In this document: positions 1 to 32,000 of the stretch, in pieces | Layout: every line of letters starts with the position of its first letter | Numbering within the stretch: the stretch's first letter is position 1 | NCBI GenBank assembly: GCA_964640155.1 | Contig: CAZXEQ010000001.1 | Coordinates: forward strand, 60,001-92,000 | DNA length: 32,000 nt | Direction: 5' to 3' | From: an uncultured bacterium | Lineage (GTDB): Bacteria; Auribacterota; JACPWU01 | The notes under the pieces: generated by a model | Told to the model about the DNA's origin: nothing | The model's input: the letters and a program-made list of their open reading frames with translations, nothing else | Databases searched by the model: none | Program-made: the position numbers and the translations under genes

Positions 1-95
1 TTTCCAAAGTCTTTGGTAAAAAAAATAGTTACAAGACTTGTTTCTGAATAATCTCGTTTGCGTAAAAGAATCGCTGAAGTTCGGGCTAAGGACAT
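1..95 (-). CDS. recO: DNA repair protein RecO, N-terminal fragment (gene runs off the left edge)
   Basis: Absent from the ORF track because it is truncated. The ATG at 95 (minus) opens MSLARTSAILLRKRDYSETSLVTIFFTKDFG. This fits the RecO N-terminal pattern (hydrophobic-VLR-x-x-x-Y-[GS]-E-x-S-x-[IV]-x-x-F-T-x-x-x-G). Its position downstream of phoH-ybeY-dgkA resembles the Bacillus-type ybeY...era-recO neighbourhood. No clear SD. Confidence 0.55.
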   Translation of the reverse strand, partial: MSLARTSAILLRKRDYSETSLVTIFFTKDFG

Positions 96-134
96 AGGAT
101 TGATAGTTGATCAATGGGAGTGAACTCTTGATGA

Positions 135-770
135 TCAATTCGTAACAATTTTAGGGGATACAATCCCACTTGAAATAATCATTTTAAATGCATCTTCAAC
201 CGATAAATTAATTTTTGTGAGTTTATCTTTAGCAACAAAGACCAAAAATCCTGTTGTGGGGTTTGGCGCTGTTGGAATAAAGACACTGACAGATTCGCTA
301 GAAACTTTATCTCGAATTTCTCCGCGAGGCTCCGAAGTTATAAACCCTATCGAAAAAATTCCATCTTTTGGGAATTCAACCAAAACAACCCCACGGAAAG
401 CTCTTTCATCCCCCCAAAAAGATTCGAAAATTTGTTTTAAAGCATAATAAATTTTATTGAGAACAGGAATTTTACTTAAAAAAGCCTCCCCCATTTGAAT
501 AAGTTTTTTGCCAATATAATTTCGAGCAATTAATCCAATCAATACCACCGTAAAAAATAAAATTAAAAGCGCAAGAAAACGCCAAATCATTCTTTCCCAA
601 ACGGTACTAATCGCATGAGGACTTAAAACCTGGTAAATGTAGTCTGTTACCTGTGTAAAAAGAAGGGATAAAATCCAAAACGATCCTAAAATAGGTAAGG
701 ACACCAAAAGTCCTGTAAAAAAATAAATTTTTATTTTATGTTTTAATGATGAGTTTTGTTCAAAAACCAT
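135..770 (-). CDS. DUF502 family membrane protein
   Basis: 211 aa with two N-terminal TM helices. The C-terminal signature FIPTAPNPTTGFLVFV is typical of DUF502. AGGA lies 7 nt upstream of the ATG. Confidence 0.8.
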   Translation of the reverse strand: MVFEQNSSLKHKIKIYFFTGLLVSLPILGSFWILSLLFTQVTDYIYQVLSPHAISTVWERMIWRFLALLILFFTVVLIGLIARNYIGKKLIQMGEAFLSKIPVLNKIYYALKQIFESFWGDERAFRGVVLVEFPKDGIFSIGFITSEPRGEIRDKVSSESVSVFIPTAPNPTTGFLVFVAKDKLTKINLSVEDAFKMIISSGIVSPKIVTN

Positions 771-779
771 AAATCATTC

Positions 780-1523
780 CTACATCTGATAAACAAATTG
801 AAAGATAAAAAGAGAAAATAAAATTCCTAAAAAAGCCCCAAATAAAACTTCTCGAAAACGATGAGCGCCTACTTCCATACGGCTCTGCCCCACCATAATC
901 GCCATAAAAAAAGTTAATACCATAATCAAAGTACTTCTTGAAAGAATCGTCACAATAGTTGCTATGGAAAAGGCCACTGCAGAATGAACACTGGGCATCC
1001 CACCATAAAATGGAGTCCCTTTTCCAATAAAAATTTTGACCGTAATCGCAATCATAAAAACACCTAAAAGAGCAATCAATGTCACATACCAAGGACTTGC
1101 AAGAATGTGTGTAATACCGATGGCAAAGGGATGACTGAGATATTTGGAGAGGACTAAATACCCCACAATAACGGCTGACCCCGTCGAAATCAAAACTGCA
1201 CCCGCACTTACGTCTTTGGCCAAACGAACCAAGGGATGATAACTCTCACTCATTACGTCCATCATCATTTCTAAAGCACTGTTAAACATTTCAGAAATAA
1301 GAACGGTTACAACCGCAAAAAGCAAAAATAAAAAATCAGGGAAATTAACTTTTAAAAAAACACTTAAAATTAAAAGCAAAATAGCAAAAATAAAATGCAC
1401 TTTCATATTACGCTGATGTTTAAAGACATGAATCAACCCTTGAATGGCATGATTCAAGCTTTGAACCCAGGGGTGTTTTTGTTTTTGATATTCTTTTTTC
1501 ATCAGAAATTTAAATCCCATCAT
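780..1523 (-). CDS. dgkA: Fusion protein: DgkA-family diacylglycerol/undecaprenol kinase (N-terminal) plus PAP2-type lipid phosphatase (C-terminal)
   Basis: The N-terminal half reads EMFNSALEMMMDVMSESYHPLVRLAKDVSAGAVL, aligning with E. coli DgkA EILNSAIEAVVDRIGSEYHELSGRAKDMGSAAVL. The C-terminal half carries PAP2 motifs: PSVHS (the PSGH box) and SRMEVGAHRFRE (SRx5Hx3[D/E]). The true start may be the internal MKKEY at 1502, which would remove the 14-nt overlap with ybeY. Confidence 0.8.
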   Translation of the reverse strand: MMGFKFLMKKEYQKQKHPWVQSLNHAIQGLIHVFKHQRNMKVHFIFAILLLILSVFLKVNFPDFLFLLFAVVTVLISEMFNSALEMMMDVMSESYHPLVRLAKDVSAGAVLISTGSAVIVGYLVLSKYLSHPFAIGITHILASPWYVTLIALLGVFMIAITVKIFIGKGTPFYGGMPSVHSAVAFSIATIVTILSRSTLIMVLTFFMAIMVGQSRMEVGAHRFREVLFGAFLGILFSLFIFQFVYQM

Positions 1524-2001
1524 AATATTTTTTGAGAATATTTTCTTGCATCAACCACATCTTTTCATATTGCTTCGGCTGATGGTCTCGATATCCTAAA
1601 AGATGTAAAGTCCCATGAACAATGTATCGTGCGACTTCTTCTCTAAATCTTGAATCAAATATTTTTGCTTGTGCTTTGGCTCTTTCAACTGACACGATGA
1701 CTTCACCCAACATCCATCGTCCATTCATCATTTCTTCCATAGGAAATGCTAACACATCTGTCGCTATATTTTGAGCATGAAACTTTTGATTTAAACGCTT
1801 GATAACTCGATCTGAAACAAGAGAAATATGAAGTTCAATGGGGACTTTTTTACGAAGTCTGACCTTTTTCAAAATAATTTTAGCTAAAGCTTGAATTTTA
1901 TTTTTTCGAAAAGATCCGAAAGAACGATTATCAACCTCTACAAAAGAAACCTCATAAGATTTTTTATGTTGCGGCAAGATCTTCAAATCCTTGAGAAGCA
2001 T
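1510..2001 (-). CDS. ybeY: Endoribonuclease YbeY (rRNA maturation factor)
   Basis: 163 aa with the zinc motif HGTLHLLGYRDH (HxxxHxxxxxH). Sits in the phoH-ybeY-dgkA arrangement. The annotated ATG overlaps the phoH 3' end by 38 nt; in-frame TTG codons nearer the phoH stop are alternative starts. Confidence 0.9.
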   Translation of the reverse strand: MLLKDLKILPQHKKSYEVSFVEVDNRSFGSFRKNKIQALAKIILKKVRLRKKVPIELHISLVSDRVIKRLNQKFHAQNIATDVLAFPMEEMMNGRWMLGEVIVSVERAKAQAKIFDSRFREEVARYIVHGTLHLLGYRDHQPKQYEKMWLMQENILKKYYDGI

Positions 2002-3022
2002 CTATTTGATAGGAGGATTTATTTGATTTCCTTGCAGAACCACGCTTGTCTGCCTTAGAAGACGAATGAGGAGAACGATCTTTTTCATAAGCACGAATGA
2101 TCTTTTTAACCAATTCATGACGCACTACATCTTTGTCTGTAAATTTCATAATTTTAATACCGCGCACATCTTGCAAAATTGCTTTTGCGTGAGAAAGGCC
2201 TGAAAGCTTATGCGCAGGTAAATCAACTTGAGTAACATCTCCTGTGATCACTGCTTTAGAATTAAAACCCAAACGCGTCAAAAACATTTTCATTTGTTCA
2301 ACGGTGCTATTTTGAGCTTCATCCAGAACAATAAATGAATCGTTGAGTGTTCGACCTCTCATATAAGCTAAAGGAGCAACTTCGATCAAGCCACGATCAA
2401 TATAGCGCTGAATTTTATCCATTTCGACCATATCATAAAGGGCATCATAAAGAGGTCTTAAATAAGGATTAATTTTTTCATATAAATCTCCAGGCAAGAA
2501 TCCAAGGCTTTCCCCTGCTTCAACAGCAGGTCGAGTCAAAATCACACGCTTTACTTTATCGTCTAAAAGCCAAGAGACGGCCATGGCCATAGCCAAATAA
2601 GTCTTTCCTGTGCCGGCAGGACCAATTCCAAAAACAACATCGTATTTTCGAATCGCTTCAATGTACTCAGCCTGATTGCCAGATTTAGGATAAATCAAAC
2701 TTTTACGAGAAGAAACGCGTATAGCATCTGTCGGAACCTGATCCGAAAACTCTTCAGACCGATCTCCATTGGAAGCAGATAAAGCATGAATAATGTCTGC
2801 ACGATCAATGGCTTTCCCAGACTCTTGCAATCTGGTTAATTCTTCAAAAAGCTTTCTTGCTTTTTTAATACTCTCTTGATCCCCAATCATCTTAATAAAG
2901 TCGCCGCGTGACACGACCTTAACCTTGAGAGCTTTTCCGATAATTTCTAAATTTTCATCATCATGAGCAAAAAGAGACCTTGCCATGCGTGCATCTTTTA
3001 AATGAATCGTTTCTTTTGGCAC
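1964..3022 (-). CDS. phoH: PhoH-like ATPase
   Basis: 352 aa with Walker A GPAGTGKTYLAMA and the Walker B-like FIVLDEAQN. GTG start preceded by GAGGTG with a 5-nt spacer. Confidence 0.9.
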   Translation of the reverse strand: MPKETIHLKDARMARSLFAHDDENLEIIGKALKVKVVSRGDFIKMIGDQESIKKARKLFEELTRLQESGKAIDRADIIHALSASNGDRSEEFSDQVPTDAIRVSSRKSLIYPKSGNQAEYIEAIRKYDVVFGIGPAGTGKTYLAMAMAVSWLLDDKVKRVILTRPAVEAGESLGFLPGDLYEKINPYLRPLYDALYDMVEMDKIQRYIDRGLIEVAPLAYMRGRTLNDSFIVLDEAQNSTVEQMKMFLTRLGFNSKAVITGDVTQVDLPAHKLSGLSHAKAILQDVRGIKIMKFTDKDVVRHELVKKIIRAYEKDRSPHSSSKADKRGSARKSNKSSYQIDASQGFEDLAAT

Positions 3023-3075
3023 TTCATCACCTCGCGAAATAATTTTAACGCAAATTTATCTAAGAACCAAAGAAA

Positions 3076-4401
3076 TTATTTTTTCTTCGATAAAAATTGT
3101 GACAACTGGGGTGTCATTTTTTTAGAAACTTCAACCTCAAGAAAAGTGCCATTCTCATCATATTTTTTAGAAATGACACGCCCATGACGATGTAATAAAG
3201 ACAGCCAATCTCCTTCTTGATGGGGAATGAAAATATGCAGCACCTCTAAATGTTCCTGCAAGTGCTCCTTAATTTTCGCTCTTAATTCTTCTAAACCTTG
3301 TCCAGACTTGGCAGAAGCAAAAATGATTTCAGTCTCATCTTTTAAACAATGAGGAATTGTAGGAGACCCCCCAACTCGATCAACTTTATTTAAAACAAGA
3401 ATATGTTCCACATCTTCTGCATGTAAATCTTTTAAAACTTGAGCTACCACTTCATATTTTTCTTCAACCAAATGATCACTTAAATCCAAAACATGAATCA
3501 AAAGATCCGCATGGGTCACTTCTTGTAATGTTGTTTTGAATGATTCCACCAAATGATGTGGAAGTTTTCGAATAAATCCGACCGTATCGGACAAAAGAAA
3601 TCCTCTACATTCCGGAAATTGAATTTTTCTGACTGTAGAATCTAATGTTGCAAAAAGTCTATCCTCTGCTAAGTTTTCACTCTCAGTCAGACGATTGAAT
3701 AAGGTTGTTTTGCCTGCATTGGTATAACCTACAATGGCCACCAGCGGCCATTCATGGCGTTCTCTATTTTTCTTCTGAACTTTATGTTCGGTTTCGATAT
3801 CACGAAGCTCTTGAGTTAATTTCATAATTCTAGTCCTTAACCGACGTCGATCTACTTCTAATTGTTTCTCTCCAGGACCTCGTGAGCCGATACCTCCATC
3901 TTGTCGAGATAAATGAGTCCATTGATGGGTAAGACGAGGCAACAAATACTTTAACTGGGCAAGTTCTACTTGAAGCTGAGATTGTTTAGTGAATGCTCTG
4001 CGGGCAAAAATATCTAAAATGAGTTGAGTGCGATCAATGACACGCACTTTAAAATTTTCATTTAAATTTCTAGACTGGACTGGGCTTAAATCATCATCAA
4101 AAATAACAACTTGTACTTCGCTTTCTTGCGCCTTTGCTGCAAGTTCCTCCAGCTTTCCCTTGCCAATAAAAGTAGCCGGATGGGGTTTTGTCAGTTTAAC
4201 AATGGTTTGATGAGTGACTTTTGCTTTTGCAGTTGAAACAAGCTGAGCCAACTCTTCTAAAGAATTCTCAACATCCCACGCTCTTGACCGTCCCCAATCG
4301 ACACCAATTAAAAAAGCTTTTTCGGGTCCTTGAATCACATGTTTAAGCGGCAAGGCAAACTCCTGACAGGAACGAAGACAGTCATCAGTGATAAGTCGCA
4401 A
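3076..4401 (-). CDS. hflX: GTPase HflX
   Basis: Contains the HflX N-domain (GKGKLEEL, LILDIFARRA, QVELAQLKYLLPRL), a G1 box GYTNAGKTTLFN, DTVGF and NKVD. The maximal ORF begins with TTG at 4401. A better-supported start is the TTG at 4353, which is preceded by AGGAG (4360-4364) with a 6-nt spacer. Confidence 0.9.
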   Translation of the reverse strand: MRLITDDCLRSCQEFALPLKHVIQGPEKAFLIGVDWGRSRAWDVENSLEELAQLVSTAKAKVTHQTIVKLTKPHPATFIGKGKLEELAAKAQESEVQVVIFDDDLSPVQSRNLNENFKVRVIDRTQLILDIFARRAFTKQSQLQVELAQLKYLLPRLTHQWTHLSRQDGGIGSRGPGEKQLEVDRRRLRTRIMKLTQELRDIETEHKVQKKNRERHEWPLVAIVGYTNAGKTTLFNRLTESENLAEDRLFATLDSTVRKIQFPECRGFLLSDTVGFIRKLPHHLVESFKTTLQEVTHADLLIHVLDLSDHLVEEKYEVVAQVLKDLHAEDVEHILVLNKVDRVGGSPTIPHCLKDETEIIFASAKSGQGLEELRAKIKEHLQEHLEVLHIFIPHQEGDWLSLLHRHGRVISKKYDENGTFLEVEVSKKMTPQLSQFLSKKK

Positions 4402-4440
4402 GTAAAAACTCTTTTAAAACCTATTACTTACAACTATTTT

Positions 4441-5736
4441 TCAAGACGGTCTTCCAACACTTTTATAAACAAAGCCCAACTTATTCATTTCTGCAGATTG
4501 TAACAAGTTACGGCCATCAATAATCACTGGGGTTAACATCAAACTTTTAACTTTTTTATAATCTAATTTTTTAAAATCTTCCCATTCCGTCAAAATGAGC
4601 AATGCATCTGCATTCTTCACCACTTCATAAGGTTCTTTGCAGTATTGAATTTTAGGAAGAAAATCACGGGCTTTCATCATGGCCTGGGGATCATAAGCTT
4701 TCACTTTTGCTCCCTCTTTGACAAGATAATCAATAATATCAATGGAAGCTGCATTGCGCATATCATCTGTATTAGGTTTAAATGCCAAACCCAAAATACC
4801 GATGGTTTTACCCCGCATGACCCATAACACGTCTTTTACTTTTTTAAGAAAACGTTGTTTTTGCTCATCATTAATCTTCTCAACAGCTTTAAGCAAGTCA
4901 AAATGATAGCCAAGTTCCTGAGAAATTTTAATAAAAGCAGAAACATCTTTTGGAAAGCAAGATCCTCCATATCCAATACCGGGTTTTAAAAAAGCAGATC
5001 CAATACGATGATCCATTCCCATCCCTTCAACTACTTTTTCCACATTGGCTCCTGAAAGCTCACAAATATTGGCTAAAGCATTGGCAAACGAAATTTTCAT
5101 CGCAAGAAAGGAATTGCTGGCATGTTTAATTAATTCAGCTGAAGGAATATCCGTTACAATAAATTTTGATTTGATGGGCTGATACAGCTCACGCATAATT
5201 TGTGCAGCTCTATCATTGGCAACTCCAACCACAATGCGATCCGGATGCATCATATCTGCGACGGCAGATCCTTCTCTCAAAAATTCAGGATTTGAAACCA
5301 CATCAAATTCAACACCTTTTCGGCAATAACGTTGAATCGTTTCAACAACTTTCTCTCCCGTTTTGACAGGAACCGTGCTTTTGTCCACAATCACTCGGTA
5401 ATTACGAATATGTGAGGCAATTTCACGAGCTGCATTGGCTACAAAACTTAAATCTGCCTCACCGGTATCCAACGGAGGAGTATTTACAGCAATAAAAATA
5501 ACTTGAGCTTGATCCACACCTTCTTTAATGCTAGTAGAAAATTTTAATCGTCCTGATTTGATACTCTTTTTAATGAGAGGCTCAATACCAGGTTCATAGA
5601 TAGGGATTTTTCCTTTTTTCAAAAGATTGATTTTTTTTCGATCATAATCAATACAAAGCACATGATGGCCAATATCAGCCAAACACGTCCCTGTGATTAA
5701 GCCAACATAACCTGTCCCAACAATCGCAACATTCAT
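4441..5736 (-). CDS. ugd: UDP-glucose 6-dehydrogenase
   Basis: 431 aa with the Rossmann motif VAIVGTGYVGL and the catalytic-Cys motif GYGGSCFPKD. GGAG lies 7 nt upstream of the ATG. Confidence 0.9.
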   Translation of the reverse strand: MNVAIVGTGYVGLITGTCLADIGHHVLCIDYDRKKINLLKKGKIPIYEPGIEPLIKKSIKSGRLKFSTSIKEGVDQAQVIFIAVNTPPLDTGEADLSFVANAAREIASHIRNYRVIVDKSTVPVKTGEKVVETIQRYCRKGVEFDVVSNPEFLREGSAVADMMHPDRIVVGVANDRAAQIMRELYQPIKSKFIVTDIPSAELIKHASNSFLAMKISFANALANICELSGANVEKVVEGMGMDHRIGSAFLKPGIGYGGSCFPKDVSAFIKISQELGYHFDLLKAVEKINDEQKQRFLKKVKDVLWVMRGKTIGILGLAFKPNTDDMRNAASIDIIDYLVKEGAKVKAYDPQAMMKARDFLPKIQYCKEPYEVVKNADALLILTEWEDFKKLDYKKVKSLMLTPVIIDGRNLLQSAEMNKLGFVYKSVGRPS

Positions 5737-5841
5737 AAATTCTCCAATCTAGGTTCTAATATCTTTTGAAAATAAAGCATAGGAGTTTGTTATAAAACGC
5801 TGTAGAGATGTAGGCTATCCAATAAGCATTGAATACAACAA

Positions 5842-7905
5842 TTAATTTCCTAAATTAACCACAAGATCCGGATAAGCCTTCAACCAAAAAGTAATCCAAA
5901 CTTGAACATCCTCACCACTTTTTCTAAACGAAAGCGCCCCATTCCAACAGTGAAGATCTCGATAAATAGAATATTCTTGATCTTGAAGTTCACCTGTTTC
6001 AAATTCCCAACGATTCGCTACCTTAAAAGCCCAATCAGAATTAAGGGTGTAATCCAAACCATAAGTCCATTGCATACTTTCATGATCTAAAAAGCGTACT
6101 CCTGTTGCAAACCTCCATTTTCCCTCTTTAAAAGTCGCCAGATCCATATTAAAAATAGAAATGCGATTTTCGTATTGATCATAACTTAGTTGAAAATCAG
6201 CACTAAAATTACGCAAAGGTCTTATTTCCAAATCATTAAAAATATTGGAAAAAGGATGCTCTTGATCAGGTTGTCGATCAATCAGATAATCGACATATAC
6301 TAAAAAATCAACAAGATCCCAACTTACGTCATCCCGTTTGGTCTGTAATTTGTTACGTAAAGAAGGACGTATGGTGTGTTGTCCCACAAGCGCATCAATT
6401 TGATCAAATTGAATAAGTTTACTGGCTGGAACAGTAGGATCATCAATATAAGTATATTTGATCCTAGGTTCAATCACATGTCTTAATTGATGCATATCCC
6501 ACTCAGCATTTTCATATCCGTAAACACGATGAAATTTTGTCCCTAATTCAATACCATCTGTGAATGTTCCTCTCCATACTGAATCAGACTCAACCAATTC
6601 ACGACTGTACCAAGTCTGGCGAACACCAAACCATGTGTTTGTCTCTAACCAACCAAAATATTTTTTGGGATAAGAAATTTCATCATAAGTATCAAATCGA
6701 CCGGCTCCTTGAGAATCTGGCACAGAGCTTGTGTCTGTAATAGGCCGTTCAGTCAAACGATCTGGAAACTCTGCAAATTGTTTAGACAAATTTGCAAAAG
6801 AATTTGTAGAAGTATAGAAAAATGGAGTTTTTAAAATACGCTGTCTTCGAAATTCCAAAGACAACTCTGGCAAACGTTCAACTTCATTAAAAGTGTCATT
6901 CACCCGTTTTTGAACATAGAATCGAGCCATGTATTTTCGATGATATCGCGTGATATCAAAGAATGAAGGAGGACGAAGGGAATAATCTGAATCACGATAA
7001 AAAAAGTCTTTCAGAATATCTTCATCGCTTAACTTATGAAATTGACCTCGAATGGTTGTATCATATTTCCAAGGTTGAAAATGAGTGAGCGATGCACGGT
7101 AACGATCATCTTCTCCTACACCATCCACAAACTTTCTACGTTTATCATGAATATAATAAGTCTTAAACTGCCCCCCCCCACCTTCTTTTAAATCATATTC
7201 CCCGTCTAATCCTACACCAAAACCACGTCGAAACCGATAATCAGCCCTCACACGACTTCTAACGTGCGGAGTTTGCAACCAATTAAAACTGGTAAGAAAG
7301 AATGCGCCCCATCGCTTTGAATATCCAGGCATAAACGACCATGGAGATTCTTTTAACGAATGCTGATAATAAGGAAGCCAAAAAACAGGGACACGCCCGA
7401 TAAAAAAGCAAACATTTCTAGCAACCATTTTATTTCCTGGATAAATATCCACACGCCCCGCTTTCAAAGAATAATGAGGGCTATGAGCATCACAAGTAGT
7501 GACAAAACCTTGATCAACTTTGTATTTATCTTTTGAATATCGAATAACTTTTTTACCTTTGATATACCAGGGGCTATAAAAGGCCGTTGCATTTTGGAAT
7601 TGTCCTGTTCCCTTCTCAAAATTATAATCAAGGGAATCCCCAATAATGCGCCGTCCTTTTTGAATAATCTGTACATGCCCTTCTGCATGGGCATCCTTGG
7701 TCCGAGTATTGATCAAACCCTTATCTGCAATGAGCGTGGTATCTTGATAAGTTACAACCACATGTCCTACAGCTGTAACTTCTCCCTTTTCACGATCAAA
7801 GTCCACAGAGTCCGCATTAACCTCAACCGGCAAGTCTTGGGCTGCAAAAGAAGGAGCAGAAATAAAAGACAAAAATAAAATAAACAAAAAAACAATTTTT
7901 CTCAA
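5842..7905 (-). CDS. lptD: LPS-assembly outer-membrane protein LptD (OstA family)
   Basis: The OstA-like N-domain reads VNADSVDFDREKGEVTAVGHVVVTYQDTTLIADKGLINTRTKDAHAEGHVQI. A long beta-barrel-type aromatic-rich C-terminal region follows. The ORF track extends to 7983. I call the TTG at 7905 instead because AGGGGAGGA sits 5-6 nt upstream and the product then begins LRKIVFLFILFLSFISAPSFA, a canonical signal peptide. Confidence 0.85.
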   Translation of the reverse strand: MRKIVFLFILFLSFISAPSFAAQDLPVEVNADSVDFDREKGEVTAVGHVVVTYQDTTLIADKGLINTRTKDAHAEGHVQIIQKGRRIIGDSLDYNFEKGTGQFQNATAFYSPWYIKGKKVIRYSKDKYKVDQGFVTTCDAHSPHYSLKAGRVDIYPGNKMVARNVCFFIGRVPVFWLPYYQHSLKESPWSFMPGYSKRWGAFFLTSFNWLQTPHVRSRVRADYRFRRGFGVGLDGEYDLKEGGGGQFKTYYIHDKRRKFVDGVGEDDRYRASLTHFQPWKYDTTIRGQFHKLSDEDILKDFFYRDSDYSLRPPSFFDITRYHRKYMARFYVQKRVNDTFNEVERLPELSLEFRRQRILKTPFFYTSTNSFANLSKQFAEFPDRLTERPITDTSSVPDSQGAGRFDTYDEISYPKKYFGWLETNTWFGVRQTWYSRELVESDSVWRGTFTDGIELGTKFHRVYGYENAEWDMHQLRHVIEPRIKYTYIDDPTVPASKLIQFDQIDALVGQHTIRPSLRNKLQTKRDDVSWDLVDFLVYVDYLIDRQPDQEHPFSNIFNDLEIRPLRNFSADFQLSYDQYENRISIFNMDLATFKEGKWRFATGVRFLDHESMQWTYGLDYTLNSDWAFKVANRWEFETGELQDQEYSIYRDLHCWNGALSFRKSGEDVQVWITFWLKAYPDLVVNLGN
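7171..7179 (-). repeat. G9 homopolymer (C9 on the + strand) inside the lptD coding sequence
   Basis: Read directly: ctg-ccccccccc-acc on the + strand, encoding KEGGGGQF. It is the longest G/C run I saw in this AT-rich window. Confidence 0.9.
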
Positions 7906-8010
7906 AAGTCCTCCCCTTAAAAATCTGTATTTTGTAGTTCGTAATTTGTATTTCGCCAAAAAAATAAAGAAAACTTCTCTCAATGAACTACACCCATATA
8001 ATTTGCGAGT

Positions 8011-8039
8011 ATGCTACACGAACCTTGGAAACCATTCAA
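8011..8039 (-). promoter_or_regulatory. Possible sigma70-type promoter for lptD
   Basis: On the minus strand: TTGAAT (8034-8039), a 17-nt spacer, then TAGCAT (8011-8016). Each hexamer matches consensus at 4 of 6 positions, which is a weak match. Confidence 0.2.
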
Positions 8040-8081
8040 GCGCGAAAAATATTTTTTCCTATCCACAAACATTGGATGACT

Positions 8082-8218
8082 ATTGTCCAACGGATTGTAA
8101 AGACCATTGGAAATCGAGTAAGCACGGACCCCGATGACTATCGGGGAAACGAGATTTCCTTTGAGTTCGTTTACCTCGCAGGGGTGAACAAACGTGTCTG
8201 AATACTCTGTTGGACAAT
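8082..8218. ncRNA. Candidate structured RNA element (unclassified) in the epimerase-lptD spacer
   Basis: A 10-bp closing helix (8082-8091 ATTGTCCAAC with 8209-8218 GTTGGACAAT) encloses further helices. Helix 1 pairs GGAAATC 8109-8115 with GATTTCC 8153-8159 and contains the hairpin CCCCGAT-GACT-ATCGGGG (8129-8146). Helix 2 pairs TTCGTTTACC 8166-8175 with GGTGAACAAA 8183-8192. The T8172/G8186 pair is a wobble only on the + strand. The element is visibly more GC-rich than the flanking spacer. I recognise no Rfam family. Confidence 0.3.
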
Positions 8219-8282
8219 TCTCCTATGCGACACAACCTAGAGACATTACAGAAAAATATTTTTAAGAAAAATTTCAGAGTTT

Positions 8283-9227
8283 TCATCTTTCTAGAAACCA
8301 TTCACAAAAAAATCGAATACCATCTTCAATTGGAACCTTGACATCATATTTTAAAAGTTTTTTAGCTTTTGAAATATCTGCGCATGTGATAGGAACATCT
8401 CCGGCTTGATCTTTCATCCATTGAATTTTAGCTTTCTTTTTTAAATTTGCTTCGATCAAACGAACTAATTCAATAAGTGAAATAGTTTTAGAATCCCCTA
8501 AGTTAAAAATTTCATACGCCCATTTCCCATTTAGAACAGAAAGAATCCCCTGAACAATATCAGAGATAAAAGTGTAATCACGTGATGTATTTCCATCTCC
8601 AAACAGAGTAAGAGGTTTGCCTTCATGAATGGCTCTTGTAAATTTATGAATAGCCATTTCAGGACGTTGCCTAGGGCCATAAACTGTAAAAAATCTTAAA
8701 ACACTCATACGAATTTTATAAAGATCGTGATAGACATGACACAGAGCTTCTCCAGAAATTTTAGTTGCAGCATACGGAGAAACAGGAGACAACAATGCAT
8801 CTTCTTCAGAAAAAGGAACCCCATTACGACGTCCATACACGGATGAAGAAGAGGCAAAAATAAAATGATCTAGCTGATGAATTCTCGCCTCTTCCAAAAG
8901 ATTCAGCGTTCCATTAACATTCACATCGGCATAAAGCACAGGATCCTGAATGGAAGGACGAACCCCTGCTCTTGCAGCAAGATGAATACAAGCCTGAAAC
9001 CGATTTTTCAAAAACAGGTTCGAAAGAGTTTTTTTGTTTCGAATATCCCCTTTTACAAATTGAAACCGAACATGATCTTTAAAAAGCTTCAAATTCTCTT
9101 TTTTAAGTTTAATATCATAAAAAGGATCAAGACTATCCAGGCAAACTACTGAATGCCTTTGATCTAAAAGAGCCTCAATTAAATGAGACCCGATAAAACC
9201 AGCTCCACCCGTGACTAGAATTTTCAA
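8283..9227 (-). CDS. NAD-dependent epimerase/dehydratase, UDP-glucuronate 4-epimerase-like
   Basis: 314 aa with VTGGAGFIGSHL, SSSSVYG, the YAATK catalytic YxxxK, and LRFFTVYGPRQRPEMA, which is typical of the GAE/WcaG-like subgroup. TTG start. ugd lies two genes downstream. Confidence 0.8.
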   Translation of the reverse strand: MKILVTGGAGFIGSHLIEALLDQRHSVVCLDSLDPFYDIKLKKENLKLFKDHVRFQFVKGDIRNKKTLSNLFLKNRFQACIHLAARAGVRPSIQDPVLYADVNVNGTLNLLEEARIHQLDHFIFASSSSVYGRRNGVPFSEEDALLSPVSPYAATKISGEALCHVYHDLYKIRMSVLRFFTVYGPRQRPEMAIHKFTRAIHEGKPLTLFGDGNTSRDYTFISDIVQGILSVLNGKWAYEIFNLGDSKTISLIELVRLIEANLKKKAKIQWMKDQAGDVPITCADISKAKKLLKYDVKVPIEDGIRFFCEWFLER

Positions 9228-9263
9228 AATAAGGGCACTTTCTTTTTTATAAGCTTAGACATT

Positions 9264-9926
9264 CTATGTTCTTACTGCTTGTTCTTGAGGAACTTTTTTC
9301 CAATCATCTAGAAACTTCTTGAGCCCAATATCTGTTAAAGGATGTTTGACCAGTTTTTCCAAAACATCAAAAGGCATGGTTGCAACATGAGCTCCAATTT
9401 TAGCAGCATCTAAAACATGAATTGGATGACGAATACTTGCAACTAAAATTTCTGTTTTAAAACCATAATTTGAATAAATGGTTTTAATATCTCGAATCAA
9501 ATCCATTCCTACTTGCCCTTGATCATCCAAACGACCAATGAAAGGACTGATATAAGTTGCTCCTGCCTTTGCTGCGAGCAAAGCTTGATTGGCAGAAAAA
9601 CAAAGGGTTACATTGGTACGAATCTTTTCAGAAGATAAAATCTGAATAGCCTTTAATCCTTCTTTAATCAAAGGAACTTTGACAACAATATTTGAGTGAA
9701 TTTTTGCAAGCGCTCTTCCTTCCTTCAAAATACCCTCTGCATCCACGCTCACCACTTCTGCACTTACAGGCCCATCAATAAAAGAACATATTTCTTCTAA
9801 AACTTGCTTGAAACTTCTCCCTGTTTTAGCAATAAGACTAGGATTGGTCGTAACACCATCCACCCATCCCATACTCCATCCTTCTCGAAGCTCACGAACA
9901 TCTGCAGTATCTAAGAAAAATTTCAT
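9264..9926 (-). CDS. tal: Short-type transaldolase / fructose-6-phosphate aldolase (TalC/FSA family)
   Basis: 220 aa. [15 protein letters not shown]...GVTTNPSL, with the Schiff-base lysine context NIVVKVPL. Confidence 0.85.
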
Positions 9927-9951
9927 ATTATTTCCTTTTTATAAAAAAAAT

Positions 9952-10920
9952 TTATGCCTGGGAACTAGAAACCGATAGTGGTTGAATACTTTTCATCGCC
10001 AATGTTGCGGCTCCAATCAGTCCTGCATCTACTCCTAATTGTGCTGGAATAATTTGAACATGATGCCCCGGAACACTCATACTTCTTTCTTTGACTACAC
10101 ACTTTAATGGATCAAACAGAAATCGTCCAGCTTTTGAAATTCCTCCACCAATCACAATCAAATCTGGATTAAAAAAATTTACAAGTCCTGCTAAAACAAT
10201 TCCTAAATGAGTTGCTACTTCTTCCCAAACAAATCTTGCAACTTCATCTCCAGCCGCAGCAGCCTTATCCAATAATTCATGCGTTAATGATTCCGGTAGT
10301 CTTTCGGGATTTTTTAATCGATAAAGCTCAAGTGCTCTCTCTAGAATATATTTATTTCCAATAAAGCGCTCCAAACAACCTCTATTTCCGCAATTACAAA
10401 GAGGGCCGTCTCGCTGTACTACAATATGGCCAAGTTCCCCAGCTGAAAAAGTGGAACCTCGATAAAGAGCTCCTTCAACAATCACCCCTCCCCCAACTCC
10501 CGTTCCTAAAGTCACACATATGACATTTCGAGCATGCTGTGCAGAACCAAAAGCATACTCACCTAAAGCCATCACATTAACATCATTATCAATAAAAATA
10601 GGGAATTTAAATTCCTCTTTTAAAAGATCTCTTAAAAAAACATTTTCCCAGCCAGGAACATTGGTGAGAGAATAAATAAATCCTTTTTCAAAATCAACAT
10701 TCCCAGGAACCCCTATTCCTAGAGCTTGAGGAGTTTTCCCTTTTTTCTCTCCATATTTCAAAGCCTCCCGAAGGCCCTCTTTGATGGGAGCAAGAATGTC
10801 TTCACGTGAAGAACCCGCCTGAGTCGGTACTTTGTGAGACCAGAGTACTTTTGCATCAGAGTCAATAACTCCCACTCTTAAATTAGTCCCACCCATGTCA
10901 ACGCCAATGTAATAGTCCAT
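9952..10920 (-). CDS. glk: ROK-family glucokinase
   Basis: 322 aa with the ATP motif GVDMGGTNLRVG, the zinc motif CNCGNRGCLE and ELGH. Confidence 0.85.
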   Translation of the reverse strand: MDYYIGVDMGGTNLRVGVIDSDAKVLWSHKVPTQAGSSREDILAPIKEGLREALKYGEKKGKTPQALGIGVPGNVDFEKGFIYSLTNVPGWENVFLRDLLKEEFKFPIFIDNDVNVMALGEYAFGSAQHARNVICVTLGTGVGGGVIVEGALYRGSTFSAGELGHIVVQRDGPLCNCGNRGCLERFIGNKYILERALELYRLKNPERLPESLTHELLDKAAAAGDEVARFVWEEVATHLGIVLAGLVNFFNPDLIVIGGGISKAGRFLFDPLKCVVKERSMSVPGHHVQIIPAQLGVDAGLIGAATLAMKSIQPLSVSSSQA

Positions 10921-10926
10921 TATTTC

Positions 10927-11688
10927 TCACATTTTAAAAACGCTATTTGCATTTTCCCTAATCTGCCCCTGAAGCTTATCAAGACTTACCCCTTTAATTC
11001 GAGCAATTTCTTGAGCTGTTTGCTTTATAAAAGAAGGTTCATTCCTTTTTCCACGATAAGGTTCAGGAGTTAAATAAGGTGCATCTGTTTCAAAAAAGAT
11101 TTTTTCCAAAGGAATTTTTTTTACAACATCTCTTAAGTCTTCTGCCTTCTTAAACGTCACAATTCCAGAAAAAGAAATGTAAAAACCTAAATTTAACAAT
11201 GCATCTGCTGTTTCCCATGTACTTGTAAAACAGTGAATAATTCCTGTTACAGATTGATACTCTGGCATTCTCAATATTTCTAAAAGATCTTGATCGGAAT
11301 CCCGGTTATGAATGAACACGGGCAGATGAGCCTGTACTGATAAATCCAACATTTGTTGAAAAGCTTTCTTTTGTATTTCTGGAGGTTGCTTTTCATAATA
11401 ATAATCAAGTCCAATCTCACCGATCCCCTTCACTTGAGGATTTTTGATAAGCAGCGAAAATTCTTTCAATTCTTCGGAGTTTAGAACTCTTGCCACATGC
11501 GGATGCAATCCAACAGCGCATCCCACAAATGAAGAATTTTCAAAAAGATTTAATGACTTTCTCGCGGATGAAATATCCTCCGTTACATCCATCATCCATT
11601 CAACGCCTGCCTCGCGTGCCCTTTCAATAACGGCTTCACGATCTTGATCAAAAGCTGAATCATTTAAATGTGCGTGTGTATCGATCAT
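10927..11688 (-). CDS. tatD: TatD-family metal-dependent hydrolase/DNase
   Basis: 253 aa with MIDTHAHLN, GEIGLDYYY and ETDAPYLTP. Adjacent to metG, as in many bacteria. Confidence 0.9.
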   Translation of the reverse strand: MIDTHAHLNDSAFDQDREAVIERAREAGVEWMMDVTEDISSARKSLNLFENSSFVGCAVGLHPHVARVLNSEELKEFSLLIKNPQVKGIGEIGLDYYYEKQPPEIQKKAFQQMLDLSVQAHLPVFIHNRDSDQDLLEILRMPEYQSVTGIIHCFTSTWETADALLNLGFYISFSGIVTFKKAEDLRDVVKKIPLEKIFFETDAPYLTPEPYRGKRNEPSFIKQTAQEIARIKGVSLDKLQGQIRENANSVFKM

Positions 11689-11712
11689 TTAAAATTCTTA
11701 ATTTCTTTTATC

Positions 11713-13251
11713 TCAAACCGGTCTTGGAAAGAGAGGTTCTAATTGACCTAAACGAACACCCGAAGGTAACTGTCCCCAAATTTCTAGATCTGAAAAATTT
11801 CTAAAAAATTTATCTGTCGTAAGGCCCAATTGCAAACGGATGCGTTCAGATGTTTGTGGCATAAAAGGTTCAATTAAAAGAGAAATTCTTGCAATGCCTT
11901 CTGCCAAAAGATAAAGAACTGCTCCTAATCTTCCTTTTTGCGCCGGGTCCTTGGCTAAACCCCAAGGCGCCATTTCTCCAACATAACCATTATATTTTTG
12001 AATTAAACTCCAAAGTTGGACTAAGGCCTCGCTAAATTTAAAATGCTCCATACCCTCTACAAAACTGCGATAAATACTTTTCGAAGCCTCTATGATTTCA
12101 TGATCTCTCGCATTATATGAAGAAGGTTTAGGTATAACTCCATCAAAATAGCGTTGAACCATCGAAAGGGTTCTCTGAATGAGATTACCTAAATCATTCG
12201 CTAAATCAGCTTCGTAACGCGTTGTGAATGCTTCCCATGAAAAATCACCATCTCGATCGAAAGGGACTTCTCTCATGAGAAAATAACGCAAAGCATCTGA
12301 ACCAAATTTTTCGGCAGCTTCCACAGGTCCTATTAAAGTTCCTGTGGTCTTACTCATTTTTTCTCCCTTCAAATAAACAAAACCGTGTCCAAAAACTGTT
12401 TGAGGGAGTTCAAGACCTAAACTCATCAACATCGCAGGCCAAATAACACAATGAAAACGCGTAATATCCTTTCCAATCACATGAACCTGCGCCGGCCACC
12501 AATCTCTGAAACGTTCCAAATCATAAGGATAGCCAATGGCAGAAATATAATTGATCAGGGCATCAAACCATACATATACAACTTGCTCAGAATCAAAAGG
12601 CAAAGGAATCCCCCAATTCACCCCAGATCTTGAAATACTAATATCTTCTAAACCTCCCTCAATCACATTAAGAATCTCGTTATATCTAACTTTAGGGAGA
12701 ATAAACGAAGGTGTCGTTTGAAGCAGGCGTTTTAATGCTTCCTCATAACGAGATAAAGCAAAGAAATAATTTTTCTCACGAATCCAATCCGGCTTTAATT
12801 TATGAGTCGCACATGCCCCATCGACAAGATCTGCCTCTTTTAAAAAAGCTTCGCAAGAATTACAATACCATCCTTCATAGTTTCCAAGGTAAATGTCTCC
12901 CTTTTGGAAAATGGCCTGAAAAACATGTTGCACTGTCTTAACATGATTAGGATCACTGGTTCGAATAAACTGATCATACGTAATCCCTAGAGACTTCCAG
13001 ACCTCTTCAAACTGGGAAGCCAAATCATCACAATATTGTTGAACAGGAATAGCTCTTTTATTTGCTTCACGCTCGACGTTAACACTGTGTTCATCTACTC
13101 CCATCAAAAAAAAGACTTCCCGTCCTTGAAGCCTTCTAAAACGAGCCATCACATCAGCACCAATTTTTTCATAAGCGGTGCCTAAGTGAGGCAATGCATT
13201 GACATAATCAATGGCTGTGGTTAAAAAATATTTATCGCTTCCTTTTGTCAT
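11713..13251 (-). CDS. metG: Methionine--tRNA ligase (short form, no C-terminal Trbp111-like domain)
   Basis: 512 aa with YFLTTAIDYVNALPHLGTAY (the HIGH region, here HLGT), a Cys knuckle WYCNSCEAF...C.TH, and KMSKT. The start overlaps the ricT 3' end by 20 nt. Confidence 0.9.
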   Translation of the reverse strand: MTKGSDKYFLTTAIDYVNALPHLGTAYEKIGADVMARFRRLQGREVFFLMGVDEHSVNVEREANKRAIPVQQYCDDLASQFEEVWKSLGITYDQFIRTSDPNHVKTVQHVFQAIFQKGDIYLGNYEGWYCNSCEAFLKEADLVDGACATHKLKPDWIREKNYFFALSRYEEALKRLLQTTPSFILPKVRYNEILNVIEGGLEDISISRSGVNWGIPLPFDSEQVVYVWFDALINYISAIGYPYDLERFRDWWPAQVHVIGKDITRFHCVIWPAMLMSLGLELPQTVFGHGFVYLKGEKMSKTTGTLIGPVEAAEKFGSDALRYFLMREVPFDRDGDFSWEAFTTRYEADLANDLGNLIQRTLSMVQRYFDGVIPKPSSYNARDHEIIEASKSIYRSFVEGMEHFKFSEALVQLWSLIQKYNGYVGEMAPWGLAKDPAQKGRLGAVLYLLAEGIARISLLIEPFMPQTSERIRLQLGLTTDKFFRNFSDLEIWGQLPSGVRLGQLEPLFPRPV

Positions 13252-14068
13252 CTTCTTTCTCCATCAAAGTAATTTCACTTACAGGGCATTGAGCGTGTCG
13301 CTCATCTTCAAGTCGAACCGTCACTGTTTGGCGCAAAATATCTCCAGAAAGAATACACCCTTTCCCTAATTTGGTCACAACATAGGAACCATCATCTGGC
13401 ATCGTTTTTGAAAGCTCTTCATAAGTTTCTAATTCAAATTTCAGACAGCATTTCAGCTGCCCACATAGTCCTAATAACTTTTCCTGATGAACAGGTAAGC
13501 GTTGGACTTTTGCCATTTTGGTCGTAATCGTATCAAAATGCGTCATGAATTGCGTGCAACAAATTTCGGCCTTTCCACAAGGGGCAATTCCCCCAATCAC
13601 TTTAGCTTCATCTCTAGCTCCAATTTGATGCAAATCGATACGCGCTTTGAAAAGTGTAGCTAGATCTCTCACCAAAGCTCTAAAATCAATTCGATCCGCT
13701 GCCGTAAAGTAAAAAACGAGTTTATGTCGATCAAAACTATATTCTCCTGATAAAACACGTATGGGCAAACGATGTAATGCAATTCTCTCACGACAAGGCG
13801 TTAAAGTGTCCTTTGCTAAGATACGGTTTTTCTCAATTTGCTCCAGATCTGCAGGCGTGGCTTGACGAATCAGATGATAAACAGGAACTTCATTTGAAAT
13901 TTGAACACGAAACTTGGAGTGATCAGAAGTTGCAACCACTTTTCCATAATCTAATCCATAGTCTGATTTTACAATACAAATATCACCAAAATTAATCTCT
14001 TGAGCCCCTATATCCAGTGATTCAATTCGACCAAAGTCCCTCATTTGAATTTCTAAATTATTTTTCAT
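13232..14068 (-). CDS. ricT: PSP1-domain protein (RicT/YaaT-like)
   Basis: 278 aa with the PSP1 C-terminal region FTAADRIDFRALVRDLATLFKARIDLHQIGARDEAK and Cys clusters (CGKAEICC, CGQLKCC). The ATGA overlap with the holB stop suggests translational coupling. Confidence 0.8.
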   Translation of the reverse strand: MKNNLEIQMRDFGRIESLDIGAQEINFGDICIVKSDYGLDYGKVVATSDHSKFRVQISNEVPVYHLIRQATPADLEQIEKNRILAKDTLTPCRERIALHRLPIRVLSGEYSFDRHKLVFYFTAADRIDFRALVRDLATLFKARIDLHQIGARDEAKVIGGIAPCGKAEICCTQFMTHFDTITTKMAKVQRLPVHQEKLLGLCGQLKCCLKFELETYEELSKTMPDDGSYVVTKLGKGCILSGDILRQTVTVRLEDERHAQCPVSEITLMEKEDDKRKR

Positions 14069-15093
14069 GAACCTTTTTTCTCAAAATCAGGCCTTATTTT
14101 CATCAGCAATACTTCCATAACCCACTTCAGCTGAGCTCCTCTATCCAAAAATCTCTTCGATTCTTCAACTGCTTCCATCCATTGAGGAAACTTTGGAACA
14201 AATCCTTTCTCAGAAAATGTCCAAAGCCAAGTGAGAATAAGGCGCAAAAATTCTCTTAAAATTCGAGAACGCTCACCAGAAAGAAAAGCCTTTTTTTCTT
14301 CCTCGGCTCTTTTTTTAGCAGAAGGATCCTCCTCATTTTCTTCGGAATCAATTTTTTCTTCCAGAAGCTCAATCTCACTCTCAACTTCCTGAACAATACG
14401 TTCTGCTTGACCAAAAACAGAAACAAAAGATCCTGATAATCCTCGTTCAAATGATTTTAAAAGATTTTTTTTCTTTTCCCACACACCTGTCTCAATTAAA
14501 TGTTTAGCTCTGGCAATACTCCCATCCGCTAATTCTTTCAAAATATTTAAAAAAGCAGAATTTTCCTCACATTCTGGAAACATCTCTAATGAAAATTTTT
14601 CTGACTTAGATCGAAAGGGAAAAAGTTGACATCGGGATAGAATGGTTGGAAGAAGACTTTCGGGATGACTTGTAGTTAAAACAATAAAAGTTTGAGGAGG
14701 TGGTTCCTCCAAAACTTTTAACAGGGCATTCGCTGCTGTCACGTGAAGACAATCTGCTTCTTGCAAAATATAAATCTTTGCTTTTCCTTCAAAAGACTTG
14801 AAAGAAGCTTGATTCTGAAGCTCTCGAATCTGATCAATACGAATACTTCTTAAAGCCCCATGAGGAGTCCAGGTCATCACATCCGGATGAATGCCTTTTT
14901 CTATTTTCTGACAAGAAACACATTTCTGACAAGGTTCCTTCATTTTTTCAAAAGAGAGACAATTCAAAGCCTTTGCAAACCATTTACCCGCTTCTGATAA
15001 AGCAGAAATATCAGGGCCATAAAAAAGGCAGGCATGCGCTGCTCGATTAGAAAAAAGAGACTGTTGTAGAAAATGAATGTTTTTAGTCTGCAT
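14065..15093 (-). CDS. holB: DNA polymerase III delta-prime subunit
   Basis: 342 aa with HACLFYGP, a zinc module C..C..C-like CQKCVSCQKIEKGIHPDV, and LLKVLEEPP. Sits in the tmk-holB-ricT order. Confidence 0.8.
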   Translation of the reverse strand: MQTKNIHFLQQSLFSNRAAHACLFYGPDISALSEAGKWFAKALNCLSFEKMKEPCQKCVSCQKIEKGIHPDVMTWTPHGALRSIRIDQIRELQNQASFKSFEGKAKIYILQEADCLHVTAANALLKVLEEPPPQTFIVLTTSHPESLLPTILSRCQLFPFRSKSEKFSLEMFPECEENSAFLNILKELADGSIARAKHLIETGVWEKKKNLLKSFERGLSGSFVSVFGQAERIVQEVESEIELLEEKIDSEENEEDPSAKKRAEEEKKAFLSGERSRILREFLRLILTWLWTFSEKGFVPKFPQWMEAVEESKRFLDRGAQLKWVMEVLLMKIRPDFEKKGS

Positions 15094-15100
15094 AGAATAT

Positions 15101-15736
15101 TTAGAAATTAGATTCGAGCTTTTCTATTAATTGAATAGCTTCTTTTTTAACATCTTCAAAAGCTTGGTCAGCTCGTATAACTCGAATCCTTTTAGGTTCT
15201 TTCTTGGCTAAAGTCAAAAAGCCCTTACGAAGTTTACGGTGAAAAGAAAGTTCTTCAGCTTCCAGACGATCCTTTTTTCCTCTGGATTTAAATGCCCTTG
15301 GCAAACCTTTTTCAGGTGCAATATCTAAAAGTAAAGTCAAATCGGGAATGAGTCCTCCGGTTGCTTTTTCATTGAGTCGAGCAATCAAATCTAAATCTAA
15401 ACCTCTCCCATAGCCTTGATAAGCCGTTGTAGAGTCATAAAAGCGACAACAAATCACAACTCTATTTTTGTCTAAAGCAGGCCCAATCACCTCTTCAACA
15501 TGCTGAGCACGATCTGCCTCAAAAAGAAAAAGTTCTGCCCAAGCATTGGTCAAATAAGACTGATGAAGAAGCTCTTGACGAAGAACTTGTCCCAAAGCAC
15601 TTCCTCCAGGTTCATAAGTCAAAAATACAGGAACATTCTTTGATTGGAGAAATTCGAAAAGTGCTTCTGCCAATGTTGTTTTACCACTACCTTCCGGGCC
15701 TTCGATCGTGATGAAAAAACCTTTTTTCCGTTTCAC
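15101..15736 (-). CDS. tmk: Thymidylate kinase
   Basis: 211 aa with the P-loop FITIEGPEGSGKTT and the DR motif FEADRAQH. GTG start preceded by GGAG with a 5-nt spacer. Confidence 0.9.
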   Translation of the reverse strand: MKRKKGFFITIEGPEGSGKTTLAEALFEFLQSKNVPVFLTYEPGGSALGQVLRQELLHQSYLTNAWAELFLFEADRAQHVEEVIGPALDKNRVVICCRFYDSTTAYQGYGRGLDLDLIARLNEKATGGLIPDLTLLLDIAPEKGLPRAFKSRGKKDRLEAEELSFHRKLRKGFLTLAKKEPKRIRVIRADQAFEDVKKEAIQLIEKLESNF

Positions 15737-15797
15737 TGTATCTCCGAAAGCATCAAGATTAAAACATTAATTTTTTTGATTTGTATTTTTCAAGAAC

Positions 15798-17246
15798 CTA
15801 TTTTCTGATCACCTTTACTCCATCCTTCTCATCTTGTATCACAATCCCCTTAGCAATAAGAAAATTTCGAATTTCATCTGAGAAAGACCAAAGTTTTTGA
15901 CGACGTGCACTTTCACGAGATCTTACAAGGTATTCAATTTCTTGATCGGTCAAACGATTGGCTCGAAGAAGAGCTCTCACTTTTTCTTCTTCAAATGTAA
16001 TTTCTTCTTTAATCTTATGGATTTTCCCTGTATCCACTTGAAGTCCCAATACATCCAACATCTTTAGAAGAACAGAAAATCCATTTTTCAAAGAGTCTAA
16101 ATTATCATGATCGATATCTTGATTTATTTGTGTCAAAAGTTTAAAAAGAACACCCAAAGCCTTGGGTGTATTGAAATCATCTTCCATCGCTTCTTGAAAA
16201 AGTAAAAACCATTCTTTCCCTTGTGTTGAGAACGCGTCCATTTTAGGGCGAGCCCCTAATTTTTCTTCTGCCCGAGCCACAGTCGTTTCAATACGTTCGA
16301 ATGCTTGTCCCGATTCGCTAATCGCCTCAAAAGAAAAATCCATAGGGGTACGATAATGTTTTGAGAGAATAAAATAACGAATAACACGTGGGAAATATCG
16401 TTTTAATAATTCTTTCAAAACAAAAACATTTCCCAAAGATTTGCTCATTTTAGTTTGATCGATCATGATCATTTCATTGTGAATCCACACCTTAGCAAAA
16501 TCATGTTTCGAAAAACCTTCTGATTGGGCAATCTCATTTTCATGATGAGGGAAGATCAAATCTGAACCTCCACCATGAATATCAAAGGTCTCACCTAAAT
16601 GTTTCATACTCATAGCTGAACATTCAATATGCCATCCTGGTCTACCCGGACCCCAAGGACTTTCCCACGAAGGCTCTCCAGGTTTTGTGCCCTTCCACAA
16701 TGCAAAATCTTCTGGATGAGTTTTTTTCTCATCTGGATTAATTCTGGCTCCTACTTTCATTTCATCGAGAGTTCTGCGAGAAAGTTTCCCATAAGGGGAA
16801 AATTTTGCGACTTCAAAATAGACATCTCCTCCAACAGCATAAGCCAATCCATTTTTGATCAAACCTTGAATCACTTTAACCATCTCCTGAATATGCCCAG
16901 TGGCCCTAGGCTGAATCGTAGGCTCAATCACATTCAAAAGCTTCATTTCATCTTGATATTCTTGAATATATTTTTGAGTTAACGATTGATAATCAACCCC
17001 TAGCTCTTGTGTTCGCTTAATAATTTTGTCATCAATATCCGTGAAATTTCGAACATAAGTCACATCCAAACCAGAGTTTTTAAGAAAACGATAAATGACA
17101 TCAAAAACAATGGCTGCTCGTGCATGACCAATATGGCAAGAATCATAAACAGTCACTCCACAAACATACATACGGACTTTACCGGGTGTCAAAGGAGTGA
17201 GAATTTCTTTTTCTCGGGTTAACGTATTGTAAATTTTAATAGGCAT
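15798..17246 (-). CDS. cysS: Cysteine--tRNA ligase
   Basis: 482 aa with CGVTVYDSCHIGHAR (HIGH) and KMSKSLGN. Confidence 0.95.
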   Translation of the reverse strand: MPIKIYNTLTREKEILTPLTPGKVRMYVCGVTVYDSCHIGHARAAIVFDVIYRFLKNSGLDVTYVRNFTDIDDKIIKRTQELGVDYQSLTQKYIQEYQDEMKLLNVIEPTIQPRATGHIQEMVKVIQGLIKNGLAYAVGGDVYFEVAKFSPYGKLSRRTLDEMKVGARINPDEKKTHPEDFALWKGTKPGEPSWESPWGPGRPGWHIECSAMSMKHLGETFDIHGGGSDLIFPHHENEIAQSEGFSKHDFAKVWIHNEMIMIDQTKMSKSLGNVFVLKELLKRYFPRVIRYFILSKHYRTPMDFSFEAISESGQAFERIETTVARAEEKLGARPKMDAFSTQGKEWFLLFQEAMEDDFNTPKALGVLFKLLTQINQDIDHDNLDSLKNGFSVLLKMLDVLGLQVDTGKIHKIKEEITFEEEKVRALLRANRLTDQEIEYLVRSRESARRQKLWSFSDEIRNFLIAKGIVIQDEKDGVKVIRK

Positions 17247-17253
17247 ACCAACC

Positions 17254-18702
17254 TTACATTTGTTCGATTTTCTGCACTGCTTTTTTCAGCCTTCGCATCA
17301 CTTCTATTTTCCCCATAACAGGGCATAAATCTTTAAGTTCAGGTCCATGAGGATGACCCGTAAGAGCCAAACGAAAGATAGGATAAAATTCATTACCCTT
17401 TACACCTAATTCTTTCTGACAAATCGAAAGAGATTTTACAGGGAAATCCGGACCGGTCCAGTCCTTTTCCAAAGCTTCTAAAACCTTCATTAAAACATCT
17501 TTAGACCTTGGCAAAGCAAACGCTTTTTGAACTTCTTCTTGGGTTAAATCTGCCTCTTCAAGAAAGACCTTCAATTCCTTTACTAACTCTTTTAACGTCC
17601 CTGCCCTATCCTTCACAAAATCAATCATCTTGTAAACCTGAGCACGATCAATCTCTCCTGAAATAGACTCAGGAAAATGTTCTTCCAAATTCAGAAAAAT
17701 TTCTTCCGCTGAAATTCGTTTTAAATGTTCTTTTCCTATCCAATGAAGTTTCTCAGGATTAAAAATAGCCGGAGAACCTACCACACGCTCGATAGAAAAT
17801 TTTTCAACAAGTTCCTTCCTGCTGAAAATTTCCTGATCATCTCCATTGGACCAACCTAAAAGTGCCATATAATTGAGTAAAGTTTGAGCCAAATATCCTT
17901 CATCACAATAAAATCCAACAGAAGTCGCTCCATGCCTCTTGCTAAGGCGAGTTCCATCAGGGCCTAAGATCATCGATAAATGCGCAAACTGAGGCACATC
18001 AAATCCCATCGCATTAAAAAGCAAAACGTGACGAGGGGTATTGGACAAATGATCTTCTCCTCGAATGACATGACTGATTTTCATGAGTCCATCATCAACA
18101 GCCACTGCAAAATGGAATGTTGGAAAGCCATCTGATTTAAAAATGACAAAATCACCAAAAAGGGCTGTATCAAAAGTGACTTCACCCCGTACCAAGTCTT
18201 GAATTTTTACAATCTGAGGCTCTACTTTAAATCGAATCACTCCAATACGACCTTCCGATTCATACTTTAATTTTTCTTCCCGAGTCAAAAAACGGCAGCG
18301 ATTATCGTATCGAGGAGCAAGGCCTTTTTCTTGAGACATTTGACGACGAGCTTCTAATTCTGCACTGGAGCAATAACATAAATAGGTCTGCCCCTTTTCT
18401 TCTAATTTTTTGGCATACTCACGATAAATCCCAATCCTTTCAGACTGAAGATAAGGACCAAACTCACCTCCAGCCTCAGGACCCTCATCCCAATCAAGAC
18501 CCAACCATCTCAAATCTTCCAAAATCATTCTGGAAAATTCAGGTCTGGATCTCTCTTGATCTGTATCCTCAATTCTTAAAATAAATGTTCCGCCCAGTCT
18601 TCTTGCCAAAAGCCAATTAAAAATGGCTGTTCGAGCATTGCCTAAATGCAGCTCTCCCGTCGGACTAGGTGCAAAACGTACGCGAATCTTGGATTTTTCC
18701 AT
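17254..18702 (-). CDS. gltX: Glutamate--tRNA ligase
   Basis: 482 aa with RFAPSPTGELHLGNARTA and the LSKRHG (KMSKS-equivalent) motif. No SD is visible upstream of the ATG. Confidence 0.95.
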   Translation of the reverse strand: MEKSKIRVRFAPSPTGELHLGNARTAIFNWLLARRLGGTFILRIEDTDQERSRPEFSRMILEDLRWLGLDWDEGPEAGGEFGPYLQSERIGIYREYAKKLEEKGQTYLCYCSSAELEARRQMSQEKGLAPRYDNRCRFLTREEKLKYESEGRIGVIRFKVEPQIVKIQDLVRGEVTFDTALFGDFVIFKSDGFPTFHFAVAVDDGLMKISHVIRGEDHLSNTPRHVLLFNAMGFDVPQFAHLSMILGPDGTRLSKRHGATSVGFYCDEGYLAQTLLNYMALLGWSNGDDQEIFSRKELVEKFSIERVVGSPAIFNPEKLHWIGKEHLKRISAEEIFLNLEEHFPESISGEIDRAQVYKMIDFVKDRAGTLKELVKELKVFLEEADLTQEEVQKAFALPRSKDVLMKVLEALEKDWTGPDFPVKSLSICQKELGVKGNEFYPIFRLALTGHPHGPELKDLCPVMGKIEVMRRLKKAVQKIEQM

Positions 18703-18806
18703 AGGGCAAGATGATAAACCAAATTCAAAGGTTTTGCATGGGAAAAATCAGATTTTGATGTAGAAAAATCTAAACTCTTCATTTATAAATTTAATGATGA
18801 GGGTGA

Positions 18807-18967
18807 CCAACGAACTTGAATCATGAGCAATCGCGCTCAAGTGAAAGCAACGAAAAAAAAGGCACCCTTCTTATTAATTACCTTATGATTCAACAACCGG
18901 AGCATACTCAACCTCTTCACGGTCGCTGGAATGCGAACGAGAGAAGAGAGCGAATGATGTTCGTTGG
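18807..18967 (+). ncRNA. Candidate structured RNA / regulatory element in the gltX-AKR divergent spacer
   Basis: Two directly stacked helices. The outer one is 9 bp: CCAACGAAC 18807-18815 with GTTCGTTGG 18959-18967. The inner one is 12 bp: TTGAATCATGAG 18816-18827 with CTTATGATTCAA 18882-18893. The inner helix includes a G18825/T18884 wobble that is valid only on the + strand. A smaller helix pairs CTCTTC 18913-18918 with GAAGAG 18943-18948 in the 3' insert. No family recognised. Confidence 0.3.
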
Positions 18968-19017
18968 GCAGAACCCTCTTTTCTATCTTAATACTTTATT
19001 TTATAAGCTAATTTTCA

Positions 19018-19046
19018 TTGACACACCTATCTAGAAATTCTACTCT
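19018..19046 (+). promoter_or_regulatory. Probable sigma70 promoter for the aldo/keto reductase gene
   Basis: A perfect -35 TTGACA (19018-19023), a 17-nt spacer, then -10 TACTCT (19041-19046, keeping the TAnnnT core). The ATG at 19058 is only 11 nt past the -10 and has no SD. Confidence 0.4.
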
Positions 19047-19057
19047 ACCCTTCATCT

Positions 19058-20080
19058 ATGAAACTTAGAACATTCGCAAACACATCCTTAAAAGTCTCCG
19101 AAGTTGGTTTTGGAGTTTGGACGGTTGGAACCACCTGGTGGGGAATCAAAGATGAAATTTTTGGTATTCAACTCCTTCAAAAAGCCTTCGATCTTGGAAT
19201 CAATTTTTTTGATACCGCAGATACCTATGGCAATGGGTATGGCGAAACCATTTTAGCCAAAGCCCTTAAAAGCAAGCGTGACAAACTTGTTATCGCTACT
19301 AAATTTGGCTATGACATTTACAGTCCTCCACCTGAAAAACGAGGACATCAAGAACTACCTCAAAAATGGGATGCTGAGCATATTCGCTTTGCCTGTGAAC
19401 AAAGTCTTAAACGTCTTGAAACAGATGTTATCGACCTTTATCAACTTCACAATCCCAGAATTGATACTTTAAAAAAAGACGAAATATTTAATACTTTAGA
19501 ATCTCTAAAAAAAGAGGGAAAAATCAGATCCTATGGAGTCGCGTTGGGACCGGCTATCGCAGAAAGACAAATTGAAGAAAGTCTTTATTCTATTCAAATC
19601 CGCAAAGTTCATGGAACTCAAATCATCTACAATCTTCTTGAACAAATGATTGGAGAAAAGATTTTTTCAGCAGCCCGCGCAGAAAACTCAAGTGTCCTTG
19701 TCCGTGTCCCCCATGCATCAGGTCTGTTAGAAGGCGTATACACACAAGATACCACCTTCACGGAAAATGATCATCGCTTTCATCGCATCTCAACAGATGA
19801 GAAGAAAAAATTGTGGCTTGATGATGGTCTCAAAAAAGTGGAACAGCTTCAATGGCTTGTAAATGATAAACGTACTTTGGGACAAATGGCCATTCAATTT
19901 ATTTTATCAGAGCCTTCTATTGCTTGCGTATTTCCTAATATTTATGATTTGAAACAATTAGAAGAATTCGCAAAAGCTCCAGATACTCCCACACTCACTC
20001 AAAATGAAATTTCTAAAATCCAATCACTTTACAAAAGCAACTTTGGCCTACAAGCACCTCAACCTGCTGTTAAAGCATAA
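19058..20080 (+). CDS. Aldo/keto reductase family oxidoreductase
   Basis: 340 aa with [22 protein letters not shown] (catalytic D/Y region), ATKFGY (catalytic K) and YQLHNP (catalytic H). Confidence 0.9.
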
Positions 20081-20086
20081 GTTCTA

Positions 20087-20296
20087 ATGAAACCTTGCTG
20101 CGGAAAAGAAATCAAACGTTCTATCAAGAAACATCGGGATGTAGCTACCTGCGATCAATGTAAGTCCCTCATTTTGGCTTACGGAGATGAAGCAGACTTT
20201 CAAAAAATGCTTCAGGGATTGGAAAAAAGCAAAATCTCTTTTGAAACTGGAGTTTCTGGCAAGTTAAAAATTGTTATCAAGCATTTAGTTAAATAA
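20087..20296 (+). CDS. Small hypothetical protein (69 aa) with CC...CxxC cysteines
   Basis: The ORF starts 6 nt after the AKR stop. Cys residues lie at positions 4, 5, 22 and 25 (CDQC), so metal binding is possible. No strong SD and no family recognised. Confidence 0.45.
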   Translation: MKPCCGKEIKRSIKKHRDVATCDQCKSLILAYGDEADFQKMLQGLEKSKISFETGVSGKLKIVIKHLVK

Positions 20297-20307
20297 ACAA
20301 AAATGAA

Positions 20308-23300
20308 TCAAGCTGCAGCATTAAAAGACTCCGATCTTTCTACAATCACTTGTTTTCTTTGAACATTGGGCAACTCTCTCAGCGACTTTTGCCCTCTATC
20401 AATCTGTCTTTTCCTTGAACGTCGTATTTGTGTACCAACAGCTTCTTCTCTTTCTCCCAATTCACGAGCAATACGATTGACCCATCCTTGAAAAATCTCC
20501 TCTTCGAAAGGTTTTTCCTCTTCACTCATTTGATCGAGGCTCTCAGCAATTCTCATAATCGCTAATTCTAATTTTCCTTCTCGGAAAAGTTTTTCCACTT
20601 CGGCTTCTAAAGTCACTGTTGCTAAATCCTGTTGCTGTTGCCTTTGTCTTAGTGCTACCAAGCCAAAAACAATGGTTAAAGCTGGAGGTAGAATCATTCT
20701 TCTTGGCGCACCGCTATCAGACACTGTAAGACGAATATCTGGCGCATTATAATACCTGGTTCCGATTGAGTTATCTCCTGTAGAAGAAGCCTCTACGGCT
20801 CCTGGAACAGAAGGCAAAGCTAAAAGCCCTATCACTCTTTCATAAAGACTACCTGTCCATCGTCGGACCTCTAAGACTTCACCCCTCTCATCCCTAACAT
20901 TTGGATGTAGAGAAATAGCATCTCTTAAGGCCACCAATGCTATTAAAAAATCTCTTCGAACAATCACCTGATTCCCTGATAACTGTACATCCTCTAAATC
21001 CAGACTGTCAGAGAAAACCAAGCGTCCCTCACGATAAAGGGTCAATATTTGAGTTTTTCTTTCAGGGGAAAGATAACGCCCCCAAAATTCTATTAAATAA
21101 TGATCTACAACATCGATATGAGAAGGTTCTGAAGCCTGATACTCAGAACTAGAAATATAAAAATCGCCGGCTCTCCAATGTGCAATTCGCTGCTGACGCG
21201 CAACATCAGCCACCCCTTGCAACCTCTCTCTTGTAATGATGTCTGATGACAATTGAATAAATCTTAAAATTTCATAAGGTTTTAAAGCCAAATAATTTGC
21301 AACTTGTACTCTTTGTTCTATTTGTTCATACGTTTCTTGGAATGTTGAGTTAGATGGAAAAGTACATTGCCCAAACAAAAGCCTAATAGGCTCTAAAAGT
21401 ACATTTAACTCTCTTTGCGTTCTGTCTCTAACCTTTTGTATTTGATCTGCAGGTAAGTCCTGTCCCAAATCCAAAAAGGTTCTCTCCTCTTCAATAACCT
21501 GTCTTGCAGTTTGAAGCAAAGCTGTAAAAACACGTTCAATCGGTCGATGACCCAAGACCTCTTGTTGACCACTATTTTGATCGAAAGGAGCTCTTTCGGA
21601 ATAAATCCTTTGAAGATTCATTCTCGAAAAAGCTATTTCAGGAGTGATAAGCTCACTTACATCTCCTTTCCCCCTAACAAAACTAGCTTCGGAAACAATC
21701 ATTTCACTCAGAGCAATCATAATATCTGTTTCACCAATGCCCATTTGACGTAACGCTTGAAGATAATTTTCTGTATCAAAACCCTGAGCAGGAATAATCT
21801 CTAAAGCAATCGGCATAAGGATTGCTAGAAGCTCAGCTCTTGTTTCCAGAAAATCCTGCCAATGCAAAATGAGATAAATAGAAAACACCCGAAAAGCGTT
21901 TTCTTGACCCAAAATCTGACGGATTTCTTGAGGTGTTTTTTCTCCCAAATCTCCAAAAACTTGGTCAAAAACATAATTTCTAAAATGAAAAGAACCATAC
22001 AAACTTGCAGAAACAAAAATTTGAAGCTTAAGGTTCACCGATAAACTTGGAAAAATTTCTTGAATGATTCTTTCCAATCTTTCTCTTGTTGCTGCATCTA
22101 AAGAAAGGTTTAGAGCCTGCGATATTAATGAAATATAAAAAGCCTTTTCATTATCACTAAGACTACCTCTTCGAATAGACACTTCTGCCTCCGTTAAGAT
22201 TTGAGTAACAGCTTCTTGTGATGCAAACCCTCCTAATCCCATAGCTAGATTTAAAAGATTTTGAGCAGCTGAGCGATAATAACTATCGTGATAGCTCACG
22301 GGTGTATACGGAATATCTATATTGCAAAGTCGAACGGGATGATACCGACGTTGATAACGCTGAAAAAGAGCTCTTATTTGTGTTAAATCTCCAGAGGCAA
22401 TCACTCTGCGGGCATGAAACAGCTCAATATTACTCAAACCTGTCGAGATCTCACCGAATTCACGCATCACTGTCTGAGGGTCGTCAGAACGAGCAGCCCA
22501 TATACCCGGCAAAGTTATTTGTCTTACAGGATGATTCTGTAAATATTCTAAAAATCTTTCCCCCACTTCATAAAAATTGTCACTGGGGATAGCGGCTTGA
22601 TGATATAGTCCAAACACTTTTAAAAGAAAATCCAATTCAGAAGAAGCCCCATGATCCCTTAATTCCTGATCAATATTTCTAAAATCAGGGTCCATTGCTA
22701 AAATATCCTCAGCAATCATCACCGATAGAACTGGGATCAGCACGCTTTCAACAGCATCAACTACTCCTGCCCTGTAAAAAAAATTTTGATAAAAAGCCAA
22801 TGCCTCTATAATATTTTGAGGTCTTAGATTTCTGCGCTCTTCTCGAACGAGATCTACCACAAAAGACCGTGCAGCTACTTTAGCTTCTTCTGAAATCGGA
22901 GCTCTATTTACCTCAAATAAAAAACTCTGAAAACGACTCATTTGAACTCTTAAATTATCCCCTTGTCCAGAATCTGTTCGTCGAGACATAGACAGAAAAA
23001 TCCTTCGAGTATCATCAAAATATCTCTGCCGTTTTTGAGGATCCGCCAAAAGCCTCATAGGTAACCGCATCAAATCACCTTCAAGACTATCCCTTCGCAT
23101 CACTGCAAGAAGCCGCTCTTGAATAGGAATATCAGTTAATGGACCATTCACTTGTTGTTGAATCACTTGAACACGTGGCCTTCCCATCAAAGGGCGAACA
23201 TGTTGATTCATAAATAAAACCCAAGGGTCGTTGGTCGTAACCACTCCATTCAATTGAAGATAATTGAGAAAACTTCCATTGAATCCAATAATGCTTTGTC

Positions 23301-26300
23301 GTGGTTCATCTGGTGTATATCCACGGTCTGGAGTGAAGGATGGGTTACGACGATGCCATTCCTGCGCAATCACTTCATTACTTCCCCAAATTAAAAGCCC
23401 TAAACCTTGTCGGAGTTGTTCTGCATGAGGTGAGGCTGGAACACGAGCAGGATCCGCAAAAACATAATACCAATCATCAGGATACTGAGCTTGCAATCGA
23501 ATAAGTTCTTGAAAAAAATAGCGCTGCCGAGAAAAAAAATTTAAGAAGCTGCCCATCATCCGAAGCTCCTCCGAAGTAAAAGAAGATAAATCTCCAAAAT
23601 GAAGCGGAGCATAAATGTTATTTAAATATTCTGCCGTAATTATTGCTGGAGTAGGATCATAATTACCTCCATACCCTCCTCTGGATCTCGCCCTAGCTAC
23701 CTGTGCTTGATATTGAGCTTGAGGACTATCTTCTCTTCTCCAGCGATCTTCTATCCCCTCTAGTTGAATCCACAAAGTAGACCTTTGAACAGGTGTCAAT
23801 CCTTGTGAAAATTGATCAAATGCCGTGTTTGCAATTTCTTGGTTTAAACCCCAGCGTCTGCTTTCTCGAATCAAATAAGCTCTAAACGCATCTCCATTTC
23901 CAACATCCACGACTTTTCCATCCGCAAGCTTTTGAGCTGCCATCAAAGCCACACGTCCAAACAAGTCATGAATCATTCTTTCATTTTCTTCTCCCAAAGC
24001 GCCAATATCAGTTAAAAGACCTAAAGCAACATCATTGACCATTTGAAACATATCCTCTATAAGTCGAAAATCAATGGTTCTATCTACATTTTCATAAGCT
24101 CCCACAGCTCTTGAAGCAATTTCCAGTTTCTGAGATATATAAATATCTGTTCTTCTCAACAAAGTCCTCAAAGAATAGATTTGCCTTAAATCTTCTGGAT
24201 AATCTGAATCTGAATAAAGAGGGGCTTGGTTAGAAGATTCATTCGATTGCCCTGCTGTTCTATCTGGCCTGGCGGCTTGGTCTCTTTCGTGATGTTGTCG
24301 AATTACACTTTCCTGAAAAACTTGTAAGCGTCGATCTCCTTGTCGAACAAATGTGGTAGGATCCCTGTTCACCCATCCGCGCCCTCCTCTAGGATTCATG
24401 GTTTGACAAATAGCATGAAGCTCTGAAATATCAATCCAGCGACTGCTATTCACATCAATTGCCCCATGAACAAGTCGGGCTGGAATTCCTACATATCTTA
24501 AAAGAAGCATTTCATACATCGCTAAAACAGCACAAGCAGCTTTGATCTTCTTCCTGCGCCTAAAAGATTCTTCTTCAAACCCATGATCCAACCAATGTTC
24601 AGGAGGAACTGCAAACATTCGTGCAGCATCTTCATCCAACCCATATTCAAATCGATCTTGCATAATTTGCTCTACACCTGTGAGTCGAAGGTCATAATCG
24701 TCCAACATTCTCAAAGCATCGAGCCGAGCTCTTAAGGTCGGAGGAATGTTTCTTTCACTCTCAGGAAGTTGTGTATAGTGGGCTATAAATTCTGATGAAG
24801 GGGTAAAAGGTACCGGTTGAAACTCATCGAGATGATAAGAAACAATATTATATCCTACGGGAAGATGAAAACCTTGTAAACGCAAAGTAGCATCTCCGTA
24901 AGAATTTGGCACGAGATTAAATCCTTCTGTTCGACCATTGACACGAATACTTGAAGGGTCAACACGAGAATGAGATGTTCTAAAAAGGCTTATTTCTGAG
25001 CCCTGAAAATACATAGTCACTGTCACTCCCTCACCCATTCTTGTTTCAGATAAGGGAGCATCTGGGAAATCAAGTACTTCCTGAACAACTGCTCCATTAG
25101 AATGAACACTCGAATAAGTCCCCAAAGAATAAAATCCTCCGCCTCGACTCAATTGAGCCAACCAGACGCCTCTCTCACGCAAACGTCCATTTTCAAAAGC
25201 ACTGTCCGGTTCTGACAATGTATTAGGTCTAAATTCTCTCATTCCAGAAAGCGTTTGAAGATAACGCGCCCCTCTTTCCACATTATGAAAAAATAAAGAA
25301 GCTCTTCTAGAAACTCCAGCCATCATCTCTAATCTTCTAAAACCTCTCACAAAAGAAGGAACCCAAAAAAGTGTTTGGGCTGGAACTGTTTCTACGGTTT
25401 GACGAAGACGAACGCTTGACTGAGCAACAGATGCAGCTTGATCTCTGATCACATGAACAATGGTTTCAGAATGAAGTCCAAAACTTGAAAATACGATATA
25501 TAAAACAATCCCCCATCTTAATATCCTAAAAATAAGCCTTTCTTTTAAAGAAGTTAAAAAGCTAACCCAAGGTCTGGCTACAGTTGTTTTAGATTCTTTA
25601 ATTTCAAATTTTTCTAAGATTGCTTTTTCTTCAGTCTGTACAGGAGGCGCTTTTAAGGTTTCCAATGTCTTTTGACTTTGATCTAACAGAACTTTGTGAA
25701 TTTTGGTTTCAAGATCTTCTAATTCTCCAATAACATCTCTTGATCGGTAAGATTCTAATCTTTCAATTTTCTTCTTTCTTTGATTCATTTGTCCTACTTT
25801 TTCTTTCAATTGATCTAGCTCTTCTGCCAACCTTCTTTCCTCCAAAGCATCACGCTCAATTGAAAAAGAATTGCTTCTAATTTTTTCAAGTAGGTTTTTT
25901 TTCAGTTCTTCTGCGCTTCCTTCACCCTCAATTAATCCTTCTGCATTTTCTTCAATTCCAATCAACCTTTGATATTTCTGATGTAATTGAACATTTTCTC
26001 TTTCCTTACGAGCAATATCCACCCGTATCTTTTCTAAATCCCCCTCTAGTTTTTTTTGCTTCAATAACAGGTCTTCGACTCTTGCCTCTCCGAATATATT
26101 TTGCAGCTCTTCTTTTAATCGAATTATTTCTCCTTCAAAACGCCAAGGAGGTGCATCTCTTGGCGTTTGAGTCATGGTAACTTCTGAAGTAGGAAGCAGA
26201 CTTTGAATATGTTCAGTCCTTCGATAGATTCGATCATTTCGAAGCGTTCCTTTCTCCTTCTCTCTCAAACGTAATTCCAGTACATCTGCGAGAAAAATTC

Positions 26301-29300
26301 CTGCTTCCTTTTGAGTTTCAGGATTTAAAGTTGGGAAAATCTCTACTAATTCTTGAGCAATTAAAATTAAAGGAACAACTTCAACCTCACCATTTTCATA
26401 AATACGCTGCATATCATATCCATTCACAACAACTCTTATGAGTGGAGATTCTTTTTGAGAATCAATAATTTTAAGTCCCTTGGCCAAAAGCTTTCTTAAA
26501 CTAAACGTAAGAAGCGAATCCTCAACTTGTTTTGATTGAGTCTTTTCTTCAAATGCAATTCCATGTTCTTGAGGTCCCGTTCGAAGAAGAGCTATCAGAA
26601 ACTCTAGAGTCTGTTCTTCCAAAGTTTCTCCCTGTACATCCTTTCGAGACAGGCCAAATGTTTTTTCTCCAGAAACGTTTTTGGGAAAAGCAAATTGAAG
26701 AAAATTTTTCAAATCAAGAGGAACGGTATAAATCTCATAAATAGAAGAGCTTTTTTTTCCTTCAGCAATATCATAAGCCTCTTGAATGGTTCTTTCCGCT
26801 TGATGATAGCGAGAACGCCCCTTAATAACATGCCGACTTCCTAGCGAAATAAATTCAAATACAACTCCGGGAAAATCATTTGTTATTCGAATATCTATAG
26901 ATTCTATACCTGCAACACTGATCTGATAGTGGATCAAGAAATAAGCCAGACGCAAGGACTGTAAATATTGATCCAAAGCCTGAATCTTTTTGAACAGGTC
27001 ATTTTTAGTCTTATCATTCGCGCTTATTGACAAATTCTGAAGTTTTTTTCGAATTATTAAGATTTTTAAGATTTCAGAAGGATAATCAATATTCTGAGCA
27101 GTTAAACTTCTGGCCCCCTCTTTTAGAAAAATAGAATCAACACCTATTTCATCTAATGAAATTTTTTCTTTCGTGGCACTTTTATACGAAATTAATAAAT
27201 TCTCTGAAGAACTCTGTCCGTCTTCAGAATCATCATCTAAAACAACTCTTTCTCGAAGAAAAACAGCCTCAGTCGATTTTAGATTTGACGACTTGCCTCT
27301 GACAACTTGAGCTACCTGCCCCTTCTGATTTCGTTTCAAGAAAAAAATATTCTTTCCCTCCCATACATCTAAAGGATTTCGTGAAATCTTCGGACTGACA
27401 ATCACAGCGGGGGAAAACAGATTATAGGAGGCTAAAAATGATACCAACTGTTCTTCTTGAGCTGTCAGCGCGCTTAAACTTTCAAAAGGATTTAAGGATA
27501 TTTCTGTTTGATCCTCAGAAATAGGCACAGATAATGTTTTTTCCTCTTCTATTTCTAAAGCTCTTTGTCTTCTTAGATTTTTAAATTTTACAAAGAGAGT
27601 TTTTCCTGTTTTTTTAAGAGTTGACCCAACCCATTTAAAAATAACAAAAACATTAAATAGAACAAAGGGAGCAATCAATAAAGTTAAAAAAGGCAAACCT
27701 AAATAGATAGAAAGAAGAGAAGCAGCATTTAAAACAATATAAAAATCTACAGCAAAACCAACCATCTTTTGTACTTTTTTAGGCAATTTTCGATAAAGGG
27801 GTGTTAAAAAAAATTCAGAAGCAATTCCCAGAAGAACAAGGGTTAATGCAGCACTCATTGTAAAATGAGCTCCGATGAGGCAAATAAAAACAACAAAAGG
27901 AAGAACAAGATAATACAAAAGCGTTTGGCTAACTCTACCTAAAATATGAAAGGCTCGACGCAAAAATCCTTTTTTTACCTCTTCCTTCTCAGTCTTCTTA
28001 AAATACCACCGACCAAATTTGACAATACCTGACTCTTCACCCCAGCGTCTGGCCACAGCTGCCACAACTAAACGCCCTGCTGTTTTCATATTTGGATTAA
28101 ATCGATCCCATTGCAAGGTGCAGTTTTTATGTTTAGAAATGACTTCCACCAAAATTCTTCCTTCTTTATCATCTAAATCTCTTAGTATATCCCTATGTTT
28201 CTTAAACCATCGATTGACGATTTGATGTACTGTTTTTTGATCGGCCTTACTTAAAACATCGATCAATTCTTTAAGCAATGGCTTTAATATATGCCCTTCA
28301 TCCAATTCCAACTGCTCATGAATTTCTCGCTCCATCGCACTCACTGGAGAAAGCATTTTTTTGATAGGATCAGAACTCGGTCGTAGCAAAAGTCTATCTT
28401 TGGAGAACTCTTCCCCATGAATCTCATCCCATTGTGTTTTCATCACAAAGTCGTAACGTTTAAATCCCAACTCCCCACGAATTTCAGGCGTACAAGCAAT
28501 ATAAGAAATCTTTTTCTTCTCCAAAATTTTCTGAATACCCTCGGTATGAAAACCTCCGGTGATCAACACAGTCACCGGTCCCCTGTCTCCAGTCTCCAGC
28601 AAATCACTATTTTGGGTTTTCTGACTAGGAACTCGCGACTGACGACTGGTGACCATTAACGCTTTTTCAGCCATCACTTCATCACGTTTCAGAGCAAACT
28701 CATAAAATTTTAGAGCTTCTCTCATGCAATCATCAAATTGATGAATTATTTGAGAATTCTCTAGATTTAAATCTTGTACATTATATTTTTGAGATAAAGC
28801 CTGCATCGTTATTGCTCTTGATTGCGTATTTTTAAATCCTTTTAATCCAGTTGTTTCTAACTCTCTTCGCGTCAACTCCAAACGAATTAATTTCTTAAAA
28901 ATCTTCCATGTTTCATCAAAATCAGCAATGTCTTCTACTTTCTCCAATCTTGCCTGTTCATAAAGAAATCCTTGAACAAAAGATATTAATTCATTCCACA
29001 AAACATCAAAATCAAACTTCTTCTCTTTTTGGCTAATGCTAAGCCACGTTTGTAATTGAGGATATTCCTTCTGGAATAAATCTTTTTGAACACTATTTTC
29101 TTTTTCATAATTCTGTTTTAATTGAGCCAAGTATTCATCTGCCTTAATATGACCTAATCGATATTCCAATGTTATTTTCACAATTTCTTTGAATGCATTA
29201 GGCGATAATCTTGTCTGAAGATCTTTGATAAGTTGATCTAATTGTGTTTGTGCCTCCTTAGAATCAAATGCATTGGTTTCCTGAAAAAAAGTCAGAAAAT

Positions 29301-30048
29301 CTTTCAAACTCGAGGTTTTAGCTAAAAGATGGGGGTGAGATTTAAAAATAAATTCTAATTCTTTCACCCATTCTTGCCATTTCGGAGAGTTTGAGTGTAA
29401 AGATTTGGAAAACTGATCTATTCTTTTTAAATCACTTGAGTAAGCTTTGTCTTTCAAACTCTGAAGCCAAGCATCAATCGCTGACACACCTTCTTTTAAA
29501 CTCTCTGCATATTTTCGACAAAGATGAAACGCTTTAAAATTTTCAGAATAAAGATGGGGCTCCTCAACTCCATAAAGAGAAGTTTCGTTTTTAAGTCCCA
29601 TCACAATCTTAGAAAACTCTGCTCCTGTAAGAAGCCCTTGCCTAAGAAATTTTCGTGCTACTTGCGTCCTCGCGTCTTTATCTGGGAAAATTTCATAAAG
29701 AAGAGTTTGTACGGGTCCAGATGCCCCCTCCACTAAAACCTGATCAAGTAAATTCTCACGGGCAAGCTGCTCTAATGTAATTGCAATCCTCTCCTGAGCC
29801 TGTGCCTGACAATGAATATCTCTGATAAGGACCCAAAGTACAGGCCCTTTCCCATTAAAAACCTTATTGATTTTCATACCTCTCAAAGCAAGAGAATCAG
29901 GCGAAATCTCTGCTATTGGAACAATACGAATCTGGGCAGATGGAATTAGATCTGCTTTCGCATGGGAAAACGACTCAAGATTCAAAGAATCTAGACCGAT
30001 GAAACACGAGAGGACTATGGCTATTAATTTGACAATGATTTTTCTCAA
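20308..30048 (-). CDS. Giant (3,246 aa) multi-pass membrane protein with a transglutaminase-like Cys-His-Asp core; most of its length matches no family I recognise
   Basis: A single 9,741-nt ORF with a TTG start at 30048. The N-terminus MRKIIVKLIAIVLSCFIGLDSLNLESFSHAKA looks like a signal peptide. Hydrophobic blocks lie at aa 709-808, 1505-1525 and 3118-3133. A coiled coil spans aa ~1309-1485. The TGase-like signature is at aa 1839-1898. The antisense ORFs in the track are short and unsupported. Confidence 0.85.
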   Translation of the reverse strand: MRKIIVKLIAIVLSCFIGLDSLNLESFSHAKADLIPSAQIRIVPIAEISPDSLALRGMKINKVFNGKGPVLWVLIRDIHCQAQAQERIAITLEQLARENLLDQVLVEGASGPVQTLLYEIFPDKDARTQVARKFLRQGLLTGAEFSKIVMGLKNETSLYGVEEPHLYSENFKAFHLCRKYAESLKEGVSAIDAWLQSLKDKAYSSDLKRIDQFSKSLHSNSPKWQEWVKELEFIFKSHPHLLAKTSSLKDFLTFFQETNAFDSKEAQTQLDQLIKDLQTRLSPNAFKEIVKITLEYRLGHIKADEYLAQLKQNYEKENSVQKDLFQKEYPQLQTWLSISQKEKKFDFDVLWNELISFVQGFLYEQARLEKVEDIADFDETWKIFKKLIRLELTRRELETTGLKGFKNTQSRAITMQALSQKYNVQDLNLENSQIIHQFDDCMREALKFYEFALKRDEVMAEKALMVTSRQSRVPSQKTQNSDLLETGDRGPVTVLITGGFHTEGIQKILEKKKISYIACTPEIRGELGFKRYDFVMKTQWDEIHGEEFSKDRLLLRPSSDPIKKMLSPVSAMEREIHEQLELDEGHILKPLLKELIDVLSKADQKTVHQIVNRWFKKHRDILRDLDDKEGRILVEVISKHKNCTLQWDRFNPNMKTAGRLVVAAVARRWGEESGIVKFGRWYFKKTEKEEVKKGFLRRAFHILGRVSQTLLYYLVLPFVVFICLIGAHFTMSAALTLVLLGIASEFFLTPLYRKLPKKVQKMVGFAVDFYIVLNAASLLSIYLGLPFLTLLIAPFVLFNVFVIFKWVGSTLKKTGKTLFVKFKNLRRQRALEIEEEKTLSVPISEDQTEISLNPFESLSALTAQEEQLVSFLASYNLFSPAVIVSPKISRNPLDVWEGKNIFFLKRNQKGQVAQVVRGKSSNLKSTEAVFLRERVVLDDDSEDGQSSSENLLISYKSATKEKISLDEIGVDSIFLKEGARSLTAQNIDYPSEILKILIIRKKLQNLSISANDKTKNDLFKKIQALDQYLQSLRLAYFLIHYQISVAGIESIDIRITNDFPGVVFEFISLGSRHVIKGRSRYHQAERTIQEAYDIAEGKKSSSIYEIYTVPLDLKNFLQFAFPKNVSGEKTFGLSRKDVQGETLEEQTLEFLIALLRTGPQEHGIAFEEKTQSKQVEDSLLTFSLRKLLAKGLKIIDSQKESPLIRVVVNGYDMQRIYENGEVEVVPLILIAQELVEIFPTLNPETQKEAGIFLADVLELRLREKEKGTLRNDRIYRRTEHIQSLLPTSEVTMTQTPRDAPPWRFEGEIIRLKEELQNIFGEARVEDLLLKQKKLEGDLEKIRVDIARKERENVQLHQKYQRLIGIEENAEGLIEGEGSAEELKKNLLEKIRSNSFSIERDALEERRLAEELDQLKEKVGQMNQRKKKIERLESYRSRDVIGELEDLETKIHKVLLDQSQKTLETLKAPPVQTEEKAILEKFEIKESKTTVARPWVSFLTSLKERLIFRILRWGIVLYIVFSSFGLHSETIVHVIRDQAASVAQSSVRLRQTVETVPAQTLFWVPSFVRGFRRLEMMAGVSRRASLFFHNVERGARYLQTLSGMREFRPNTLSEPDSAFENGRLRERGVWLAQLSRGGGFYSLGTYSSVHSNGAVVQEVLDFPDAPLSETRMGEGVTVTMYFQGSEISLFRTSHSRVDPSSIRVNGRTEGFNLVPNSYGDATLRLQGFHLPVGYNIVSYHLDEFQPVPFTPSSEFIAHYTQLPESERNIPPTLRARLDALRMLDDYDLRLTGVEQIMQDRFEYGLDEDAARMFAVPPEHWLDHGFEEESFRRRKKIKAACAVLAMYEMLLLRYVGIPARLVHGAIDVNSSRWIDISELHAICQTMNPRGGRGWVNRDPTTFVRQGDRRLQVFQESVIRQHHERDQAARPDRTAGQSNESSNQAPLYSDSDYPEDLRQIYSLRTLLRRTDIYISQKLEIASRAVGAYENVDRTIDFRLIEDMFQMVNDVALGLLTDIGALGEENERMIHDLFGRVALMAAQKLADGKVVDVGNGDAFRAYLIRESRRWGLNQEIANTAFDQFSQGLTPVQRSTLWIQLEGIEDRWRREDSPQAQYQAQVARARSRGGYGGNYDPTPAIITAEYLNNIYAPLHFGDLSSFTSEELRMMGSFLNFFSRQRYFFQELIRLQAQYPDDWYYVFADPARVPASPHAEQLRQGLGLLIWGSNEVIAQEWHRRNPSFTPDRGYTPDEPRQSIIGFNGSFLNYLQLNGVVTTNDPWVLFMNQHVRPLMGRPRVQVIQQQVNGPLTDIPIQERLLAVMRRDSLEGDLMRLPMRLLADPQKRQRYFDDTRRIFLSMSRRTDSGQGDNLRVQMSRFQSFLFEVNRAPISEEAKVAARSFVVDLVREERRNLRPQNIIEALAFYQNFFYRAGVVDAVESVLIPVLSVMIAEDILAMDPDFRNIDQELRDHGASSELDFLLKVFGLYHQAAIPSDNFYEVGERFLEYLQNHPVRQITLPGIWAARSDDPQTVMREFGEISTGLSNIELFHARRVIASGDLTQIRALFQRYQRRYHPVRLCNIDIPYTPVSYHDSYYRSAAQNLLNLAMGLGGFASQEAVTQILTEAEVSIRRGSLSDNEKAFYISLISQALNLSLDAATRERLERIIQEIFPSLSVNLKLQIFVSASLYGSFHFRNYVFDQVFGDLGEKTPQEIRQILGQENAFRVFSIYLILHWQDFLETRAELLAILMPIALEIIPAQGFDTENYLQALRQMGIGETDIMIALSEMIVSEASFVRGKGDVSELITPEIAFSRMNLQRIYSERAPFDQNSGQQEVLGHRPIERVFTALLQTARQVIEEERTFLDLGQDLPADQIQKVRDRTQRELNVLLEPIRLLFGQCTFPSNSTFQETYEQIEQRVQVANYLALKPYEILRFIQLSSDIITRERLQGVADVARQQRIAHWRAGDFYISSSEYQASEPSHIDVVDHYLIEFWGRYLSPERKTQILTLYREGRLVFSDSLDLEDVQLSGNQVIVRRDFLIALVALRDAISLHPNVRDERGEVLEVRRWTGSLYERVIGLLALPSVPGAVEASSTGDNSIGTRYYNAPDIRLTVSDSGAPRRMILPPALTIVFGLVALRQRQQQQDLATVTLEAEVEKLFREGKLELAIMRIAESLDQMSEEEKPFEEEIFQGWVNRIARELGEREEAVGTQIRRSRKRQIDRGQKSLRELPNVQRKQVIVERSESFNAAA
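20650..20697 (-). other. C-terminal hydrophobic helix (aa 3118-3133) followed by a 113-aa charged tail
   Basis: MILPPALTIVFGLVAL followed by RQRQQQQ. It is short for a TM helix (16 aa), so this call is borderline. Confidence 0.45.
24350..25070 (-). other. Transglutaminase-like (papain-fold) domain with a Cys1839-His1878-Asp1896 triad
   Basis: KAACAVLAMYEMLLLRYVGIPARLVHG (Cys codon 24532-24534). SELHAICQT (His codon 24415-24417). GRGWVNRDPTT (Asp codon 24361-24363). This matches the canonical G-x-C-x-x-f-A...lR-x-x-GIPAR-x-V-x-G...HAW...GW-x-x-x-DPT pattern. A beta-rich region precedes it (VTVTMYFQGSEISLF...ATLRLQG). Confidence 0.75.
25474..25536 (-). other. Single TM helix (aa 1505-1525) separating the two compositional halves of the giant protein
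   Basis: LIFRILRWGIVLYIVFSSFGL. The N-flank is basic (LKERLIFRILR), suggesting an N-in/C-out orientation. Confidence 0.6.
25595..26125 (-). other. Coiled-coil segment (aa ~1309-1485) of the giant protein
   Basis: Heptad-like, E/K/L/Q-rich sequence: LKEELQNIFGEARVEDLLLKQKKLEGDLEKIRVDIARKERENVQLHQKYQRL ... LDQLKEKVGQMNQRKKKIERLESY ... EDLETKIHKVLLDQSQKTLETLK. Confidence 0.6.
27625..27924 (-). other. Two bilobed hydrophobic blocks (about 4 TM helices), aa 709-808 of the giant protein
   Basis: Block 1 is TLLYYLVLPFVVFICLIGAHFTMSAALTLVLLGIASEFFLTPLY. The basic loop RKLPKKVQK follows. Block 2 is MVGFAVDFYIVLNAASLLSIYLGLPFLTLLIAPFVLFNVFVIFKWV. Both outer flanks are strongly basic. Confidence 0.7.
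29953..30048 (-). other. Signal-peptide-like N-terminus of the giant protein
   Basis: It shows the three signal-peptide regions: n-region MRKIIVK, h-region LIAIVLSCFIGL, and a c-region ending AKA-D (AxA-like). Confidence 0.55.
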
Positions 30049-30111
30049 TTTTATCTCACATATAGAGTTAAGACATGCAAAAGAGATAAATAAACAACTG
30101 CCTTATGCAGT

Positions 30112-30140
30112 AAGATACCATAGAATCGCTCTTTTGTCAA
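30112..30140 (-). promoter_or_regulatory. Possible promoter of the giant gene
   Basis: On the minus strand: TTGACA (30135-30140), a 17-nt spacer ending TGg (extended -10), then TATCTT (30112-30117). This predicts a ~55-nt 5' UTR. Confidence 0.35.
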
Positions 30141-30205
30141 TAATAGCAATATTTTTGTATTATACACGAAATAAAGTACTTATGACACAAATATGTCAAC
30201 TTGTT

Positions 30206-30233
30206 TTGAAAAATAATCTAAATGTGCTATACT
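30206..30233 (+). promoter_or_regulatory. Possible promoter of the 78-aa ORF
   Basis: TTGAAA (30206-30211), a 16-nt spacer ending TGc (extended -10), then TATACT (30228-30233). GAGGTG follows, 8 nt upstream of the ATG at 30254. Confidence 0.4.
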
Positions 30234-30253
30234 TAATTTGAGGTGTCTCTTAT

Positions 30254-30490
30254 ATGACAATACGAGTGAGAGAAGAAAACCATGAAGTAAAGCATGTCTT
30301 GATCGAATTATCAGAAGCGGTTAGTACATTTTCCGTCGAGGTCGAACCAGGACTTATCTATCATTACGACGAACAGCTGAACCCTACACAAATTGAGGTT
30401 AAAGATACAGCTCTAATTGAACCTTTTCTTAAAGGTTTACAGGAAGTTCTTAAAGATCCAAACGTCAAAATCATTCGTAAAGCTGCTTAA
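30254..30490 (+). CDS. DUF2283-like small protein (78 aa)
   Basis: Strong SD (GAGGTG). The pattern VLIELSEAVSTFSVEVEPGLIYHYDEQLNPTQIEV resembles the DUF2283 consensus (ALYIxLSxxxxxxSEEVxPGVIxDYDExGxxxGIEI). Confidence 0.55.
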   Translation: MTIRVREENHEVKHVLIELSEAVSTFSVEVEPGLIYHYDEQLNPTQIEVKDTALIEPFLKGLQEVLKDPNVKIIRKAA

Positions 30491-30523
30491 CTGAATTGTT
30501 ATCAGACTCATCCGTCAACTAAG

Positions 30524-31078
30524 TCAGCTTTTAAATGTCAGCAGACATACCGCTTGAGACATGGCTCCTTCAGCTCGACCAATAAACCCCAAACGTTCAG
30601 CACGTGTCGCCTTTATATTGACCTGTTCCAATTTAATTTTTAATACGCGCGCAATATTTTTTTGCATTTGAGGAAGAAAGGAAACAATTTTTGGGGTTTC
30701 CATCACCAATGTTGCATCAATATTTTCTACAGAAAAACCTTTGTCCTCTGTTAAGGACTTTACTCTTTCTAAAAGAATCAAACTAGAAATTCCACGATAT
30801 TGAGAATCTGTATTGGGAAAATGTATCCCAATATCCCCTAATCCCGCAGCGCCCAGCAATGCATCCATAATCGCATGAATCAAAACATCTGCATCAGAAT
30901 TACCCTCTAACCCTTGAGAATGAGGAATTTGAACTCCACCCAAAACCAATGCTCGTCCTAAAGTAAAAGGATGAATATCTGTACCAAAACCAACACGAAA
31001 CTTGGGAGCGGATGATTGAACTGCTTTATTCTTTTTTAAAGTTAATTTAGAAACTGATTTACGTTTTTTTTGTTTCAT
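30524..31078 (-). CDS. ispF: 2-C-methyl-D-erythritol 2,4-cyclodiphosphate synthase
   Basis: FRVGFGTDIHPF, GNSDADVLIHAIMDALLGAAGLGDIG and HFP. GAGGAG lies 4-5 nt upstream of the ATG. It carries a ~27-aa Lys-rich N-terminal extension (MKQKKRKSVSKLTLKKNKAVQSSAPK). Confidence 0.9.
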   Translation of the reverse strand: MKQKKRKSVSKLTLKKNKAVQSSAPKFRVGFGTDIHPFTLGRALVLGGVQIPHSQGLEGNSDADVLIHAIMDALLGAAGLGDIGIHFPNTDSQYRGISSLILLERVKSLTEDKGFSVENIDATLVMETPKIVSFLPQMQKNIARVLKIKLEQVNIKATRAERLGFIGRAEGAMSQAVCLLTFKS

Positions 31079-31101
31079 TTTTCTCCTCGTCAGCTGTCGT
31101 A

Positions 31102-31800
31102 TTATAACTCTTTCATCAAAAATTCGGCCTGCTTTAAATCTTCACGCGTTGTAATTTTAATATTTCTTTCATTCCCTTCAATCATCTTTACTGGAATTTT
31201 CATCCACTCTAACAAACACGCTTCATCAGTTGCTTTTGCTCTATTTTCACCAGCTTGCTCAAAAGCTTTACGAAGAATATCCTTTTTAAAACCCTGAGGA
31301 GTTTGTGCTTCCCACAAACGTTCTCGATCATGTGTTTTTAAAATATATCCTTTTTCATTCACTTCTTTAAGCGTTGGTTTTATCTTTAATCCTGGAATAA
31401 CCGCGTCACAAGACTGTAATGACTCTATTACTTTTTGAATCAAGGAAGGTTGAATTAAGGGACGTGCCGCATCATGAACTAAAACAATATCATTGTTAGA
31501 AGAAATTTTCTCAAAAGCATTCCAAACGGAATCTTCTCGAGTCAAACCTCCTTCAACAAAGGTTTTTAATTTTTCAAAGCGAAATTTTCCCATTGTTTCT
31601 TGCCAACTTTTGTCCATCATTTCAGACCGGACGGCAACAATAATTTCTTGTACTTCTTTTACAGCTTCAAAAGCACAGAGAACATAGGCCAACAAAGGCT
31701 TTTTGATCAAAGGATAAAATGCCTTTGGAATTTCTTTTGATCCAAACCTTTCCCCTTTTCCTGCTGCAACAATAATGGCAGAGACATTCATTTTAAACAC
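31102..31800 (-). CDS. ispD: 2-C-methyl-D-erythritol 4-phosphate cytidylyltransferase
   Basis: AIIVAAGKGERFG, VLVHDAARP and QTPQGF. The maximal ORF starts with GTG at 31800; the ATG at 31791 (MNVSAII) is an equally plausible start. Confidence 0.9.
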   Translation of the reverse strand: MFKMNVSAIIVAAGKGERFGSKEIPKAFYPLIKKPLLAYVLCAFEAVKEVQEIIVAVRSEMMDKSWQETMGKFRFEKLKTFVEGGLTREDSVWNAFEKISSNNDIVLVHDAARPLIQPSLIQKVIESLQSCDAVIPGLKIKPTLKEVNEKGYILKTHDRERLWEAQTPQGFKKDILRKAFEQAGENRAKATDEACLLEWMKIPVKMIEGNERNIKITTREDLKQAEFLMKEL

Positions 31801-31808
31801 TACTCACG

Positions 31809-32000
31809 TTATGATTTTAATAACTTCTTTAAAGCTTCCTCTACTGTTTTGACTCCTACTAATTCTATTCCATCCGAAGAAAGTTTCGTCTCACTACCCG
31901 AAGGAATCACACAGCGTTTAAAACCCAAATTCTTTGCTTCACTCACACGCCTGGCCAATCCCTGAACACGACGTATCTCTCCGCCCAAACCAATCTCGCC
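31809..32000 (-). CDS. radA: DNA repair protein RadA/Sms, C-terminal fragment (gene runs off the right edge)
   Basis: Absent from the ORF track because the 5' end is truncated. The minus-strand frame reads GEIGLGGEIRRVQGLARRVSEAKNLGFKRCVIPSGSSETKLSSDGIELVGVKTVEEALKKLLKS*. This matches the RadA Lon-like C-terminus (GEVGLxGEVRxV...RxxEAxKLGFxxxIVP...GIExxGVxxxxEAL). Stop TAA at 31809-31811. Confidence 0.7.
   Translation of the reverse strand, partial: GEIGLGGEIRRVQGLARRVSEAKNLGFKRCVIPSGSETKLSSDGIELVGVKTVEEALKKLLKS

Follow-up and report, generated by a model that had tools for sequence, protein, structure and literature searches.

Why would a bacterial protein rich in lysine over one half of its length almost dispense with this residue over the other half? 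The question is raised by a giant gene located on the minus strand (20308..30048) of the window, i.e., the whole 32,000-nucleotide stretch of DNA analysed, which comprises 3,246 codons plus a stop codon and begins with TTG. Codon 22 corresponds to the annotated start of the NCBI copy (P0001), and the alignment with the ortholog P0002 begins at codon 1. The gene product, from a Candidatus Auribacterota bacterium, is a giant protein anchored in the membrane, in which a signal-like N-terminus, an N-terminal domain, four transmembrane (TM) segments, a lysine-rich middle region, a fifth TM segment (TM5), a module of ~1,600 aa, a short hydrophobic segment, and a tail succeed one another.

All these parts are given here in window coordinates on the minus strand. 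The signal-peptide-like N-terminus (aa 1-26, 29971..30048) contains the basic residues RK..K and a 12-aa hydrophobic core, and is followed, in both orthologs, by an AxA motif (aa 31-33, nt 29950-29958) directly preceding DLIP. The lysine-rich N-terminal domain (aa 27-640, 28129..29970), common to ~50 giant proteins, has H79, E107, R455, and GGFH 498-501 as invariant residues. Two 48-aa hydrophobic stretches (aa 705-810, 27619..27936), whose flanking and connecting loops are all strongly K/R-rich, were read as two helical hairpins, accounting for the four TM segments. The middle region (aa 811-1502, 25543..27618) harbors 63 Lys, and its Glu/Lys-rich stretch at ~1300-1500 appeared coiled-coil-like by eye only. 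TM5 (aa 1505-1523, 25480..25536, LIFRILRWGIVLYIVFSSF), with basic flanks on the N side and acidic ones on the C side, marks the start of the lysine desert, within which the transglutaminase-like core (PF01841) lies at aa 1836-1897 (24358..24543). The end of the desert is marked by an Arg-flanked hydrophobic segment (aa 3118-3133, 20650..20697, MILPPALTIVFGLVAL), followed by the C-terminal tail (aa 3134-3246, 20311..20649).

An earlier note on this DNA had described about 16 lysines in ~1,590 residues, including a stretch of 330 aa with no lysine at all, between a lysine-rich N-terminal part and a tail in which lysine reappears. The recount agreed in every respect, since 16 Lys were found in the 1,592 residues 1526-3117 (nt 20698-25473), zero in residues 1503-1832 (nt 24553-25542), 138 in the N-terminal 1,502 aa (9.2%), and 6 in the 113-aa tail. 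A two-change-point maximum-likelihood fit for Lys, blind to hydrophobicity, delimited the desert to aa 1503-3152 (20593..25542), in which 16 Lys (0.97%) and 162 Arg occur in 1,650 aa. The 20 neighbouring genes (6,730 aa) presented 7.8% Lys, and against this local background a stretch of 1,650 aa has a binomial probability of 7e-38 of containing no more than 16 Lys. The depletion was deepest in the ~1,100 aa surrounding the catalytic domain. Besides the run of 330 aa, K-free runs of 293, 157, and 154 aa were observed, versus a longest run of 92 aa in the other ORFs of the window and of the ortholog's locus, save one of 129 aa in the polytopic MlaE. Szulc et al. (2023) defined a lysine desert as a Lys-free stretch of at least 150 aa, or a sequence Lys-free over at least 50% of its length; all four runs are deserts by the first definition, and the low-lysine block (0.97% Lys) represents 51% of the protein without being strictly lysine-free.

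Base composition does not account for this pattern. GC3 was alike in the two halves of the gene (0.264 vs 0.269), Asn, Ile, and other residues with A-rich codons were not depleted in the desert, and all 18 residue types besides Lys and Arg occurred at ordinary frequencies, indicating that GC or mutational bias is not the cause. Arginine, already described as abundant, reached 9.8% in the desert vs 5.7% in the N part; part of the lost lysine has been replaced by arginine in the module. Total basic residues nevertheless dropped to 10.8% vs 14.9% in the N part, and the module has a net charge of -31, with 6.3% Gln. Exported proteins of ordinary type encoded nearby, namely LptD (5.9% Lys), MlaD (7.3%), and LysM-YkuD (7.1%), had normal lysine contents, which means that the constraint belongs to the giant protein and not to the compartment.

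The sole ortholog, P0002, which is 43% identical, syntenic, and placed in a 44% GC locus, exhibited only 16 Lys (0.83%) in the 1,939 aa that separate the homologous hydrophobic segments, with 8.5% Lys before the desert and 6.6% after it, in a tail of 286 aa, while its neighbouring genes contained 7.5% Lys at 44% GC. A homologue in a locus of another GC content therefore keeps the K-poor segment, with homologous boundaries. Identity between the two proteins was 43% in both halves of the window protein, and at the differing columns Lys corresponded to 1.6% of the residues in the desert vs 8.3% in the N part (Fisher p = 5e-21). Since lysine is shunned precisely at variable columns, selection against it is acting at present. 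Arginine comprised 11.8% of the invariant desert columns, and the only desert lysines conserved with P0002 were K1974 (nt 24127-24129) and K2040 (nt 23929-23931), which delimit the interval 23929..24129; K2040 is also found in the distant homolog P0056. Exhaustive searches recovered no desert-bearing sequence beyond the window protein and P0002 (n=2). Altogether, these results make the existence of the desert, its conservation, and its maintenance by selection very probable.

P0056 itself retains the Cys-His-Asp triad and lacks both hydrophobic boundaries. It shares ~1,000 aa of the module, where its Lys content is 5.7%, compared with 7.7% elsewhere in the protein, so the desert is lineage-specific and not demanded by the fold; likewise, an intact triad together with normal lysine implies that the transglutaminase-like domain alone does not demand a desert. 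The homology to P0056 also extends to window residues 973-1339, in the Lys-rich middle region, and hence the boundary between the N part and the desert is not a fusion joint. At P0056 Lys positions, the window residue was most often Arg, in 10/21 and 6/32 cases in two long segments. The earlier note had regarded a lysine-normal homologue as pointing to drift or GC bias rather than selection. Such a homologue formally exists in P0056, but the conclusion does not follow, because drift and GC bias are still excluded by GC3, by P0002, and by the variable columns.

The presence of a transglutaminase-type domain inside the desert, as previously suggested, was supported by a PF01841 score above threshold and an intact predicted triad. 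Scanned alone, the region reached 23.5 bits against a gathering cutoff of 23, and the corresponding scores were 30 for P0002 and 37 for P0056. On the whole protein the score was only 20.4 bits, so that the window sequence is borderline and the assignment relies on the homologs. Cys1839 (nt 24532-24534), His1878 (24415-24417), and Asp1896 (24361-24363) were invariant in the three-sequence alignment. An AlphaFold2 model of the catalytic region, built from a two-sequence alignment only, had a pLDDT of 39.5, too low for any reading of a papain-like alpha/beta fold of the core. No match besides PF01841 was observed in the whole-protein Pfam scan at E <= 0.1, and the long C-terminal part of the module, after this domain, looked helical by eye. 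The PF01841 family also includes many proteases, deamidases, and inactive proteins. Little lysine is present, too, in P0057 and P0059, two related giants with several transglutaminase domains, which come from 59-63% GC genomes in which the neighbour genes are equally lysine-poor.

The desert boundaries raise the question of the side of the membrane on which the module resides. The fitted desert begins 2 residues ahead of the helix 1505-1523 and stops 19 residues past the segment 3118-3133, which agrees with the claim of a depletion sharply bounded by two hydrophobic segments, and homologous boundaries are present in P0002. That both are TM helices, as had been stated, is secure where the desert starts and no more than plausible where it ends. 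In a crude insertion-energy scan, the segment 1505-1523 passed as a TM helix, with a marginal equivalent in P0002, whereas 3118-3133, which has 16 residues including two Pro and is ~12/16 identical in P0002 by pairwise alignment, did not. By hand count, 21 K/R in the TM flanks lay on the side shared by the N-domain, the middle region, and the tail, and 4 on that of the desert. A periplasmic desert is favoured by the positive-inside rule and by the analogy with TgpA of Pseudomonas aeruginosa. The conserved signal-peptide-like N-terminus argues in the opposite direction, with the lysine-rich parts exported: read together with the canonical signal peptides of the N-domain homologs, it would render the desert cytoplasmic.

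In the reading that we prefer, with a probability of roughly 0.3, the desert would result from self-protection against a Lys-directed activity of the protein itself, here putative. With TM5 spanning the membrane, the module and the lysine-rich parts would lie on different sides of it, the module most likely in the periplasm as in TgpA, and lysine may be excluded because its epsilon-amino group is an acceptor in some covalent reaction on that side. The most economical candidate would be an acyl transfer catalysed by the transglutaminase-type active site of the module itself, for which a polypeptide tethered in cis is present at a very high local concentration and would be crosslinked to itself or derivatised. 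With acceptor Lys removed and Gln (6.3%) kept, the enzyme could act on other proteins or amines without self-consumption. The avoidance of self-crosslinking had been among the explanations put forward in the earlier note, and it stands as the best candidate, although weakened by P0056, with the same triad and normal lysine.

Other explanations may be considered for the same observations. It is unlikely, albeit conceivable, that the hazard is external, a periplasmic or surface module having lost Lys to withstand Lys-specific endopeptidases from competing or predatory organisms, electrophiles that react with Lys, or adventitious L,D-transpeptidase tethering to peptidoglycan. Resistance to Lys-specific proteases had also been put forward in the earlier note. 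The match of the boundaries with hydrophobic segments in both orthologs is consistent with this, as is a LysM-YkuD transpeptidase gene 6 kb from the ortholog, and P0056, lysine-normal despite its triad and devoid of those segments, fits location better than enzyme. However, Lys still makes up 5.9-7.3% of further exported or periplasmic proteins from these organisms, the retained and even raised Arg would not avoid trypsin-like attack, and no candidate Lys-specific protease or other hazard was identified. It is less likely still that arginine is needed rather than lysine avoided, guanidinium groups binding an anionic polymer such as peptidoglycan, LPS, polyphosphate, nucleic acid, or lipid head groups. 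The Arg enrichment of the desert (9.8%, and 11.8% of its invariant columns, vs 5.7% in the N part) and the alignment of P0056 Lys mostly with Arg would suit such binding, but the drop in total basic residues and the net acidic module would not, and it would be left unexplained why Lys is almost wholly missing from variable positions, which presumably take no part in binding.

Evasion of Lys-tagging, either by ubiquitination in a eukaryotic cytosol or by a bacterial ubiquitin- or Pup-like conjugation in the cytoplasm, has precedents in lysine-poor toxin A chains and pupylation-linked deserts (PMC10665810), and a cytoplasmic desert would follow from the signal-peptide reading of the N-terminus. 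We consider it very unlikely here. According to the literature, Auribacterota are fermenters with a free-living habit (PMC9324843), the nearest genome is a MAG of this phylum from an environmental source, and the gene neighbourhood is of housekeeping type with no secretion or translocation apparatus seen nearby, so that the evasion of host ubiquitin suggested in the earlier note found no support. In addition, hydrophobic segments anchor the module at both ends, no Pup/PafA/Dop or Ubl-conjugation genes were found in the 32 kb window or in the 31 kb ortholog locus (L001), and cytoplasmic neighbours are lysine-rich. Finally, the desert could be a functionless relic, derived from a high-GC lysine-poor lineage, from local mutational bias, or from low complexity. 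P0057 and P0059, in their GC-rich and lysine-poor context, speak in favour of this, as does P0056, which reveals that the fold tolerates normal lysine. On the other hand, desert GC3 does not differ from the values for the remainder of the gene and for neighbouring genes, the Lys-rich middle region is homologous to P0056 too, and the 18 other residue types show ordinary frequencies. AGR-to-AAR changes are single transitions, yet both orthologs, 57% diverged and in AT-rich genomes, still exclude Lys at variable sites. The GC3, the P0002 comparison, and the variable-column Lys effectively refute a compositional relic, which is left with a minimal probability.

Known proteins offer partial parallels to the giant protein. 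The N-terminal ~520-aa domain gave 50 matches over aa 1 to ~620, with 21-32% identity, and is thereby shared with ~50 proteins of 1,800-5,300 aa from Omnitrophota, Elusimicrobia, Auribacterota, and related PVC phyla (e.g., 'Archaeovorins'). Like the window protein, these giants begin with a signal-like sequence and have TM helices downstream of the N-domain, but they lack the transglutaminase module and the lysine desert, and many carry glycolytic or glycogen-metabolism enzyme domains instead; the papers searched for the word 'lysine' contained no discussion of lysine composition. In TgpA (PA2873), five TM helices precede a transglutaminase domain that lies in the periplasm and is active in vitro, and one more TM helix follows (PMC3507681). 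Like TgpA and other DUF3488-transglutaminases, the window protein combines five TM segments, a large PF01841 loop with Cys-His-Asp, one more hydrophobic segment (here not a confident TM helix), and a tail. It differs in having no DUF3488 (PF11992) or DUF4129 match, a loop four times longer, an extra lysine-rich N-terminal part of 1,500 aa, and no MoxR-DUF58 neighbours. We know of no description of lysine depletion for TgpA, and P. aeruginosa is lysine-poor overall.

A strong loss of Lys in one part of a protein, with Arg kept, is also found in the A chains of AB toxins (ricin A, cholera A1, pertussis S1), where it is interpreted as an escape from Lys-directed tagging. Those chains, however, comprise 200-300 aa and reach the eukaryotic cytosol by ER retrotranslocation, whereas the present module has neither a B moiety nor a host and carries an anchor at each end. 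Closer in logic are components of the ubiquitin-proteasome system (UPS), such as San1, Slx5, VHL, SOCS1, and HUWE1/EEL-1, as well as proteins of pupylating bacteria, which likewise have Lys-free stretches of at least 150 aa, evolutionarily conserved and of K-to-R origin. A protein working beside Lys-directed conjugation has been proposed to drop its own acceptor sites, and the deserts of Lys-directed ligases arose by K-to-R replacement (PMC10665810, PMC10169902). The present desert differs in being bacterial and of low GC (37%), without the high-GC actinobacterial background of pupylation-linked deserts and with no ubiquitin or Pup system within the loci examined. It further comprises 1,650 apparently ordered rather than disordered residues, limited by hydrophobic segments, and its candidate chemistry is of transglutaminase type and not of E3 type. 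It is doubtful, though conceivable, that it represents a bacterial counterpart of the E3-ligase desert, in which a putative transglutaminase-type enzyme, anchored in the membrane, had lost acceptor Lys throughout the ~1,600 aa that share its side of the membrane. Such an enzyme could crosslink other proteins or amines of the envelope, or acylate them, while sparing itself, and would constitute an undescribed protein-crosslinking machine in the Auribacterota cell envelope. In that case, the removal of a protein's own acceptor sites would be a general answer to Lys-directed transferases, reached independently in bacteria and eukaryotes.

The window is a chromosome stretch of 37% GC in which nearly all genes are housekeeping genes on the minus strand, including those for tRNA synthetases, LptD, IspD/IspF, HflX, PhoH, YbeY and thymidylate kinase. 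A giant ORF of 3,246 codons (20308-30048, minus strand) stands out among them, and its NCBI record, P0001, is the same protein annotated from codon 22. Judged by GltX, which is 97% identical, the nearest genome is a MAG labelled Candidatus Auribacterota. The earlier note had claimed that lysine nearly disappears from this protein between two hydrophobic segments, and all of its counts were reproduced: 16 Lys occur in the 1,592 residues of aa 1526-3117 (nt 20698-25473), none in aa 1503-1832, 138 in the Lys-rich first 1,502 aa (9.2%), and 6 in the last 113 aa, where lysine returns. A maximum-likelihood fit with two change points, for which Lys positions were the only input, placed the lysine desert at aa 1503-3152, a span of 1,650 residues whose sequence appears ordered; it begins 2 residues ahead of the hydrophobic helix 1505-1523 (TM5) and ends 19 residues past the hydrophobic segment 3118-3133. 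Lys makes up 0.97% and Arg 9.8% of the desert, compared with means of 7.8% and 5.7% in 20 neighbouring genes (6,730 aa), and the binomial probability of so few Lys against this local background is 7e-38. Except for a K-free run of 129 aa in the polytopic MlaE, no such run above 92 aa was found in the other ORFs of the window or of the locus of P0002, its sole ortholog. GC3 is equal in the Lys-rich and Lys-poor halves (0.269 and 0.264), and Asn, Ile and all other residues bar Arg keep ordinary frequencies; this rules out mutational bias and low complexity, as well as a recent transfer from a high-GC donor. Small ORFs lie on the opposite strand on either side of the giant gene (20087-20296 and 30254-30490, both plus strand), one encoding 69 aa, rich in Cys and Lys, and the other 78 aa.

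When the whole window protein was searched against a word index of 5.8 billion protein clusters, 52 matches came back; among them, P0002 (3,696 aa) alone aligned over the full length and was the only one to match the C-terminal half. The two loci share the gene order RadA, IspD, IspF, small ORF, giant gene, small ORF and aldo-keto reductase. The 1,939 aa of P0002 between the homologous hydrophobic segments include 16 Lys (0.83%), whereas the Lys content is 8.5% before the desert, 6.6% after it and 7.5% in the genes around P0002. The longest K-free run of P0002 reaches 429 aa. Blind segmentation placed its desert at 1471-3420, from the TM5 homolog to 10 residues past RMILPPALSIFVGLMA. The earlier note had proposed asking whether homologues keep the Lys-poor segment independently of GC, and P0002 does so, at homologous boundaries and in a locus of 44% GC, which also rules out an origin by GC bias or horizontal transfer. 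The two proteins are 43% identical in both halves, and the desert has been held through 57% sequence divergence, with K1974 and K2040 as the only desert Lys conserved between them. At differing columns the Lys share of residues is 8.3% in the N-terminal part and falls to 1.6% within the desert (Fisher p = 5e-21), indicating that both lineages keep Lys out even where the sequence evolves freely. On a thin evidence base of two orthologs and one out-group, this pattern marks ongoing selection against Lys rather than inheritance.

Other features were observed at the P0002 locus (L001). Genes for an McsA-like UVR protein, the protein-arginine kinase McsB and ClpC occupy L001 1-3913, and these genes of the McsB/ClpC arginine-phosphorylation degradation system, which is best known from Firmicutes, are thus found 6 kb from the unusually Arg-rich P0002. 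The small ORF is separated from the aldo-keto reductase gene by an inserted HepT/MNT (nucleotidyltransferase) toxin-antitoxin pair (L001 21376-22204), which is absent in the window. The small ORFs of L001 (70 aa and 78 aa) match those of the window in size, position and strand.

With aa 1503-2700 as query, HMMER was run exhaustively against 1.84 billion representatives and recovered only P0002 and one further relative, P0056. No further desert orthologs were found in GTDB genomes or in two JGI metagenome scans, and a three-sequence profile search returned only HEAT/transglutaminase giants from high-GC genomes. P0056 (4,029 aa), encoded in a locus of 41% GC beside a MoxR-DUF58-VWA operon, is homologous to the window protein over aa 973-1339, part of the Lys-rich middle region, over aa 1555-2047, the catalytic region, and over aa 2389-2893, part of the C-terminal region. 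Since this homology extends to both sides of the Lys-rich/Lys-poor junction, a gene-fusion seam at that point was ruled out. Lys makes up 5.7% of the desert-homologous segments of P0056 versus 7.7% elsewhere, the insertion-energy scan revealed no counterparts of the two hydrophobic boundaries, and Arg is the window residue most often aligned with its Lys. A lysine-normal homologue, which in the earlier note would have spoken for drift or GC bias, therefore does exist; what it argues for is a derived, lineage-specific desert, probably reached largely by K-to-R replacement and apparently having arisen together with the two hydrophobic segments. The AGR share of Arg codons aligned to P0056 Lys, relative to other Arg codons, gave no signal, and the K-to-R change would thus be too old to leave a codon trace. 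P0057 and P0059, two further giants with transglutaminase domains, are Lys-poor, but extending the desert to them was uninformative because neighbouring genes in their genomes of 59-63% GC are equally Lys-poor. MoxR (AAA_3) and DUF58 genes adjoin P0056 (L083 16019-20374), P0057 (L084 20615-23680) and P0059 (L085 23818-26383), with adjacent VWA/BatA-type genes at P0056 alone of these three, and this neighbourhood is absent at the window protein and P0002.

The only recognisable domain in the desert module is a transglutaminase-like core (PF01841, aa 1836-1897). It was borderline when the whole window protein was scanned (20.4 bits), whereas a scan of the region alone exceeded the gathering score (23.5 bits for the window protein, 30 for P0002 and 37 for P0056), and Cys1839, His1878 and Asp1896 are invariant in the three proteins. 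For the remaining ~1,200 aa of the module, nothing matched in Pfam, in NCBIfam or among PDB sequences, a desert profile found nothing among PDB sequences, and the AlphaFold2 model of the catalytic region, built from a two-sequence alignment, was unusable (pLDDT 39.5). Three of the 16 desert Lys cluster at aa 1833-1836 (nt 24541-24552), just ahead of the catalytic Cys (RRRKKIKAAC); P0002 has no such cluster (QRGEILTANC), and P0056 has one Lys there (DQREKITAQC).

Fifty of the 52 matches, all from Omnitrophota, Elusimicrobia and Auribacterota, are giants of 1,800-5,300 aa that resemble the window protein only in the N-terminal ~520-620 aa and have no desert. This N-domain of ~520 aa, common to ~50 giants (aa 27-640, window 28129-29970, minus strand), has H79, Q85, E107, R455 and GGFH 498-501 as invariant residues, and its AlphaFold2 model was good (pLDDT 78), with no significant PDB match. 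Weak hints of the Tiki/ChaN/erythromycin-esterase superfamily came from PF04187 in 2 of 19 members (E = 0.02) and from Foldseek matches to 3b55/2rad at E ~1. In many of the giants P0003-P0046, homologs of aa 1-620, a canonical Sec signal peptide and the N-domain are joined to normally cytoplasmic enzymes, such as phosphoglycerate kinase, phosphomannomutase, GAPDH/TIM, FBP aldolase, PGI, glycogen phosphorylase/synthase and PPDK.

Membrane helices were called by a crude insertion-energy scan, which accepted an N-terminal helix, four helices within 705-810 and the helix 1505-1523, and rejected 3118-3133, of only 16 residues with two prolines. This makes the first desert boundary credible as a TM helix, whereas the second, a hydrophobic and strongly conserved element, is uncertain as a membrane span. 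This Arg-flanked element, RMILPPAL(T/S)I..GL.A (window 20650-20697, minus strand; aa 3395-3410 in P0002, L001 about 20183-20230), is nearly identical in both orthologs within poorly conserved surroundings, and is too short and too Pro-rich for a standard TM helix. Its layout of motif, hydrophobic run and basic residues is like that of a C-terminal sorting signal, but 113-286 more residues follow it. The four predicted helices between the N-domain and the middle region leave both on the same side, and TM5 places the desert on the opposite side; the tail would be back on the first side, provided that the last hydrophobic segment crosses the membrane. Lys-rich and Lys-poor parts thus segregate by membrane side in the predicted layout, so that the side-specific constraint proposed in the earlier note is largely supported, with the second boundary as its uncertain part. 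Regarding which side this is, 21 K+R in the TM flanks on the N-domain/middle/tail side versus 4 on the desert side suggest a periplasmic desert, as does the arrangement of TgpA by analogy. On the other hand, a signal-peptide-like sequence precedes AxA|DLIP at the start of both orthologs, and textbook signal peptides are found in many N-domain homologs, which would suggest a cytoplasmic desert. A single consistent topology was not derivable given this conflict between the positive-inside rule and the signal-peptide evidence; the balance leans to the periplasm at ~60:40.

Exported proteins of both organisms are Lys-normal (LptD 5.9%, MlaD 7.3%, LysM-YkuD 7.1%), as are cytoplasmic neighbours, and the constraint is therefore specific to the window protein and to one membrane side. 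Transglutaminases transfer the acyl group of glutamine to the epsilon-amine of lysine. The most economical reading is that the desert protects the protein from its own Lys-directed chemistry, the activity itself being putative: Lys would be excluded from a polypeptide that shares a compartment with its own Lys-directed active site, where a cis-tethered Lys would become auto-crosslinked. The module retains Gln at 6.3%. With a probability of about 0.3, this avoidance of self-crosslinking, already raised in the earlier note, is the leading candidate, still unproven, and the main objection to it comes from P0056, where the same triad goes together with normal Lys. The two could be reconciled only if the enzyme were active solely in the compartment reached via TM5; the activity of eukaryotic TG2, by comparison, is shut off in the cytosol and present outside it.

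A Lys-specific hazard of external origin, acting on the exposed face, is a possible but less probable cause, and somewhat more doubtful still is a positive requirement for Arg, the residue by which Lys was apparently replaced. Evasion of a Lys-directed tagging system, eukaryotic or bacterial, is unlikely, and for the ubiquitin evasion in a eukaryotic host suggested previously nothing was found in favour here. A neutral relic is very improbable, the exclusion of Lys at freely evolving columns pointing away from mere inheritance. If self-protection is true, the desert would be a sequence-only signature for active protein-crosslinking enzymes in uncultivated bacteria, and Arg-to-Lys revertants would be predicted to self-crosslink in a Cys1839-dependent manner. 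If the cause is another, the desert would still mark the face on which a giant envelope protein meets a Lys-specific hazard.

Knowledge of the cell envelope in Auribacterota is scant, and the description of the phylum mentions neither giant proteins nor transglutaminase (PMC9324843). In the literature searched, no desert combining low GC, this length, apparent order, membrane-segment limits and a transglutaminase-like domain was found, nor anything relevant on transglutaminase self-crosslinking, and a text search of Omnitrophota giant-protein preprints returned nothing relevant on lysine or transglutaminase. The lysine-desert concept, Lys-poor toxin chains and TgpA-type periplasmic transglutaminases are established. 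A protective role has been ascribed to lysine deserts in eukaryotic ubiquitin-system proteins, in high-GC bacteria with pupylation and in toxin A chains (PMC10665810); none of these frameworks applies to the present desert, found in a source genome of 37% GC that is otherwise Lys-rich. In E3 ligases, the desert has been explained as the avoidance of their own acceptors, and K-to-R replacement was also observed (PMC10665810, PMC10169902), so that the likeness to the window protein lies in the proposed self-protection logic and in this replacement. In TgpA of P. aeruginosa, five TM helices are followed by a transglutaminase domain, which is periplasmic and active in vitro, and then by a sixth helix (PMC3507681), and the window protein resembles TgpA in the succession of five TM helices, transglutaminase domain and last hydrophobic segment.

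Follow-up and report, generated by a model that had tools for sequence, protein, structure and literature searches.

Known transglutaminase-like enzymes and giant proteins

The solved structure closest to the module described here is that of TgpA (PA2873) from Pseudomonas aeruginosa (PDB 6G49/6G4H), whose periplasmic domain displays Ca-independent transamidase activity in vitro (PMC3507681). The same superfamily includes the pseudomurein endoisopeptidases PeiW/PeiP and the O-antigen deamidase WbmE, prokaryotic transglutaminase-fold hydrolases whose targets are cell envelopes (cited in PMC3507681). Canonical PF01841 enzymes, with or without a PF08379 domain, are represented by P0054, P0055 and PDB 3ISR. 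Among giant proteins, the Archaeovorins of Omnitrophota exceed 30,000 aa, with many TM helices as well as SecA DEAD helicase domains (West-Roberts et al. 2023 bioRxiv). The transglutaminase-like domain type is well known; its setting in a giant protein is not, and the papers covered by the analysis make no mention of a transglutaminase-like domain. Residues ~1600-1900 of the giant protein analysed here constitute a divergent but genuine transglutaminase-like (papain-fold) module, composed of a pre-domain, a helical segment and a catalytic core.

Layout of the giant protein

The module is encoded within a single giant ORF of the window, the whole 32-kb stretch of DNA that was analysed (32,000 nucleotides). 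Next to the ORF lie genes for IspD/IspF and an aldo-keto reductase, the same neighbours as in the syntenic locus L001, which encodes the orthologue P0002. The NCBI model of the protein, P0001, starts 21 codons 3' of the TTG start of the giant ORF; the longer TTG start is favoured because the BLAST alignment with P0002 begins at query residue 1. The main features outside the module, in window coordinates, are as follows.

20308..30048, minus strand: giant ORF, 3,246 aa (codons) from TTG, by ORF translation
29959..30048, minus strand: signal-peptide-like N-terminal segment, aa 1-30, with hydrophobic core at aa 4-22 (Kyte-Doolittle peak 2.31)
28429..29871, minus strand: conserved N-terminal module (N-module), aa ~60-540 (~480 aa), matched in BLAST with E down to 1e-75 over aa ~1-620
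27631..27936, minus strand: four-helix hydrophobic cluster, aa ~705-806, two hairpins with Lys/Arg-rich flanks
25480..25536, minus strand: hydrophobic helix, aa 1505-1523, possible fifth TM (Kyte-Doolittle 1.74)
20749..24201, minus strand: long C-terminal region, aa ~1950-3100, no Pfam match, shared in part with P0002 and P0053
20650..20706, minus strand: C-terminal segment RMILPPALTIVFGLVAL, aa 3115-3133, weakly hydrophobic, possible last TM (Kyte-Doolittle 1.37)

The Pfam search of the giant protein at E up to 1 gave nothing besides PF01841, and the NCBIfam search gave no matches. The C-terminal region aligned in BLAST at aa 2279-3080 with P0002, and at aa 2003-2047 and 2389-2893 with P0053. 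The protein contains a total of ~5-6 hydrophobic helices. The hydrophobicity of the last candidate segment is kept in P0002 (1.52) and absent in P0053. The helix at aa 1505-1523 is located ~100 aa upstream of the transglutaminase-like domain, and a sequence-only reading of this DNA had placed the domain after a TM helix. This holds for the query protein, but the aligned sites in P0002 and P0053 are marginal (Kyte-Doolittle 1.34 and 1.37, respectively). The helix is convincing only in the query, and a TgpA-like periplasmic location of the domain is at most a possibility. The topology methods disagree: counting helices from the signal peptide gives a cytoplasmic domain, whereas by the positive-inside rule it would be outside, and in the homologues the fifth helix is a marginal candidate.

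The catalytic core and its surroundings

The three motifs noticed in the sequence were confirmed at aa 1837-1862, 1876-1882 (ELHAICQ) and 1891-1898 (GWVNRDPT), all of them within the single 3,246-aa ORF. The distances are 39 residues from C1839 to H1878 and 18 residues from H1878 to D1896; in two canonical transglutaminase-like proteins they are 41/16 and 39/16. The C-x39-H-x18-D pattern has no weight by itself, and the support above chance comes from profile evidence. The parts of the module are the following.

24823..25203, minus strand: beta-rich, probably beta-sandwich pre-domain, aa ~1616-1742 (strands predicted in AF2 model 1)
24544..24816, minus strand: helical segment before the core, aa 1745-1835 (helices H7-14, 25-35, 40-54 and others in model 2)
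24358..24543, minus strand: transglutaminase-like catalytic core, aa 1836-1897 (PF01841 positions 51-108)
24532..24534, minus strand: Cys1839 codon TGT, putative nucleophile, opening the core helix in model 2; it matches the Cys of GVCQDFAH and TG2 Cys277 in alignments
24415..24417, minus strand: His1878 codon CAT, putative general base; it matches the HAW His in alignments
24361..24363, minus strand: Asp1896 codon GAT, putative third triad residue; it matches the DPT Asp in alignments

The interval 24350-25070 corresponds to aa 1660-1899; it takes in all of the core and helical segment, together with roughly two thirds of the pre-domain. Membership in PF01841 (Transglut_core) is defined by a curated cutoff of 23 bits. 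The match at aa 1836-1897 scored below it on the full 3,246-aa protein (20.4 bits, E 6.3e-4) and above it on the excised domain (24.1 bits, E 4.7e-5). The PF08379 (Bact_transglu_N) match suggested earlier was absent from both the giant protein and the excised domain at E up to 1. The beta-rich pre-domain proposed in the same reading is supported by model 1, which has strands across aa ~1616-1742 with low-to-moderate confidence (block pLDDT 54-80), and Foldseek gives only weak beta-sandwich matches for it.

In comparison with the canonical PF01841 enzymes the identity is 36-38% over a ~70-residue core. The catalytic residues align, and the GIPAR and the upstream F-x-Y motifs are common to both. 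The giant protein differs in having AxC for GxC and HAI for HAW, in lacking the PF08379 N-domain, in replacing the C-terminal 'GRDYxDxxP' segment (predicted strands) by low-complexity sequence, and in a ~11-residue insertion in the helical segment. This insertion, containing PPxxWLxHGF, is invariant and specific to the subfamily. Assignment to the Bact_transglu_N type was rejected, both PF08379 and the C-terminal 'GRDYxDxxP' segment being absent. Three canonical features are absent, namely the Gly at position -2 from the Cys, the HAW Trp and this C-terminal segment, and the active site may therefore be incomplete.

A rare subfamily

An exhaustive search of 1.84 billion representative proteins, whose clusters comprise about 15 billion proteins, recovered as homologues of the domain only P0002 and P0053, both giant. 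The subfamily is hence extremely rare, with 3 proteins among 1.84 billion representatives. PF01841 was matched by all three members at the same place, with a best E of 2.8e-9; in the syntenic orthologue P0002 the match at the aligned place reached 26.7 bits. All three sequences, at 41-54% identity, keep C, H and D unchanged, and P0053 keeps the triad with an N-terminus and domain content that differ from those of the query. With only three sequences, in which 29/62 core columns are invariant anyway, triad invariance is weak as statistics. Identity to P0002 is 61% in the core, 50% in the pre-domain, 40% in the whole protein and 22-32% at aa 800-1500; the transglutaminase-like module is among the best-conserved parts of the giant protein.

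Two metagenomic scans and a genomic one for more homologues returned only the contig of P0053 itself. A word-index homology search with the domain alone gave zero matches. The same type of search with a 3-sequence profile against 5.8 billion proteins yielded as distant matches only two PF01841-annotated enzymes, P0054 and P0055, and failed to recover the giant proteins themselves. The word-index negatives are unreliable, given that whole-protein and exhaustive searches show the region in P0001, P0002 and P0053.

Remote homology and predicted structure

Run with the single sequence of aa 1600-1960, phmmer found nothing but noise among PDB sequences (cysteine desulfurase, E 1.4), and a single-sequence search of the 1.84 billion representatives did not find canonical transglutaminases. 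The 3-sequence profile searched against PDB sequences produced 14 matches at E up to 10, namely 13 transglutaminases and their homologue, protein 4.2. The best of them was TgpA, at an E of 0.019 that is not significant, and in the profile search the query Cys fell on TG2 Cys277. With hhalign, the profile aligned to the two canonical enzymes at 95.2% and 95.9%, placing C, H and D on GVCQDFAH, HAW and DPT.

AF2 model 1, built for a 334-aa region from three sequences, had a pLDDT of 54 and no Foldseek match at E <= 0.001. It was dropped for fold assignment and kept as weak support for the beta-rich pre-domain. Model 2 reached a pLDDT of 73 and a pTM of 0.75, and is biased toward the transglutaminase fold because its alignment contained two canonical enzymes. 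In this model the Cys opens helix 94-107, and the His and the Asp are found at the edges of the two strands that follow, 134-138 and 148-150. Comparison with known transglutaminase cores, which the sequence-only reading had called for, returned transglutaminases as top Foldseek matches in PDB: TgpA 6g4h/6g49 first (E 6.5e-5 and 1.2e-4, TM 0.52-0.54), followed by 3isr, TglA, TG2, FXIII and TG3, all those listed with E up to 0.03 being transglutaminase-like. The transglutaminase-like/papain-fold core with its three catalytic residues, as proposed there, is therefore upheld by PF01841, hhalign, Foldseek and the invariance of the residues in both homologues.

Alternative explanations

It is barely credible that an ordinary helix and strands with suitably spaced C, H and D resemble a transglutaminase by chance, without homology. 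The sub-threshold PF01841 score on the full-length protein and the phmmer searches of PDB and of the 1.84 billion representatives, devoid of canonical matches, are what such a coincidence would produce, but three sequences independently match the same PF01841 model at the same place, 14/14 PDB profile matches belong to the transglutaminase family, hhalign gives 95-96%, and every listed Foldseek match with E up to 0.03 is transglutaminase-like. It is also very improbable that the module belongs to the TgpA family, as an orthologue that became part of a larger protein and works with a MoxR/DUF58 system encoded elsewhere. TgpA is the best PDB match by profile and by fold, over 161 aligned columns, with the same order and spacing of Cys, His and Asp, and in both cases the protein is membrane-tethered and the domain follows hydrophobic helices. 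However, the identity is 22-24%, the profile E of 0.019 is not significant, the giant protein is ~five times longer, and its hydrophobic helix upstream of the domain is poorly conserved. Beyond the core it has no Pfam match, and it lacks both the DUF3488 (PF11992) five-helix membrane domain and co-transcribed genes of the PA2875/PA2874 type. A scan of every window ORF of 100 aa or more found neither MoxR nor DUF58, as the sequence-only reading had stated, and both genes are absent from the syntenic L001 locus as well. A MoxR-DUF58-VWA-BatA/BatD cluster does begin ~3.5 kb downstream of P0053, in locus L002, but four genes lie in between, one encoding a UDG and three of a signalling (two-component) type. 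This proximity is probably a coincidence, since the four intervening genes are unrelated and neither of the other two loci has the cluster. Membership in the TgpA family was rejected on the absence of DUF3488 and of the operon partners. TgpA does stand as the closest solved structure, in line with the likeness noted at the outset; membership in its family is largely refuted because the defining membrane domain is missing.

The remaining alternatives accept the fold and concern its chemistry. A true crosslinking transglutaminase, transferring Gln acyl groups to Lys or other amines and stitching giant or envelope proteins into a covalent surface layer, is a less likely reading but one to be taken seriously. 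The intact triad and TgpA as closest solved structure are in its favour, as is the Ca-independent transglutaminase activity of the TgpA periplasmic domain in vitro; against it, the characterised prokaryotic members include hydrolases, namely the PeiW/PeiP isopeptidases and the WbmE deamidase (cited in PMC3507681). Transferases and hydrolases are in any case inseparable by sequence or fold in this superfamily. It is improbable that the module is a dead structural or binding unit resembling protein 4.2, with a triad kept only through the recent divergence of the three sequences. Protein 4.2 is indeed among the PDB profile matches, nearly half of the core columns are invariant regardless in so small a set, and the module lacks the canonical C-terminal segment as well as the signature residues of G-x-C and HAW. 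However, the triad is kept at 41-54% overall identity, including in P0053 with its different N-terminus and domain content, and the core is conserved above the protein average. Moreover, inactive transglutaminase homologues such as protein 4.2 typically lack the catalytic Cys.

Proposed activity

The best explanation of the data is that a divergent, genuine transglutaminase-like module, presumably an active thiol enzyme, is carried by a member of a family of giant proteins defined by the N-module, and this is probably correct. Activity is inferred from residue conservation. In the proposed mechanism Cys1839 would attack the amide of a peptide side chain or an isopeptide to form an acyl-enzyme, His1878 would act as the general base and Asp1896 would orient His1878. 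The acyl-enzyme would most probably be resolved by water, resulting in peptidase, isopeptidase or amidase activity; hydrolysis is preferred over transamidation on general knowledge of the superfamily. Tethered to the membrane via the giant protein, the enzyme would target envelope or surface proteins, or the giant protein itself. By analogy, envelope-directed hydrolysis of the PeiW/PeiP/WbmE kind would be the favoured functional model, and is offered as a lead.

A family of giant proteins with alternative enzyme domains

The N-module is common to more than 50 giant Omnitrophota/Elusimicrobia proteins, with BLAST matches in 50. Its conserved residues are D77, H79, Q85, E107-G108, E144, G160, E162, R455, TGGFH 497-501, P521 and Y532. 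The giant protein has the traits of the family, a signal-peptide-like start and the D-x-H, EG, GxE, R and TGGFH motifs, and nearly all members open with a similar hydrophobic segment, often ending in an AxA-like sequence. Weak PF04187 ChaN/Tiki matches occur in 2/12 members, and the N-module profile searched against PDB sequences gave EF-hand-like matches only, non-significant. This family is not known to have been described before and is defined in the present analysis. Its members differ in the enzyme domains they carry: relatives have PGK, FBPase, aldolase, PGM and PGI, similar to those reported for Archaeovorins, and the transglutaminase-like module appears to be one of many alternatives.

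The homologues are annotated as Omnitrophota, which places the protein in the same phylum as the giant Omnitrophota proteins, Archaeovorins included (West-Roberts et al. 2023 bioRxiv; Seymour et al. 2023). With these it shares the signal-peptide and TM architecture, the long unannotated stretches and the embedded enzyme-like domains. Assignment to the Archaeovorin type was rejected: the protein has 3,246 aa against >30,000 aa, ~5-6 hydrophobic helices and no SecA_DEAD match.

A bolder proposal, doubtful at present, is that the module would be interchangeable 'cargo' of an undescribed family of exported, membrane-tethered giant proteins built on a ChaN/Tiki-like N-module, serving in this rare branch as an envelope-directed isopeptidase or crosslinker for attaching to or breaching the cell wall of a host or prey, much as PeiW/PeiP cut pseudomurein. 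Being truncated with respect to the canonical forms, the subfamily also shows how little a transglutaminase/papain core may require. Giant proteins are plentiful in Omnitrophota, have hardly any annotation and are suspected of mediating attachment to, or predation on, other cells; an enzyme domain securely placed in one of them provides a mutable residue, C1839, and a testable chemistry. The more surprising observation is that one N-module is found with many enzyme domains, several of them glycolytic.

The giant protein and its candidate catalytic residues

The Cys-His-Asp module belongs to a giant protein whose features in the window, or in the protein itself, are the following.

20308-30048, minus strand: giant ORF, one uninterrupted frame of 3,246 codons from a TTG start
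28429-29871, minus strand: N-terminal module (N-module), aa ~60-540, conserved in more than 50 giant proteins
24532-24534, minus strand: codon TGT of C1839, candidate catalytic residue
24415-24417, minus strand: codon CAT of H1878, candidate catalytic residue
24361-24363, minus strand: codon GAT of D1896, candidate catalytic residue
aa 1837-1862, 1876-1882 and 1891-1898 of the giant ORF: motifs named by the sequence-only reading
N-terminal segment, four helices at aa 705-806, aa 1505-1523 and aa 3115-3133 (weak): hydrophobic elements

The sequence-only reading placed a catalytic core in the interval 24350-25070, that is aa 1660-1899, and its three motifs, triad and Cys-His and His-Asp spacing of 39 and 18 residues are found as stated in the 3,246-codon frame. 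The corresponding distances in two canonical transglutaminase-like proteins are 41/16 and 39/16. The C-x39-H-x18-D pattern is by itself no proof, and it is the profile evidence that carries the weight.

The public gene model (P0001, 3,225 aa) begins at the TTG of codon 22, leaving out 29986-30048 (minus strand) and removing a hydrophobic signal-peptide-like segment (aa 4-22). The longer frame is favoured because the alignment with the orthologue P0002 begins at query residue 1. A helix count that starts from a cleaved signal peptide locates the transglutaminase module in the cytoplasm, while the positive-inside rule locates it outside; in the two homologues the helix at aa 1505-1523 is marginal, with Kyte-Doolittle values of 1.34 and 1.37. 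On the strand opposite to the giant gene, small ORFs lie at either side of it (30254-30490 and 20087-20296, both plus strand), and both are kept at the same positions in the syntenic locus of P0002 (L001). One encodes 78 aa (MTIRVREENHEVKH...) and the other a Cys-rich product of 69 aa (MKPCCGKE...CDQC), possibly a zinc ribbon.

Homologues of the module

Searched exhaustively by phmmer with aa 1585-1960 as query, 1.84 billion cluster representatives yielded just two proteins at E <= 0.001, and the subfamily gained no other member from two metagenome scans and one genome scan. P0002 (3,696 aa, E 2e-100, 52% identity) aligns by BLAST with query aa 1-2097 and 2279-3080, lies in the same neighbourhood (IspD - IspF - small ORF - giant - small ORF - aldo-keto-reductase) and is a true orthologue. 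In L001 the giant gene is separated from the aldo-keto reductase by an inserted HepT/MNT-type toxin-antitoxin pair (PF01934 + PF01909; 21376-22204), which is absent from the window. P0053, from an Omnitrophota MAG (4,029 aa, E 7e-54, 42% identity), matches the query in the mid-region, in the transglutaminase module and over part of the C-terminal region; its N-terminus differs and a long HEAT-repeat array (HEAT_2/PBS-type) is inserted. Near both its ends P0053 also carries copies of a ~195-aa segment (aa 430-623 and 3758-3952; 42% identical, E 4e-54), each with a DHEWTEH motif whose HExxxH exceeds the zincin HExxH spacing by one residue. The window protein has neither this segment nor the array.

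C1839, H1878 and D1896 are invariant in the three-way alignment. This counts as modest evidence, given that invariance extends to 29 of the 62 core columns. Identity between query and P0002 is 61% in the core, 40% over the whole protein and 22-32% at aa 800-1500, and the module is among the best-conserved parts of the giant protein. The highest conservation between the two (73%, above the core) is that of aa 601-700 (27949-28248, minus strand), a stretch without domain assignment that directly precedes the four-helix membrane cluster.

Relationship to transglutaminase-like enzymes

PF01841 (Transglut_core) is the sole credible Pfam match on the whole giant protein. Its positions 51-108 align with aa 1836-1897 at 20.4 bits (E 6.3e-4), slightly below the curated cutoff of 23 bits; on the excised 334-aa region the score rises over it (24.1 bits, E 4.7e-5). 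The superfamily match that the sequence-only reading proposed to look for is obtained with the excised domain; the PF08379 match it suggested is absent from giant protein and excised region alike. PF01841 also matches both homologues in the corresponding place, P0002 with 26.7 bits, and the best E among the three members is 2.8e-9.

The NCBIfam scan and a single-sequence phmmer search of PDB sequences gave no match to the domain. With a three-sequence profile, the 14 PDB-sequence matches at E up to 10 were all transglutaminase-family proteins, in the order TgpA 6g49 (E 0.019), TG2, factor XIII and protein 4.2; Cys1839 fell on Cys277 of TG2 and the complete C-H-D on TgpA. Cut down to 170 aa and run against 5.8 billion proteins, this profile retrieved no more than two sequences (E ~1), each annotated with PF01841. 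Profile-sequence hhalign to these two proteins gave 95.2% (E 2.9e-8) and 95.9% (E 5.5e-9); identity was 36-38% across ~70 columns, and Cys, His and Asp lay on the canonical GVCQDFAH, HAW and DPT motifs. These pairwise E-values are optimistic because both proteins were chosen as best matches, and the independent test of homology is the Pfam result.

AF2 modelled the 334-aa region poorly from the alignment of the three sequences (pLDDT 54), and the model gave no significant Foldseek match, though its run of strands at aa ~1616-1742 fits the beta-rich pre-domain suggested earlier. A second model (aa 1745-1914; pLDDT 73, pTM 0.75) is biased by its alignment, enlarged by the two canonical enzymes just named. 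In it helix 94-107 opens with the Cys, and His133 and Asp151 lie at the edges of strands 134-138 and 148-150, a predicted papain/transglutaminase arrangement. The top Foldseek matches in the PDB are exclusively transglutaminase-fold proteins: TgpA 6g4h/6g49 (E 6.5e-5 and 1.2e-4, TM 0.52-0.54, 161-162 aligned columns), then a Cytophaga putative cysteine protease (3isr) and TglA (9crn), followed by TG2, FXIII and TG3.

Aligned with the canonical bacterial forms, the subfamily has AxC and HAI where those have GxC and HAW, and an insertion of ~11 residues with an invariant PPxxWLxHGF. Unlike them it lacks the PF08379 N-domain and any counterpart of the C-terminal 'GRDYxDxxP' segment, its sequence turning low-complexity downstream of DPT. 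TgpA is defined by the five-helix membrane domain DUF3488 and is co-transcribed with PA2875 and PA2874 (PMC3507681). The giant protein has no DUF3488, and PA2875/PA2874-type neighbours are absent from the window and L001; TgpA-family membership was rejected on these grounds. The earlier statement that the usual MoxR/DUF58 partner genes are absent holds among the window neighbours. A MoxR - DUF58 - VWA - BatA-like - TPR - BatD cluster does begin ~3.5 kb downstream of P0053 (16019-22489 of its locus, L002). Its position there is probably coincidental: four unrelated genes, one for UDG and three for signalling of the two-component type, separate it from P0053, and neither the window nor the examined stretch of L001 shows a comparable cluster.

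Function of the module

The module is probably an active Cys-His-Asp thiol enzyme that would form its acyl-enzyme on C1839. It is homologous to transglutaminase-like enzymes and would work like them, outside the TgpA family. Hydrolysis is favoured, as peptidase, isopeptidase or amidase; candidate targets would be envelope or surface proteins, or the giant protein itself. Among the prokaryotic members of the fold that have been characterised, PeiW/PeiP and WbmE are hydrolases (PMC3507681). The main rival, a genuine crosslinking enzyme, finds a precedent in the in vitro crosslinking shown by TgpA (PMC3507681) but is unlikely. Less likely still is a catalytically inactive scaffold. The sequence-only observation holds, and its interpretation does in part: the transglutaminase-like core stands, from Pfam, hhalign and Foldseek. 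A chance resemblance to transglutaminases is barely credible, and scarcely any weight is left to TgpA-family membership. The kind of domain is already known; what the module represents is a transglutaminase-like subfamily that is rare, truncated and set in a new architecture.

The N-terminal module and its family

Whole-protein search and local BLAST found about 50 other proteins (P0003-P0052) that match the query solely over aa ~1-620. They are of 1,800-5,300 aa, come from Omnitrophota and Elusimicrobia, and have in common a signal-peptide-like start and a ~480-aa module with conserved D77, H79, Q85, E107-G108, E144, G160, E162, R455, TGGFH 497-501, P521 and Y532. The module matched no Pfam family above threshold and no PDB sequence; two of 12 members gave weak matches to PF04187 (ChaN/Tiki superfamily, E 2.7e-4). 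These matches, together with the near-invariant D-x-H...Q, EG, GxE, R and TGGFH motifs, suggest a ChaN/Tiki/TraB-like fold. L001 encodes a further copy of the module, in a paralogue of 1,064 aa (23423-26617; hhalign 100%).

Beyond it the enzyme-like domains vary: PGK + GlpX FBPase, class II aldolase + PGM/PMM, PGI, TIM, GAPDH, glycogen phosphorylase, trehalose synthase and others. The central-carbon enzyme copies are divergent and lie behind a signal peptide, in many glycolytic-domain relatives without an additional TM helix, an arrangement that implies that these glycolytic-enzyme-like domains would be exported. Glycolytic domains have likewise been reported in the Archaeovorins, which are much larger, and published work on Omnitrophota giant proteins, where checked, does not mention a transglutaminase domain. 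Across the family a single N-terminal module is combined with enzyme domains that can be swapped, a more unusual finding than the transglutaminase module.
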